Shown here: positions 1 to 64,000 of the stretch, one piece after another
Numbering within the stretch: position 1 is the stretch's first letter
Layout: every line of letters starts with the position of its first letter
DNA from: Desulfomicrobium sp.
Lineage (GTDB): Bacteria > Desulfobacterota > Desulfovibrionia > Desulfovibrionales > Desulfomicrobiaceae
Direction: 5' to 3'
Assembly (NCBI GenBank): GCA_040768745.1
Contig: JAXGMI010000001.1
Coordinates: 960,001-1,024,000 of the forward strand
Length of the DNA: 64,000 nucleotides
The notes under the pieces: model-generated
What the model was told of the DNA's origin: nothing
Databases searched by the model: none
Seen by the model: the letters and a program-made list of their open reading frames with translations, nothing else
Position numbers and translations under genes: made by a program

Positions 1-1
1 T

Positions 2-844
2 CCCGAGGGGGGCCGCACGGCAAGGGGCAAGCACGTGGCCAACCTGCTGCCTCTGGACAGCAACGAGTACATCGCTGCGGCCATGACCTGTCGGGACCTG
101 GACCGTGAAAAATTCTATCTTTTTTATACCCGCCAGGGGGTGGTCAAACGCAGTTCCGTGGAGTTGTACCGCAACATCCGTACTGCGGGTCTCATCGCCC
201 TGGGCATGCGTGAGGACGACGAACTCATCGGCGTGTGCGAGGTGGAAGAGGACGACGAGATGGTCCTGGTCACGGTGGACGGGTATTCCATCCGTTTTGC
301 CTGCGCAGAAGTGCGGGCCATGGGTCGGTCGGCCACCGGCGTCAAGGGCATCGCCCTGCGCAAGGGCGATCAGGTCGTGGCTGGCGTGGTAATCAGCAGG
401 GACACCAAGCAGGAACTTCTGACCGTAGCCGAGAACGGCTACGGGAAACGGACCCAGGTGGGACAGTTCCGGGCCCAGACGCGTGGCGGCAAGGGTGTCA
501 TCAATATGCGCATCACCCCCAAAACAGGGAAGGTCGTAGGGGCTATGATGGTCCACCCCACCGACGAGCTCATCCTGTTGACCTCCGGCAGCAAGATCAT
601 CCGCATCGGCATTGCCAGCATCAGCCTGGTGGGCCGAGCGGCCCAGGGCGTGCGCTTGGTCCGCCTTGAGGACGACCAGACCGTGATCTGCTTTGATCAC
701 GTGCCGACCGAAACAGCCGAGACGAGCACAACTTCCGGAGGTGGCGTGTTCGAAGAGGGCGGAGGCCTGCTCGACGACACGGCCGATGACGGGTTCCTGG
801 CCGACGGGTTCAGGGATGGGGGAGATGACGACGAGGAAGGATAG
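2..844 (+). CDS. gyrA: DNA gyrase subunit A, C-terminal beta-pinwheel and acidic tail (5' truncated by window edge)
   Basis: Repeated pinwheel blade motifs (MGRSATGVKGI, QTRGGKGVINM, VGRAAQGVRLV) and an acidic C-terminal tail. Confidence 0.95.
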   Translation, partial: PEGGRTARGKHVANLLPLDSNEYIAAAMTCRDLDREKFYLFYTRQGVVKRSSVELYRNIRTAGLIALGMREDDELIGVCEVEEDDEMVLVTVDGYSIRFACAEVRAMGRSATGVKGIALRKGDQVVAGVVISRDTKQELLTVAENGYGKRTQVGQFRAQTRGGKGVINMRITPKTGKVVGAMMVHPTDELILLTSGSKIIRIGIASISLVGRAAQGVRLVRLEDDQTVICFDHVPTETAETSTTSGGGVFEEGGGLLDDTADDGFLADGFRDGGDDDEEG

Positions 845-988
845 TGGGGGGCCCCCACAGAAACGCTCGAGGACAGTGCCCTGCAGGCTGTGTGCCCCGA
901 TGCGTTCCACCTGGCTGGACGAGCGGGGACATGTCGTGTACGGACCATCCCATGAAGCGTGATCGGAATGCAGCAGGCGCTGGAGCAC

Positions 989-1022
989 AAAGGGACGGGC
1001 GGTAGCCGGGTCCCTTTTTTTT
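989..1022 (+). terminator. Rho-independent terminator or attenuator between gyrA and pyrB
   Basis: AAAGGGAC...GTCCCTTT stem followed by a T8 run. Confidence 0.7.
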
Positions 1023-1064
1023 GGTCACCGTGGTGTCAGCAACTGACGTGGGAAGGTGTAGCGC

Positions 1065-1997
1065 ATGAATTGGCGGCACAAGGATCTCCTGGAAATTTCT
1101 CAATTGAGCAGGGATGAAGTCGAACACGTCTTCGAGACAGCGGCCCGGTTTGCGGAGGTGAACCAGCGGCCCATCAAGAAAGTGCCGATCCTGAAAGGCA
1201 AAAGCGTTGTCCTGTTTTTTGCCGAGGCCTCCACGCGGACCAAGACGTCTTTCGATATGGCCGGCAAGCGCCTTTCGGCCGACACCTTCAGCCTGACCAA
1301 ATCCGGCAGTTCCCTGCAGAAGGGTGAAAGTCTGAAGGACACGGCCCTGACCCTGCAGGCGATGCATCCCGATGCCATTGTCATCCGTCACTGGGATAGT
1401 GGAGCCGCGGCCTTTCTGGCCCAGCGGCTGGAATGCTCCATCATCAATGCCGGGGACGGCTGGCATGCCCACCCCACTCAGGCCCTGCTGGACGGGTTCA
1501 CCCTGAGTCGGGTCTGGGACTCTTTTGCCGGCAAGACCGTTTGTATCCTTGGGGACATTGCCCACAGCCGGGTGGCCAGGTCTGATGTCCAACTCCTGAC
1601 CATGCTCGGGGTCAGGGTCCGGCTTTGCGCCCCCCGGACACTGTTGCCCGCCGCGGCCTCGACATGGCCGGTGGAGATCTTCTCCGATGTGGCCAAGGCC
1701 TGCGCAGGGGTGGATGCGGTCATCTGCCTGCGTCTGCAGCTGGAGCGGCAGCAGGCCGGGCTTTTACCGGATTTGCGCGAATACGCCAGCACCTATGGCC
1801 TCAGCCCCAGGCATCTCGCAGATGCCTCGCCGGATGTGAAGATCATGCATCCCGGTCCCATGAACCGAGGGCTTGAGATTAGTTCCGAACTTGCGGACTG
1901 TGGGGCCAGCCTCATCCTGGATCAGGTGTCCTCCGGTGTGGCAGTGCGCATGACTCTTTTGCATCTCTACCTCACCCGGGCCCGCGTTTCCGCGTAG
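1065..1997 (+). CDS. pyrB: Aspartate carbamoyltransferase catalytic subunit
   Basis: [28 protein letters not shown] and HPGP motifs. Confidence 0.97.
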
Positions 1998-2018
1998 GCC
2001 AAGACCAACGGTGGCACC

Positions 2019-3320
2019 ATGGCGCACGTAGAAAGCTTGATACGTAATGTCTCCTGGCAAGGCCGTGACTGTGACCTGCTCATTGGCCAGGGCCGGATTT
2101 GCGATGTGGCGGAGGCGGGAACCATCTCGGCGGAAGGCGTGGAAATTGTTGATGGCCAGGGGCTACTGCTTTTGCCCAGCCTCATCGATGCCCACGTCCA
2201 TCTGCGGGAGCCCGGGCAGGAGTACAAGGAGGACATTGCCTCGGGCCTGTCCGCCGCTGCCGCGGGAGGATTCGGCCAGGTCATGGCCATGGCCAATACA
2301 AGGCCGGTCAACGATTGCGCGGCGGTGACCCGGTACATACTGCAACAAGGGCATGCGGCCTTCCCGCAAGGTCCCTGGGTGCGGCCGGTGGGAGCTTTGA
2401 CTGTGGGGCTCTCGGGCAAAGAGCTCGCTCCGGCAGGAGAACTGGCCCTGGCGGGATGCGTGGCCCTGTCCAACGACGGCCTGCCGATGGAGAACACAGA
2501 ACTTTTCCGGCGGGCCATGGAATATGCCGCTGATTTCGGACTTAAGGTCATCGACCACTGCGAGGACCCCTTGCTGGGCAGGGGAGGAGTCATGAACGAA
2601 GGCGAGGTCTCCAGCCGTCTGGGTCTCAAGGGGATCCCGACTGTGTCCGAAGCCATGCAGGTGGCCCGGGACATCCTCCTGGCCTCGTATCTGCAACTGC
2701 CAGTCCACTTGGCCCACATCAGCTGCCGCCAGTCCGTGGAACTCATCGCCCGGGCCAAGGAGCAGGGCATTCCTGTTACGGCCGAAACCTGTCCGCACTA
2801 CCTCATGTGGGATGAAAGCAGGGTCCACGGCTACGACACCAATGTCAGAGTCAACCCGCCTCTGCGCACCCGCGACGATGTGCTGGCCATGCGTCAGGCC
2901 GTGCGCCAGGGCGTGATCGACATCCTGGTCACGGATCACGCCCCGCATGCGGCCCATGAAAAGGAAGTGACTTTTGCCGAAGCGCCCAACGGCATTTCCG
3001 GTCTGGACACGGCCCTGTCCCTGACCTTCGAGCTGGTCCGCGGCGGAGAACTGGACTGGGCGGACATCCCCCGGTTGTGGTGCTGGAAATCAGCAGAGAT
3101 CTTTGCCTTGTCCAGCAACGCCCTGCGGCCCGGAGATCCAGCGGACTTCGTTCTTTTTGATCCCGACCAGGCCTGGGTGGTTACGCCCGAGGTCATGCTG
3201 TCCAAAGGCAAGAACACGCCATGTCTGGACAAGGAGGTTCCAGGACGCGTTATGGCCCATTTTCTCGGTGGCCGGCGCGTTTTCTCCCGGCAGGCCGGCA
3301 CGTTGGGGTCGGCGTTCTAA
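2019..3320 (+). CDS. pyrC: Dihydroorotase
   Basis: DAHVHLREPG, VNPPLR and TDHAPH motifs; follows pyrB. Confidence 0.95.
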   Translation: MAHVESLIRNVSWQGRDCDLLIGQGRICDVAEAGTISAEGVEIVDGQGLLLLPSLIDAHVHLREPGQEYKEDIASGLSAAAAGGFGQVMAMANTRPVNDCAAVTRYILQQGHAAFPQGPWVRPVGALTVGLSGKELAPAGELALAGCVALSNDGLPMENTELFRRAMEYAADFGLKVIDHCEDPLLGRGGVMNEGEVSSRLGLKGIPTVSEAMQVARDILLASYLQLPVHLAHISCRQSVELIARAKEQGIPVTAETCPHYLMWDESRVHGYDTNVRVNPPLRTRDDVLAMRQAVRQGVIDILVTDHAPHAAHEKEVTFAEAPNGISGLDTALSLTFELVRGGELDWADIPRLWCWKSAEIFALSSNALRPGDPADFVLFDPDQAWVVTPEVMLSKGKNTPCLDKEVPGRVMAHFLGGRRVFSRQAGTLGSAF

Positions 3321-3370
3321 ACCGGGAGGGACGGCCTTTACCTGTCAGCCCGCCTTCGAAGGAAACATGC

Positions 3371-4744
3371 ATGGCCAACATCCTTATTGTCGACGATGAC
3401 TTAAGCCTGCGCGAGGTTTTGGAAATCGCCCTGTCCAAAAAGGGGCATAAAGCCTGGGCCGCTCCCGACTCGGCCACAGCTCTGTCCATTCTGCACAAGG
3501 AAAATATCGCCCTCATCCTTCTTGACCTGCGTTTGGGGCAGGAAAGTGGCATCGATCTCTTGGCGCGCATCCGTGAAACCTGGACTGACATTCCAGTGCT
3601 CATGGTCACGGCCTATGCCGACGCCAAAAGCGCCATCATGGCCTTGAAACACGGGGCCAAGGACTATATCAGCAAACCCTTCGAGCTGGACGATCTGCTC
3701 TACACCGTGGAGCGGACCTTGGAAACGGCCCGGCTGAAGGAAGAGAATGCGTGGCTTAAAGGTCAGATCCGCAAGCAGTACGGAGATATCATTGGCCAGA
3801 GCCGCCAGATGCAGGTTGTCTTCGATCTGGTCCGGCGCATCGCCCCGACCAACATCAACGTACTCATCACCGGCGAGTCGGGCACGGGCAAGGAACTCTT
3901 TGCCCGGGCCATCCACAATGAAAGTCAGCGAACATCCCAGCCCTTTCTGGCCATCAACTGCGGTGGACTGCCCGACAATCTGGTTGAAAGCGAGTTGTTT
4001 GGTTTTCGTAAGGGGGCCTTCACCAGTGCGGACCGTTCCAAAAAGGGGTTGCTGGAGGTCGCCGAGGGTGGAACCCTTTTTTTGGACGAGGTTGGAGAGC
4101 TGGCCTTGTCCACCCAGGTCAAGCTTCTGCGCTACACCCAGGAGCGCTGCTTCATCCCCCTGGGCGGGACCGAGGAGCTGCGTTCAGACGTGCGTATCAT
4201 CGCGGCCACCAATCGCAACGTGGAGCAGGGGGTTGCCGACGGGACGTTCAGAGAGGATCTGTATTACCGCTTGAGCGGGGTCAAGGTGCACCTGCCTCCG
4301 CTGCGGGAGCGGGGCGAGGATGCCTTGCAGCTGGTGGATTATTTTCTGGGCAAGGCCTGCAGGTCCCAGAAGCGGCAGATACGGGGATTCACTCCGGAAG
4401 CCCGGAGCAAGCTGCTGGCCTATGACTATCCGGGAAACATCCGGGAGTTGGAGAACATCGTCGAGCGGGCAGTGGCCCTGGAACCGGGGGACATGATCAC
4501 GCCTGATTCCCTGGTCATTTACGAGAAGATCGCCACTGCTGATCAGGACAGCGGCATGCAGAAGGTCTTGTCGGGGCAGATGACCCTGGACGACTATCTC
4601 GGGCTGCACGAGCAAAAGGTCCTGCAGGAGGCCCTGCGCCGTTGTGGAGGACACAAGGGTCGGGCCGCGGAGATGGTGGGGCTCAATTTTCGCCAGTTCC
4701 GCTACCGCTTGACCAAGTCAGGGGAAAAAGATGAAGATGACTGA
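3371..4744 (+). CDS. Sigma54-dependent response regulator (NtrC/PilR-like: REC, AAA+, Fis HTH)
   Basis: Receiver ILIVDDD...LDL...KP, GESGTGKE, GAFTSA and C-terminal HTH; ATG at 3371 chosen over the upstream track start. Confidence 0.9.
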   Translation: MANILIVDDDLSLREVLEIALSKKGHKAWAAPDSATALSILHKENIALILLDLRLGQESGIDLLARIRETWTDIPVLMVTAYADAKSAIMALKHGAKDYISKPFELDDLLYTVERTLETARLKEENAWLKGQIRKQYGDIIGQSRQMQVVFDLVRRIAPTNINVLITGESGTGKELFARAIHNESQRTSQPFLAINCGGLPDNLVESELFGFRKGAFTSADRSKKGLLEVAEGGTLFLDEVGELALSTQVKLLRYTQERCFIPLGGTEELRSDVRIIAATNRNVEQGVADGTFREDLYYRLSGVKVHLPPLRERGEDALQLVDYFLGKACRSQKRQIRGFTPEARSKLLAYDYPGNIRELENIVERAVALEPGDMITPDSLVIYEKIATADQDSGMQKVLSGQMTLDDYLGLHEQKVLQEALRRCGGHKGRAAEMVGLNFRQFRYRLTKSGEKDEDD

Positions 4745-4803
4745 ACTTATTTGCTGTTCCTCCGCACGTTTTTTTCCGTGCACGACCACTCAAGGAGAGA
4801 TTG

Positions 4804-6126
4804 ATGCCCCAGCCGATACGAGAAGCCGTCTCCATCTGCAAAACCATCATGCGCAACGGCTATGACGCCTATGTCATCAATGCCGCCCTGCAACGGAAAA
4901 TTCTTGGCAATTCCAAGGAAGCCGAGGTGGAAATCTGTACGGATATCGATTTTACCGGCCTCAAAGCTCTTTTTCCGGATGCTGTCCCGGGCGGCGGCGA
5001 GACCGTGGCCCGCATCCAGCAGGGCGGATCCGTTTTCCTTTTTTACCCCGCGGATATGGCTGACGCCTCCCACCCAGAGGCATGCGTTGCCCAGATCACG
5101 GCCAATATGCTGCGGAAGCTGGAAAAGGACGACAGCTTTCCGATCCATCTCGCCTGTCCGTACATCCCCCGCTCCAGGGATGTGTACGATGGGTTCGAGA
5201 ACATTGCCGGCGGCCAGATCAAGTTCCAGGGCATTCCGGACGAAACCCTGAAGCACGACTATCTGCGGGCCATACGCGCACTGCGCTTTTCAGCCAACTA
5301 CCATCTGCCCATCGAGGAAAATTCCTGGATGTCCATTATCCGTGCCTCCCGTCGGGTGTTGGACTACGTCTCTGTGACGGACATCATGGACGAATGGCGC
5401 AAGGTTGAAGCCGAGAACATGTGGCGCTTCGCGGAACTGCTTTTCAACTCCATGATCATCCATGGATTTATACCCGAGCTGGCGGCCTTGAGCCGGATTT
5501 TTCAAGTCTTCAATGAAGAGGTCGGTCCTGAGTCCGTTTGGAGCCATACCTTGCAGGTCATGCGCCACTATCCTGAGGAGTTGCCATACGACTGGTACGG
5601 CACCCTGGCCTGTCTCTTCCACGCCTGCGGCAAGCTCTACGCCGGGGAGCAGTACGGTGGCAAGACGACGTTTTACCAGCATCATCGCATCGGGGCCAAG
5701 GTCACACGCAAGATTTTGAAGCGCCTGCGGCTCAATACCGAGGAAGTGGATCTGGTCTGTCACCTGGTCCGCAACCACATACGGTTTTTCTTCATGCTTA
5801 CGGACAAGGGCATCCGGCGGTTCAAGGCCCTGGACGACTATCCCAGGCTCATCGAGATGGCGAGGGCTGACATCAAGGCGCGCAATGCCAATTACGCGGA
5901 ATTCAATCACAACATGAAAATGCTCGAGCGGGCAGATATCCGGGAGGAACTGCTCGAACCGCTCTTGAACGGCAAGCAGATTATGGACATCGCCGGGATC
6001 AAGCCCGGTCCGGCAGTAGGTCTGATCCGGGACAGCTTGCTGCAGGCCCAGATCGCCGGCGATGTGAACAGCATTGAAGACGCCAAACGTTTCGTCATTG
6101 CGTATAAAGAGATGAATCAGCTTTAA
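4804..6126 (+). CDS. CCA-adding/poly(A) polymerase-like HD-domain protein with degenerate catalytic motifs
   Basis: DYLRAIRALRF, HD-like region (HTLQV...LFHACGK...HHRIGA) and PLLNGKQIM...PGPAVG C-terminus typical of class II nucleotidyltransferases; AAGGAG RBS. Confidence 0.8.
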   Translation: MPQPIREAVSICKTIMRNGYDAYVINAALQRKILGNSKEAEVEICTDIDFTGLKALFPDAVPGGGETVARIQQGGSVFLFYPADMADASHPEACVAQITANMLRKLEKDDSFPIHLACPYIPRSRDVYDGFENIAGGQIKFQGIPDETLKHDYLRAIRALRFSANYHLPIEENSWMSIIRASRRVLDYVSVTDIMDEWRKVEAENMWRFAELLFNSMIIHGFIPELAALSRIFQVFNEEVGPESVWSHTLQVMRHYPEELPYDWYGTLACLFHACGKLYAGEQYGGKTTFYQHHRIGAKVTRKILKRLRLNTEEVDLVCHLVRNHIRFFFMLTDKGIRRFKALDDYPRLIEMARADIKARNANYAEFNHNMKMLERADIREELLEPLLNGKQIMDIAGIKPGPAVGLIRDSLLQAQIAGDVNSIEDAKRFVIAYKEMNQL

Positions 6127-6223
6127 TAACCAGGATTATTCGGTTTCTTCTTCAGCAGAAGGCACGAGGAGCGCAGGATTGTCGCTCTTTGTGCCTTCGC
6201 GATTCCGGAACCAACCATGCACA

Positions 6224-7300
6224 ATGCGCAACATTCTTGAACTGATCTATCCTGAACTGGAGCACGCGGTCCTGGCCATGGGACATCAGGCGTTCCGCGC
6301 CCGACAGCTCTGGCAGTGGTTGTGGCGGCGGGGTGTGCGCGAGTATGGCCCCATGACAAACCTGGCCAGGGAATTCCGGGAGGACCTGGCCCAGGAATGG
6401 GCCATTGCCTGGCCCGAGGTGACCGAAGTCCGCACCAGTTCCGACGGGACCATCAAGTTTCTGCTGCGCATGGTTGACGGGGCAACGGTGGAAACGGTGC
6501 TTATCCCGGACAAAAGCCGCTATACGCAATGCCTGTCCTGTCAGGTCGGCTGTCCCATGGGCTGCAGTTTCTGCAGTACGGGGCAGATGGGGTATGTGCG
6601 GAACATGACCGGAGGCGAGATCGCGGCCCAGGTGCTGGTGGCCAGGGAGCATTTGCGGGGGCATGGTTTGGCCGTGGAAGTGAAGAATCTGGTGTATATG
6701 GGCATGGGAGAACCGTTGTTGAACTGGGACGAGGTGAGAAAGAGTCTGCACATCCTCTCCTACCCTGAGGGGTTGGAATTCTCCCGGCGGCGGATCACCC
6801 TGTCGACGTGCGCCATCAAGGGAAAGCTGGACGTGTTCGGAAGGGAAGGACTGGCCTTGCCGGCCATTTCCCTGCACGCCCCGACCCAGGATATCCGGAA
6901 GAGGCTCATGCCTGGCGCGGCCAAATGGCCCATCGAAGAGCTGATCAAGGCCCTGCAGGAATTCGAGTTGCGACCCCGGGAGCGGGTGACGATCGAATAC
7001 ATCCTCATCCGGGGTGTCAACGACGGGATCGAGCATGCCCGGCAACTTGTGCGCCTTCTGTCGCACCTCAAATGCAAGATCAACCTCATTGCCTATAACG
7101 CCGGACCGGGGATCGCCTACGAGGCACCGGACCCAGCAGCAGTGATGGCCTTCGAGGAATTTCTGCGCAAAAAGGGGTTCACTGTAACCCTGCGCAAAAG
7201 CAAAGGACAGGATATCGCGGCGGCCTGCGGCCAGCTCAAGACCGAGGTGGAGCGTACGCAGGGAGAAAGGAAGAATGAACAAGGATTCATCAATGGATAA
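6224..7300 (+). CDS. rlmN: 23S rRNA m2A2503/tRNA m2A37 radical SAM methyltransferase
   Basis: [27 protein letters not shown] and DIAAACGQL motifs. Confidence 0.95.
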
Positions 7301-7679
7301 ACGTGATTTACCTGATTTTAACAAGGCCGGCGGGCTGGTGCCGGTCATCGCCCAGGACGGAGCGAGCGGGGAAGTGCTTATGCTCGCCTTCATGAACGAG
7401 GAGGCCTGGAACGAGACGCTCAGGACAAACGAGGTGCACTACTACAGCCGCAGTCGCCAGAGCCTGTGGCACAAGGGCGGCACGTCCGGCCACGTGCAGA
7501 AGGTCAGGTCCATCCGCCTGGACTGCGACCGGGACGCGGTGCTCATCATCGTGGACCAAGTCGGTGGAGCGGCCTGCCATACGGGACGCAGAAGCTGTTT
7601 TTATCGCGAACGCGACGCGCAGGGGCAGTGGACGGACTGCTCTCCCATGATGTTCGATCCCAAGGAGGTTTACAGATAA
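7275..7679 (+). CDS. hisI: Phosphoribosyl-AMP cyclohydrolase
   Basis: [23 protein letters not shown] and [10 protein letters not shown] motifs; alternative start at 7293. Confidence 0.95.
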
Positions 7680-8560
7680 TGGTTGACGGAAAAATCATGC
7701 GTATCGGCATTCCCAAGGGTTCACTTGAAGAGGCCACAGTCAAGCTCTTTGCAAAGGCTGGGTGGAAGGTGACCTCGCACCACCGGAACTATTTTCCAGA
7801 AATAAACGACCCCGAACTGACCTGCTCACTGTGCCGCGCCCAGGAAATGGCACGGTATGTCGAAAGCGGCCTGCTCGATGCCGGCCTGACGGGCAAGGAT
7901 TGGATCCTGGAAAACGAATCCGATGTTGTCATTGTCGACGACCTCATCTACTCCAAGGCCAGTAATCGCCCTGCGAAGTGGGTGCTGGCTGTGGCTGGCG
8001 ACTCGCCCTACAAACGTCCCGAGGATCTGGCTGGGAAGAAAATCGCCACGGAATTCGTGGGTTACACCCGCCGTTATTTTGAGACTGCAGGCATTCCCGT
8101 GGATGTGGAATACTCCTGGGGGGCAACCGAGGCCAAGGTTGTGGAAGGTCTGGTGGATGGCGTTGTGGAGATCACCGAGACCGGCACGACCATCAAGGCC
8201 CACGGACTGAGGATCATTGCCGAGTTGCTGCAGACCAACACCCAGCTCATCGCCAACAAGGAATCCTGGAAGGATCCATGGAAGCGGGCCAAGATAGAGA
8301 ACATGAATACCCTCTTGCAGGGTGCGCTGAGGGCAGAGAAGCTGGTGGCGCTGAAGATGAACGCACCAGGGGATGCCGTGGACAGAGTCATGGCTCTGCT
8401 TCCGAGCATGAACTCGCCGACTGTGGCCCATCTGCACAATTCCGACTGGATGTCCATCGAGACGGTGGTGGACATTTCCCTGGTCCGGGACTTGGTGCCC
8501 AGGCTCCAGGCAGTTGGAGCCCAGGCCATCATAGAGTATTCCCTGAACAAGGTCATCTAA
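7679..8560 (+). CDS. hisG: ATP phosphoribosyltransferase, long form
   Basis: IGIPKGSL, GLTGKDW, WGATEAK and TETGTT motifs; ATG overlaps the hisI stop (TAATG). Confidence 0.95.
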   Translation: MVDGKIMRIGIPKGSLEEATVKLFAKAGWKVTSHHRNYFPEINDPELTCSLCRAQEMARYVESGLLDAGLTGKDWILENESDVVIVDDLIYSKASNRPAKWVLAVAGDSPYKRPEDLAGKKIATEFVGYTRRYFETAGIPVDVEYSWGATEAKVVEGLVDGVVEITETGTTIKAHGLRIIAELLQTNTQLIANKESWKDPWKRAKIENMNTLLQGALRAEKLVALKMNAPGDAVDRVMALLPSMNSPTVAHLHNSDWMSIETVVDISLVRDLVPRLQAVGAQAIIEYSLNKVI

Positions 8561-8599
8561 CCACAGGTTCCCTGGCGGGGACCGCGCAGGAACAACGGC

Positions 8600-9364
8600 A
8601 TGAAGATCTGTACGTGGATGCTTATTCTCTGCATTGCCCTGGCCGGATGCGCCGCGCGGGGAGGATCAGGCATTTCTTCCGGGGGCATGAACCAGCAGGA
8701 AGTGGAGCTGCGGTTGAATCTGGCGGAGTCCTATATCAACAACCGTCAGCCGCAGTTTGCCCTGCAGGAACTCCTGAAGGTGCAGTCCTCTGCCGATCAC
8801 CTGTCCCGATACCATTTTGATTCAGGCCTCGCATACATCGGCCTGGAAGAATGGGAAAAGGCACGGCAGGGTTTTGCGCAGGCAGTGCAGATCGATGACA
8901 ATTTCGCCGAGGCCTGGAACAACCTGGGAAAGATCAACGAGGTGTTGAGGCGGGACAAGGAAGCCGAAGATGCCTATCGCAAGGCCCTGGGCATTCTGAC
9001 CTATGTCACGCCAGAATTTCCGGCCTACAACCTGGGTGCGCTCATGCTGCGTCAAGGCCGGGTCAAGGAAGCAGAGGAATTAGGGCGCAAAGCCCTGGCC
9101 CGCAACTGGCGATACATCCCGGCCTACAAACTTCTGGCCGACGCCATGGTGGCCCAGAATCGCATGGAAGAAGCCGAGTCCGTGCTGAAGAGCGGCCTGG
9201 AGGCGGACATGGACAGTGCCTCAACCATGCTGGCCCTGGCCGAGCACCAGGTGCGCATGGGCAAGAGCACAGAGGCGCAGGAGATATTCCAGCGCATCAT
9301 CACCCAGAGCCCCAGATCCAATGAAGCCAAAGTGGCCAAGGATTACCTGGGACTCCTCCAGTGA
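8600..9364 (+). CDS. TPR lipoprotein, PilF/PilW pilotin-like
   Basis: Lipobox LAGC and tandem TPR motifs (AEAWNNLG, PAYNLG). Confidence 0.75.
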   Translation: MKICTWMLILCIALAGCAARGGSGISSGGMNQQEVELRLNLAESYINNRQPQFALQELLKVQSSADHLSRYHFDSGLAYIGLEEWEKARQGFAQAVQIDDNFAEAWNNLGKINEVLRRDKEAEDAYRKALGILTYVTPEFPAYNLGALMLRQGRVKEAEELGRKALARNWRYIPAYKLLADAMVAQNRMEEAESVLKSGLEADMDSASTMLALAEHQVRMGKSTEAQEIFQRIITQSPRSNEAKVAKDYLGLLQ

Positions 9365-10679
9365 CGGGGCCGGGGATGCCCCGCGCATCCTCGGCATCAA
9401 TCCATGGATCCACGATTTCGCAGCCTTTAACCTCTGGGCAAGGCCCGGCGGGTTGTTGTCTGTCCTGGCCATGCTGCGCGCTGGCGGAGCGCAGGTGGCC
9501 CTCATGGACTGCCTGGACCAGACCTGGTCCGATGTGCCCTGGCCCAAGCCCCGGGCCTGGGGCCACGGGCATTACCCCAAGGAGCATATCCCCAAACCCT
9601 TCGCCCTGCGCGCCGTGCCCAGACAATTCAGCCGTTACGGCCACTCCCCTTCGGTCGTGAGAGATGCGTTGCGGCTGCTCTCGCCGCCCCCCGACTTGGT
9701 ACTGCTCACCACCTCCATGACCTACTGGTATCCTGGCGCTGCAGAGGCCCTGGCCATGGCCCGGGAACTCTGGCCCGGAGTGCCCGTGGTTCTGGGCGGG
9801 ATCTATGCCACCCTCTGCCCGGAGCACGCGCAGGGGCTGGGTGCCGATGCGGTCCTGGGAGGGCGTCTCGAAGATCCTCTATGCTGGAGGGGGCTCTGGA
9901 AACTGCTGGGCTGTTCCGCTCCGCCCTTGCCTGCAGGGTCCGGGTTGGAATTGGCCCTGGACCTGTACGCAGCTCCCCGGTTTTCTGTCATCCTCGGCTC
10001 CCGCGGGTGCCCGTTCCATTGTCCGTACTGCGCAAGTCATACCCTGCATCCCGCTTTCCGGCAGGCAGAAGGCGAGACGGTGTTGTCCGGAGTGCGCGCT
10101 GAATTCGCGCGGGGGGTGAGGGATTTCGCTTTTTACGATGATGCGTTGCTGGTCAGCCCTGAAACCTGGCTTTGGCCCCTGCTGGAGTGGTTGGAGGGCA
10201 AGGGCGCGCGGTTGCATACGCCCAACGCCATGCATGCACGCTTTCTTACTCCCGAGTCGTGCAGGAGGCTCAAACGCGCTGGGCTGAGCACGGTGCGACT
10301 GGGGCTGGAGACTGTGGACTTCGAGCACAGGCTTGACGCGAAACTGTCGCTCCAGGAGTGGGAGGCAGGTATGGCAGCCCTGCGCGAGGCAGGATTCGGT
10401 CCTGGGGAGGTTGGGGCTTACATCCTCTTTGGACTCCCGGATCAGGATCCTGGAGTTGTGCAGCGCGCCATCATCATGGCCAAATCCTGGGGAATCCGGC
10501 CGGAGTTGGCCCACTTCACACCCATACCTTCCAGCCGGCTCTTTGGCCGGGCGTGCGAGGTGTCGTCCTATCCGCTGGCGAAAGAGCCACTCTGCCAGAA
10601 CAATTCCATCTGGCCCTGCGTGTCCGGCGGGTTTTCTTGGGAGCACGTGCGTTTCTGGCGCAGGTTGTTGGACGAATGA
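9321..10679 (+). CDS. B12-binding domain radical SAM protein
   Basis: INPWIHDFAA N-terminal motif, VLGGIYATLCPEH and GSRGCPFHCPYC; start uncertain (nearest in-frame ATG is 9321). Confidence 0.85.
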   Translation: MKPKWPRITWDSSSDGAGDAPRILGINPWIHDFAAFNLWARPGGLLSVLAMLRAGGAQVALMDCLDQTWSDVPWPKPRAWGHGHYPKEHIPKPFALRAVPRQFSRYGHSPSVVRDALRLLSPPPDLVLLTTSMTYWYPGAAEALAMARELWPGVPVVLGGIYATLCPEHAQGLGADAVLGGRLEDPLCWRGLWKLLGCSAPPLPAGSGLELALDLYAAPRFSVILGSRGCPFHCPYCASHTLHPAFRQAEGETVLSGVRAEFARGVRDFAFYDDALLVSPETWLWPLLEWLEGKGARLHTPNAMHARFLTPESCRRLKRAGLSTVRLGLETVDFEHRLDAKLSLQEWEAGMAALREAGFGPGEVGAYILFGLPDQDPGVVQRAIIMAKSWGIRPELAHFTPIPSSRLFGRACEVSSYPLAKEPLCQNNSIWPCVSGGFSWEHVRFWRRLLDE

Positions 10680-10722
10680 GGGCTGCCAGAGGGGCTGACA
10701 ACGGCTGCAGCGGGGAAAAAGC

Positions 10723-11304
10723 CTATTCCGGATCGACGCGGAGGAGGTCCTCCTCGTTCAGGTCTTCCGGATATTCGCCTGAATCGAGATCGCAGAATCC
10801 GAATCCCACAGAACAAATGGGCAGACCCAGCAGTTCCACAAGACTGAGATGCCTGTCCATGGCCAGGGAAAAACCACAATCGCTGTCCGGGCAGTGCAAA
10901 ATGTCATTGACTTCTTCCCCGGAGGCATCGGTGTTGAAGAGTTGGACCAGGATTTCGGGATTGCCGCCCCGGCTCTTGATCTCGCTTTTGGCTTCAGCAT
11001 CGAAGGAAGGGGCCGGGGACTTGTAGGAGTCCAGGAGCTCGCCGTCCGAGTAGAGCCAGTACCGGAAAAGCTCCTCGTTCACGGCCTGCACGGCCAGGGC
11101 TGGGCAGCCGAAACAGCCGGACAGGTCTTGGGCCAAGTCGGTGATGATGCTGGCGTCGCCTTCATCGCTGTCCATTTCATAGACCGTAGTCAGTCCGTCC
11201 TCGGTTGGGGAAACAAAGGCCGAACGTCCCTGGTTGCCGAGTTCCTGCAGAATATCCTGCGCATTTGGGCCTTTGAGTGTGATGTTGGAGTACATGGTTC
11301 CCAT
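10723..11304 (-). CDS. Hypothetical acidic protein (about 193 aa)
   Basis: ATG at 11304 preceded by GAAGGAG; coherent ORF (MGTMYSNITLKG...) convergent with the radical SAM gene. Confidence 0.75.
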   Translation of the reverse strand: MGTMYSNITLKGPNAQDILQELGNQGRSAFVSPTEDGLTTVYEMDSDEGDASIITDLAQDLSGCFGCPALAVQAVNEELFRYWLYSDGELLDSYKSPAPSFDAEAKSEIKSRGGNPEILVQLFNTDASGEEVNDILHCPDSDCGFSLAMDRHLSLVELLGLPICSVGFGFCDLDSGEYPEDLNEEDLLRVDPE

Positions 11305-11590
11305 AAGGGCTCCTTCAAGCAGATTGGGGATCAAGATGCAAGCCTGTGCGAAGACAATGAAGGTCAGTCGATGCTGTCCTGAGGTGTAGCTACCCTTTGG
11401 CCTGCGTGTCTTGTCAAGTCCGAAAATGTGGAAAGGCCTGCGTCGAACCGGAAGGGTGATTTTCGCTCTTCGTGGGGCTTGAGAAAGCGAGAGGCTTCGC
11501 GTACCGCCAGATGACAGCCGCCGTGATGGGGCCGATGCGACACAGGAGAACATGCCGGGGCATGTTGGAGACATATTTTACGGAGGGTTC

Positions 11591-14086
11591 ATGAACGCAG
11601 TGAAGGCGCTCTGCGCCGGTGAAAGTGGCAAAGGTGTGGTCATTCAGGGGAACATGGCATTTGCCGTAGGCTGTGTCAGGGCAGGGATACATGCTGCCGA
11701 CGGGTATCCCGGGACGCCCAGCACAGAGGTCATCGACAAGGGCCTGTCCCAGGTCCAGGACATGATCACCGTGGGCTGGTCCGTGAACGAGGCCGTGGCC
11801 GCGGGCGTGGGCTTCGGCCACACCCTGGCCGGCAGCGACTGCGTGGTGACCATGAAGATCCCGGGCCTGTTCCAGGCCGCCGACGTCATCACCAGCGCCG
11901 CCTTCTACACCGGGCAGCGCGGCAGCCTCGTCTACTACATCGCCAGCGACTACACGCCCAGCTCCACCCAGCACCTGGTGGACCCTCGCTACGTGCTGAA
12001 GAGCTGTTGCGTGCCGGTCTTCGAGCCGCGCAACCACCAGGAGATGCACGAGGCCGCGCGGATTGCCGCCGACCTGGGCCGTCGGTTCAACACCCCCGTG
12101 GCCGTCATCGCCTCGGGCGTGCTCTGCCACAGCGAAGGCTTGGTCCGGCTCATGGGCACGACCGTGCGCGAGAAGGCCCCCCTGCCCGAGAAAATGAGCG
12201 ACTTCATCACCCTGCCCAACCGGGCGCGCATGTTCCACGACCAGGTCCGCACCACGCGCATCCCGGCCCTGCGCCGGATGGTCGAGGACAGCCCCTTGAA
12301 TGCCTGGACCAAGGGCGACGGCTCCATCGGCATCATCACCCACGGCGTGAACACACTCTTCGTCGAGGAGGTCAAGTCCGCCACGGGCAAGAACATCGAC
12401 GTCCTGTCCCTGGGCTTCACCTACCCCCTGCCCATGGACCTCATCCGCCGCTTTTGCGAGAGCGTTACCGGCCCCGTCTTCGTCGTGGAGGACGGCTACC
12501 GCTTCATCCAGGAGAGCATCCTGGCCGAAGGTATCGCCGTTGAAGGCAAGGGCCAGGACGAGACCGTCACCGAATGGTCCCCGGCCCTCATCGCCGCCCG
12601 TCTGGGCCTGCCTGTGCGAGCCGGGAAGCCCGGCGCGGCCAGTCTGCCCCGACCGCCCATGATCTGCGCAGGCTGTCCGTACCGCCTGTTCGGCCAGATC
12701 GTCGGCAAGATGCGCTCCAAGGGCAAGCTGGAGGCAGTCTTCGGTGACATCGGCTGCAACACCCTGCTGCACTTCCTGAACGCCATGGACACGGCCCTGG
12801 CCATGGGCGCCAGCGAAGCCAAGCGCCTGGGCTACGTCCTGTCGCGGCCCGAGGCGGCGAGCAAGTGCCTGGCCGTGCTGGGCGACGGCACTGAGTGCCA
12901 CAGCGGCATGGACGCCACCCGTAACACCATTTTCCGCAATGTTCCGGGCGTGAAGGTCATCCTCAACAACAACTGGACGGCCATGACCGGAGGACAGCCC
13001 TCCCCCACGTCGCCCGCCAACCTGGCCGGCGACCCCAACGTATTCGACCTGAACGCAAGCCTGAAGGCCCACGGCGCACATGTTGTCGAGGTCAGCGGGT
13101 ATGACAAAAAGGCGTTGGAAAAGGCCCTCAAGAAAGCCCTGGCCGATGCCGAGGCCGGCACCTTCACCACCCTGGTGGTCACAGGTGTCTGCATCCGCAA
13201 GATGCCCAAGGACTCCTACGGCGTCAAAATGGCTGTGGACCCTGAGCTGTGCGTGCGCTGCGGCATGTGCCAGATCTGTCCCGGCATCGAGGCCGACGCC
13301 GAAGAACTGCCCTTCTTCAACAACATCTGCACGGGCTGCGTCAGCCAGAAGCAGGCCTGCGCCCAGATGTGCCCCAAGGGGGCCATCGCCCCGGCCAGGG
13401 ACCAGAGCGCCTGCGGTCTGACCAGCTGCCCCGACCTGCCCGTGCCGCCCGAAACCATCGATCTGCCGGCCGTGACCCGCGGCCTGCCGCCCTTTCTGTC
13501 CGTGGCCATCCGCGGCGTGGGCGGCCAGGGCAACCTCTTCTTCGGTCGCGTGCTGACCCAGCTGGCCTACCTGCTGGGCTACGACAAGCAGAACATCGTC
13601 AAGGGCGAGACCCACGGCATGGCCCAGATGGGCGGCCCCGTCATCAGCACCTTCGCCTGTGGCAGCGTCCATTCGCCGGTGCTCATGCCCGGCACCACCC
13701 AGTGCCTGGTCTGTATGGAACGCAGCGAAGTCTTCCGTCCCGGTTTCCTGGACATGCTCAGGCCCGGCGGTACGGTCATCCTGGCCGACACGGCCATCAT
13801 GCCCCCTCTCTTCAAGGCCGAGAACTACCCCTCGGTCCAGGCCGTGCGCCAGGCCCTGGAGGGGTACAAGGTCATCGATGTGGACGTCCTGAGTACGGCC
13901 CTGGGCCTGGGGGACCCCACAGGCCGCTGTGCCAACGTGGTCATGATCGGGGTCCTGAGCACCCTGTCCCCCTTCGACTCTTTCCCCATGGAGTACTGGC
14001 TGCAGGCCTTGAAGAACGTCAGCCCCAAGCCGGCCGTCTGGCAGGCCAACTACGCGGCCTTTCTGGCCGGGCAAAAACTCGGATAA
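11591..14086 (+). CDS. Fused indolepyruvate/2-oxoacid:ferredoxin oxidoreductase (IorA-IorB type)
   Basis: GYPGTPSTE, WSVNEAVA, PMICAGCP, GDIGC, Fe-S motifs (CVRCGMCQIC, CTGC...CAQMCP) and beta-subunit motifs GVGGQG and ETHGMAQMGG; GGAGG RBS. Confidence 0.9.
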   Translation: MNAVKALCAGESGKGVVIQGNMAFAVGCVRAGIHAADGYPGTPSTEVIDKGLSQVQDMITVGWSVNEAVAAGVGFGHTLAGSDCVVTMKIPGLFQAADVITSAAFYTGQRGSLVYYIASDYTPSSTQHLVDPRYVLKSCCVPVFEPRNHQEMHEAARIAADLGRRFNTPVAVIASGVLCHSEGLVRLMGTTVREKAPLPEKMSDFITLPNRARMFHDQVRTTRIPALRRMVEDSPLNAWTKGDGSIGIITHGVNTLFVEEVKSATGKNIDVLSLGFTYPLPMDLIRRFCESVTGPVFVVEDGYRFIQESILAEGIAVEGKGQDETVTEWSPALIAARLGLPVRAGKPGAASLPRPPMICAGCPYRLFGQIVGKMRSKGKLEAVFGDIGCNTLLHFLNAMDTALAMGASEAKRLGYVLSRPEAASKCLAVLGDGTECHSGMDATRNTIFRNVPGVKVILNNNWTAMTGGQPSPTSPANLAGDPNVFDLNASLKAHGAHVVEVSGYDKKALEKALKKALADAEAGTFTTLVVTGVCIRKMPKDSYGVKMAVDPELCVRCGMCQICPGIEADAEELPFFNNICTGCVSQKQACAQMCPKGAIAPARDQSACGLTSCPDLPVPPETIDLPAVTRGLPPFLSVAIRGVGGQGNLFFGRVLTQLAYLLGYDKQNIVKGETHGMAQMGGPVISTFACGSVHSPVLMPGTTQCLVCMERSEVFRPGFLDMLRPGGTVILADTAIMPPLFKAENYPSVQAVRQALEGYKVIDVDVLSTALGLGDPTGRCANVVMIGVLSTLSPFDSFPMEYWLQALKNVSPKPAVWQANYAAFLAGQKLG

Positions 14087-14097
14087 CAACGCATCAG

Positions 14098-14120
14098 GGC
14101 GGGCTTCGGCCCGCCTTTTT
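14098..14120 (+). terminator. Terminator-like hairpin between the oxidoreductase and acyl-CoA synthetase genes
   Basis: GGCGGGC-TTCG-GCCCGCC followed by TTTTT. Confidence 0.7.
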
Positions 14121-14138
14121 CATTTTCAGGGATGATCC

Positions 14139-16541
14139 ATGCACACGCCCGACTACATCGACTTCGAGGCCATCACGGCGCTCTTCCGCGTGGCCCACGC
14201 AGAAGGCCGCAACTTTCTCTACGAATACGAGGTCTACACTCTCCTGGCCCGTTCCGGGGCTGAGACCCCGCCCAGGGCGAGCCTGCTGGTGCGCGGCGCG
14301 CGGCCGTCCGACGAGGAACTGGCCGCCATGCCCGGCGACAAGGCGGTGCTCAAGATCGTCTCCCCGACCATCGTGCACAAGACCGAAGTCGGCGGGGTGC
14401 GCATCGTGCCCAAGACGCCCGACAGCGTGCGCTCGGCCCTGCGGCGTATGCTCTACGAGGTGCCCGAGAAGTACGCAGCCTGGATCGAGCGTCATCCTGA
14501 CGCCGCGCCGCCTTCCTATCGCGGGCTCACCGGGCAGGGGCTGGTGGCGGCCATCGGTCGGGACCTGAAGGGCGTGCTGCAGGTGCAGTTCATGCCGCCC
14601 GACTCCGACGCCTTCGGCAACGAGCTCATCGTCGGCCTGCGCCGCACGCGCGAGTTCGGCATGGTCCTCTCGGCCGGCCTGGGCGGCACGGACACGGAAC
14701 TCTACGCCCAGCGCTTCCGCAAGGGCCAGGCCATCGTGGCCGCGTCCACGGCCCTGACCGATGGCGAGGCCTTTTTCGAACTCTTCCGCCAGACCATCTC
14801 CTACAAAAAATTGGCCGGCCTGACCCGCGGCCAGCGGCGCATCGTTGGCGACGATCAGCTCATCGAGTGCTTCGAGAGCTTCATCGCCATGGCCAACTTC
14901 TATTCCCCGGAAAATCCCTACACGCCCTTCGTCATCGAGGAGCTCGAAATCAACCCCTTCGCCTTCACGGACTATCTCATGGTGCCCCTGGACGGCATGT
15001 GCCGCTTCTCCGTGCCCGGCAGCCGCCCCGCGGCGCGGCCCGTGGGCAAGATCGGCCACCTCCTGCACCCTGAGCGCATCGGCATCGTCGGCGTCTCGGC
15101 CATGCGCCGCAATTTCGGGCGCATCATCCTGGACAACGTCCTGGCCCAGGGATTTGGGCCCGAAAACGTGACCATCCTGCGCGAGGGCGGACCCGACGCG
15201 AGCGGCGTGGCCTGCGTGCCCGGCTTGGCCAGCCTGCCCCACAAGCTCGACCTGCTGGTGGTGGCTGTGAACGCGGCCCAGGTGCCGGATCTGGTGGAGG
15301 AGGTCATCGCGCGGGACGCGGCCCAGGCCGTCATGCTCATCCCCGGCGGCATGGGCGAGACCGAGGACAGCCGGGAGAGGGCGGCGCAGGTCATGGCCCG
15401 CATCGACGCGGCCCACGGCCAGGGCGACGGCGGGCCTGTGTTCCTGGGGGCCAACTGCATGGGCGTGGTCTCCAGGCCAGGGAGCTACGACACGTGGTTC
15501 ATCCCCGAGGAGAAGCTGCCCCGGGAGCGCGGCAAGCCGTACCGGCGGGCGGCCCTGGTCAGCCAGAGCGGGGCTTTCATGCTGCACCGCAGCAGCCAGT
15601 GTCCGGAGCTGGCCCCGGCCTACATGATCTCCATGGGCAACCAGACGGACCTGACCCTGGGCGACATGGTCAGCTATTTCAAGGACTCGGAGGAGGTCGA
15701 TGTCATTGCCGTCTACGCCGAGGGCTTCAACGACCTCGACGGCCTGGCCTTCTGCAAGGCCGTGCGCGGGGCTGTGCTGGGAGGCAAGGAGGTGGTTTTC
15801 TACAAGGCCGGCCGCACGCCCGAGGGCAAGTCCGCCACCAGCGGCCATACGGCCTCCCTGGCCGGAGACTACATGGTCTGCGAGAGCTGCGTGCGTCAGG
15901 CCGGGGCCATCGTGGCCCAGAACTTCAACCAGTTCCAGGACCTCTTCCTGCTGGCCGAAACCCTGCACGGCAAGAAGATCCGCGGCAACCGATTGGCGGC
16001 CTTGAGCGGGGCCGGCTTCGAGGCCGTGGGCATGGCCGACTCCATCCAGAGCGACGACTACGCCATGCAGCTGGCGCCCTTCGCGGCGGACACGGTCGAG
16101 AGGATCGGAGACGTGCTGCGGGATAAGCGCCTGGACAGGCTGGTCAGCATCGTCAATCCTCTGGACATCAACCCGGCGGCCGACGACGAGGCCCACGCCC
16201 GCATCGCGGCCATCCTGGCCGAAGACCCGGGCGTGGACGCGGTGGTCATGGGCCTGGATCCGCTCTCGCCGGCCATGCACACCCTGGCGGACACGGACGT
16301 GCCGGCCTTCGACCTGGGGGCCGCAGTCAGCATCGCGCGGCTGTTGCCCGAAGTGGCCGGGCAAAGCGACAAGCCCGTCATCGGCATCATCGACGGCGGC
16401 AGGTTGTACGACCCCCTGCGCGACGCGCTCATGGCCGGCGGCGTGCCGGTCTTCCCGGTCTGCGACCGGGCTGTGGCCGCCCTGGCCCAGTACATCCAGG
16501 CCCGGCTCTACGCCGACCTGCTGCGGGGCGGGCTGGGCTGA
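14139..16541 (+). CDS. Acetate/acyl-CoA ligase (ADP-forming) family, ATP-grasp domain N-terminal to CoA-binding and ligase domains
   Basis: KIVSPTIVHKTEVGGV, ELEINP, GANCMG, SQSGA and TSGHTASLAG (phospho-His) motifs. Confidence 0.9.
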   Translation: MHTPDYIDFEAITALFRVAHAEGRNFLYEYEVYTLLARSGAETPPRASLLVRGARPSDEELAAMPGDKAVLKIVSPTIVHKTEVGGVRIVPKTPDSVRSALRRMLYEVPEKYAAWIERHPDAAPPSYRGLTGQGLVAAIGRDLKGVLQVQFMPPDSDAFGNELIVGLRRTREFGMVLSAGLGGTDTELYAQRFRKGQAIVAASTALTDGEAFFELFRQTISYKKLAGLTRGQRRIVGDDQLIECFESFIAMANFYSPENPYTPFVIEELEINPFAFTDYLMVPLDGMCRFSVPGSRPAARPVGKIGHLLHPERIGIVGVSAMRRNFGRIILDNVLAQGFGPENVTILREGGPDASGVACVPGLASLPHKLDLLVVAVNAAQVPDLVEEVIARDAAQAVMLIPGGMGETEDSRERAAQVMARIDAAHGQGDGGPVFLGANCMGVVSRPGSYDTWFIPEEKLPRERGKPYRRAALVSQSGAFMLHRSSQCPELAPAYMISMGNQTDLTLGDMVSYFKDSEEVDVIAVYAEGFNDLDGLAFCKAVRGAVLGGKEVVFYKAGRTPEGKSATSGHTASLAGDYMVCESCVRQAGAIVAQNFNQFQDLFLLAETLHGKKIRGNRLAALSGAGFEAVGMADSIQSDDYAMQLAPFAADTVERIGDVLRDKRLDRLVSIVNPLDINPAADDEAHARIAAILAEDPGVDAVVMGLDPLSPAMHTLADTDVPAFDLGAAVSIARLLPEVAGQSDKPVIGIIDGGRLYDPLRDALMAGGVPVFPVCDRAVAALAQYIQARLYADLLRGGLG

Positions 16542-16581
16542 GGTTTACGAACGGAGCTGCCCAGTGAGTGCCGCGTTCAAC

Positions 16582-17727
16582 TCAGAAGTCCCAACGCTTT
16601 CTCCTGCACCAGTCGTACGATCTTATGCCATGCACCATTTCGGCCAGTACGTTTCCCCTCATTCGGAAGTAGCGTCCAAGGTTCGTCGGATTGATCATGT
16701 TCAGGCCGTATAGCAGCCAGCGCAGGCGGTTGGCTCCGCGCATTTCCGGCAGCACAAAGCCGCGAATGCGTTCGCGGTAGGCCGGGCCGGGATGGAAGCC
16801 ACGTTCCAACGCCTCGGCCACGGCTTCCCCCGCATACCAGCCTGTCAGGAGGGCGTAGAAGATCCCCTCGCCCAGGAGCGGGTCGGCATAGCCGCCGGCG
16901 TCTCCGGCCAGGAGGATGTTGCCGTGGGTTGGATTTTGCAGGGCGTTTCCATAGGGGATGGGGTGCCCGTGCAGGGGGTGGCTGCAGATGAGTCCTCGAG
17001 GGTCCGTTACACCCAGGATGCTCAGGAAATCGGCAAAAGCGTGCCTGAAATTCTCAGCATGCCTTCTCAAACCGCACAGGCCCAGGATCACTCCGTGCCG
17101 GCTGGGGAAGACCCAGCCGTATCCTGCCGGCAGGATTCCTGCGTGCAGTTCAGGTCGGTCCGTTGCATGCGGGATGGCCTCTTGCGGAGCGGTGATTTCA
17201 ACGGCTGTGGCCAGGTTTCTCATCCACCGCTCACGTGACAAGCCAAAGCATTTACGGATCGTGGAATTGACGCCGTCGGCGCCGATGACGAAACGGCCCC
17301 GAAAATGGCCGCGGTTCGTGCATAGCGTCCCGTCCGGGGAACAGTGCGAAACGTTGCAGTCTTGAATGACCTGGGCTCCTGACATGCGGGCCAAGTTCAG
17401 CAGGTGATTGTCGAACGCGGATCGACGGATGAGATGGAAGGGGTAGGCGAAGCGGCCCAAGGCAAGGGGATGGCCGCGATGGCAGACGCTATACCCATCG
17501 GTAACCGTGTCCACGGCCCCGGACTCGGTCAGGACTGTGGGCGTGCTTCCGTGTATCCGCTCCAGAAGGCGTATAGTTTTCCACGTCAGCAGTCCGCCGC
17601 AGAGCTTGGAGCGGGGAAAAGAGGCCTTGTCCATGAGCAGGACGTCAAAGCCCCGGCGGGCCAGGGTCAGGGCTGCGGTGCTGCCCGCCGGCCCGGCTCC
17701 GGCGATGACCACGTCTGCGAGTTGCAC
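16582..17727 (-). CDS. Geranylgeranyl reductase family FAD-dependent oxidoreductase
   Basis: GAGPAG, RSKLCGG, GADG, GYGWVFP and GDAGG...GEGI motifs; GTG start after GGAG. Confidence 0.88.
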   Translation of the reverse strand: MQLADVVIAGAGPAGSTAALTLARRGFDVLLMDKASFPRSKLCGGLLTWKTIRLLERIHGSTPTVLTESGAVDTVTDGYSVCHRGHPLALGRFAYPFHLIRRSAFDNHLLNLARMSGAQVIQDCNVSHCSPDGTLCTNRGHFRGRFVIGADGVNSTIRKCFGLSRERWMRNLATAVEITAPQEAIPHATDRPELHAGILPAGYGWVFPSRHGVILGLCGLRRHAENFRHAFADFLSILGVTDPRGLICSHPLHGHPIPYGNALQNPTHGNILLAGDAGGYADPLLGEGIFYALLTGWYAGEAVAEALERGFHPGPAYRERIRGFVLPEMRGANRLRWLLYGLNMINPTNLGRYFRMRGNVLAEMVHGIRSYDWCRRKRWDF

Positions 17728-17764
17728 TGCATCTTCTCCAGGCGTTTGTCTGCGAGTGTCAGGG

Positions 17765-19678
17765 TCAGTCCTCGACGATGGAGGACATGTCGGTTTCGAT
17801 TCCGGCTTCCCTCGCCTTGAGAACCCGGCGGACAATCTTGCCACTGCGGGTCCGGGGCAGCGTGTCCACGAATTCCACGGAGCGGATTACGGCCACGGGC
17901 CCAACCTCTTTGCGCATGTGGGCCTTGAGCATGCGGACAATCTCGTTACGGTCGTCCAGTACGGCGAACTCGGGTTGCAGCACAACAAAGGCCTTGGCTA
18001 CCTCACCCTTGATCTTGTCCGGAATGCCGATGACCGCCACGTCAGCCACGGCCTTGTGGGACAGAAAGGCGTTTTCCAATTCCACGTTGCCGATGCGGTG
18101 CCCGGCTATGTTCAACGCCTCGTCGGAACGGCCGTGAATCCAGATCAGTCCGTCCTCGTCCCGGGTGGCAATGTCTCCGGCCCAGTATTGCCCCGGTCCC
18201 AGGGGCCAGTAGGTGGATCTGAAGAGGTCGGGTTTGCGGTAAAGCCCCAGGAGCATGGATGGCCAGGGCTTGGTCACGACCAGATTGCCCTGCTCTCCTG
18301 TGCGGACTGGCTCGCCCTGGTCGTTGACCACATCTACCTCAATGCCGGGTAATGGTCGGTGTACGGATCCAGGCTTGAGAACCGAGACTGGGAAGGGGGA
18401 GATCATGCACCCGCCGGTTTCGGTTTGCCACCAGGTATCCAGGATAGGGCATTCGGAATGGCCAATATGCTTGTAGAACCACAGCCATGTGTCAGGGGAA
18501 ATGGGTTCTCCCACGCTGGCGAGAAGGCGCAAGGTGGAGAGGTCGTGCATGCGCGGATACTGGTTGCCGTAGCGCATGAGCATGCGGATCACCGTGGGTG
18601 CGGTATAGAGGATGGTTACGCCGTAGCGGGCCACGATGTCCCACATGCGGTCGGCCTGGGGATAGAGGGGATGTCCTTCGTACATGACCGTGGTTGTGCC
18701 GGCGATAAGCGGCCCATAGACCACATAGCTGTGCCCGGTGATCCAGCCCATGTCCCCGGTGCACCAGAAAATATCCGTGGGCTTGATGTCGAAAACCCAG
18801 TCCAGGGAGCGGTGCAAGCCAACCATGTATCCAGCGTGGCCGTGAACCACTCCCTTGGGTTCGCCAGTGGTGCCAGAGGTGTGCAGAATGAAGAGTGGAT
18901 CATCGGCTTCCATGATTTCCGTGGCCGCTTCGGGGCGCTCCTGGCGGACCAGCGCATCGTACCAGATGTCCCGGGCTTCGCTCATGTCTACGTCCAGCTT
19001 GGCCCGGTTGACCACGATGACGGTCTCTACACAGTCACACCCGCTGACAAGGGCTTCATCCACCGTGGACTTCAGGTTGACGATATGTCCATTGCGGTAA
19101 AATCCATCAGCCGTGATGACCACCTTGGCTTCGATCTCGGTGATGCGCTGCTTGAGGGCTTTGGCCGAGAAGCCGGCAAAGACCGCGCAATGCACAGCCC
19201 CGATTTTGGCGCAGGCGAGCATGGCCATCATGGTCTGCGGGATGAGAGGCATGTACAGGACGACCCGGTGCCCCTTGCCCACGCCCAATGAACGCATGGC
19301 ATTGGCCAGTTTGTTCACCTCGCGGTAGAGTTCATAATAGGTGAATTTTTTGGTATCCCCTGCCTCGCCTTCCCAGATGAGGGCGAGCTTGTTTTTGTTG
19401 CCCGTGGCGATATGGCGGTCCAGGGCGTTGTAGACAATGTTGCACTGTGAACCCTTGAACCATTGGTAATGCGGCGCGAGCGTGTCATCGAGGACAGTGT
19501 CCCATTTGCGGAACCAGTCCAGCTCCTGGGCGGCGTCCTCCCAGTAACCGATCTGGTCGGCTTTGGCCGAAGCCAGGGCCGTGGCGAATTCCTGTGGATT
19601 GACATTGGCTTCGATGACCAGTTGGGGCAGAGGCCGGAAGACGAGCTCTTCGGTGTAGGCCATGTAGGCTTCTTTCAT
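17765..19678 (-). CDS. acs: Acetyl-CoA synthetase (AMP-forming)
   Basis: [20 protein letters not shown] and [11 protein letters not shown] (acetylatable Lys); AAGGAG RBS. Confidence 0.9.
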
Positions 19679-19730
19679 GGCGGTCTCCTTGCGCGGCGGG
19701 GTGCGTTTCGTGTCATGTACTCGTTTTCGT

Positions 19731-19781
19731 CGGTTGAGCGAAGGGTGTTCTCGGCTAATGGTCTGTCTTGGCTGGTGAGCG
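19731..19781 (-). promoter_or_regulatory. Three imperfect direct repeats at about 20-21 bp period, candidate LytTR binding sites for acs
   Basis: CGGTTGAGCG (19731), CGGCTAATGG (19752) and CTGGTGAGCG (19772) between the LytTR gene and acs. Confidence 0.5.
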
Positions 19782-19795
19782 ATGGACGCGGGGGT

Positions 19796-20653
19796 CTAGA
19801 GCTGCAAGATTTTCTTTAATTCACCGATGCGGCGTCGGCTGACAGGCAGTTCGATCTTTTTCCGACCGGCCGTGCGGAGCATGAAATTCCCCCCGGGCAT
19901 GGATGCGATTTCCGTGACCATGTCCAGATTGACTAAGTACTTGCGATGAACGCGACAGAAGCGGTGGGGACGAAGCCTGGTCTCCAGATTTTTCAGCCGG
20001 TAGGAGGTCAGGAAGCGGTCCTGAGCGGTGTGCACGAAACTGTAATCCTCGTAGGCCTCCACATAGACGATCTGCGTATAGGGAATCAGGATGTGTCGGC
20101 CATCCTGGTTCACGGACAGCTTTTCGATCTCCGGCGGTCGTTCCCGGTTCATGTCCCAGGCCTGGCGGAGGGCGTTGACGAATACTTCCTCCTCGTCCTC
20201 GCCCAGAGGCAGGTGCAGGGTCTCTTCGGGCACGATCTGGCGGCTGCGCAATGGCTGTGTCGGCGGGGCGGCAACCTTGCGGGGCAGAAGGGGGCGCAGT
20301 CTCTCAATAGTCCGCGCGAACCGGTTTGCGTTCACGGGCCAGAGCAGATAGTCGGCCGCTCCCAGCTCGAAGGCGGCAAAGGCCTGATCTTCTTCTTTGG
20401 CCAGGAAGACCAGGGCTGGAGGGTCGTCTCCCTGGGCCAGATGGCTGGCCAGCTCCATGCCGTTGACCCCATGGGGCAGCTCCGTGCCCATAAAAAAGAC
20501 ATCGTAGGGGATGAAGGACAGCAACTCCAGGGCTTCGAACGAGGATACCGCCTCTCCGAGTACGACGATGTCCTTGACAGGGGCAAGCATGTCCCGCAAT
20601 TGGGTCCGCACTCCGGGGTCCGGATGAAGAAGTAACGCTTTGAGTTTAGGCAT
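19796..20653 (-). CDS. LytTR-family regulator with atypical receiver domain
   Basis: C-terminal LytTR domain (FCRVHRKYLVN, LPVSRRR); receiver-like N-terminus lacks the phospho-Asp and Lys. Confidence 0.88.
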   Translation of the reverse strand: MPKLKALLLHPDPGVRTQLRDMLAPVKDIVVLGEAVSSFEALELLSFIPYDVFFMGTELPHGVNGMELASHLAQGDDPPALVFLAKEEDQAFAAFELGAADYLLWPVNANRFARTIERLRPLLPRKVAAPPTQPLRSRQIVPEETLHLPLGEDEEEVFVNALRQAWDMNRERPPEIEKLSVNQDGRHILIPYTQIVYVEAYEDYSFVHTAQDRFLTSYRLKNLETRLRPHRFCRVHRKYLVNLDMVTEIASMPGGNFMLRTAGRKKIELPVSRRRIGELKKILQL

Positions 20654-20905
20654 GGTCTGGCCTGGTCGCGGTCAACGGGATGACAATTCTCTATCCTTGA
20701 CGCGCCAAGACCTCAAGAGTCGAGCATGGGGAGGCGCGGCGGGGGTTCTCCGTGCCAGCCTGTGGAGGGCAGAGCCAGTCGCCGTTCTGGTTTCCGTCTG
20801 CATATCGCCCCCAGGTGGTCGGTTGGACATCGGCAGGGAAATCAAATATGGATAAACGCTTTTTATCCGCAATGCACGGAGCATTCAGCTTCTCCAACAG
20901 GAATT

Positions 20906-22708
20906 ATGGCCAAGCAAGAACACATCAGAAATTTCAGCATCATTGCCCATATAGACCATGGCAAGTCCACCCTGGCCGACCGGATCATGGAAAAAACGGG
21001 GCTCATTTCCGATCGGCAAAAAAAAGACCAATACCTGGACCGCATGGAGCTGGAGCAGGAGCGCGGCATCACCATCAAAGCCCAAACCGTACGTATTCCG
21101 TTCCGGTCCAGGAAAGGCCGGGACTATATTCTGAATCTCATCGACACGCCTGGTCATGTGGACTTCTCCTATGAGGTGTCCCGCAGCCTGGCCGCGTGCG
21201 ACGGGGCGTTGCTGGTGGTGGATGCGTCCCAGGGCGTTGAGGCCCAGACCCTGGCCAATGTGTACATGGCTTTGGACAATGATCTGGAGGTACTGCCGGT
21301 TTTGAACAAGATCGACCTCCCCAGTGCAGAGCCCGAAAGGGTGGCCGAGGAGATCGAGGAGGTCATCGGCTTGGACTGCACGGATATTGCCACAGTTTCG
21401 GCCAAAACCGGGCTGGGTGTGGAGGAACTGCTCGAACGTTTGGTGGAGAAGGTTCCTTTCCCCAAAGGCGACACCGAAGCGCCTCTCAAGGCGCTGGTTT
21501 TCGATTCCTGGTACGACTCCTATCAGGGTGTGGTTGTGCTTTTCAGGGTGCTGGATGGGCGGGTCAGAAACGGCCAGCGCATCCAGATGTGCGCCACGGG
21601 CAAGAAGTTCGAGGTCACCCGGCTGGGCGTCTTCTCGCCCGAGGCCACAGACATCAGGGAATTGGCAGCAGGGGAAGTCGGTTTTTTGTGCGGGGCCATC
21701 AAGGAGTTGAAGGATGCCCAGGTCGGCGATACCATCACCGACCCCGATCGGCCCACGGATTCTCCGTTTCCGGGATTCAAGGCGGTCAAGCCCATGGTTT
21801 TCTGCGGCCTGTATCCGGTGGAGCCGGCGGAATACGACACCCTGAAATCCGCCCTGGAAAAGCTGCAGCTCAACGACGCGGCCCTGTACTACGAGCCAGA
21901 GACCTCGCAGGCCCTGGGCTTCGGCTTCCGGTGCGGATTCCTGGGGCTTTTGCACATGGAGGTCATCCAGGAGCGTCTGGAGCGCGAGTTTCAGGCCAGA
22001 CTCATTGCCACAGCCCCCTCGGTCATCTACCGGGTGACCCGTACCGACGGGATGACCTTTGACATTGACAACCCGAGCAACCTGCCGCCTCAGGAAAAGA
22101 TCGCATCCATTGCCGAACCGTATGTACGTATGGAAATCCATGTCCCCAACGAGTTTGTCGGCAACGTGCTGGGATTGTGCGAAGAAAAACGGGGCATCCA
22201 GAAGGACATGCGCTATCTGACTTCGACCCGCGTGGTCATCAGCTACGAATTGCCCTTTTCGGAAATCGTCTACGACTTTTTCGACCGCCTCAAGTCCGTG
22301 ACAAAGGGATTCGCCTCCCTGGATTACGAGGTCATTGACTACCGAGAGGCCGATCTGGTCAAACTGGACGTGCTTATCAACGGGGAGCCCGTGGATGCCA
22401 TGGCAGTCATCGTACATCGATCCAACGCTGCCTATCGGGGCCGGTCCCTGGCCTTGAAGCTGAAGCGGGTCATTCACCGCCAGCTTTTCGAAATCATTAT
22501 CCAGGCGGCCATCGGCAATAAGATCATCGCGCGGGAAAGGGTCTCGCCCCTGCGCAAGAACGTCACGGCCAAATGTTACGGCGGGGACATTACCAGAAAA
22601 CGCAAGCTTCTGGAAAAACAGAAGGAAGGCAAAAAGCGCATGAAGCGCATGGGCAGTGTGGAAATCCCTCAGGAGGCTTTTCTCGCCGCCCTGCAGCCTG
22701 ACGAATAG
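20906..22708 (+). CDS. lepA: Translation elongation factor 4
   Basis: [28 protein letters not shown] and [18 protein letters not shown] motifs. Confidence 0.98.
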
Positions 22709-22761
22709 CACCCAGAGCTCCCCAAAAAACCGCAAGCGCGGTCCAATACAGGTAGGTATCC

Positions 22762-23367
22762 ATGAATCCTCGTTGGCAGACAATGCTCAAGGAATACGCC
22801 GAAGCCCTCATTGTGGCGATCATTCTGGCGTTTTTTATCCGCTCTTTCGTGGTGCAGGCGTTTAAAATCCCGTCCGGCTCCATGCTGCAGACCCTGCAGA
22901 TCGGCGACCATCTGCTGGTGACCAAATTTTCCTACGGTGTGAAGATCCCCTTCACCAATGTGATGATTGTCGAACGCGATGGCCCTAGACATGGGGACAT
23001 CATTGTCTTCGAATTTCCCGAGGATCCATCCAAAGATTTCATCAAACGAGTCATCGGCGTTCCCGGGGACGTGATCGAGATCCGGGACAAGGAGGTCTTG
23101 CGCAATGGAGTGAAGCTGCAGGAGTCCTATGTCCAGCATGTGGACGCGGCCAGCACGTCAGTCCTCCGGAGAGATAATTTCGGACCTGTCATGGTGCCAG
23201 AGAACAAGTACTTCGTCATGGGCGACAACCGGGACGAGTCCTATGATTCCCGTTTCTGGGGCTTTGTGGAGCGCAGGACCATCGCTGGAAAGGCCCTCAT
23301 CCTGTACTGGTCCTGGGAACGTCTGACCAACATCCGCTGGGAACGGATCGGCCAGCTGGTGGAATAG
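22762..23367 (+). CDS. lepB: Signal peptidase I
   Basis: IPSGSM, FIKRVIG and MGDNRDESYDSRFWG motifs; follows lepA. Confidence 0.96.
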   Translation: MNPRWQTMLKEYAEALIVAIILAFFIRSFVVQAFKIPSGSMLQTLQIGDHLLVTKFSYGVKIPFTNVMIVERDGPRHGDIIVFEFPEDPSKDFIKRVIGVPGDVIEIRDKEVLRNGVKLQESYVQHVDAASTSVLRRDNFGPVMVPENKYFVMGDNRDESYDSRFWGFVERRTIAGKALILYWSWERLTNIRWERIGQLVE

Positions 23368-23369
23368 GT

Positions 23370-24905
23370 ATGATCGCCACGGTCTCCACCGCCGCACTGC
23401 TGGGAATCGACGGATTCACCATCGAGTTGGAGGTGGACCTGGCCCGTTCGGGTTTACCGGCCTTCACCATGGTCGGTCTGGCCGAAGGGGCAGTGCGCGA
23501 GGCCAAGGAGCGTGTGTTTTCAGCCCTGAAGAATTCAGGCTTCAAGCTTCCTCCATCCCGCATCACCGTGAACATCGCCCCTGCTGACATCCGCAAGGAA
23601 GGGTCAGGCTACGATCTGCCCCTGGCCCTGGGTCTCTTGGCTGGGGCAGAGGTCATCCCCCAGGAACGTCTCCTTGGCCTTTACCTCGTTGGCGAACTGT
23701 CCCTGTCCGGGGAGCTGAAGCCCGTGCCCGGGGTTTTGCCTCTGGCCCTGCGGGCCAAGGAAGCCGGGGCCCGAGGTATCGTTGTGCCCGCAGCCAACGG
23801 CCGGGAAGCAGCCGTGGTCAAGGGGCTCCCGGTGTTCGCCTGCGAGACGCTTTCGCAGGTGGTGCGGTTTGTTCTGGACGAAACAGATCTGCTCCCCATG
23901 ACCTGCGATGTGAACACATTGTGGGGCGGACACCAAATCTTTTGGCGGGATTTTTCCGAGGTCAAGGGCCAGGAGCGGGCCAAGCGGGCCATTGAGATCG
24001 CCTGCGCAGGGGCGCACAACCTCCTTTTCATCGGTCCCCCGGGCAGTGGCAAGACCATGCTTTCCAGCCGCATTCCCACGGTTCTGCCACCCCTGACTTT
24101 TGACGAGGCCCTGGAGGTGACCAAGATCTATTCCGTGGCCGGAAAGCTTCCGTCAGACCAACCCCTGGTGGTCAATCGACCGTTCCGATCTCCCCATCAT
24201 ACCATTTCCGATGCCGGTCTCATCGGCGGGGGCCAGTATCCGCGCCCGGGAGAGCTGTCCCTGGCTCACCGGGGAGTTCTTTTTCTGGACGAACTGCCGG
24301 AGTTCAAGAAGCATGTCCTTGAGGTGCTACGCCAGCCATTGGAAGAAGGGCGGGTGACCATTTCCCGGGCTGCCGTATCGCTGGAGTACCCCGGTGACGT
24401 CATGCTGGTAGCGGCCATGAATCCTTGCCCGTGCGGGTATCTCGGCGACGACAAGCACCACTGCTCCTGCACGCCCATCCAGATCCAGCGCTATCGCTCC
24501 CGGCTTTCAGGCCCTCTCCTGGACCGCATCGACCTGCACGTGGAGGTCCCGGCCGTGCCCTACCGCGATTTGAAGCAGGAAAGCGGGGCCATCAGCTCCG
24601 CAGCCATGCAGGAGCGGATCAACAGGGCCAGGGAGGTGCAGCTGGCGCGGTATGAGGGCCTGCACTTTTCCTCCAACTCGGAGCTTTCGGGCAAATGGCT
24701 GGAACGCTTCTGTCCGTTGACGGAGTCAGAACACGCCTTTCTGGAGGGCGCAGTGCAGCGTCTAGGGATGTCGGCGCGTGCCTTCACCCGGGTGCTGCGC
24801 ATCTCCCGCACCATCGCCGACCTGGCCGGGGACAGCGACCTCACGGTCAGGCATCTGGCTGAAGCCATCAACTATCGCGGTCTGGATCGGCAGAGCCAAG
24901 AATAG
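23370..24905 (+). CDS. comM: YifB/ComM family Mg-chelatase-like AAA+ ATPase
   Basis: KEGSGYDLP, GPPGSGKT, RPFRSPHH and AMNPCPCG motifs. Confidence 0.9.
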   Translation: MIATVSTAALLGIDGFTIELEVDLARSGLPAFTMVGLAEGAVREAKERVFSALKNSGFKLPPSRITVNIAPADIRKEGSGYDLPLALGLLAGAEVIPQERLLGLYLVGELSLSGELKPVPGVLPLALRAKEAGARGIVVPAANGREAAVVKGLPVFACETLSQVVRFVLDETDLLPMTCDVNTLWGGHQIFWRDFSEVKGQERAKRAIEIACAGAHNLLFIGPPGSGKTMLSSRIPTVLPPLTFDEALEVTKIYSVAGKLPSDQPLVVNRPFRSPHHTISDAGLIGGGQYPRPGELSLAHRGVLFLDELPEFKKHVLEVLRQPLEEGRVTISRAAVSLEYPGDVMLVAAMNPCPCGYLGDDKHHCSCTPIQIQRYRSRLSGPLLDRIDLHVEVPAVPYRDLKQESGAISSAAMQERINRAREVQLARYEGLHFSSNSELSGKWLERFCPLTESEHAFLEGAVQRLGMSARAFTRVLRISRTIADLAGDSDLTVRHLAEAINYRGLDRQSQE

Positions 24906-24968
24906 CAGGGTTGTCATGGCTTGGGCCAATGGCGTAAGCAAGGATTACGCAACAATAAGGAGTGAGCC

Positions 24969-26303
24969 ATGACGTCTATTTTTGGTGATCGGGCCTATAG
25001 AGGAGTGCTGACCCGTCGGGATTTCATTACGTTGGCAGCCCTGGCCGCCGTATCCACTGTTGCTGGGTGTGCCGCCAATCCCGTCACCGGCCAGAGCCAG
25101 CTCATGCTCATGAGCGAAGGAGAGGAAATTCAGGTCGACAAGGTCAATGCCCCTCACCAGTTTTCGGCAGATTATGGTGTGACCCAGGATGCAGGTCTGA
25201 ACGCGTATGTCAGGGGGGTGGGCATGGCCCTGGCCAGAAGTTCGCACCGCGCACATATGCCCTACCAGTTCAATGTGGTGAATGCGACGTATGTCAACGC
25301 CTACGCCTTTCCTGGCGGGAGCATCGCCATCACTCGCGGCATCCTGGCCGAGTTGGATAACGAAGCCGAACTGGCCGGGCTCATCGGCCACGAACTGGGA
25401 CACGTCAACGCCCGGCACACGGCTGCGAGTATGTCAAAAAGCAAGATCCTCGGCACTGTTGTCGGGGGTGTCTCGCTCATTGCTGGAGCGGCCAGCCAGG
25501 GTCTGGGCAATCTGGCCGGCACAGTAGGCGGCCTTGGGGCCAGCCTTTTCCTGGCCAAGTACAGCCGCGAGGATGAGCGCCAGGCTGACGAGCTGGGCAT
25601 GGAGTACATGGTCAGCGCAGGATATTCCTCCCAGGGTATGGTCGGACTTATGGATGTGCTGCGGTCCATGAGCAAAAGCCAGCCCAGCGCCATCGAAGCC
25701 ATGTTCTCTTCGCATCCCATGAGTGCCGAACGCTACGAAACAGCAGTGCAACGTTCCCGCCAGCAGTATCCTGACAAGCAGAAGCTGCCGCTCAACGCTG
25801 AACGCTACAAGGACTCCACGGCCTCTTTGCGCAGACTCAAGCCCATGTTCACGCTTTTTCAGGAAGGGGACAAAGCCATGGCGGCAAAGGAATACGCCTC
25901 CGCCCAGAATCGGTACGCGGAGGGGTTGCAGCATGCCCCCAACGACTACGCCGGTCTGCTCATGATGGCCAAATGCCTCGTGGCCCAGAAAAAGGGCAAC
26001 CAGGCTGCGGAGTATGCGGCCAGGGCAAGAAAGGCCTACCCGACAGAGGCCCAGGCCATGCATATTCACGGCGTGGCATCCATCATGAACAAGGATTATT
26101 CTGCGGCCCTGGTGGACTTCAGCGCCTACGAACGGGCCTTGCCGGGGAATCCGACCACGGTGTTCATGAAGGGTTTTTCTTACGAGGGCATGCAAAACAA
26201 ACAGAACGCGGCCCAGGAATACCAGCGCTACCTGAAGGCCGTGAACCAGGGTGAAATGGCCCAGCACGCCTATTCCAGACTCAAAACCTGGGGATATCTG
26301 TGA
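24969..26303 (+). CDS. M48 metallopeptidase lipoprotein with TPR C-terminus
   Basis: TRRDF...VAGC signal, NAYAFPGG, HELGH, YSREDERQAD and SHP motifs. Confidence 0.9.
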   Translation: MTSIFGDRAYRGVLTRRDFITLAALAAVSTVAGCAANPVTGQSQLMLMSEGEEIQVDKVNAPHQFSADYGVTQDAGLNAYVRGVGMALARSSHRAHMPYQFNVVNATYVNAYAFPGGSIAITRGILAELDNEAELAGLIGHELGHVNARHTAASMSKSKILGTVVGGVSLIAGAASQGLGNLAGTVGGLGASLFLAKYSREDERQADELGMEYMVSAGYSSQGMVGLMDVLRSMSKSQPSAIEAMFSSHPMSAERYETAVQRSRQQYPDKQKLPLNAERYKDSTASLRRLKPMFTLFQEGDKAMAAKEYASAQNRYAEGLQHAPNDYAGLLMMAKCLVAQKKGNQAAEYAARARKAYPTEAQAMHIHGVASIMNKDYSAALVDFSAYERALPGNPTTVFMKGFSYEGMQNKQNAAQEYQRYLKAVNQGEMAQHAYSRLKTWGYL

Positions 26304-26326
26304 TACTGGCGGGACACACAGTTCAG

Positions 26327-26356
26327 AGAGGCCATTCGGGAACGGGTGGCCTTTTT
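26327..26356 (+). terminator. Rho-independent terminator
   Basis: AGGCCATTCG...CGGGTGGCCT stem followed by a T tract. Confidence 0.7.
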
Positions 26357-26369
26357 GTTTGAGGGGTAA

Positions 26370-28721
26370 ATGAAAATAAAGATTCTTGTCATGGTTGCGC
26401 TATGCGCAGGCATTTTGTTCGGTAACCATGGATTGGCCCAGGAAGACCGGCCAGTTTCAGAGAGCGTCTCGGTCCTGTCCTCTTTTTTCCAGACCAAGGC
26501 CAAGGAAGTGGGCGATCTGCAGAGGGAAGCGGATGCGCTGCAAGAGCGGTTGAAGAGCCAGGAAGCGGGATTCAAGGCCGTCATGGATACGGCTCGCGAT
26601 CGCCTGCAGACTCTCGACGTAATGGCGCGCATGGTCAAGACAAACCCTTACGACATGCGTGTGGCCCTGGCAGAAGCCACATATCTCCACCTGAGCCTGA
26701 CCAAGGATTCCGAGCCCCTGATGGCTCTGGTCAAGGAGGTCGGGGCCATGGGGGTCACCGTCGGCTCCCTGCAGGAAGACTTGGAGCGCAAGTGGGCCGC
26801 CGGGCAGGACAGGATCGTGCGGGAGGACGTGCAGCTCATTCGCAAGGATGTCACAGAAGTTGCCAAGAAAATTAAGGAGTTGCAGGTCAGCGTGGAAAAG
26901 CTGCAGGCCCAGACGACCGAAATCCAGACCCGCACCGCTGAGTGGATCACCGCCTTCCAGACTCAGCTTCCCTTGATCTGGAAGGCGGAGTTTCTGGATG
27001 CAAAGGAGTTTCGGCTGTTGCCCACCAGAGGGGACGACATCAGCAAGGACCTCGTGGACTGGTTGACGAATCTGAAAGCGCTTTTTTCCAGCCAGTACGC
27101 TTCGGCCACCCAGGAGCACGGGGATTGGATCGGGATGCTTGTCCTTTTCTGGCTCCCTTTCGTGTTCGTCGGTTTTGCCGCCTATCGCTTTCTGAAAGGG
27201 GTTTTTGAAAACGCACATGCTGGCGGACGACTGGCCTCTGCTTTTGGCATCCTCTGGCTGTCCCTGGCCTTGTCCCTGCTCGCCGCCTTTCTGGCCGGTC
27301 TGGTAAAACAGACCTCCCTGCTGCTGGTCGCCACGCACGTGCTCATGCTGATGGGGGTGCAGGCACTGGCCTGGGTTTTCCGCAACGTGCGGGGAACTCT
27401 GCAGAAAAAAAGCCTGCAACCCTTACTGCCATTGGTTTTCCTGTCCACCAGCGTGTCCGTTCTGGACCTCCTGCGCCTGCCCCACTGGCTGGAGCATCTT
27501 TCCTGGGTGGGTCTGGTGGTGTTGAGCAGCCTTTTTTTCGGCATGATCCAGCCAAAGTTGCGGTACGAGCGCCTCATCCGCCGGGCGCACCCATACGTTA
27601 TGGCGATTCTGGTGGCCGTGGCAGTCCTTGGCTGGGGCAATCTGGCCATTCTGGCCAGCACTCTGTGGGGCGTTGTGGCTCTGGCGCTGCAACTCGGCAT
27701 TGGGGCGACGAGCGTGGTAAGGGTCTTGTTCGAAAAGCTGGACAAGACCGGCTTCAAGGCCCTGGTGGCTGACCTGGCCGTGACGTTCCTGACGCTCCTG
27801 GTTTGGCTTGTGGTGCTGCTTGGGATCATGGCTTGGATTTCCATCAATCTCGGCACCAACGTCGTTTACGAAAAGCTTTCGACCATGGAACTGAACTGGG
27901 GTGATTTTTCCTTCAATTTCCTGCGGCTGGGCGTCGTCATTCTGCTGTTTCAGGTTGTGCGCTCCCTGGCCATGGCCTGGAAGACGGTCCTGGACAGCGA
28001 GCACCTGCGCTGGAAGAATATCGACCACGGTGCGGCGGCTTCCCTGCAGCGTATCGGTATCTACTGCCTGTGGCTGCTGTATGCACTTGTCAGCCTGAAT
28101 TTACTGGGCATCAGTCTGACCAGCTTCGCGGTCATCGCCGGGGGCCTTTCCGTTGGCATCGGCTTCGGCATGCAGACCATTATCAGCAATTTCATCAGCG
28201 GCCTCATCCTTCTCTTCGACCGCGCCATCCAGCCCGGCGATGTCATCGAGGTGAACGGGGTCTGGGCCAAGGTCATGAGCGTCAACATCCGCAATACCGA
28301 GGTGCAGACATTCGAAAATGCCAAGATATTCCTGCCCAATTCGACCCTTATCGCCAACCAAGTCACCAACTGGACGCACCGCAACGATGTGCGCATCCGT
28401 CGCGACGTGGCCGTGGGCGTGGCCTATGGTTCGGATGTGCAGCTGGTCAAGCAGCTCCTGCTGGAGGCAGTCACTGAACATCCTGCTGTGCTCTCCGCGC
28501 CTGCGCCCTGGGTCATTTTCAGTAATTTTGGGGTGAACTCTCTGGATTTTATCGCCCGCTTCTGGGTCCGGCACGTGGATCTGTCCGCATCTGCCCCTTC
28601 TGAAATCCGGGAGGCCATCGATGCCAAGTTCCGGGAGAACGGCATTGAAATCCCGTTTCCACAGATGGATCTCCACGTCCGATCCGGGGAGGGGTTCGTT
28701 CGGATAAAGCGGGAGGACTGA
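26370..28721 (+). CDS. Large MscS-family mechanosensitive channel (MscK-like)
   Basis: Signal peptide, coiled coil, many TM segments, GGLSVGIGFGMQ...NFISG, VGVAYGSD and IEIPFPQ motifs. Confidence 0.92.
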   Translation: MKIKILVMVALCAGILFGNHGLAQEDRPVSESVSVLSSFFQTKAKEVGDLQREADALQERLKSQEAGFKAVMDTARDRLQTLDVMARMVKTNPYDMRVALAEATYLHLSLTKDSEPLMALVKEVGAMGVTVGSLQEDLERKWAAGQDRIVREDVQLIRKDVTEVAKKIKELQVSVEKLQAQTTEIQTRTAEWITAFQTQLPLIWKAEFLDAKEFRLLPTRGDDISKDLVDWLTNLKALFSSQYASATQEHGDWIGMLVLFWLPFVFVGFAAYRFLKGVFENAHAGGRLASAFGILWLSLALSLLAAFLAGLVKQTSLLLVATHVLMLMGVQALAWVFRNVRGTLQKKSLQPLLPLVFLSTSVSVLDLLRLPHWLEHLSWVGLVVLSSLFFGMIQPKLRYERLIRRAHPYVMAILVAVAVLGWGNLAILASTLWGVVALALQLGIGATSVVRVLFEKLDKTGFKALVADLAVTFLTLLVWLVVLLGIMAWISINLGTNVVYEKLSTMELNWGDFSFNFLRLGVVILLFQVVRSLAMAWKTVLDSEHLRWKNIDHGAAASLQRIGIYCLWLLYALVSLNLLGISLTSFAVIAGGLSVGIGFGMQTIISNFISGLILLFDRAIQPGDVIEVNGVWAKVMSVNIRNTEVQTFENAKIFLPNSTLIANQVTNWTHRNDVRIRRDVAVGVAYGSDVQLVKQLLLEAVTEHPAVLSAPAPWVIFSNFGVNSLDFIARFWVRHVDLSASAPSEIREAIDAKFRENGIEIPFPQMDLHVRSGEGFVRIKRED

Positions 28722-28735
28722 TCGTATTTTATGGA

Positions 28736-28772
28736 AAAGAAGGCCATCCCAGAACGGGATGACCTTTCTTTA
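28736..28772. terminator. Bidirectional terminator between convergent genes
   Basis: A-rich 5' flank, GGCCATCCC/GGGATGACC stem, T-rich 3' flank. Confidence 0.65.
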
Positions 28773-29411
28773 TTCCTGGCGTGGGGGTTGATGGGGCATA
28801 TGTTCCTTGCTGCGGAACAGGTTGAAGATAAAACGGAAGACCTTTTTCACGCCACTCCAGATTTTGGGCAAAAGCCAAATCATGAGGGCAATGAAGCACA
28901 CGAAGAGGGCCAGGAAAAGGAAGGGATGGTTCAGAGCCATCCACAGTCCGCCCACGACCATGACGTCCTCGCTCACCGAGGCGGCCCAGTTGCTGAAGGG
29001 CTCGGGGGAGGCGTTGATGACGATCCGGGTTCCTGATTTGGCTGCGTGGGAAACAGCAGCCACACCCCCGCCAACCAGGGCCGCAGCCAGGGATAGCGAC
29101 GGATCCACGGCACCAGCCGCTCCTGCCGCCAGCACCGCTCCTGCCGGGATGCGCACAAAGGTGTGCAGGGTATCCCAGCCCGTGTCCACCCCAGGGATTT
29201 TGTCGGCCACGAATTGAACAACATACATGAAGCCAGCGGCCAGCAGTACGGCCGGGTGGGCCAGGATCTGCAGATCCGGAGGAAGTTGTACGCCCCCGCT
29301 CATGCCCATGATGCCGAGCATGAGCACCGCTGCGTAGAGATTGATGCCGCTGGCCCAGGCCGTGCCCATGGTCAGGGCGATGATGGTGGCGACATGCGAG
29401 AGTTGGTCCAT
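28770..29411 (-). CDS. DUF4126-family membrane protein
   Basis: WASGINLYA, ADKIPGVD...WD and SPEPFSNWAASVSED motifs; GGAGG RBS. Confidence 0.85.
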   Translation of the reverse strand: MDQLSHVATIIALTMGTAWASGINLYAAVLMLGIMGMSGGVQLPPDLQILAHPAVLLAAGFMYVVQFVADKIPGVDTGWDTLHTFVRIPAGAVLAAGAAGAVDPSLSLAAALVGGGVAAVSHAAKSGTRIVINASPEPFSNWAASVSEDVMVVGGLWMALNHPFLFLALFVCFIALMIWLLPKIWSGVKKVFRFIFNLFRSKEHMPHQPPRQE

Positions 29412-29946
29412 ATTCACCTCCTGCTTGTTTCTCGGTGCTGTTCTTTTTTTTGTTCGTCAATCCCCAGTTTATAAAACCGTCAAGACAAACACCTGAATTC
29501 ATTTTTTGAACAGGCAATGAACAGAATTATCAGCCGCAGGGAAAATGGTTGATGTGTTCGCAAAAGTATTATTGCAATGTTCGGATTGATATTAATATTC
29601 TGAAATAATAGAATAAAATATCAACTAGTGGGTGTCAGTAACTTTTATTGGGCAAAGCCAGCCGGATTATCGGCCCATTTAGGAACACACCAGCCGAGGC
29701 AGAGTTTTCGGGGATTACGAACATCAGCATCTGCGAAAATGTAACCTTGTGTTGGCGGGGGGGCGGGCCATTGAGCGGGCTCCAACGATCGCCGGCGCGG
29801 GTTGAGAAGAACAGGGACTGAGACTGTCGGAGTCTTGCTTGCAGGCGGGAAGACGTGCCGCAGTGTGCATGCCGAGAAGGGGGTCTGTTAAGTTCCTTCC
29901 ATGGATATTATATTGAATTAAAGGGATTAGTTGTGAACAGCACGAC

Positions 29947-30405
29947 TTATGAAGCCCATGTGAAGGTAAAAAGGCATGCGGGCGCCCCCTGCATGATGGT
30001 CCTGGAGCGGTACATGGACAGGTTTGGGCTGTAGCCCTGGGCAAAGGGTTCATCCCGGGAACAGGACAGGATGGACCCAAGTTCCGGTGCCAGGCCCATG
30101 TCAGCATAGGATTGGGCATAGCCGCAGGCCGTCACGGCGAAATGCAGGGCCGTCTCAGTCAGGCGGATGTCTTTTATATTCAGCGCACCTCCGTCCTGCC
30201 AGCGGTCCAGGACCGTGGCAAAATGGTGCAGGCTCGCTCGGCCCGGGGCCGTGCGGGCAAACGTTTCCCCCGCACATCGGGCGTCGGCTGCGATGGCTGC
30301 GACCAGGATCGCACTGGCCCGCTCAGTGCCGACCTCCTGTCTCAAGGATTCCCAGATGCGGGCGACAAGTCCGGCCTGGGCGATACGAATGGCAAGCATG
30401 TGCAT
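29947..30405 (-). CDS. L-2-amino-thiazoline-4-carboxylic acid hydrolase-like family protein
   Basis: FAVTACGYA, LSCSRDEPFA and RSRTIMQGAPAC motifs. Confidence 0.8.
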   Translation of the reverse strand: MHMLAIRIAQAGLVARIWESLRQEVGTERASAILVAAIAADARCAGETFARTAPGRASLHHFATVLDRWQDGGALNIKDIRLTETALHFAVTACGYAQSYADMGLAPELGSILSCSRDEPFAQGYSPNLSMYRSRTIMQGAPACLFTFTWAS

Positions 30406-30449
30406 GGGGTCTCTTTGCTTTCAGATTGGAGTGGGATAATTGATACGCC

Positions 30450-30857
30450 ATGTTTCAGGGCCACTTGTTCATCAGCTGCCGGCGGCTGGAATGTCCCGGC
30501 CATGATCCTTTTCTGGTTGACGAGAGCAGGGCCGACTTGGAGTCATCCGGCCAGAGAATGCTGCTCTGTCGGGCCTGCGGCCAGCCCATCGCCAGCCCCA
30601 GGGACCGGATCGAGGTGGGCGGTAGACACATCCATGCCCTCTTCAACCCTATGGGCATTCTTTTCGAGGTCGGTTGCTTTGCCCAAGCCGGGGGGTGCGG
30701 CTTCGGTGGGGATTCCACCCTCGCCTTCACTTGGTTTGCGGGATATGCATGGCGTTTTGCCTTCTGCCGCCAGTGCTCCGTCCAACTTGGCTGGGAATAT
30801 CAAAGCCGGTCGGACAGGTTTGTGGGTCTCATCATGACCGAACTGCGTGAGTCATGA
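30450..30857 (+). CDS. Cereblon (CULT/thalidomide-binding domain) family protein
   Basis: CRAC and CRQC Zn ligands, FNPMG, FTWFAGYAW and LGWEY aromatic-cage motifs. Confidence 0.88.
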   Translation: MFQGHLFISCRRLECPGHDPFLVDESRADLESSGQRMLLCRACGQPIASPRDRIEVGGRHIHALFNPMGILFEVGCFAQAGGCGFGGDSTLAFTWFAGYAWRFAFCRQCSVQLGWEYQSRSDRFVGLIMTELRES

Positions 30858-30995
30858 TTTGTCCTTGTCTCTGGGCTGCCAACTGCAGCCCTTGGTGGCT
30901 GGGCCTCAGCCATGAATCCCGATTTTCGGGAATACGACCTTGACCAGCACGATCCATACGCCGACGATAAGCAAGACATACAACAGATCTTCCAT
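30852..30995 (-). CDS. Putative 47-aa membrane selenoprotein MEDLLYVLLIVGVWIVLVKVVFPKIGIHG(U)GPATKGCSWQPRDKDKS; 29 aa if the UGA is a stop
   Basis: Not in the ORF track. GAGGAGGGAG RBS directly after the sirtuin stop, one hydrophobic helix, in-frame TGA at 30906-30908, SECIS-like hairpin downstream. Confidence 0.7.
30873..30891 (-). other. Bacterial SECIS-like stem-loop
   Basis: GGGCUGC-AGUUG-GCAGCCC on the minus strand; loop starts 21 nt after the UGA and has GU at loop positions 2-3. Confidence 0.6.
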
Positions 30996-31007
30996 ATTTC
31001 TCCCTCC

Positions 31008-31697
31008 TCACATTCCAAGCAGTTCATCCACGAGAAGCGGCACGCGCCGGGTGGCCTTTTCACGGAACACCCTGGCTCCCGGGATCCACCCCGGTTCGGC
31101 CTCGGGATCAATGACGAATACCACCGCCCGTGCCGGGGCCTCATGGGCCAGGGATGCCGCGGGATATACGGCCAGGGACGTTCCGATGATCAGGAGCGTG
31201 TCTGCCGTGGCCACCACTGCGCTCGCTTTGTGCATCATGGGTACGGGTTCCCCGAACCAAACCACGTCGGGCCGGAGCTGGCTGCCCAGGGGACAGGTGT
31301 CACCCATGCGGATGGGTCTGTATCCGATGTCCACGACTAGGTCCGGGTCCGCGGAGCTGCGTGCCTGGCACAGCTGGCCGTGCAGGTGCAGGACATTGGT
31401 TGAGCCGGCCCGTTCATGCAGATTGTCCACGTTCTGGGTGACTATTGTGACCCGGTACCCTTGCTCCAGACGGGCAAGGGCCGTATGGGCCTTGTTGGGC
31501 TGCGCGATTTCCAGTTGGGCCCGGCGCTGGTTGTAGAACTCCAGGACCAGTGCCGGACTCCGGGCAAAGGCTTCTGTTGTGGCCACGTCCTCGATGCGGT
31601 GCTTGAACCACAAGCCACCGGCACCCCGAAATGTGGGGATGCCGCTCTCGGCGCTGATCCCAGCGCCGGTCAAAACCACGACGTGTTTATAGTCCAT
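31008..31697 (-). CDS. cobB: NAD-dependent protein deacylase (Sir2/CobB)
   Basis: GAGISAESGIPTFRG, TQNVDNLHERAG, HLHG, RPDVVWFGE and GTSLAVYPA motifs. Confidence 0.92.
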   Translation of the reverse strand: MDYKHVVVLTGAGISAESGIPTFRGAGGLWFKHRIEDVATTEAFARSPALVLEFYNQRRAQLEIAQPNKAHTALARLEQGYRVTIVTQNVDNLHERAGSTNVLHLHGQLCQARSSADPDLVVDIGYRPIRMGDTCPLGSQLRPDVVWFGEPVPMMHKASAVVATADTLLIIGTSLAVYPAASLAHEAPARAVVFVIDPEAEPGWIPGARVFREKATRRVPLLVDELLGM

Positions 31698-31790
31698 GAA
31701 TGTTCCTGCGGATGAGGGCTGGCCGCTGCCCCATGTGTTTCGCATAGCACAGGGCAAGGGGCTGCAAAAGGGAAAAGGGGGGTGTTTTTC

Positions 31791-32600
31791 GTGACAGATT
31801 GGAGTGTTCTGCAAGACCTGGATCTGGTCGATGCCCATTGCCACCTGCAGGACGGGTTTCTGCGCCATGCCCTTGAGCCCGCCCTGATCCGGGCCAGGGC
31901 GGCCGGGGTACGCATGATGTGTTGTAACGGAACCCACCAGGGGGATTGGCCCTATGTGCTAGGTCTTGGAAAAAATCATGCGGACATCTGCGTTTCCCTG
32001 GGCCTGCATCCCTGGTACGTGCGTGGGCGTGGTTCAGACTGGCTGGAAAAATTGGAGGAGTTGGTGGCCACCCATCCAGTGGGTGTTGGTGAAATTGGAC
32101 TGGACAATGCCCTGGAGGAACGCAACGACGCTGCACAGGAGGAGGTTTTTCTGGCACAGATGGATCTGGCCGTGCGATACGGGCGGCCGGTGACCATCCA
32201 TTGTCGGAAGGCCTTCGGGCGCTTGGTGGATCTGCTGCAAGGCATGCGTGAGCGCCCGCCGTTCATGATGCTGCACGCCTACGCCGGATCCCATGAGATG
32301 GTCCCTGTACTGGAAAAGGCGGGCTGCCACATTTCCATCTGTGCCTCCATCACCCGCCCTGCGAACCGCAAGGCCCGAGCGGCCTGCGCCCGCGTCTCCA
32401 GGGACCGTCTGCTGGTCGAATCCGACAGTCCGGCCATCGCCCCCATGGGAGTTGATTTCGAGCGCAATGAACCGGCCTATCTGCCGCTCATTGTCGAAGC
32501 CTTGGCCGGGTTGCGGGGTGAAGATCCGGCAGAGGTGGCCGGGTACACTGCGGCCAATGCCCGAAAGTTTTTCGCCTGCTGCGGGAGGCCGAAACCATGA
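31791..32600 (+). CDS. TatD-family hydrolase
   Basis: DAHCHL, GLHPW, GEIGLD, IHCR and ESDSP motifs. Confidence 0.92.
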   Translation: MTDWSVLQDLDLVDAHCHLQDGFLRHALEPALIRARAAGVRMMCCNGTHQGDWPYVLGLGKNHADICVSLGLHPWYVRGRGSDWLEKLEELVATHPVGVGEIGLDNALEERNDAAQEEVFLAQMDLAVRYGRPVTIHCRKAFGRLVDLLQGMRERPPFMMLHAYAGSHEMVPVLEKAGCHISICASITRPANRKARAACARVSRDRLLVESDSPAIAPMGVDFERNEPAYLPLIVEALAGLRGEDPAEVAGYTAANARKFFACCGRPKP

Positions 32601-33346
32601 TGCGTTTTGCCCGGACCATGCAACTCATCGGCGAGGACGGTCTTTCCCGACTGGGCGAGTCCACGGTGGCCGTGTTCGGTTTGGGCGCGGTGGGTTCCTA
32701 CGTGGTGGAGGCCTTGGCCAGGGCCGGAGTTGGGAGCCTGGTCCTTTTCGATCACGACGTGGTCAGCCTCTCGAATATGAACCGGCAGCTTCTGGCTCTG
32801 GAATCAACCATCGGCCAGGCCAAGGTCCGTGTGGCCAGGGACCGGATTTTGGACATCAACCCGAATTGCCGGGTGGAAGCCCGAGTGCAGTTTGTGGATG
32901 GCGAAAACGTGGCCGGACTGCTGGAGCAGCGCTTCAACGTGCTGGTGGACGCTATTGACGGGGTCAATTCCAAGGTTAATCTGATTGTTGCAGCCCGGGA
33001 ATTGGGAATTCCCGTGGTGTCCAGCATGGGGGCCGCGGCCAAGCTCGATCCTTCCAAGATCGTCGCTGCAGACATTTCCAAGTCGTACATGTGCCCCCTG
33101 GCCCAGATCATCCGCAAACGCCTGCGTCGTCGGGGTGTGGTGAGCGGGGTTCGCTGTGTGTTCTCCACCGAACCGGCGCAAAACAAGAACGAACCTGTTG
33201 TCGAGGAGGCCCCGGAGCAAGGGCTGAGCGGTCGTCCGCGCGCACCCATAGGGTCCATATCCTATCTCACGGGCATGTTTGGGCTCTATGTGGCCAGTGA
33301 GGTCATACGTATCCTGCTTGATGTGCAGCCATCTGTCCGGTGTTGA
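32597..33346 (+). CDS. tcdA: tRNA threonylcarbamoyladenosine dehydratase (ThiF/TcdA family)
   Basis: GLGAVGS, SNMNRQL, DAID, SSMGAAAKLDP, CPLA and VFSTE motifs. Confidence 0.85.
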   Translation: MMRFARTMQLIGEDGLSRLGESTVAVFGLGAVGSYVVEALARAGVGSLVLFDHDVVSLSNMNRQLLALESTIGQAKVRVARDRILDINPNCRVEARVQFVDGENVAGLLEQRFNVLVDAIDGVNSKVNLIVAARELGIPVVSSMGAAAKLDPSKIVAADISKSYMCPLAQIIRKRLRRRGVVSGVRCVFSTEPAQNKNEPVVEEAPEQGLSGRPRAPIGSISYLTGMFGLYVASEVIRILLDVQPSVRC

Positions 33347-33357
33347 AGGAGTCCAGA

Positions 33358-33885
33358 ATGATGCGAACGCTTGTTGTCCTTGTGCTTATCCAGCTGGCTG
33401 GCTGTTCCTCAACTCAGGATTGGCGCACCGCCAGCCGCGAGCCTGCCGGAATCGCACCTGATCCTGCCGTAACACATGAAGCCGTTTTGCAGGTTTATGG
33501 GGCGGACGCCTGGGGCTGGAGGGGCTGGTTCGCCATCCACACGTGGGTCGCGGCCAAACGAACCGGGGAAGCAGCTTACACCGTCTATGAAGTCATTGGC
33601 TGGCGCGCTTCCCGGGGTCTGCCTGTCACGAGGATCGCCCAGGACGCCCCCGACAGGCATTGGTACGGTGCCCGTCCCAAGTTGCTCAGGGAGCATCGCG
33701 GGGAGGGTGTGGACGGCCTGATCGAGGCTGTGGACCTCGCAGCGCGAAACTATCCCTGGCAGAGCGAGTACAGGGCTTTCCCCGGCCCGAACAGCAACAC
33801 CTTCGTGGCCTGGATCGGCAAGCACGTGCCGCAGTTGGGCCTTGATCTGCCTTTTTCGGCTATTGGCAGCGGGTATGTGGATTGA
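33358..33885 (+). CDS. DUF3750-family lipoprotein
   Basis: LAGC lipobox; WRTASR, WRGWFAIHTW and YRAFPGPNSNTF motifs. Confidence 0.8.
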   Translation: MMRTLVVLVLIQLAGCSSTQDWRTASREPAGIAPDPAVTHEAVLQVYGADAWGWRGWFAIHTWVAAKRTGEAAYTVYEVIGWRASRGLPVTRIAQDAPDRHWYGARPKLLREHRGEGVDGLIEAVDLAARNYPWQSEYRAFPGPNSNTFVAWIGKHVPQLGLDLPFSAIGSGYVD

Positions 33886-33990
33886 CCGGAATGGGCGCGG
33901 AAGCGTCATTGACGATTTCAAAAGAACTGCCGTATTTCGCTTCCTGAATAATTTTGCGCTTTCCCAGCACCCTTGAACCACGAGAATCCC

Positions 33991-35160
33991 ATGCCGCCCA
34001 GGTTGTTCATCCTATGCGCCCTGTTCCTGCTCTTGATCACCCTGCCGGCTTCGGCACAGGAAAAATCCACCGGCAAACCGGCACCCAAGGCCGCTCCGGT
34101 GGTGGCCGGAGAGACCGTGCGCAGGAGCGTGCCCGTGCTGCTTGCGGCCATTGGCACGGTGGAGGCCAGCGAGGTGGTCGAAATCAAAGCCCGCATCAGC
34201 GGGTTGTTGCAGAAAGTCCACTTTGTGGAAGGCCAGGACGTGCACAGGGGGGACCTCCTTTTTTCCATTGACTCTCGCGACCTGGAGGCAAAACTTCGAT
34301 CGGCCAGGGCTGATCTGGATCGCAGCCGGGCCAAGCTGGCCAAGGCCGAGGAGGACAAGCGCCGGTTTGACAGGCTGCTTGACAAGGGCATCATCAGCCG
34401 GGACCAGCAGGAAACCACCGCTACGGCGCTGTCCGCCCTGCAGGCAGAGATCCGTGCAGGGGAGGCGTCAGTGGAGGCGGCAAAGGTCGAACTGTCCCAT
34501 GCGGAAATCCGCTCACCCATCAATGGCCGCGCCGGAGCACTCCAGCTCCATGCCGGAAACATGGTCAAGGCCAACGCCGATACGGCCATGGTCGTCCTGT
34601 ACTGCGTGGAACCAGTCAACGTGCGCTTTTCCCTGCCCGAGATGCACCTTGCGACCATCATGAAGGGACAGAACGCTGGCCCTTTAAAGGTTCAGACCAA
34701 ACCAGCCGGTGCGGATGAAACCGTTCCCGGCGTTCTCTATTTCATTGACAGCAGCGTGGATGCAGGGACTGGCACGATCGCCCTCAAGGCCCGCTTCGCC
34801 AATGCCAAACGGCTGCTGTGGCCAGGACAGTTTGCCGATGTAACCCTGGAGGTGGGGGCCCTGCAGGACGCCGTGCTCGTGCCGGCCCAGGCCGTGACCC
34901 CTGGGGCTGAAGGGGAATTCGTCTATATCATCCGGCCGGACAACACCGTGGAGTACCGGGTGGTCAAAACCGGGCAGCGCCATGACGGCCATGTGGTGGT
35001 AACATCTGGTCTCGACGGCGGGGAACGGGTCGTCCTGGAAGGACATCTGCGCCTTGCGCCAGGCGCTGCAGTGGCCATTCGTTCGGGCGACGGCCAGGCT
35101 ACAGCGGGAACCCCGGCAGACAGCAAGGGCACGGCCGCGATGCCCGGAGCCAAGCAATGA
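33991..35160 (+). CDS. RND efflux periplasmic adaptor (MdtA-like)
   Basis: EGQDVHRGDLLFSID, IRSPINGRAG and LWPGQF motifs. Confidence 0.92.
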   Translation: MPPRLFILCALFLLLITLPASAQEKSTGKPAPKAAPVVAGETVRRSVPVLLAAIGTVEASEVVEIKARISGLLQKVHFVEGQDVHRGDLLFSIDSRDLEAKLRSARADLDRSRAKLAKAEEDKRRFDRLLDKGIISRDQQETTATALSALQAEIRAGEASVEAAKVELSHAEIRSPINGRAGALQLHAGNMVKANADTAMVVLYCVEPVNVRFSLPEMHLATIMKGQNAGPLKVQTKPAGADETVPGVLYFIDSSVDAGTGTIALKARFANAKRLLWPGQFADVTLEVGALQDAVLVPAQAVTPGAEGEFVYIIRPDNTVEYRVVKTGQRHDGHVVVTSGLDGGERVVLEGHLRLAPGAAVAIRSGDGQATAGTPADSKGTAAMPGAKQ

Positions 35161-38100
35161 ATATTGCCGCGCTTTTCATCCGCAGACCGGTGACCACGAC
35201 CCTGGTCATGCTGGCCATCCTTCTCTTTGGGGTCATGAGCTACCGTATCCTGCCGGTTAGCGACCTGCCCAATGTGGATTTCCCGACCATTCAGGTCTCG
35301 GCCAACCTGCCCGGGGCCAGTCCGGAAACCATGGCCTCCAGCGTGGCAACCCCCCTGGAACGCCAGTTTGCGACCATCGCGGGCATTGATTTCATCAGTT
35401 CAACCAATACACTGGGCTCCACCCGCATCACTTTGCAGTTCGCCCTGGAGAGGGACATTGACGCAGCGGCCCAGGACGTGCAGGCAGCCATTTCCAAGGT
35501 TCAGCGCCAGCTCCCGGACGACATGACCAGCCCGCCGTCCTATCAGAAGATCAATCCTGCCGATTCACCCATCTTCTACCTGAGCCTGGCGTCCAACACC
35601 CTGCCCATGTCCCAGATCAACGAATACGCAGACACCATCATTGCTCCGCGCATCTCCATGATCAGTGGCGTGGCCCAGGTATCGATCTACGGGGCCAAGA
35701 AATATGCGGTGCGGGTCCAACTCGATCCCAAGTCCCTGGCCAGCCGCGACGTGGGACTGGACGAAGTGGCCACGGCCATTGACCACGCCAACGTCAATCT
35801 GCCCACGGGCACTCTCTACGGACCCCACACGGCCCTGAACGTGCAGGCCAGCGGCAAGCTCATGGATGCGGCCGCCTACAGGCCGCTCATTGTCGCCTGG
35901 CGCAACGGCGCACCTGTTCGTTTGGCCGATCTGGGTCAGGTCCTGGACAGTGTTGAGAACGACAAGATCGCCAGCTGGCGTGTTGACACCAGATCCATCA
36001 CCCTGGCCGTGCAGCGTCAGCCCGGAACCAATACCGTGGAAGTGGTGGACAACATCCGCAAGCTCCTGCCGACATTTGCGGAGCAGATCCCTGCGGCAGT
36101 GGGTCTGTCCGTGATTTACGACCGCTCCGAGTCCATCCGCGAGTCCGTGGAGGACGTGAAATTCACCCTGGTCCTGACCATGTGCCTGGTGGTGGGGGTC
36201 ATCTTCGTCTTCCTGCGCAACGTGCGGGCCACCGTCATTCCCAGCCTGGCCCTGCCCATGTCCGTGATAGGGACCTTCGCGGTCATGCACCTGTTCGGCT
36301 TTTCCCTGGACAATCTGTCCCTCATGGCCCTGACCCTGGCCGTGGGCTTTGTGGTCGATGATGCCATCGTCATGCTGGAAAATATTGTTCGCCATCTGGA
36401 AATGGGCAAGCCCGTGCTCAAGGCGGCTTTTGATGGGTCCAGGGAGATTTCTTTCACCATTTTGTCCATGACTATCTCCCTGGCCGCAGTTTTCATCCCG
36501 GTTCTGTTCATGGGCGGGATCGTGGGCCGGCTGTTCAGGGAGTTCGCCGTGGTCATTTCCGTGGCCATCCTCATTTCCGGCTTCATCTCCCTGAGCTTGA
36601 CCCCCATGCTCTGTTCCCTGTTCCTGAAGGAAAAGCATGAGGTCCGGCACAGTCTCATGTTCAGGGCCTCGGAAAAGATTTTTGACGGGCTTCTGGCCCT
36701 TTACCGCTGGAGCCTCAGCGCCTGTCTGCGCCATCACGTGCTGACCTTTGGGGTGTCCCTGGCCGTGCTGGGTGCGACAGTCGTCCTGTTCCGCGACATG
36801 CCCAAGGGCTTTCTCCCCAGCCAGGACACCGGGCAGATCACCGGCGTGACAGAGGCGGTGCAGGGCATCAGCTACGATCACATGGTTAGCCAGCAGCTCG
36901 CCTTGCACGAGGTCCTGCGCAATGAGCCGACCGTGGCCACGTTCATGTCCGTGGTCGGCGGCGGTGGCCCCAACTCGGCCGGCAATTCGGGCCGGTTGAT
37001 GGTCCGCCTGAAGAATCTGGACGAGCGCAACGAGACAGCGGACCAGATCATCGCCAAGCTCCGCCCCAAGTTGAACACCCTGCCGGGCATCCAGACCTTT
37101 CTGGTCAATCCTCCGGCCATCAACGTCGGCGGTCGCAGTTCCAAGAGCCTGTATCAGTATACACTGCAAAGCCCTGACACAGCGGAACTGTACCGCCAAG
37201 CCGTGGTCATGGAGGAGAACCTCAAGGGCCTGTCCCAACTCCAGGACGTGACCAGCGACCTTCAGCTCAAGAATCCCGAAGTGCGCCTTCAGATCAACCG
37301 CGACAAGGCTGCCAGCCTGGGTGTCACTCCACGACAGGTTGAACTGGCCCTGCAATCCGCCTTTGGTACGCGGGAGGTCTCGACCATCTACGCTCCAACC
37401 AACAATTATTCCGTGATCATGGAGCTGGCCCCTGAGTATCGGCGCGATCCCTCGGATCTGTCCCTGCTGTACGTGCGGACCTCGGGCGGGACTCTTGCCC
37501 CCATCGAGACCGTGGTCGACTCCACCCTTGGCGTCGGTCCGCTTTCGGTCAACCATTCCGGGCAGCTGCCTTCGGTGACCATTTCTTTCAACCTCCGGCC
37601 CGGAGTTTCCCTGGGTGAGGCCACGGCTGCTGTGGAAGCCGTGGCGGCCAATATCCTGCCGGATACCATCAGCGCCAGTTTTCAGGGTACGGCCCAGGCC
37701 TTTCAGAGTTCGTTGCAGAACATGAGCCTGCTCCTGATCCTGGCTGTGTTCGTCATCTACATCGTGCTGGGCATCCTTTACGAATCCTTCATCCATCCCC
37801 TGACCATTCTCTCGGGTCTGCCCTCGGCTGGATTCGGGGCGCTGCTGACCCTCAAGTTTTTTGGCATGGACCTGAACATCTACGGGTTTGTCGGCATCAT
37901 CATGCTCATCGGCATTGTCAAGAAGAACGCCATCATGATGATCGACTTCGCCCTGGAAGCCCAGCGCGAGGCCGGAAAGAGTCCTGTCGAGGCCATCTTT
38001 CAGGGTTGCCTGGTCCGTTTTCGGCCCATCATGATGACGACCATGGCCGCCATCATGGGCACCCTGCCCATCGCGGTAGGCTATGGCGCAGGCGGAGAGT

Positions 38101-38318
38101 CCCGCCAGCCGCTGGGACTTTGCGTGGTCGGCGGGCTGGTCACCTCCCAGTTGCTGACACTGTACATCACGCCGGTCTATTACATGTATCTGGACAAAAT
38201 GGGCCGCCTGGTGGGCAGGATTTTCGGCCGCAGGGATGCGTCAGCGCATGCGGCGGCCGAAGAAGGCCGCGCCGAGGATGATGGTCATGCCCGCCACGGC
38301 GTGGGCGGTCACGGCTGA
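35157..38318 (+). CDS. RND efflux permease (MdtB/MdtC-like)
   Basis: FIRRPVTT, ATPLERQF, GFVVDDAIVMLEN, IGIVKKNAIMMIDF and RFRPIMMTT motifs. Confidence 0.95.
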   Translation: MNIAALFIRRPVTTTLVMLAILLFGVMSYRILPVSDLPNVDFPTIQVSANLPGASPETMASSVATPLERQFATIAGIDFISSTNTLGSTRITLQFALERDIDAAAQDVQAAISKVQRQLPDDMTSPPSYQKINPADSPIFYLSLASNTLPMSQINEYADTIIAPRISMISGVAQVSIYGAKKYAVRVQLDPKSLASRDVGLDEVATAIDHANVNLPTGTLYGPHTALNVQASGKLMDAAAYRPLIVAWRNGAPVRLADLGQVLDSVENDKIASWRVDTRSITLAVQRQPGTNTVEVVDNIRKLLPTFAEQIPAAVGLSVIYDRSESIRESVEDVKFTLVLTMCLVVGVIFVFLRNVRATVIPSLALPMSVIGTFAVMHLFGFSLDNLSLMALTLAVGFVVDDAIVMLENIVRHLEMGKPVLKAAFDGSREISFTILSMTISLAAVFIPVLFMGGIVGRLFREFAVVISVAILISGFISLSLTPMLCSLFLKEKHEVRHSLMFRASEKIFDGLLALYRWSLSACLRHHVLTFGVSLAVLGATVVLFRDMPKGFLPSQDTGQITGVTEAVQGISYDHMVSQQLALHEVLRNEPTVATFMSVVGGGGPNSAGNSGRLMVRLKNLDERNETADQIIAKLRPKLNTLPGIQTFLVNPPAINVGGRSSKSLYQYTLQSPDTAELYRQAVVMEENLKGLSQLQDVTSDLQLKNPEVRLQINRDKAASLGVTPRQVELALQSAFGTREVSTIYAPTNNYSVIMELAPEYRRDPSDLSLLYVRTSGGTLAPIETVVDSTLGVGPLSVNHSGQLPSVTISFNLRPGVSLGEATAAVEAVAANILPDTISASFQGTAQAFQSSLQNMSLLLILAVFVIYIVLGILYESFIHPLTILSGLPSAGFGALLTLKFFGMDLNIYGFVGIIMLIGIVKKNAIMMIDFALEAQREAGKSPVEAIFQGCLVRFRPIMMTTMAAIMGTLPIAVGYGAGGESRQPLGLCVVGGLVTSQLLTLYITPVYYMYLDKMGRLVGRIFGRRDASAHAAAEEGRAEDDGHARHGVGGHG

Positions 38319-39086
38319 TCCGCGGACCACGGCCGCCAGCAGTACGGCCAGGGGTGGGGTTAAATAGGACAGATACCCGATGAGGACCATGCTCCCGGTG
38401 GTTACGGCGCGGTTCCAGAGGGTGAAGGACAGGCCCAGAGGCACCAGTCCCAGGTACACAGCCGAAAGCAGGGCTTTGGGATCGGGCAAGTGATCGGGGG
38501 CGCTGGTTGCGAAGACCAAGGTCGAGGCCAGGGCCGCCAGCACAGTGAAGGCGGGCATGTAGTCGCGTTGCGGCTTAAGGCGCGAAAGGGCCACGGAGAA
38601 GCCGCTCCAGATCAGACCGCAGGAAAGGGCCAGTAGATATCCGGGGAGAAAGCGGGGATCGAAGTGCAGGTCGCGCCCCCCCGAAACCACCAGGCCGGCG
38701 CCGAAAAGGCCGGCCAGGGCCACGGCCAGAACGGGCCACGACAGGCGTCTCGCGGCCAGGACGGAGGAAAAGACCACGATCCAGAAGGACCACGTCGTGG
38801 TCAGGATGGCCCCCTCCACCAGCGGGGCATGGTCCAGGGCCAGGTAGTAGACCGCGTGGTAGCCAAAGATTCCGCATAGTCCCAGACCCGCCAGCTTGAG
38901 GTCGGGCCAGGGGATGGACAGGCGGCGGGAGAGGACCATTTCCTGGGCCGAGAGATAGACCGCGGCCGGAACAAAGCTGAAGAAAAGAAGCTCGGGCACC
39001 GCGAGTCCTTCCAGGCCGCTGCCCGTGGCTGCGGGAAGGCTTGCCCAGCAAAGGACAGCACCCAGGGCGTACACGTACGGCTTCAT
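38241..39086 (-). CDS. EamA/DMT-family transporter
   Basis: About 10 hydrophobic helices in two repeats; overlaps the RND gene 3' end convergently. Confidence 0.88.
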   Translation of the reverse strand: MKPYVYALGAVLCWASLPAATGSGLEGLAVPELLFFSFVPAAVYLSAQEMVLSRRLSIPWPDLKLAGLGLCGIFGYHAVYYLALDHAPLVEGAILTTTWSFWIVVFSSVLAARRLSWPVLAVALAGLFGAGLVVSGGRDLHFDPRFLPGYLLALSCGLIWSGFSVALSRLKPQRDYMPAFTVLAALASTLVFATSAPDHLPDPKALLSAVYLGLVPLGLSFTLWNRAVTTGSMVLIGYLSYLTPPLAVLLAAVVRGSAVTAHAVAGMTIILGAAFFGRRMR

Positions 39087-39101
39087 TGCCTCCCCGCTAT
39101 C

Positions 39102-39461
39102 CTAGAAGAGCTTGCAGCCGAGCTTGGCGTCAACCGCCGGGCTGACGAAGGTCGCCTCCCCACTCTCCTTGCCCGGAAACTGCACGCCCAGCACCAGCAC
39201 TTCCGAAACAACCTCCCCCATGGGCCTGGGAGGGAAATTGAGCACACCCAGCACCAGCCGTCCCACGACCTCGTCCAGGGGATGGGAAGTGAACCGCCCA
39301 TAGCCGGTGCGCAGGCCGAATTTTCCGAAATCAATGTCCATCCTGTACGTCGGCTTGGGTGTCTTCGCGCAGGGCTCCGCAGAAACGACGCGCCCCAATC
39401 GAATGTCCAGCAAGGAAAAAGAGTTGTCAAAAGATACCATCGGTTTTGTCTGCGCAGCCAT
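39102..39461 (-). CDS. CsaA/tRNA-binding OB-fold protein
   Basis: LDIRLGRV, IDFG and NFPPRPMGEVVSEVLVLG motifs. Confidence 0.88.
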   Translation of the reverse strand: MAAQTKPMVSFDNSFSLLDIRLGRVVSAEPCAKTPKPTYRMDIDFGKFGLRTGYGRFTSHPLDEVVGRLVLGVLNFPPRPMGEVVSEVLVLGVQFPGKESGEATFVSPAVDAKLGCKLF

Positions 39462-40599
39462 GAAGCCCTCCTTGAGTGTTGGTCTGGTCTTTCCGGACCT
39501 GGGCCGGGGTCAGCGCTTCGTCCCGGTTCAGCAGGACGCTTTTTTCCCAGTCCTTCTGCGCTTCGCGCGTTTCCGCCCAGGTCAGGTTGTCCGTGAAATT
39601 GTGCGGGGAGGCAGGATTGACCGTAACGGTCCACTCAGCTTCCCCTTGCCGCACCACGACCTCAACCATGCCGCCGTGTCTCCTGGCCTTGGCTGAGAAA
39701 CAGGCCAGACAGGTCGCGGCTTCGTGCAGGACATCTTCCCTCCACACCTGACCCGGCACCTGCCGTCCGACGGCATGGGGGCCGGGGAAGCTCTTCAGCA
39801 TGAAGACGTAGTCATCGGACCTGGTCAGCTCCTGCAGCCTTTCGTTGTCCTTTTGCTCCCGACCCATGACCAGCCAGTGACCGGTGGCATGTCCTGCCAG
39901 CCTGCGCCAGAGCTGGCGGCCGACATTGGCCAGGACAAAATCTCCTGATTGCGGATTGGGGAAGGTTTGCATGACAGGCCAGTAGCGCCGGGCCGATTCC
40001 CGTTCTCCCAGGCGGCAGGCTCCGGCCTGGGGCGGAATCGTGGTCACCCCCAGGATCTTGGCAAGCTGATATTGACTCTTTCGACCCCGGCCACACAGGG
40101 CGGGGAGTTTAGCGCGGTCCACCACGCCAGATTCTTCCATCGGTGTAGGCGGGAGCAGCCCCGCACTCAAAGGCCGCAGGAGAATGTCGTGAACCTGGGC
40201 CTCGTTGCGGATGACGTTCAGAGTGTCGGCGCGTTGGGACATGGGACGCTGGCCTAGAACTTCTCCGGTGATCAGGAATTTGGCGCCGTACTGTGGCAAA
40301 AGTTTTTTGGCCAGGCGCAGCATGAGAATCTTGCAGTCCACGCAGGGATTCATGACTTTGCCGAAGCCGTGGGGGGGAAAGGCGGCCATGAGGTCCACGA
40401 ATTCCTGGCCGATGTCGATGATGTCAATGGGCAGTCCGTAAGTGCGCACCCATCCGGGGACACGTTCGGGACGCCCGAAAAAAGGGCTGATAAAATGCAA
40501 TCCCAGGACCTTGTGCCCAAGACCCTGGATCAGTTTGCTGGCAAGAATGCCATCCAGGCCGCCGGAAAAAAGGGACAGGGCATCATACTGTTCATTCAT
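39427..40599 (-). CDS. PP-loop tRNA thiolase-like protein (MnmA/ThiI-related)
   Basis: LFSGGLDG, NPCVDCKI, TGEVLGQRPMSQ, LRPLSA and GRGRK motifs. Confidence 0.8.
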   Translation of the reverse strand: MNEQYDALSLFSGGLDGILASKLIQGLGHKVLGLHFISPFFGRPERVPGWVRTYGLPIDIIDIGQEFVDLMAAFPPHGFGKVMNPCVDCKILMLRLAKKLLPQYGAKFLITGEVLGQRPMSQRADTLNVIRNEAQVHDILLRPLSAGLLPPTPMEESGVVDRAKLPALCGRGRKSQYQLAKILGVTTIPPQAGACRLGERESARRYWPVMQTFPNPQSGDFVLANVGRQLWRRLAGHATGHWLVMGREQKDNERLQELTRSDDYVFMLKSFPGPHAVGRQVPGQVWREDVLHEAATCLACFSAKARRHGGMVEVVVRQGEAEWTVTVNPASPHNFTDNLTWAETREAQKDWEKSVLLNRDEALTPAQVRKDQTNTQGGLHGCADKTDGIF

Positions 40600-40893
40600 G
40601 CCCAAGCTGCCTAGACAATGGCGGGATGCGAGGCAAGAGGCATTGTCGGGTGTACCGCTTGCAGAAGGGTGATCCGGAATGCCTGTCTCAAGACCGCGGA
40701 TTCAGGCAAGGCCGCCCTGGATGGCACGTCAGTTTCGGCGGAAGAAAATCATCCGGGGTTTGGTTTCTGGTCTGGATTGGTTGAGGAATGTTCTCAGTCC
40801 AGGGGTATCTGGAGAATTGTCTTCCAACCCCATATTTGCTACGAGCCATTGCCTTCCCATATTTTCGAACCCCCAACTTTCACGGAGCACGCC

Positions 40894-41952
40894 ATGGCCC
40901 GACCCAAAACTTCTTCCCCTGAGGACGCCCGCCGCGAGGCGTTGGAAACCGCGCTGGCCACCATCGAGCGGCGTTACGGCCAGGGCTCGGTCATGCGTCT
41001 CTCCGACACCACTCACCAGGTCGTGCCGGTTATTCCCACAGGTTCCATCGGGCTGGACCTGGCCCTGGGCGTCGGCGGCATTCCGCGCGGCCGGGTGACG
41101 GAAATTTTCGGTCCTGAGTCCTCGGGCAAGACCACCCAGGCCCTGCACATCATCGCCGAGGCCCAGAAGCTCGGAGGCGTAGCGGCATTCATCGACGCTG
41201 AACATGCGTTGGACATCAACTATGCCCGTCGACTCGGGGTCAAAACCGAGGATCTCCTCATCTCCCAGCCTGACTATGGCGAACAGGCCCTTGAAATCGC
41301 GGACATGCTCGTCCGTTCCGGGGCCGTGGACGTGGTCGTTGTGGACTCTGTTGCCGCCCTCATCCCGCAGGCCGAGCTGGAAGGAAGCATGGGCGAGACC
41401 CAGGTCGGAACACAGGCCCGGCTCATGTCCCACGCCATGCGCAAGCTGACCGGCACCATCCACAAATCCCGCACCGCCATCATCTTTATCAACCAGCTGC
41501 GCATGAAGATCGGCATGACCGGCTACGGCAGCCCGGAAACCACGACCGGCGGCAATGCCCTCAAGTTCTACGCTTCGGTGCGCCTGGACGTGCGCCGCAT
41601 CCAGACTCTGAAGGACAAGGAAGAGTCGTACGGCAACCGGGTGCGTGTGAAGGTCGTCAAGAATAAGATGGCTCCGCCCTTCCGCGAGGCCGAATACGAT
41701 ATTCTGTTCGGCACCGGGATCTCTCGTGTGGGCGAACTGCTGGATCTGGGCGTGGACAATGGCATTGTTGACAAGAGCGGGGCGTGGTTCGCTTTTGGAT
41801 CTGAGCGCCTGGGTCAGGGCAAGGAAAATGTGCGCGCATTTTTGCAGGATAACGACGATCTGCGTCTGCAGATCGAGCGGGCTCTGCTCGAACACCTGGG
41901 CATGCCGGTGCCTGAGCAGGCTTCGGCTGCGCCCGAGGTTTCGGAAGACTAA
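40894..41952 (+). CDS. recA: Recombinase RecA
   Basis: [15 protein letters not shown] and [14 protein letters not shown] motifs. Confidence 0.98.
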
Positions 41953-41989
41953 TCCCGCCCTCCATGGGCCAAAAATAACGAGGTACAAC

Positions 41990-44626
41990 GTGATCAGCGC
42001 TGACGAGATTCGCAAACGATTTCTGGAATATTTTAAGGAACATTGGCATACCGTGCTGCCCAGCTCCTCTCTGGTGCCCCAGGATGACCCGACCTTGCTC
42101 TTCACCAACGCAGGCATGGTCCAGTTCAAGAAGATTTTTCAGGGGCAGGAAAAGAGGGAGTATTTCCGGGCCACAACCTCCCAGAAATGCCTGAGGGTGG
42201 GCGGCAAGCACAACGATTTAGAGAATGTGGGCCGCACGGCCCGCCATCACACTTTTTTCGAAATGCTCGGGAATTTCTCCTTCGGGGATTATTTCAAGGA
42301 GGAGGCCATTCGCCTGGCCTGGAATTTCGCGACCAAGGAGCTGGGTCTGGACAAGGACCGACTCTATATCTCCATCTTCCGAGACGACGACGAAGCCAGC
42401 GAGCTGTGGCGGAAGGTGGCCGGCGTACCGACAGAGCGCATCTTCCGCCTCGGCGAGAAGGACAACTTCTGGGCCATGGGCGACACGGGCCCCTGCGGCC
42501 CCTGCTCCGAGATCTACGTGGACCAGGGCGCAGACATGGCCTGCGGGCCCGACTGCGGCATCGGCAAGTGCGACTGCGACCGGTTCCTAGAAATCTGGAA
42601 CCTGGTCTTCATGCAGTTCAACCGCTCGGCCGACGGGACCATGACCCCCCTTCCCAAGCCGAGCATTGACACGGGCATGGGCCTGGAGCGCATCACTGCA
42701 GTCTGTCAGGGGAAACGTTCCAACTTCGACACGGACCTCTTCCAGGGTCTGATCCAGACCATGGCCAAAAAGGCCGGCGTGGCCTACCGCCAGGACGAGG
42801 AATCGGACACGGCCCTCAGGGTCATCGCCGACCACAGCCGGGCCATCGCCTTTTTGCTGGCCGATGGCATGCTGCCCTCCAACGAGGGCCGGGGCTACGT
42901 CCTGCGCCGGCTGATCCGCCGGGCCTACCGCTTCGGCAAGATGCTGGGCTTCAATGAACCTTTTCTGTGTGAGTCCACGGCCCAGGTGGCTGACGAGATG
43001 GGTGGAACTTTTCCGGAGCTCATTGCAAACAAGAACTTCATGGTCCGTGTGGTACGTCAGGAAGAAGAGCGTTTCGGAGAGACCCTGGACAAAGGTCTGC
43101 GCATTCTCGAGGACGAGATGGCGACCCTGACCGCTTCGGGGAGCAAAACCATCGGCGGCGAGACGGCCTTCAGGCTGTACGACACGTATGGATTTCCCCT
43201 CGATATCGTCAACGACATTGCCGAAAAGCAGGGTTTTGCCGTGGATGAGCCCGGTTTTCGCGAGCATATGGCTGTGCAGAAGAAGAAGTCCAAGGAAGCC
43301 TGGGCCGGCTCCGGGGACAAGGGGCTGGCCGGGCAGTTCGCGGCCCTCATGGGTTCGGGCCTTGAGTCCGCCTTCATCGGCTACGACTGCCTGTCCGCCG
43401 TGAGCCGCATTGTCGCCCTGCTGGACGCCGAAGGCCAGCCCGTGGATCGCCTGAACGGCGGCACCGGCTTTATGGTCACGCTGAAGACCCCGTTCTACGG
43501 CGAATCCGGCGGGCAGATGGGTGACACGGGGCGGGTGCAGGCCCCCACGGGTGCGGCCCGCGTGATCGATACACTCAAGCCCGCGCCGACGCTCCTCGTG
43601 CACAAGGTCGAGGTCACCGGCGGCGAGATCCTGGCCGACCAGGAAGTGGAGCTTTTCGTGGAGGAAGGCGAGCGCGTGGCCACAGCCCGCAACCACTCCT
43701 GCACCCACCTGCTGCACGCGGCCCTGCGCCGGGTGCTGGGCGATCACGTCAAGCAGGCCGGCTCCTTGGTGGGACCCTCGCGCCTGCGCTTCGACTTCAC
43801 CCACATCTCGGGCCTCACGGCCGAGGAGTTGCAGCGGGTCGAGGATGAGGTCAACCGCGTCATCCTGGCCGACGCGCCCATCACCACGCAGGTCATGTCC
43901 TACGACGCGGCCGTGAACGAGAAACAGGCCATGGCCCTGTTCGGCGAGAAGTACGAGGCCGACGTGCGCGTGGTCGAGATGGCCGGCGAATCCGTGGAGC
44001 TGTGCGGCGGGACGCACCTGGAGTCCACGGGCCAGGCCGGTTCCTTCGCCATCCTGTCCGAGGCCGGCATCGCCGCGGGCGTGCGCCGCATCGAAGCCCT
44101 GACGGGCTGGGACGCCCTGCGCCACTGGCAGGCCCAGCGCGAGGAGGTCCGCGCCGCGGCCGTCCTGCTCAAGGCCGCCCCGACCGAGGTTTCGAAGAAG
44201 ATCGCGGTCCTGCAGGACCAGGCCAAGGCCCTGTCCAAGGAACTGCAGGCCCTGCAGGCCAGGGTCATGTCCGAAAGCGGCAAGGACCTGGCCTCCGAGG
44301 CCAAGGACATCGCCGGCATGAAGGTGCTGGCCAGGAAGGTCGAGGCCCCCGACGTGAACGCCCTCAGAAATCTCATGGACGACCTGCGTTCCAAGATCGG
44401 CAGCGGCGTCATCGCTCTGGCGGCTGAGATCGATGGCAAGGCCATGCTGGTCTTGTCCGTGAGTAAGGATCTGCATGGCCGATTCACGGCCCCGGCACTG
44501 ATCAGGGAAGTTTCTTCCGAAATCAGGGGCGGCGGGGGCGGACGACCCGATCTGGCCCAGGCCGGAGGGTCAGAACCTGAGGGTATCGAACGGGCCCTGG
44601 CCAAGTTGGAGGAGATTTTGGCATAA
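41990..44626 (+). CDS. alaS: Alanine--tRNA ligase
   Basis: [37 protein letters not shown] and [13 protein letters not shown] motifs; GTG start after GAGG. Confidence 0.98.
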
Positions 44627-44788
44627 AAGGGTCGCCAAATGGCGGCTGTTTTCGTTCGGTTGATGACCCTGTATGAAACCAGAATCTGGTCATGGGAGCT
44701 CCTTTTGTGTTTCCAAAGGCACTGGCACTGCCTGAGCCACATACGTGAGGATTTGGTGAGTTGGTGGTCAGCAGACTCCGATCGTTGG

Positions 44789-44806
44789 GCGTAAAGTACT
44801 TTACGA
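44789..44806. promoter_or_regulatory. Rex-like operator upstream of nfnAB
   Basis: Perfect 16-bp palindrome CGTAAAGTACTTTACG resembling GTGAA-N4-TTCAC. Confidence 0.6.
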
Positions 44807-44893
44807 TTGGGAGGATAATTTGAGATACTTGAAAAATAAAGACGATGAGTGTCTCAGGGTAACTGTTCGCCCATGACGGGCATGGAGGCATTG

Positions 44894-45736
44894 GTGAGTA
44901 CAATTCTGAAAAAACGGGTCCTCATCCCCGGACGGGTCACGGAGATGATCCTGGACGCACCCGAAATCGCGGTCAAGGCCAAACCGGGCAATTTCGTCAT
45001 CCTCCGCGTGGCGGAGGACGGCGAGCGCTTTCCGCTGACCATCGCCGACGCCGATGCCGGAAAAGGGACCATCACCATCGTCTACCTTGTCCTGGGCAAG
45101 AGCACGGCCATGCTGGACACGCTGGGCGAAGGCGATGCGGTTCTTGATCTGTGCGGCCCCCTGGGCCGGGCCACGGACATCCGCAAGGTCGGCACTGTGA
45201 TCTGCGTCGGGGGCGGCACGGGCATCGCTGCCATGCACCACATCGCCAAGGGCCACGCCCAGGCCGGGAACAAGGTGGTGTCCATCATCGGCGCGCGTTC
45301 GGCAGATCTGCTGCTCTTCGAGGAGGAGCTCTCGAAATTCAGCCACGAGGTTCTGATCGCCACCGACGACGGCAGCAAGGGGCAGAAGGGCTTCGTGACC
45401 CAGGTCCTTAAGGAGCGCCTGGAGTCCGACCCGGACGTCAAGGAGGTCGTGGCCGTGGGGCCGGTGCCCATGATGCGCGCAGTGGCCGAAGTGACCCGCC
45501 CCTTCGGCGTGAAGACGGTGGTCAGCCTGAACTCCATCATGGTCGACGGCATCGGCATGTGCGGCGCCTGCCGGGTGCGGGTGGACGATTCCATCCGCTT
45601 CGCCTGCGTGGACGGGCCCGAGTTCGACGCCCACAAGGTGGATTTCGGCGAGCTGATGATGCGGCTGGGGTCGTACGTTCCGCAGGAAAAACAGTCCTAC
45701 AAGTGCTACTGTGAGTGCCATGGCAAAGAAAGCTAA
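44894..45736 (+). CDS. nfnA: NfnA-type transhydrogenase small subunit (FAD/NAD-binding, 2Fe-2S)
   Basis: ERFPLTIAD, GPLG, GGGTGIA and DGIGMCGACRV...ACVDGPEFD motifs. Confidence 0.85.
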   Translation: MSTILKKRVLIPGRVTEMILDAPEIAVKAKPGNFVILRVAEDGERFPLTIADADAGKGTITIVYLVLGKSTAMLDTLGEGDAVLDLCGPLGRATDIRKVGTVICVGGGTGIAAMHHIAKGHAQAGNKVVSIIGARSADLLLFEEELSKFSHEVLIATDDGSKGQKGFVTQVLKERLESDPDVKEVVAVGPVPMMRAVAEVTRPFGVKTVVSLNSIMVDGIGMCGACRVRVDDSIRFACVDGPEFDAHKVDFGELMMRLGSYVPQEKQSYKCYCECHGKES

Positions 45737-47135
45737 ACTCCTCCCCCGCGTGTCCATGCCCATGCAGGACCCCCATGTCCGCAGCGGCAATTTCAACGAG
45801 GTCGCTCTGGGCTACACCCTGGAGCAGGCGCAGGCCGAGGCCCGGCGCTGTCTGCAATGCAAGAACCCCACCTGCCAGGCCGGCTGCCCGGTCGAGGTGG
45901 ACTGCAAGGCCTTCATTCACGAAGTGGTCGAGGGGCGCCTCGACGAGGCCTACAAGGTCATCAAGGCCACCAACAGCCTGCCGGCGGTCTGCGGCCGGGT
46001 CTGCCCCCAGGAAAAGCAGTGTGAGGCCAGGTGCAAGCTGAACCCCACAGGCCAGCCTGTCGCCATCGGCCGCCTGGAGCGCTTCGTGGCCGATTCCTAC
46101 TATGCCGTGAATCCGTGCGATGCCGTCACCGGCGGGGACGACTGCAAGCTCCTGCGCGAGGACTTGAAGGTCGCCTGTGTCGGCTCGGGCCCGAGCAGCC
46201 TTACGGCCGCCGGTTATCTGGCCGCCCTAGGCGTGTCCGTGACGGTGTTCGAGGCCCTGCACGAGGTGGGCGGCGTACTGACCTACGGCATCCCGGAGTT
46301 CCGCCTGCCCAAGTCCATCGTGCACACGGAAGTGGAGTTCCTGAAGCGCATGGGAGTGGTCTTCAAAACCAACTGGGTCGTGGGCAAGACCGTCTCCATC
46401 CAGGATTTTTTTACCCAGGGCTACAAGGCGGTGTTCATCGGTGTGGGAGCGGGGCTGCCCAAGTTCCTGAACATCCCCGGGGAGAGCCTGCTGGGCGTTT
46501 ACAGCGCCAACGAGTATCTGACCCGCGTCAACCTCATGCGTGGCTACAAGTTCCCTGAAGTGGACACGCCCGTGGCCGCCGGCCGGCAGGTCACAGTCCT
46601 GGGCGGCGGCAACGTGGCCATGGACGCGGCCCGCACGGCCCTGCGCCTGGGTGCCGAGAAGGTGACCATCGTCTACCGCCGCACCAAGGAGGAGATGCCG
46701 GCCCGTCTCGAAGAGCTTGAACACGCCCTGGAGGAGGGGGTCTGCCTGGAGAATCTGGCGGCCCCGGTGTCCTTCAACGGCGACGAGAAGGGCCACTTGA
46801 CGGGCTTGACCGTGCAGCGCATGGAACTGGGAGAACCCGATGCCTCGGGGCGGCGCAAGCCTGTCCCGGTGGCGGGGGCGTTCTTCGACATTCCCACGGA
46901 TCTGGCCATCCTCGGTATCGGTACGGGGCCCAATCAGGTCCTGCTGCGCGAAACTCCGGAGCTGACGCTGAACAAATGGGGCTACATCCAGGCCGACCCA
47001 GAAACCGGCGAAACGGAGATCCCCATGGTCTTCGCCGGCGGCGACATCGTCACAGGCGCGGCCACGGTGGTCCTGGCCATGGGCGCCGGGCGCAAATCCG
47101 CCCGGGAAATCGCCCGCAGGCTCGGCCTTCTCTAG
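45720..47135 (+). CDS. nfnB: NfnB-type transhydrogenase large subunit (GltD-like)
   Basis: RCLQCKNPTCQAGCP, CGRVCPQEKQCE, GGGNVAMDAAR and GGDIVTGAATV motifs; coupled to nfnA. Confidence 0.85.
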   Translation: MAKKAKLLPRVSMPMQDPHVRSGNFNEVALGYTLEQAQAEARRCLQCKNPTCQAGCPVEVDCKAFIHEVVEGRLDEAYKVIKATNSLPAVCGRVCPQEKQCEARCKLNPTGQPVAIGRLERFVADSYYAVNPCDAVTGGDDCKLLREDLKVACVGSGPSSLTAAGYLAALGVSVTVFEALHEVGGVLTYGIPEFRLPKSIVHTEVEFLKRMGVVFKTNWVVGKTVSIQDFFTQGYKAVFIGVGAGLPKFLNIPGESLLGVYSANEYLTRVNLMRGYKFPEVDTPVAAGRQVTVLGGGNVAMDAARTALRLGAEKVTIVYRRTKEEMPARLEELEHALEEGVCLENLAAPVSFNGDEKGHLTGLTVQRMELGEPDASGRRKPVPVAGAFFDIPTDLAILGIGTGPNQVLLRETPELTLNKWGYIQADPETGETEIPMVFAGGDIVTGAATVVLAMGAGRKSAREIARRLGLL

Positions 47136-47164
47136 CTTGTCAGTTATGGCTTCTCCCGCTACAC

Positions 47165-47203
47165 AACCGGTTCCGGGCACTGGCTCGGAGCCGGTTTTTT
47201 TTT
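47165..47203 (+). terminator. Rho-independent terminator after nfnB
   Basis: AACCGGTTCCGGGC/GCTCGGAGCCGGTT stem followed by a long T run. Confidence 0.8.
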
Positions 47204-47272
47204 CAACCCGGCGTGGTGGCTTGCATTCACGATCGTTCCCGGCTTTCTGAATCAGGGGTTTTTAGGATATAT

Positions 47273-48454
47273 ATGGCTCAATTTGTTGGAGTTTCCTTCA
47301 GGAGGCAGGGTCAGGTCTACTATTTCCAGGCCACTCCTTTCGTTCTCTCTCTGCAGGACATGGTCCTGGTCAAGACCGAAGAAGGGATAGGTTTCGGTCA
47401 GATTGTGACCTTGCGGGACGCTCTGCCTGACGGCGTCGACCCTGAGGCCGTCAAGCCCATCTATCGACCGGCCACCCAAGAGGACTTGGAGATTGGACGA
47501 GAAAATCTCGCCCTGGCCAAGGAGGCCCGGAAGTTCTGCCAGCAGTGCGTAGATCGGCTCGGCCTGGACATGAAGCTGGTGGAAGTGGAGATCTACTTCG
47601 ACCGCAGTAAGATGATCTTTTACTTTACGGCACCGGGGCGAGTGGATTTCCGCGAATTGGTCAAGGACCTGGTCCGCAACTACCGCACCCGCATCGAGCT
47701 GCGCCAGATCGGCGTGCGTCACGAGACCCAGATGCTCGGCGCCCTGGGTAACTGCGGACAGGTCTGTTGCTGCCGCCGCTATCTGCGTCGCTTTGAGCCT
47801 GTGACCATCAAGATGGCCAAGGATCAAAATCTGTTTTTAAACCCGGCCAAAATATCCGGAGTCTGTGGTCGACTTTTGTGTTGTCTGGCCTACGAGAAGG
47901 ATAACTACTCGGATTTCCAGAACCGGGCTCCCAAGATAGGCCGCAGGTATATGACCTCCCAGGGAGGGATGAAGACGTTGCGGGCCAACATGTTTCGCGA
48001 CTCGGTCACCGTGCTGACCGAAGCGGGGGAGGAGGTGGACTTCTCTCTGAGCGATTGGGCCGTCATGCTCTTGCCGGATCAACCCAGGGGGCAGACCTCA
48101 GAAGACTGCCCGGATGATGTTCCTGCGGAACTGGAAGCTCTGGTCGATCCGGAATTACGCGCCCAAAGCGGCCAACGATCCGAAAGCCAGGCCTCCAGGC
48201 ACCAGCGCAAGGACCAGCGTCTTCGCCATGGGGCAGCAGGGCATGGTCCGCGCATGGACAGGCGCGAACGGCCGGACCGGCCTGAACACCACGGGCGATC
48301 CCTGCGTGAAGGCTTACGTGGGGAATCGGGCGAACGTACTGAAGACCGGGATCAGACGGGCCAGCCGCGGGACCGCAGGGAACAGCGATACCGGGATAAG
48401 CGGCGCAAGCCTGCACCTTCCCCCCGTGAAACAGGGGCAAAAGTCAAAGAGTGA
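47273..48454 (+). CDS. PSP1-domain protein (RicT/YaaT-like) with Arg-rich low-complexity tail
   Basis: FYFTAPGRVDFRELVKDL, RIELRQIGVR, GNCGQVCCC and SGVCGRLLCCL motifs. Confidence 0.9.
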   Translation: MAQFVGVSFRRQGQVYYFQATPFVLSLQDMVLVKTEEGIGFGQIVTLRDALPDGVDPEAVKPIYRPATQEDLEIGRENLALAKEARKFCQQCVDRLGLDMKLVEVEIYFDRSKMIFYFTAPGRVDFRELVKDLVRNYRTRIELRQIGVRHETQMLGALGNCGQVCCCRRYLRRFEPVTIKMAKDQNLFLNPAKISGVCGRLLCCLAYEKDNYSDFQNRAPKIGRRYMTSQGGMKTLRANMFRDSVTVLTEAGEEVDFSLSDWAVMLLPDQPRGQTSEDCPDDVPAELEALVDPELRAQSGQRSESQASRHQRKDQRLRHGAAGHGPRMDRRERPDRPEHHGRSLREGLRGESGERTEDRDQTGQPRDRREQRYRDKRRKPAPSPRETGAKVKE

Positions 48455-48486
48455 ACAGGACCCGGAGCGCAGCAAGGAGATATGCT

Positions 48487-50433
48487 TTGAAACCGTTTTT
48501 TATATCCACACCCATCTATTACGTGAATGCCCGGCCCCATCTGGGGCATGGCTACACGACAATCGTCGCGGACAGTATCAGCCGTTTTCATCGCCTGAAA
48601 GGCGATGCGACGTTTTTTTTGACCGGCACGGACGAGCACGGCGACAAGATCGTACAGGCCGCAGAGGCGAGCGGCCAGGATCCCAAGACCTATTCCGACG
48701 CAATCAGCCGGTTGTTTCAGGAGCTCTGGCCCCGGCTGGAGATTTCCAACGATCATTTCATCCGGACCACGGATCCTGAACACAAGGCTTGTGTGCAGCA
48801 CGTGCTGCAAGCCGTGTTCGACAAGGGCGACATCTATTTCGACGAGTATGGCGGGCACTACTGTTTCGGGTGCGAGCGGTTCTACACGGACAAGGAGCTG
48901 GTGGATGGCAAATGCCCGGACCATCAGACCGTGCCGACCTTTATCAAGGAGAAGAACTATTTCTTCCGCATGAGCAAGTATCTGGAGCCGCTGCGTCAGC
49001 ACATCGAGGCCAACCCGGAGTTCATCCAGCCCGAACGCTATCGCAACGAAGTTCTGTCCATGCTCAAAGAGGACCTGGGAGATTTGTGCATCTCCCGGCC
49101 CAAGACGCGGCTGACCTGGGGTATTGAGCTTCCCTTTGACACGGATTTCGTGACGTATGTCTGGTTCGATGCCCTTATCAACTACATTTCGGCCCTGGGC
49201 TATCCCGAGGGGGAGAAGTACCGCAGATACTGGACTGGAGCGCACCACTTGGTGGCCAAGGACATCCTCAAGCCCCACGCCGTATTCTGGCCGACCATGC
49301 TCATGTCCGCGGGCATCCCGCTCTACAAGGGTCTGCGGGTGCATGGGTACTGGACGGTCAACGAGACCAAGATGTCCAAGAGCCTGGGCAACGTCATCGC
49401 CCCTCTGGACATGGCCGAAAAATACGGCCTCAGTGCATTCCGCTATTTCCTGCTGTCGGAGATGAGTTTCGGCCAGGATTCCTCCTTCAGCGAGGAGGCC
49501 CTGGCGGGTCGCTTCAATGCCGATTTGGCCAACGACCTGGGCAACCTGTTTTCGCGCAGTCTGTCCATGACCCACAAGTATTTCGGTGGCAAAGTGCCCG
49601 AGTGCGGCCAGTTGATGGAGCTGGATCGGGAGGTACTTGAGATTGGACACAACGCCATAGCCAATTTCCAGATTCAATTCGAGCATTTTCAATTTTCCCG
49701 GGCCATGAAATCCCTGTGGGACCTGGTCCGGTATCTGAACAAATACATCGACACGGCGGCTCCCTGGACGCTGTTCAAGAACCAGGATCTAATCCGGCTG
49801 GGAACAGTCATCTATGTCATTCTGGAAGGGATGCGCAAGGTGGCCGTGCACCTGTGGCCCGTCATGCCATCAACCAGCGAGACCATGCTCGCCCAGCTCG
49901 GCGTGAAGTTCTCCCTGGAAGGAGCGGACCTGGAGGCCGAAACCTCATCCTGGTTCGGTTTGGCTCCGGGTACAGCCGTGGCCGAGCGTTCCAACCTCTT
50001 CCCCCGCCAGGATCTGGAGTCCAGGGGGGAAAGGCCCGCTGTGTCCAGGAAGGTCAAGACGCCCAAGGAGGCAGAGTCCGGTCCCAAGATCGAGATGGCC
50101 TGTCCGGAGTGCATCGAGTTTGAGGATTTTGCCAAGGTCGACCTGCGCGTGGGCACGGTGCTGGCTGTGGAGCAGCATCCTGAGGCGGACCGCCTGCTGA
50201 TCCTGAAGGTCGACACGGGTGAGGAAGACCTCCGGCAAGTGGTGGCCGGCATTGCAGAGCACTGGTCGCCGGAGGCCCTGCTTGGACGGCAGGTGGTTGT
50301 GGTGGCCAATCTGAAGCCCCGCAAGCTGCGGGGGCAGGTTTCCCAGGGCATGGTCCTGGCCCTCAAGCAGGAAGGCGGGATGCAGCTGCTCGTGCCGAGT
50401 GCAATAGTTAAAAACGGCAGCAAGGTGTCGTAA
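48487..50433 (+). CDS. metG: Methionine--tRNA ligase with C-terminal tRNA-binding domain
   Basis: TPIYYVNARPHLGH, LTGTDEHG, YVWFDAL and KMSKS motifs; TTG start after AAGGAG. Confidence 0.97.
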   Translation: MKPFFISTPIYYVNARPHLGHGYTTIVADSISRFHRLKGDATFFLTGTDEHGDKIVQAAEASGQDPKTYSDAISRLFQELWPRLEISNDHFIRTTDPEHKACVQHVLQAVFDKGDIYFDEYGGHYCFGCERFYTDKELVDGKCPDHQTVPTFIKEKNYFFRMSKYLEPLRQHIEANPEFIQPERYRNEVLSMLKEDLGDLCISRPKTRLTWGIELPFDTDFVTYVWFDALINYISALGYPEGEKYRRYWTGAHHLVAKDILKPHAVFWPTMLMSAGIPLYKGLRVHGYWTVNETKMSKSLGNVIAPLDMAEKYGLSAFRYFLLSEMSFGQDSSFSEEALAGRFNADLANDLGNLFSRSLSMTHKYFGGKVPECGQLMELDREVLEIGHNAIANFQIQFEHFQFSRAMKSLWDLVRYLNKYIDTAAPWTLFKNQDLIRLGTVIYVILEGMRKVAVHLWPVMPSTSETMLAQLGVKFSLEGADLEAETSSWFGLAPGTAVAERSNLFPRQDLESRGERPAVSRKVKTPKEAESGPKIEMACPECIEFEDFAKVDLRVGTVLAVEQHPEADRLLILKVDTGEEDLRQVVAGIAEHWSPEALLGRQVVVVANLKPRKLRGQVSQGMVLALKQEGGMQLLVPSAIVKNGSKVS

Positions 50434-50455
50434 AGATCAGGAAAAGAAGCTTTTG

Positions 50456-50480
50456 AGGCAGGGCCGTCCCTGCCTTTTTT
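50456..50480 (+). terminator. Rho-independent terminator after metG
   Basis: AGGCAGGG-ccgt-CCCTGCCT followed by a T run. Confidence 0.75.
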
Positions 50481-50495
50481 ATTTCGATTCAGGGG

Positions 50496-51473
50496 TCAGA
50501 ACAGGCAACCCACAAAGTCCGCAGCGTCCACGTCGCGGATGAATTCGCAGACAGCAACGCCCCTCAACGCATCCAGGATGGCTCCCGGCTCGTGCCGTAC
50601 TCCGGCCAGGATCTTCTCCAGCTCAGCCACAGGCCGGGTTCCGAAGAAATCTCCGAAAATGCGCGCCCCGCGGATATGCCCGTGATGGACGTCGAGATGC
50701 ACCTCGACCACCCCGCCCTGGGTGCGCGTGCCACGTGTGAACCCGTAGTCCGGAGAGGCCCCGAAATTCCATTCCCATGTCCCGTATTTTGTGCGCACCA
50801 GGTCTGCAATGCCGGCTTCTTCATCTGGCCTGAGTCCCAGCTCGGCCGTGGAGGCCCCGCCGGACACGTGGTCCATGACCCGGTGAATGAAATCTTCAAC
50901 CGCCATGGGTTGGGGCAGGTGGCTGGCGATATTGGTCACCCGCTTCTTGACGCTTTTGACCGCCTTGTCCGCGTACTTGACCGGGTTGACCTTGAGCGCT
51001 CCGGACAGGTCAGTCATCTGGGCCGAAAAAAGCAGGGTCCCGTGATGAAGGACCCGATCCTTCTCCATGAACTGGGCGTTGCCGGAGAACTTATGGCCGT
51101 CAATGACCAGGTCGTTGCGGCCCTCGAACTGGCAGTTCACCCCCATGGCCCGCAGGGCTTCCAGAATGGGCGTGGTGAAGCGGTGGAAATCGAGATGTCT
51201 GCTCTGGTTGCCCAGCTGGATGAAAGAGAAGTTGACGTTGCCCAGATCATGGAACACGGCCCCGCCGCCGGTCAGACGACGGATGACCGCGATGCCGCGC
51301 TGGCGGACGAATTCCTGGTCAATCTCTGCCGTGGTATTCTGGTTGCGGCCGACGATGACGGCCGGAGCGTTGCGCCAGAGCATGAAGATGTCCGTGTGTG
51401 TGTTGCGCAGGAGCCACTCCTCGGCCGCAAGGTTGAAGGCTGGATCGGTGTGCCTGTTGTGCATGTACCGCAT
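50496..51473 (-). CDS. lplA: Lipoate--protein ligase
   Basis: FNLAAEE, VGRNQN, RRLTGGGAVFHDLGN, KFSGNAQ and HHGTLL motifs. Confidence 0.93.
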   Translation of the reverse strand: MRYMHNRHTDPAFNLAAEEWLLRNTHTDIFMLWRNAPAVIVGRNQNTTAEIDQEFVRQRGIAVIRRLTGGGAVFHDLGNVNFSFIQLGNQSRHLDFHRFTTPILEALRAMGVNCQFEGRNDLVIDGHKFSGNAQFMEKDRVLHHGTLLFSAQMTDLSGALKVNPVKYADKAVKSVKKRVTNIASHLPQPMAVEDFIHRVMDHVSGGASTAELGLRPDEEAGIADLVRTKYGTWEWNFGASPDYGFTRGTRTQGGVVEVHLDVHHGHIRGARIFGDFFGTRPVAELEKILAGVRHEPGAILDALRGVAVCEFIRDVDAADFVGCLF

Positions 51474-51507
51474 GGATGTCTCCTATGAGGGTCAGTTGGC
51501 GGGGAGC

Positions 51508-52689
51508 CTACTCCACGAGAATTTCCAGTCCCTTCAGGTAGGACCCTTCGGGAAAAGGCAGGGCCACGGGATGATCTGCCGCCTGGCTCAGACGGTGAAG
51601 AATGCGGCCGTTGCGTCCGGCATCCAGGGCCGCATCGGCCACGATTTTCTGGAACAATCCGTCTTCCATCAATCCGGAGCAGGAAAAGGTGAAGAGCCGT
51701 CCACCGGGCTGCAAGAGCCGGAACGCACACAGGTTGATGTCCTTGTAGCCCCGGCAGGCCCGGTTCAGGCTGGCCTTGGAGTCGGCGAACTTGGGGGGGT
51801 CCAGCACAATGATGTCATAGCGGCGGCCTTCTCTGTGCCAGGCGCGCAGGATTTGGAATGCGTCGCCGCAGACAGTGGTCATGCGTTCCGTCGGGAAGCC
51901 ATTTTTTTCCCGGTTGCGATCGGCCAAAGCCAGGGCCTGGGCTGATGCATCCAGCTGGGTTACGCGGGCCGCGCCACCGCCCAGGGCGGCGAGTCCGAAG
52001 CCCCCGGTGTAGCAGAAGCAGTTCAGCATTTCAGCTCCAGCCGCAACCCGGCCCACTGCCAGTCGGTTGTCGCGCTGGTCCAGGTAAAAACCGGTCTTGT
52101 GACCACCACGCACATCAACCAGGTATTCAAGTCCATTCTCAAGGATCGGGACAAGCTCCGGGATCCGACCATGAACGACCCCGATCCGCTCCTGGAGGCC
52201 TTCCTTGGCCCGCACTTCCACGTCCGACCGCTCCAGGATGGCGTCGTCAGGGTAGAGTTGGCGCAGTGCATCAACAACTGCCTTGCGACAGAACTCCGCG
52301 CCCGCGGTCAGCAACTGGAAAACGAGCACTCCGTTGTAGCGGTCCAGGATCAATCCGGGCAGGCCATCGGACTCGGAATGAACCAGGCGCAGGGCAGTGC
52401 CTGATCCTTCCAGTCCGTGGCGCTGGCGAGCGGCGTTCCTGATGCTCCGCAAAAAGAACTGTTCGTCAATCCGTTCGTCCGTATCAAAGGTCCAGATCCG
52501 GGCCTGGATCTGGGACGCGGGCGAAAAAGCGGCCCGACCGAGCCAGTCGCCGTTTTCTGCTCGCACATCCACAGTCTGTCCTGGTTTCGGGTTGCCAATG
52601 ACGCGGGCCACGGCTCCGGAAAAGATCCATGGGTGCCGTCTGCGCAGCGATTTTTCGCGACCTTTGGATATGATGAGTTGTGGGTCCAC
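51508..52689 (-). CDS. rlmI: RlmI-family SAM-dependent rRNA methyltransferase
   Basis: PUA domain (RRHPWIFSG), ESDGLPGL, GHKTGFYLDQRDNR, LDPPKF and FSCS motifs. Confidence 0.85.
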   Translation of the reverse strand: MDPQLIISKGREKSLRRRHPWIFSGAVARVIGNPKPGQTVDVRAENGDWLGRAAFSPASQIQARIWTFDTDERIDEQFFLRSIRNAARQRHGLEGSGTALRLVHSESDGLPGLILDRYNGVLVFQLLTAGAEFCRKAVVDALRQLYPDDAILERSDVEVRAKEGLQERIGVVHGRIPELVPILENGLEYLVDVRGGHKTGFYLDQRDNRLAVGRVAAGAEMLNCFCYTGGFGLAALGGGAARVTQLDASAQALALADRNREKNGFPTERMTTVCGDAFQILRAWHREGRRYDIIVLDPPKFADSKASLNRACRGYKDINLCAFRLLQPGGRLFTFSCSGLMEDGLFQKIVADAALDAGRNGRILHRLSQAADHPVALPFPEGSYLKGLEILVE

Positions 52690-52863
52690 GATGTTGTCCT
52701 TGAGGTGGCCTAGGGCCTGGATGGGTGGAGTGCGGGGTGTGGTGTGGCAGAAAAATAGGAAAAGCTCTTGAGTCCGTCCACCGGAAAATAGGTTTTTCTG
52801 TCCGGCAACCATAGGCGAAACGGAGCCGGGGTACAGAGAGAAATCATTCCCCAGAACTGCACC

Positions 52864-52925
52864 TTGACAGAAACGTGTTCACCTTTGTAAATGGGCGTGT
52901 ATTATTTTTTTTGTTTTCGTATTAT
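52864..52925 (+). promoter_or_regulatory. Sigma70 promoter with a downstream NikR-like operator
   Basis: TTGACA at 52864, TAAAT near 52888, GTATTA-N15-TATTAT at 52899-52925. Confidence 0.5.
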
Positions 52926-53010
52926 TTATAGAGACTTTTTTTTGTTTTTTTAATCGAATTGTTTCAAAAAATTCGTAGTCGAAAAACTCAAGCATGCAGG
53001 AGTGTTCGTC

Positions 53011-53781
53011 ATGAAAAAAGTTTTCCTATTCTGTGCTTGTGCGATCCTTCTTGTCGCCAACACCGCCCTGGGTCATTTCGGGATGGTCATACCATCCGCA
53101 AGCACGGCCATGGACAAGAAAGAGGCGGCAATCGAGCTGGCACTGTCATTTTCTCACCCCATGCAAGGGGTCGGAATGCCTTTGGACAGCCCGACCTCCG
53201 TCAGGGTTTTCGTGAACGGTCAGGCCGAGGACCTGCTGTCGGCTCTCAAGCCGGCGAAGATCATGAACCATGAGGCCTGGAAGCTCCTCTACACGATGAA
53301 GAAACCAGGGGTATATCAGTTCGTGATGGAGCCCAAGCCGTATTGGGAGCCGGCCGAGGATTGCTTCATCGTCCACTACACCAAGACCGTTGTCGCGGCC
53401 TTCGGCGAGGAGGAAGGATGGGAAGAACCTGTCGGCGTGAAGACGGAAATCGTGCCCCTGAGCAGGCCTTTTGGCAATTACGCGGGCAACGTGTTCACTG
53501 GTCAGGTTCTGCTGGATGGCAAGCCCGTGCCAGGCGCGGTGGTCGAAGTTGAGTTCTACAACCAGAAAGGCGCGTACAAAGCGCCTAACGACTACATGGT
53601 CACCCAGGTGGTCAAGGGTGACGACAACGGCGTGTTCACGTATGCGGTACCCTGGGCCGGCTGGTGGGGATTCGCGGCCCTGAACACATCTGAAGCCAAG
53701 ATGGACCACCAAGGCAAAGCCAAGGACGTGGAGCTGGGCGCCGTGTTGTGGACGGAATTTCTTGAGCCCGTGCGCAAGTAG
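53011..53781 (+). CDS. DUF4198 periplasmic Ni/Co transport-associated protein
   Basis: Signal peptide followed by HFGMVIPS; FSHP, PYWEPAEDCFIVHYTK and GWWGFAAL motifs. Confidence 0.85.
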   Translation: MKKVFLFCACAILLVANTALGHFGMVIPSASTAMDKKEAAIELALSFSHPMQGVGMPLDSPTSVRVFVNGQAEDLLSALKPAKIMNHEAWKLLYTMKKPGVYQFVMEPKPYWEPAEDCFIVHYTKTVVAAFGEEEGWEEPVGVKTEIVPLSRPFGNYAGNVFTGQVLLDGKPVPGAVVEVEFYNQKGAYKAPNDYMVTQVVKGDDNGVFTYAVPWAGWWGFAALNTSEAKMDHQGKAKDVELGAVLWTEFLEPVRK

Positions 53782-53804
53782 GGGTACGGTGCCGGCCTGA
53801 TGAA

Positions 53805-53836
53805 GCCGGGCATGGACCCATGCCCGGCACTTTTTT
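53805..53836 (+). terminator. Intra-operon hairpin/terminator after the DUF4198 gene
   Basis: GCCGGGCATGG/CCATGCCCGGC inverted repeat followed by T6. Confidence 0.7.
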
Positions 53837-53860
53837 GAGCTGAACGGAGGCGATGGCAGC

Positions 53861-54460
53861 ATGCATATCTCCGAAGGCGTCCTCTCTCCCGCCATTCTTG
53901 GACTTGGCGCCGCGCTCACGGCCGTAGGCACGGCCATCGGCCTGCGCCGACTGGATTACGACCGGCTGATGACCGTGGCCATTCTGGCTGCGGCATTTTT
54001 CGTTGGATCCCTGATCCATGTGCCCATCGGGCCATCCAATGCCCACCTGATACTGAACGGTCTCCTCGGGGCCATTCTTGGCTGGGCCGCCTTTCCGGCC
54101 ATTCTGGTGGGGCTCATGTTGCAAGCCGTCCTCTTTCAATATGGGGGCATCACGGTCCTGGGCGTCAATACCTTCAATATGGCCTTTCCAGCTGTCCTGG
54201 GGTTTTATCTGCTGCGGCCGGCCATGGTCGGTTCGGGCAGAGCGCGATCCGTTGCCGCCTTCTGCTGCGGGGCACTGTCCGTGGCAGGGGCAGGGCTTTT
54301 GACGGCCTTGTCCCTGGCCTTCACCGCTGAAGGGTTCTTGCGGGCCGCGCAGCTTCTCTTTCTGGCCCATGTCCCCGTCATGGTGGTGGAAGGAGTTGTG
54401 ACAGTCTTGGCGGTGTCTTTTCTGATCAGAGTCCGGCCAGAAGTTTTTTCGATTTCCTGA
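53861..54460 (+). CDS. cbiM: Ni/Co ECF transporter substrate component (CbiM/NikM)
   Basis: MHISEG N-terminal metal-binding motif; HLILNGL and GGITVLGVN. Confidence 0.9.
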   Translation: MHISEGVLSPAILGLGAALTAVGTAIGLRRLDYDRLMTVAILAAAFFVGSLIHVPIGPSNAHLILNGLLGAILGWAAFPAILVGLMLQAVLFQYGGITVLGVNTFNMAFPAVLGFYLLRPAMVGSGRARSVAAFCCGALSVAGAGLLTALSLAFTAEGFLRAAQLLFLAHVPVMVVEGVVTVLAVSFLIRVRPEVFSIS

Positions 54461-54476
54461 ATCCTAGGAGTCGGGT

Positions 54477-55088
54477 ATGCGTGCCCTGCTTGTATTTTTT
54501 CTCACGGCCATCATGGTCCATTCCCTGGCCCTGGCGCATCGCGTCAATATCTTCGCCTATGTGGACGGCGAAGAGATCGTCGCGGAGTGCAGCTACAGCA
54601 AATCCAAAAGGGTCATCCGTGGAACGATCCAGGTCCTTGAAGCCGACAGCGGGGTCATGCTGTTGCACGGCGAGACCGATGAACAGGGCATGTTCAGGTT
54701 TCGCGTGCCTGAGCAGGCCCGCCAACGCGGTTCAGATCTGCGTATCCTGCTGCAGGCAGGAGAAGGGCATCAGAATGAGTGGACCGTGGAGGCGGCCGAA
54801 TTCATGGCGTCGCCGCCTACACCCGTCGGATCCCAGGCACTCCCGGTTGCCCCGAATCCCGCCTCACAGCAAGGGGACGTCGCGACTTTGTCCACTGCGG
54901 GATTGACCAGGGCCGAGGTGGAGGAGGTCGTCAACGCAGCCTTGGATGCCAAGCTTGCGCCCATAAAACGCGCCGTTCTGGAGCGGCAGGAAAAGGGGCC
55001 AGGACTGCAGGAAATTCTTGGCGGAATCGGCTGGATCTTTGGTCTGGTTGGCGTTGCAGCGTATTTCAAGGGGCGACCGCGTGTTTGA
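54477..55088 (+). CDS. Ni/Co ECF transporter accessory component (NikL/CbiL-like)
   Basis: Signal peptide followed by AHRVNIFAY; AGEGH motif and C-terminal TM (ILGGIGWIFG). Confidence 0.8.
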   Translation: MRALLVFFLTAIMVHSLALAHRVNIFAYVDGEEIVAECSYSKSKRVIRGTIQVLEADSGVMLLHGETDEQGMFRFRVPEQARQRGSDLRILLQAGEGHQNEWTVEAAEFMASPPTPVGSQALPVAPNPASQQGDVATLSTAGLTRAEVEEVVNAALDAKLAPIKRAVLERQEKGPGLQEILGGIGWIFGLVGVAAYFKGRPRV

Positions 55089-55848
55089 CGAGCCTTTTGC
55101 CTGCGGACCTTCTCCTGTCCATGGGCTGGATCCCAGGGTCCGCCTGTGCATGGCCGCTGCTTTCTCCGTGACAGTGGCCATGGTCCGGCATCCAGGTACG
55201 GCCGCCGCAGGGCTTCTGATGGCCATGATCGCCCTGTGCGCCAGCCTTCCGCCCAAGAGGGCGCTTTTGCGCAGGGTGGTTCTGGTGAATGTGTTCATCC
55301 TGTTCCTGTGGCTGACCGTCCCGCTGACCATGCCTGGAGAGACCCTGTGGACTTTGGGTGCCGTCGGGGTCAGTCGGGAGGGCCTCGAACTGGTTGGAAT
55401 GGTCACCCTGAAATCCAACGCCATCCTGCTGGCCTTCCTGGCCTTGGTGGCGAGCATGGATTCCCCCACCATCGGACACGCCATGGCAAGGCTGGGCGTG
55501 CCCTCCAAGCTGGTGTTTCTTTTTCTCTTTACGTACCGCTACGTGCACGTCATCGCCGATGAATGGCAGCGTCTGAGGACTGCAGCCAGGTTGCGCGGGT
55601 TTGTTCCCCGCACTGACATGCGCACATACGCGACTGTCGGCCACCTTTTCGCCATGGTCCTGGTCAGGAGTTTAGACCGTTCTGCCCGGGTCTACAGGGC
55701 CATGATCCTGCGCGGATTCGATGGCCGATTTGCGTCCGTGTGCCGCTTCACGATCCGGCCTCGCGATGGGCTGTTTGTCCTGTGCGGATTGGCGGCCCAT
55801 ATCCTCATGATCTTCATGGAATGCTTTGCGGGGGTTCTGCGTGTCTGA
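55081..55848 (+). CDS. cbiQ: ECF transporter T component (CbiQ/NikQ)
   Basis: LDPRVR, FTYRYVHV, ARLRGF and AMILRGF motifs. Confidence 0.9.
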   Translation: MFDEPFACGPSPVHGLDPRVRLCMAAAFSVTVAMVRHPGTAAAGLLMAMIALCASLPPKRALLRRVVLVNVFILFLWLTVPLTMPGETLWTLGAVGVSREGLELVGMVTLKSNAILLAFLALVASMDSPTIGHAMARLGVPSKLVFLFLFTYRYVHVIADEWQRLRTAARLRGFVPRTDMRTYATVGHLFAMVLVRSLDRSARVYRAMILRGFDGRFASVCRFTIRPRDGLFVLCGLAAHILMIFMECFAGVLRV

Positions 55849-56569
55849 ACCCTCTCTTTTCACTCTGGAAGATGTCTATTTTGCCTATCCCCCGGGACAA
55901 GAAGTGTTGAGAGGGGTCAATTTGAGTTTTTCTTCCGGGCAGCAGATCGGTCTTTATGGATCCAACGGCAGCGGGAAGACCACGCTGTTTCACGTCATCA
56001 CGGGGCTGGTGACCCCAGTGCAAGGTCGTGTGCTTTTTCACGGCCGGCCTGTACATGATGAAAAGGGTTTCCGCGCTCTCCGTCGTGAAATCGGCCTGGT
56101 GCTGCAGAACGCGGAGGATCAGCTGTTCAACCCCACGGTTCTCGACGACGTGGCTTTCGGCCCCCTGAATCTGGGGTTGTCAGCCGATGATGCCCGGGAT
56201 CGGGCCGTGGAAACCCTGCACGCCCTTGGACTGACAGGATTCGAGGATCGGTTGACCCACCGCCTGTCCGGGGGGGAAAAGAAACTCGTCTCCCTGGCCA
56301 CCATTCTCTCCATGCAGCCCAAGGTGCTGCTCCTTGACGAGCCGACCAACGGCCTGGATCCGCAGACCAGGGCGCGGATCATCGAGATCCTCTGCCAGCT
56401 GCCCACTTCCCGCATCATCATCTCCCATGACTGGGATTTCCTGGCCCAGACCACAACAGAGTACATGACCATCAAGGAAGGCAGGCTTGTTTCCGACGCG
56501 CCATTCCTTCCTCATCGCCACGTGCACGCCCACCCCCTGGGCGATGAGCCGCACCACCATCACGACTGA
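55841..56569 (+). CDS. cbiO: ECF transporter ATPase (CbiO/NikO) with His-rich tail
   Basis: GSNGSGKTT, DDVAFGP, LSGGEKK and LLDEPT motifs; ends HRHVHAHPLGDEPHHHHD. Confidence 0.9.
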   Translation: MSEPSLFTLEDVYFAYPPGQEVLRGVNLSFSSGQQIGLYGSNGSGKTTLFHVITGLVTPVQGRVLFHGRPVHDEKGFRALRREIGLVLQNAEDQLFNPTVLDDVAFGPLNLGLSADDARDRAVETLHALGLTGFEDRLTHRLSGGEKKLVSLATILSMQPKVLLLDEPTNGLDPQTRARIIEILCQLPTSRIIISHDWDFLAQTTTEYMTIKEGRLVSDAPFLPHRHVHAHPLGDEPHHHHD

Positions 56570-57564
56570 ATCGGGTGGCCCTTGAGTTCGGGCCAGATCT
56601 GGCGGGCCGTGTCGCGGGTCAAGCTGGCGAGAACCAGGGTTAGGGGCCTGGAGTCCGGGGAGGAGAGTTCCAAAAAGGAGATCTCCTTGCCCTCTTTCCG
56701 GTCAGACTTGATGCCGAATTCCTCTACGTGCATGGTCACCATTTCGGTCTTGATGTGGTCCTGGGGATGCATCAGCACGTCGCAGACCTGCACAAGGTAT
56801 GTCTCGGGTTCAGGGGGCTGAGGCAGAGCGGCCAGCTGGGCATCGATGCGGGACAGTTCATTCCGGGCCCTGCGCAACTGGTCCCTCAACGTCGGGGAAA
56901 CGTCCATGGTACGGACTTCTTTTCTGGTCAGCTCCAGGGTGTGCTGCTGGGCTTCAAGCAATGTCTCTGACTCGAGCAAGGTTCGACGCAACTCCTCGGC
57001 GCGACGCAACCTTTCCGGGACCACTCCGGCCAAGTGCATGACCAGTTCCTCGACGACAGCGGCTCGGATGCAGGTCTGGGAGGCTGCAGAAATGGTGACG
57101 CGCTGGTGTTCAAAGCTGAGTACTGTTTGCAGGACCCCGTGCAGGACCATCTCCCCCTGCAGATCGCTCCCCAGGATCTCGAATTCGTGCCGCTGCATGG
57201 TCAGCAGAAAAAAGCACTCCTGTACGGTTTGGTCTGCAAAGGTCGCGCGCAGGTCATGGCTCTCGCGGAACAGGTCGAAGCCCTCCTGCGGGGTGGCAAA
57301 AAGGAGTGGAAAAAGGGGGTCCCTCCGCCACAGGCTCTTCTCCATCCGCTTAGGGGGTCCGAGCTCGTCTGCCAGCGCCCCGGCAAAAGCGAGGGCCGTA
57401 GACACCGGGATCGTCATTTTTTGCCTATGACCAGGGATGGACAGGAGCAGGGGAAGTTCCGCCAGAATGCGATCCACCAGGCGATCCACGTCTGCACTCG
57501 GGCAGATTGCGGCGTCATGGTGCACAGGGCTGATCAGACGTTGGATGCGCTGAAGAATGTTCAT
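56560..57564 (-). CDS. Hypothetical protein (about 334 aa) with a coiled-coil segment
   Basis: Long ORF filling the gap between cbiO and wrbA; heptad-like region; start uncertain. Confidence 0.7.
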   Translation of the reverse strand: MNILQRIQRLISPVHHDAAICPSADVDRLVDRILAELPLLLSIPGHRQKMTIPVSTALAFAGALADELGPPKRMEKSLWRRDPLFPLLFATPQEGFDLFRESHDLRATFADQTVQECFFLLTMQRHEFEILGSDLQGEMVLHGVLQTVLSFEHQRVTISAASQTCIRAAVVEELVMHLAGVVPERLRRAEELRRTLLESETLLEAQQHTLELTRKEVRTMDVSPTLRDQLRRARNELSRIDAQLAALPQPPEPETYLVQVCDVLMHPQDHIKTEMVTMHVEEFGIKSDRKEGKEISFLELSSPDSRPLTLVLASLTRDTARQIWPELKGHPIQS

Positions 57565-57616
57565 GGAGGGGGCTGGGTTCTGTTGTTGCCCTTTTGAGAA
57601 TGGTCGAGAAAAATCC

Positions 57617-57642
57617 GCCCCGGAGCCCCAAGGCTCCGGGGC
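57617..57642 (-). terminator. Terminator downstream of wrbA
   Basis: GCCCCGGAGCC/GGCTCCGGGGC inverted repeat with a T tract on the minus strand. Confidence 0.7.
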
Positions 57643-57682
57643 ATTTATCCTTTGCATCCCAAGGGAAGGCAAGGAGAGAGAA

Positions 57683-58291
57683 CTATTTCAGCTTCAGTGC
57701 AATGCCAGCTATGTGCTTGGCTTGGTAGCGCATGCCTTCAAGCTCGGTTTCCGAAGGTTGTCGGGACCCGTCGCCGCCGGCAATGGTACTCGCCCCGTAG
57801 GGGGACCCTCCGGTGATTTCATCCATGCGGGTCTGTCCCTGGAAGGAGTAAGGCAGTCCCACCACGATCATGCCCTGATGCAGAAGATAGGTGTGAAAAG
57901 TGAGGATGGTCGACTCCTGACCTCCGTGCTGTGTGGCGGAGGACACAAATACCCCACCAGGCTTGCCGACAAGCGCGCCTTTTGCCCACAGTCCGCCAGT
58001 GGAATCCAGAAACTGGCGCATCTGGCCGCTCATATTCCCGAAACGGGTCGGGGTGCCAAAAAGCACGGCATCGGCTTCGGCCAGATCCTCCACCGTGGCC
58101 ACAGGGACGTGGGCCTGGGCCTTAGCTTGGTCCAGGGCTCCCATTTTGGCCAGGACCTCGTCACTCAGGGTTTCCGGGACGCGGCGCAGCAGCACTTCCA
58201 CACCCGGTATTTCGCGGACCACGGCAGCTGCGGCTTCAGCCATGGTTTTGATGTGGCCATACGTCGAATGATAGACGATGAGCATTTTCAT
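57683..58291 (-). CDS. wrbA: NAD(P)H:quinone oxidoreductase WrbA
   Basis: [24 protein letters not shown] and GGSPYGAST motifs. Confidence 0.95.
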
Positions 58292-58604
58292 GGTGGCCTC
58301 CAAGTGGCCACGTAAGGCCACGGGGTTATGTTGTAAAAGCGCGGAACACATGAAGGGGATCTCTGAAACAAAGTTTCAAGTGTTGTTACTAGAACCAACT
58401 TCCGGCAAGTCAAGGCAGAATGGTCAATGCAGCCCATGCTCATGCCTCTTGCTTGGTCAGTTTCCTGATGAAATTTTCAATAATCTGAAATTAAAAGATA
58501 TTTTTGTGTTCGTAACCCTATTGTTTTTTACGCCATCCTGCTACATGCACGGCTGTTTTTGACGCGCGTCATAGTCGCCCTCTGCGGGCAAGGCGGAATC
58601 AACC

Positions 58605-58961
58605 ATGCGCTTTTATCTGTCCACCGTCATCCTGCTCTCCCTCAGCAACATTTTCATGACCTTCGCCTGGTACGGGCATCTCCGCAACCTGTCCCACACC
58701 CCCTGGATCATCGCGGCCTTCGCCAGCTGGGGCATCGCGCTCATGGAGTATCTGCTGCAGGTCCCGGCCAACCGCATCGGCCATCAGGTCATGAACGTCG
58801 GCCAGCTCAAGATCCTGCAGGAGTGCATTGCCCTGTCGATCTTCATCCCCTTCTCCATCCTGTACATGAAGGAGAAGCCCAGCATGGACTATGTCTGGGC
58901 CGGCCTGTGCATCCTCGGCGCGGCCTTCTTCATGTTCCGCAAAAAACTGATGGGCGCGTAA
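58605..58961 (+). CDS. Small DMT-family membrane protein (DUF486-like)
   Basis: SNIFMTFAWYGHL, SWGIALMEY...QVPANRIG and QLKILQE motifs. Confidence 0.88.
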   Translation: MRFYLSTVILLSLSNIFMTFAWYGHLRNLSHTPWIIAAFASWGIALMEYLLQVPANRIGHQVMNVGQLKILQECIALSIFIPFSILYMKEKPSMDYVWAGLCILGAAFFMFRKKLMGA

Positions 58962-58988
58962 CCGCGGCGGCCCATTCACGGGAGGCCC

Positions 58989-60491
58989 ATGCTCGAACTG
59001 ATCGCCCTGGTCAGCGGCGCCCTGGTCATGGTCCTGGAGATGGTCGGGGCCAGGGTCATGGCCCCGCACCTCGGGACCTCGGTCATCGTCTGGACCAGCC
59101 TCATCGGCGTGGTCCTGGCCTGCCTGGCCCTGGGTGCCTGGCTTGGCGGGCGCATGGCCGACCGCACGGTCTCGCGGGCACGGCTGGCCGCCATTCTGGC
59201 CTTGGCCGGGTGCGGGACGGCCCTGACGGGTTTGCTGCATTCGACCGTGGCCGATGCCGTGGCCGCCTCCGTGTCCAGCCTGCACATGGCCGCCGTGCTC
59301 TGCGCCATCCTGCTCCTGTCCCTGCCCGCCACCTTCTTCGGCATGGTCACGCCGTACGTCATCCGCCTGCGCATGGAGGACGTGTCCTCGTCCGGAAGGA
59401 CCGTGGGCACTCTCTACGCCCTGTCGACTGTCGGCAGCATCGCCGGGACGTTCCTGGGCGGGTTCGTGCTCGTCTCCTGGTTCGGGAGCACCCACATCCT
59501 GCTCGGCACGGGCGCGGGCATGCTCCTCCTGTCGCTGCTGGCCTGCCCCAGCCCGGCGAAGGTCCGGTCGGCCCTGCTCGCCCTGATCTGCCTGGGCGGC
59601 TGGGCGTCAGCCTCCTACCAGGCCTTCGAGGAGGCGGCCAGCGGGGCACGCACCGTGGAGACACCCTACAACCACATCCGCATCGTGCGCGGCCTGGACC
59701 ACGAAGGCCGCGAGCTCCTGTGCCTGGCCACGGACCCCGGGCGCTTCCAGTCGGCCATGTACGTCGACGACCCGGCCGGCCTGGCCCTGCCCTACACCCG
59801 CTTTTTCGCCCTTGGCCCGGCCCTGGTCCCGGACGCCCGGCGCGTGCTCATGCTCGGCGGCGGGGCATTTTCCGTGCCGCGCTGGCTCCTGGCCGGGCGC
59901 AGCGCCCTGGACCCGTCCACCCTCGGCGTGGACGTCGTCGAGCTGGACCCGGGCATGACCCGCGCGGCCCGGGAGCATTTCGGCCTGGCCGAGGACCCGC
60001 GCCTGCGCGTGGTGCACGAGGACGCCCGCACCTTCTGCAACCGCAACACCGAGCGCTACGACCTCGTCTTCGTCGACGTCTTCGGCTCCTGCTACACCAT
60101 CCCCTTCCAGGCCGGCACCGAGGAGGCCGCCGCAGCCATGCGCCGGGCGGTGAAAGAAAACGGGGCGCTGGTCATGAACGTCATCGCCTCCCTGGACGGC
60201 GGGGCGGGACGCCTGTTCCGGTCCATCCACGCCGGCCTGGCCCGGCACTTCGCCGAGGTGCTCGTCTTCGCCGTGACCGATCCGGCCGACCCCGAGACCA
60301 TCCAGAACCTCATGCTCCTGGCCCTGCCCGTCCCGCGGCCGGACCTGGCGCGAACCCTGGCGGGTTCCGACGACCCGGCCCTGGCACCGATCCTGGCGGC
60401 CCGCGTCACCGCGCCCGTCCCGTCCGCGCCGCCCCTGCGCGACGATTTCGCGCCGGTGGAGCGCTACTCCCTGGCCCTGCTGCCGCGCTGA
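58989..60491 (+). CDS. Fused membrane domain/spermidine synthase-like methyltransferase
   Basis: N-terminal TM block (LEMVGAR, YALSTVGSIAGT); LMLGGG, VELDP, EDAR and DDFAPVE motifs. Confidence 0.88.
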   Translation: MLELIALVSGALVMVLEMVGARVMAPHLGTSVIVWTSLIGVVLACLALGAWLGGRMADRTVSRARLAAILALAGCGTALTGLLHSTVADAVAASVSSLHMAAVLCAILLLSLPATFFGMVTPYVIRLRMEDVSSSGRTVGTLYALSTVGSIAGTFLGGFVLVSWFGSTHILLGTGAGMLLLSLLACPSPAKVRSALLALICLGGWASASYQAFEEAASGARTVETPYNHIRIVRGLDHEGRELLCLATDPGRFQSAMYVDDPAGLALPYTRFFALGPALVPDARRVLMLGGGAFSVPRWLLAGRSALDPSTLGVDVVELDPGMTRAAREHFGLAEDPRLRVVHEDARTFCNRNTERYDLVFVDVFGSCYTIPFQAGTEEAAAAMRRAVKENGALVMNVIASLDGGAGRLFRSIHAGLARHFAEVLVFAVTDPADPETIQNLMLLALPVPRPDLARTLAGSDDPALAPILAARVTAPVPSAPPLRDDFAPVERYSLALLPR

Positions 60492-60624
60492 ATCCTGTCC
60501 GCCCCCTTTCCTTCCCGCAATTGTGCATTATTGAGTGAAATAGTCCGATTTGCACATCGGTATGTGCATTCTTATGCAGTTTTTACACCAATAATTCTGA
60601 AAATACTTGGTAAGCGATTTGGTA

Positions 60625-60640
60625 TGGCCTGTGCTTTGCT
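60625..60640 (+). promoter_or_regulatory. Sigma54 (-24/-12) promoter
   Basis: TGGCCTGTGCTTTGCT (GG-N10-GC) 43 bp before the ATG at 60684, with upstream palindrome and AT-rich spacer. Confidence 0.7.
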
Positions 60641-60683
60641 GCATGTGCCGTGCAATGCGCCAGTCCCACAATTTGGAGGCATC

Positions 60684-61133
60684 ATGAAATTTTTCCGTGT
60701 TTTTCTTCTGGCCGCCCTTGTCCTGACGGCCGCAGCCCCGGCTTCGGCCTTTCTCGGCATGTTCGCCAAGCATGAGGAGGTCAGGGCCGAAAACGGCCGC
60801 GTGACCATCCCGGTCGACCGGGTGTCCGACGGCAAGGCCCACTATTTCCGGTTCCAGGATGGCGGAACCGAGCTCAAGTTCTTCGTGCTCAAGAGCTCCG
60901 ACGGCGTGATCCGGGCCGCCTTCGACGCCTGCGACGTCTGCTTCCGCGAGAAGAAGGGCTATTCCCAGGACAAGGACTTCATGGTCTGCAACAACTGCGG
61001 CATGAAATTCCACTCCTCGCGCATCAACGAGGTCGCGGGTGGGTGCAACCCCTCGCCCCTGAAGCGGTCCGTCGAGGGCGACGCCGTGGTCGTCGCCGTG
61101 TCCGATCTCGTCGCCGGGAAGGGGTATTTCTAG
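60684..61133 (+). CDS. DUF2318-family exported Cys-rich (Fe-S-type) protein
   Basis: Signal peptide; AAFDACDVC, VCNNCG and GGCNPSP motifs; GGAGG RBS. Confidence 0.85.
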   Translation: MKFFRVFLLAALVLTAAAPASAFLGMFAKHEEVRAENGRVTIPVDRVSDGKAHYFRFQDGGTELKFFVLKSSDGVIRAAFDACDVCFREKKGYSQDKDFMVCNNCGMKFHSSRINEVAGGCNPSPLKRSVEGDAVVVAVSDLVAGKGYF

Positions 61134-62297
61134 GTGAACATCCTGACCATCCCGCTGCGGACCATGCGCAAGAAGTGGGTCAAGACCCTGCTTCTGCTCC
61201 TGGTCTTCACCCTGAGCGTGGTCTCCATCGTCTCCCTCAACTACGTGTCCAGGGTGGTGGGCGAGTCGCTGGAGAAAAAGCTGACCGCCTACGGGGCCAA
61301 TATCCTGGTCATGCCCAGAAGCGAGAAGCTGACCGTCAGCTACGGCGGCTTCTCCATGGGCGACATGCTCATGGGCGTCACGGACCTGCGCGAGAGCGAG
61401 GTGGAGGAAAAGATACAGTCCATCGGCTACCGCGACCGCATCAGCGTCGTGGCGCCCAAACTGGTGGCCATGACCAGGGTCGGCGGCGCGGCCGTGGGCG
61501 TGGTCGGGGTGCGCTTCGAGCGGGAGAAGGTGCTCAAGGGCTATTGGGCCGTGGACGGCGCCTTTCCGGTCGCGGAGAACGAGATCCTGGCCGGGGCCAA
61601 GGCGGCCGAGAAGCTCGGGCTCTGGGCGGGCGGGACCGTCGACCTGGGCGGCCGGATCGCCCTGGTCTCGGGCGTGCTTCAGCCCACGGGCAGCGACGAC
61701 GACTCGGTCCTCTTCGTGGGCATGGACTTCGCCCAGGCGGCCTTCGGCCAGGCCGACCACGTCAGCTTCGTGGAGGTCTCGGCCCTGTGCGCGGGTTGCC
61801 CCATCGACGAGATCGTGGCCCAGATCGCGGAGAAACTCCCCGATGTCGAGATCCAGGCCCTGCAGTCCATCGTCAAGCAGCGCATGTATTCGGTCCATTT
61901 CGTGGAGCATCTCATTCTGACCGTGAGCCTGGTCATCCTCTTCATCGCCTGCTGCATGGTCGGGGCGACCATGCTCTCCTCGGTCAACGAGCGGATCAAG
62001 GAGATCGGCCTGTTGCGCTCCCTGGGTTTCTCGCGGGGCGGGATTTTCGGGATCTTCTGTTTCGAGGCCGTGCTCATCGGCATGGCCGCCGGGGTCATCG
62101 GCTATTTCGGCGGGTACGCCTTGAGCCTCAAGGTCCTGGCCCTGCTCGACATGGCCGGGGAGGCCGAGCTGGCCCTGCACCCCGTCCATCTGGCCCTGAC
62201 CTGCCTGCTGATCGTTGGCGTCTCGGTCCTGGCCGCCTTTTTCCCGTCCTGGAAGGCCGCCTCCATCGAGCCGTCCACGGCGCTCATTTCCCTGTGA
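61134..62297 (+). CDS. ABC transporter permease (MacB/FtsX-like)
   Basis: YGANILVMP, SVNERIKEIGLLRSLG and PSWKAASIEP motifs; periplasmic CAGC. Confidence 0.9.
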   Translation: MNILTIPLRTMRKKWVKTLLLLLVFTLSVVSIVSLNYVSRVVGESLEKKLTAYGANILVMPRSEKLTVSYGGFSMGDMLMGVTDLRESEVEEKIQSIGYRDRISVVAPKLVAMTRVGGAAVGVVGVRFEREKVLKGYWAVDGAFPVAENEILAGAKAAEKLGLWAGGTVDLGGRIALVSGVLQPTGSDDDSVLFVGMDFAQAAFGQADHVSFVEVSALCAGCPIDEIVAQIAEKLPDVEIQALQSIVKQRMYSVHFVEHLILTVSLVILFIACCMVGATMLSSVNERIKEIGLLRSLGFSRGGIFGIFCFEAVLIGMAAGVIGYFGGYALSLKVLALLDMAGEAELALHPVHLALTCLLIVGVSVLAAFFPSWKAASIEPSTALISL

Positions 62298-62303
62298 GGA
62301 ACC

Positions 62304-62969
<666 letters not shown>

Positions 62970-62987
62970 GTTTTCGTACCGACGAGC

Positions 62988-63028
62988 AAAAAGGGCCGCG
63001 CATCTTCGGGAGCGCGGCCCTTCGTTTT
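62988..63028. terminator. Bidirectional terminator
   Basis: AAGGGCCGCGC/GCGCGGCCCTT stem with A and T flanks between convergent genes. Confidence 0.75.
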
Positions 63029-63624
63029 CACCAGGCGCCCTGTTTCCAGACTTCGGCCAGGGTCTTGCGCGGGGAGGGGCTTTCCCAATCGATATAGGGT
63101 TTGTCCAGGTTTTCCGTCGCGTCCAGGATGCCGATGGTGAAACCGGCCACGACCTCGAATTCTTCCCGGTCGATGCCGAAAGCGTCGTAGATGGCCTCCT
63201 TTCTGATGCCCGACATGCCGTGGGTGTAGAGGCCGAGCTTGCGGGCCTGCAGGGTCAGGGACATCCAGGCCGAGCCGCAGTCGTACACGGCCGTGGGGTT
63301 GGGCTTGCCGTTGTGGGCGAAGTTCCGTTTGGCGACCATGAAGCCGATGAGGGAGGCGTTCACGGCCCATTTCTGGTTGGCGTCGACCAGAAGCCCCAGG
63401 AAGGTCTCGAAGGTCTCGGGGGTGGAGGTCAGGATGCGCCAGGGCTGCTCGTTGTAGGCCGAGGGGGCCCAGCGGGCCGCGTCAAAGATGATGGCCAGGT
63501 CCTCGGCCGGAATGGGGGTCTTGACGAAGGAGCGCGGGGACCAGCGGCTCGGGAATTCGTCGGCCACGCCGGCCAGGGGGTCGCGTTTACTGAAATCAGG
63601 AGCATATGGGGATATGTACTTCAT
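63028..63624 (-). CDS. Nitroreductase family protein
   Basis: RWSPRSF, AARWAPSAYNEQPW, YDCGSA and HGMSG motifs; GGAGG RBS. Confidence 0.92.
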   Translation of the reverse strand: MKYISPYAPDFSKRDPLAGVADEFPSRWSPRSFVKTPIPAEDLAIIFDAARWAPSAYNEQPWRILTSTPETFETFLGLLVDANQKWAVNASLIGFMVAKRNFAHNGKPNPTAVYDCGSAWMSLTLQARKLGLYTHGMSGIRKEAIYDAFGIDREEFEVVAGFTIGILDATENLDKPYIDWESPSPRKTLAEVWKQGAW

Positions 63625-63707
63625 GAAACCTCCAAGGGGGTAAGGGTGCGGTGTATGTTGATACAATCTAAAAAATTAACCCCGTTGTCAGGAGTGTCAA
63701 CGCAGTT

Positions 63708-63998
63708 TTAGATGCTGTGTGACAGGATTTTTTTCAGTTGTGAGCGGAACTGACCAGCCCCGCCGTTGGCCGGGTGCCGCAGGGCCGGGGCGGCGATGCC
63801 CATGGCCGCCAGCAGTGCCGCCGATTTCTGCCCCACGGCCAGGACTTCGGCCTGCGGGAAAAGGGATTTCAGGGCCAGGAGCGCGGGCCTGCCCAGCAGG
63901 ACCTCGTCTTCCGATGGCGTGCGGTTGCTCAGAAGCCCCTTGTTCGGCTTGTAGGGGTGCCAGGGGAAGGCGTTCCACAGGATGACGCTGCGCGGGTC
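63708..63998 (-). CDS. Uracil-DNA glycosylase-like protein, C-terminal part (5' end outside window)
   Basis: My translation, not in the ORF track: ...VILWNAFPWHPYKPNKGLLSNRTP...VLAVGQKS...LRHPANGG...SI*. Confidence 0.8.
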   Translation of the reverse strand, partial: DPRSVILWNAFPWHPYKPNKGLLSNRTPSEDEVLLGRPALLALKSLFPQAEVLAVGQKSAALLAAMGIAAPALRHPANGGAGQFRSQLKKILSHSI

Positions 63999-64000
63999 GA

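Follow-up and report, generated by a model that had tools for sequence, protein, structure and literature searches.

A short open reading frame with an in-frame UGA in Desulfomicrobium sp. probably encodes a membrane-anchored member of a previously predicted selenoprotein family

Does the short space between a cobB-like sirtuin gene and a convergent cereblon-like gene of Desulfomicrobium sp. encode a selenoprotein and, if so, what could such a small protein do? The locus lies in a stretch of DNA of 64,000 nt (the window, to which all positions refer unless a contig is named), in which a preliminary description had marked a short reading frame interrupted by a UGA and followed by a hairpin (Table 1). 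On the minus strand, this frame starts with an ATG at 30995, runs over 29 codons to an in-frame TGA (30908-30906) and continues for 17 codons to a second TGA (30854-30852). Read-through would yield a product of 47 residues in which the distance from U30 to C37 gives a U-x6-C motif, the Cys37 codon (30887-30885) being part of the 5' arm of the hairpin. The start codon, the ribosome-binding site over the sirtuin stop and the coordinates of the frame all agreed with the sequence as described, as did the perfect 7-bp stem with the loop AGUUG starting 21 nt after the UGA, and the 6-nt tail-to-tail overlap with the cereblon gene (30450-30857, plus strand) is real. GGAGG-like sites also precede the start in most relatives of the small ORF.

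Table 1. Position of the features of the small reading frame and its neighbours in the window
Feature	Position	Strand	Remark
Read-through ORF, 47 codons, with U30 and C37	30852..30995	-	Belongs to the predicted selenoprotein family 'Unknown / Geobacter lovleyi hypothetical'
Shine-Dalgarno-like sequence GAGGAGGGAG	31000..31009	-	Overlaps the stop of the cobB-like sirtuin gene (31010-31008)
Residues 2-24, predicted as one helix with a hydrophobic core and a likely N-out/C-in orientation	30924..30992	-	AlphaFold and family charge
In-frame TGA, likely selenocysteine 30	30906..30908	-	Conserved TGA column; Cys in homologues
bSECIS-type hairpin, 7-bp stem, loop AGUUG, 21 nt past the UGA	30873..30891	-	Arms 30891-30885 and 30879-30873
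6-nt stop-to-stop overlap with the convergent cereblon-like gene	30852..30857	both	Sequence
cobB-like sirtuin (Sir2/CobB deacylase), upstream neighbour	31008..31697	-	Local; conservation does not extend over the family
Bacterial cereblon homologue, convergent neighbour	30450..30857	+	E 4e-22 to cereblon isoform 4; near kin only

The offset between the two stops was unchanged in 17 of the 18 near-kin loci that have the cereblon-like neighbour, despite a varying length of the tail of the small protein. Divergent from the cereblon gene, the window holds a gene of the L-2-amino-thiazoline-4-carboxylic acid hydrolase family (PF14196; 29947-30405, minus strand).

A search of the Desulfomicrobium genome detected tRNA-Sec, selA, selB and selD, the machinery for selenocysteine (Sec). 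In-frame TGA codons are also present in its SelD and in two of its three formate dehydrogenase alpha genes, with hairpins located 20-23 nt from the TGA at -7.1 to -9.9 kcal. Two of these alpha genes adjoin each other (G000:C1:18319-21324 and 23454-26462), an in-frame TGA being present in the first but not in the second, and ARAGORN reported a 92-nt tRNA-like element with an unreadable anticodon at G000:C1:800738-800829. Among the relatives of the small ORF, exactly one TGA, located at the same column, was found in each of the 41 best matches at E≤0.002 (61 genomes searched), the match that followed carrying a TAA. The TGA occupied the same column in all 30 near-kin loci inspected in full, where the frame then runs on for 16-30 codons, and was present in 28 of 29 distant loci. 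No in-frame stop occurred within 15 codons after the TGA in any of 169 TGA forms, the other two frames containing 59 and 87 stops. In 14 loci of the same genus, pN/pS amounted to 0.18 upstream of the TGA, to 0.22 within the spacer and to 0.01 over the tail, and pS dropped from 0.43 to 0.08 within the hairpin; the low pN/pS past the TGA and the collapse of pS in the hairpin thus indicate that both the protein and the RNA are constrained. A contig of a related strain showed, among the 8 of its 14 differences that were listed, seven changes past the TGA, five of them synonymous and two accounting for a replacement of Arg42 by Lys, none of the seven falling in the hairpin.

A selA match was obtained in 374 of 401 genomes of the phylum, and the family-positive genomes lacking such a match had selB or tRNA-Sec in 10 of the 10 cases checked. 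Searched for selB in assemblies of unstated completeness, 38 of 41 genomes carrying a TGA form gave a match versus four of nine carrying a Cys form, and four of the five Cys-form genomes without selB likewise had no tRNA-Sec match. Two selB matches above the cut-off were observed in each of the genomes G068, G178, G196 and G414, with a second, weaker tRNA-Sec-like match near the second selB in G068 and G196.

The opposite reading, namely that the UGA is a plain stop, that the product is a peptide of 29 residues and that the hairpin acts as a terminator or stability element, appears hardly credible. The 29-residue form is indeed what the databases hold, and one relative, L045, has a TAA at the Sec site (L045:1501-1683, from G029, a small, selA-positive genome that is 100% complete). 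Apart from this exception, the stop codon at the site is almost only TGA, and the Cys forms, mostly devoid of the hairpin, read on in frame. The purifying selection downstream of the TGA and the presence of selB or tRNA-Sec in all ten family-positive genomes without a selA match that were checked also speak against a plain stop. A role of the hairpin as an intrinsic terminator was ruled out, since a U-rich tract is absent after the stem on either strand and a terminator scan passed over it. The L045 copy itself lacks the conserved Trp, has a weak hairpin and is probably decaying. With the machinery, the TGA column, the hairpin and the selection past the TGA in agreement, the Sec recoding proposed in the preliminary description is very probable; the alternation of Cys and UGA at position 30 and the conservation beyond the UGA, both named there as checks, were observed in the homologues. 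We conclude that the in-frame TGA at 30908-30906 is very probably a selenocysteine codon, which SelB and tRNA-Sec would read.

The hairpin itself has an energy of -13.3 kcal/mol. In the bSECIS model, as given in the legend to Fig. 2 of PMC13188914, the loop has 3-9 nt with a G within its initial two nucleotides, lies 16-37 nt past the UGA and the energy is at most -7.5; with its loop AGUUG, its distance of 21 nt and its energy of -13.3, the hairpin of the window gene falls within these limits. It shares with bacterial SECIS elements located within ORFs and read by SelB a loop of 5 nt, a stem of 7 bp and a G at loop position 2 followed by U, with no difference in mechanism, and resembles the selD and fdhA hairpins of the same genome. 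For background, this genome has 2328 open stretches that end in TGA and comprise 250 codons or more; a hairpin of -13 or better follows 38 of them, and one reaching -5 follows 398. Both sides of the pair had changed in four of the seven stem pairs, a degree of covariation reached by none of 500 shuffles in a test that is inflated by the near kin not being independent. The counts of hairpins and of context exclude L045 (TAA) and L055 (no second Cys nearby). Hairpins of at least -5 kcal in stability followed the TGA in 140 of 161 distinct TGA forms and the Cys codon in two of nine Cys forms; upon synonymous recoding, the mean was 14 of 161. At the published limit of -7.5 kcal, with stem-only energy used here, the numbers were 81 of 161 and zero of nine. 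A search for promoters inside the ORF gave one sigma-70-like match against 0.8 expected by chance, and the Rfam search gave two chance matches only.

The second residue of the putative redox pair needs separate consideration. The Cys37 codon was TGC in all 30 near kin and lies inside the SECIS stem, so that near kin cannot show whether Cys37 matters to the protein, and distant relatives are needed. In the distant forms, the codon of the second Cys lies outside the stem in 55 of 140 cases and is TGT in 42 of 140, which supports that the second Cys is a feature of the protein. Also the Cys-form proteins keep the second Cys. Full-length Cys forms made up 9 of 20 and 10 of 20 of the proteins fetched in two protein searches, including one of Desulfobaculum bizertense (P0028) that belongs to the same U/C-x6-C subtype as the window gene. 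The spacing from U to C varies in the family between x4, x5 and x6, with x8 in L181, and two TGA forms, namely L055 and the second tandem copy in L188, have no second Cys nearby. In the latter locus (G039:C1:157900-160100, minus strand), a pair of paralogues lies in tandem and both contain an in-frame TGA, one with a shortened helix end and U-x5-C and the other with the full motif and no second Cys. A divergent form, L187 (G045:C1, near 2474665-2474790, minus strand), has a different, shorter helix with a Gly-rich end, after which the UGA, the U-x6-C tail and the hairpin are as in the window gene.

The preliminary description implied that this selenoprotein was novel; this did not hold, since the family is already contained in published selenoprotein datasets. 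It is not new and was predicted in 2008: the part of PMC2398784 (2008) used here counts 'Unknown' among the previously described families, with 15 sequences or reads and 0 Cys homologues, and the same motif is present in its Dataset S1. Supplement file 4 of PMC5029168 (2016) gives 'Unknown (Geobacter lovleyi)' in five organisms by name without sequence, so that it is identified with the family through the common label only, and six sequences of the family are included in a 2025 dataset. The family was not seen among the 119 entries of Table 1 of a 2026 review (PMC13188914), and the word 'lovleyi' is absent from the main text of PMC9312934 and from the known-family table of PMC12013277. The family has a model in neither Pfam nor NCBIfam. 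Six peptide motifs were not found in the main texts of papers, the family surfacing in supplements only. No paper dealing with what the family does, with its context or with its Cys homologues came up in our literature search; the works of Haft and Tolstoy (2025) and of Deng et al. (2026) may bear on novelty.

The assignment of the window gene to this family is based on sequence homology and on the motif, with Sec placed straight after P-[KR]-x-G-[IV]-x-x near residue 30 and a Cys a few residues on. Common to the window protein and the published members are a charged tail, a single hydrophobic helix, the motifs W-x2-L and [LF]-P-[KR]-x-G-[IV], Sec near position 30 and, a short way on, a second Cys. 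They differ in that the published members examined have T-U or N-U and U-x4-C or U-x5-C, whereas the window protein has G-U and U-x6-C, its Cys codon lying within the SECIS stem. The truncated form of one published entry (P0146, identical by eye) matched the family profile at E 1.8e-4; for the part before Sec only, it matched the near-kin alignment A3 with a probability of 96.6% and E 6.8e-10, and the window protein at 11 of 26 positions.

What is new here is the breadth of the family in the phylum, the Cys homologues, none of which were reported in 2008, the U-x6-C subtype in Desulfovibrionales, and the thiol/sulfur-redox and FmdB-Sec neighbours. With a broader profile, 186 of the 401 sampled genomes from the phylum gave a match at E≤0.002, and with a narrow profile 170 of 401 at E≤0.05. 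A degenerate DNA pattern, which required TGA or TGY and a Cys five codons on and thus cannot reveal exceptions, retrieved at least 120 loci from the genome collection, those listed comprising 111 TGA and 9 Cys forms of the same architecture. According to their titles, 80 of the listed loci include members of the Desulfobacterota, Planctomycetota, Acidobacteria, Chloroflexia, KSB1, Armatimonadota and Spirochaetes. With the near-kin pattern no relatives were found in viral contigs, and with one Cys form as query none in plasmids. Such breadth would make the family one of the commoner selenoproteins of anaerobes, the Cys homologues provide a form tractable for biochemistry, and the neighbourhood offers a first testable idea of function. 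Among 78 profile hits in protein databases, 44 were exactly 29 residues long, which is the truncation expected if the UGA is misread as a stop, and the protein of the same-genus relative Desulfomicrobium macestii is likewise stored in truncated form.

The single helix postulated earlier is also predicted by AlphaFold, which models one helix over residues 2-24, with a pLDDT of 87-89 for residues 1-20, a tail of low confidence, an overall pLDDT of 72 and a pTM of 0.39. Positively charged residues flanking membrane helices tend to lie on the cytoplasmic side (the positive-inside rule). Across the family, the net charge is -0.5 before the helix and +1.7 after it, which by this rule would place Sec in the cytoplasm, just under the membrane. 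The protein is therefore predicted to cross the membrane once, with a cytoplasmic tail. Near-invariant residues are a W (174 of 177), a P (176 of 177) and a G (177 of 177), partly forced by the search pattern. No match passing the cut-off was obtained for the window protein in NCBIfam or Pfam, nor for 14 relatives in NCBIfam and 26 in Pfam, and the best hit of a PDB sequence search had an E of 0.17; a single unnamed cluster, at 0.89, came from the ESM Atlas and serves as a lead only. In the way they may work, and with no homology claimed, the eukaryotic selenoproteins S and K are similar in that they are small, belong to the membrane and carry Sec in a disordered region, but they differ in having Sec near the C-terminus, the SECIS in the 3' UTR and a length 2-4 times greater.

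Regarding its immediate surroundings, the gene upstream varies among the near kin, being cobB, a divergent tatD, purC or fabI. A functional meaning of the cobB neighbourhood is consequently unsupported, and cobB and cereblon were rejected as functional partners because both are limited to near kin. Contigs of three metatranscriptomes from one study extend over cobB and the small ORF, one of them spanning 30882-31136, a weak sign of expression since contigs tell neither which strand was transcribed nor whether the genes share a transcript; no contig of any of the four runs reaches into 29900-30718, from which nothing follows. That cobB and the small gene are co-transcribed in this genome is plausible. 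In the loci L003, L004, L007, L008, L011, L015 and L018, a conserved motif TTGAC ... GCGCATG was noticed by eye 40-65 nt upstream of the start, which is likely the small gene's own promoter where cobB is absent.

In more distant loci, the recurring neighbours encode FmdB zinc ribbons, ArsR, thioredoxin, TlpA, CcdA, rhodanese, fusions of metallo-beta-lactamase and rhodanese, YgaP-like proteins and TauE. Of two sets of distant loci (two loci being in both), 49 of 80 and 20 of 27 have at least one of twelve thiol/sulfur-redox or sensor families at a distance of 1.5-2.5 kb or less, as compared with 0 of 30 near-kin loci, the window locus included, and with 4.5% of random 5-kb windows of this genome, the one genome that served as a control; the list of families was chosen after the data had been seen, and the profiles were built from those same neighbours. 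Thioredoxin or TlpA accounted for 15, rhodanese for 9 and YgaP-like proteins for 11 of the 80 loci. At L082:2462-2971 (plus strand), a family member is fused in frame, past the UGA, to a complete WCGPC thioredoxin, the sole such case and possibly a lost stop; ArsR, TlpA and rubrerythrin genes surround it. The C-terminal half of the YgaP-like proteins matched the family profile with a probability of 67% and a score of 25.0, with 60 column shuffles scoring at most 21.5 and 11 other neighbour sets at most 12.2. The weak alignment involves an L-x-K-L-G-x-x-x-C stretch of YgaP-like proteins (PF11127, DUF2892), which differ in that they contain two helices and in that their conserved C-P fails to align with Sec. 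None of the 26 members of alignment A6 matched PF11127, and neither did the window protein.

Considering these features together, we tentatively propose that Sec30 and Cys37 constitute a membrane-tethered, cytoplasm-facing redox relay, a reading drawn from sequence that we regard as falling a little short of probable. The SelB machinery, the in-frame UGA and the conserved hairpin 21 nt downstream are seen in the sequence; SelB and tRNA-Sec would read the UGA as Sec, failing which a 29-residue stub would be made. Residues 2-24 are predicted to form one helix crossing the inner membrane with the N-terminus out. The conserved W14, L17 and the P-[KR]-x-G-[IV] turn, which probably make a docking face, would set Sec immediately beneath the membrane, on the cytoplasmic side, in a charged tail that is disordered. 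Together with the Cys located 5-7 residues further on, Sec could then cycle between selenol/thiol and selenenylsulfide or persulfide, accepting oxidant or sulfane sulfur at the membrane surface before its re-reduction by thioredoxin. The peptide would be part of thiol- and sulfur-stress modules comprising thioredoxin, TlpA/CcdA, rhodanese, persulfide-dioxygenase-like, YgaP-like, ArsR and FmdB proteins. TlpA and CcdA act on or towards the outer side of the membrane, so that topology, which here is predicted only, matters for such a relay. In the part of PMC9163753 used here, rhodanese domains clustered with persulfide dioxygenase are described as limiting the build-up of sulfane sulfur. In this genome, the small gene stands away from such a module, among housekeeping genes.

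The Sec and Cys might instead serve as ligands for soft metals (Cu, Hg, Zn, As), the peptide acting as a membrane-tethered trap, chaperone or sensor that possibly exchanges metal with the FmdB zinc ribbon. We consider this unlikely, though less so than the two alternatives that follow. The presence of CC or CCC at or after the site in the Cys forms P0031, P0060, P0077, P0087, L064 and L173 would suit metal binding, the variable spacing between U and C fits a flexible chelator, and part of the work of Haft and Gwadz ties CU/CC motifs to metal handling. Repressors of the ArsR/SmtB and CsoR types, an ArsP permease with an HMA domain, ZnuA and a cation-efflux protein are found among the neighbours; however, the metal transporters are single cases, while thioredoxin/TlpA, rhodanese and YgaP-like proteins recur, and the ArsR neighbours fall below every specific metal-sensor cut-off. 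It is also conceivable, but improbable, that the selenoprotein is a small accessory subunit of a larger membrane complex, to which its helix would attach and whose activity it would control by the state of the Sec/Cys pair. The W, P and G are conserved far beyond what a plain anchor needs, the profile shows the weak likeness to the C-terminal half of YgaP-like proteins, and RND and cytochrome bd-like genes lie near some loci, but no one membrane partner recurs over most loci and, by profile, this genome has no YgaP-like match. Such docking would be compatible with the redox relay and does not exclude it. Finally, the ORF could be a selenium-sensing element in which read-through couples translation to the next gene, the protein being of little import. 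The next gene begins at or overlaps the read-through stop in several loci (ECF sigma, YkuD, thioredoxin, methyltransferase), whereas in this genome and its near kin it is convergent; the conservation of the helix, of U/C and of the second C, and the retention of the gene as a Cys form, make this very improbable.

FmdB-type proteins are the commonest neighbour of the family. Among 27 distinct cases, 26 have a TGA near the end with one to three further codons before the stop, and in 24 there is a bSECIS-like hairpin of at least -5 in stability, which suggests that this zinc ribbon likely carries a C-terminal selenocysteine. It differs in this respect from the published FmdB selenoprotein, in which Sec is in the zinc ribbon. 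By hand count, 44 of 64 genomes positive for the FmdB tail also matched the family, 31 of them within 0.5 kb and across nine families; the tail profile used for this count missed the copy of the Desulfomicrobium genome itself. An obligate partnership is unsupported, as 20 of the 64 tail-positive genomes have no family match, eight of these 20 belonging to one family. The small peptide could form the membrane half of a relay of two selenoproteins, its partner being the FmdB-type zinc ribbon ending in C-x5-9-G-F-[ST]-Sec and encoded alongside, on either side, in many lineages; such a relay would pass sulfane sulfur, electrons or soft metal between membrane and cytoplasm in anaerobes of several phyla, an idea that we put forward as speculative and rather unlikely. 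Zinc ribbons of the FmdB type ending in G-F-[ST]-TGA occur at L033-L058, L061, L070, L077, L079, L085, L112, L115, L124, L127, L130 and L140, and the Desulfomicrobium genome encodes one that is unlinked to the small gene (G000:C2, minus strand, start 166617).
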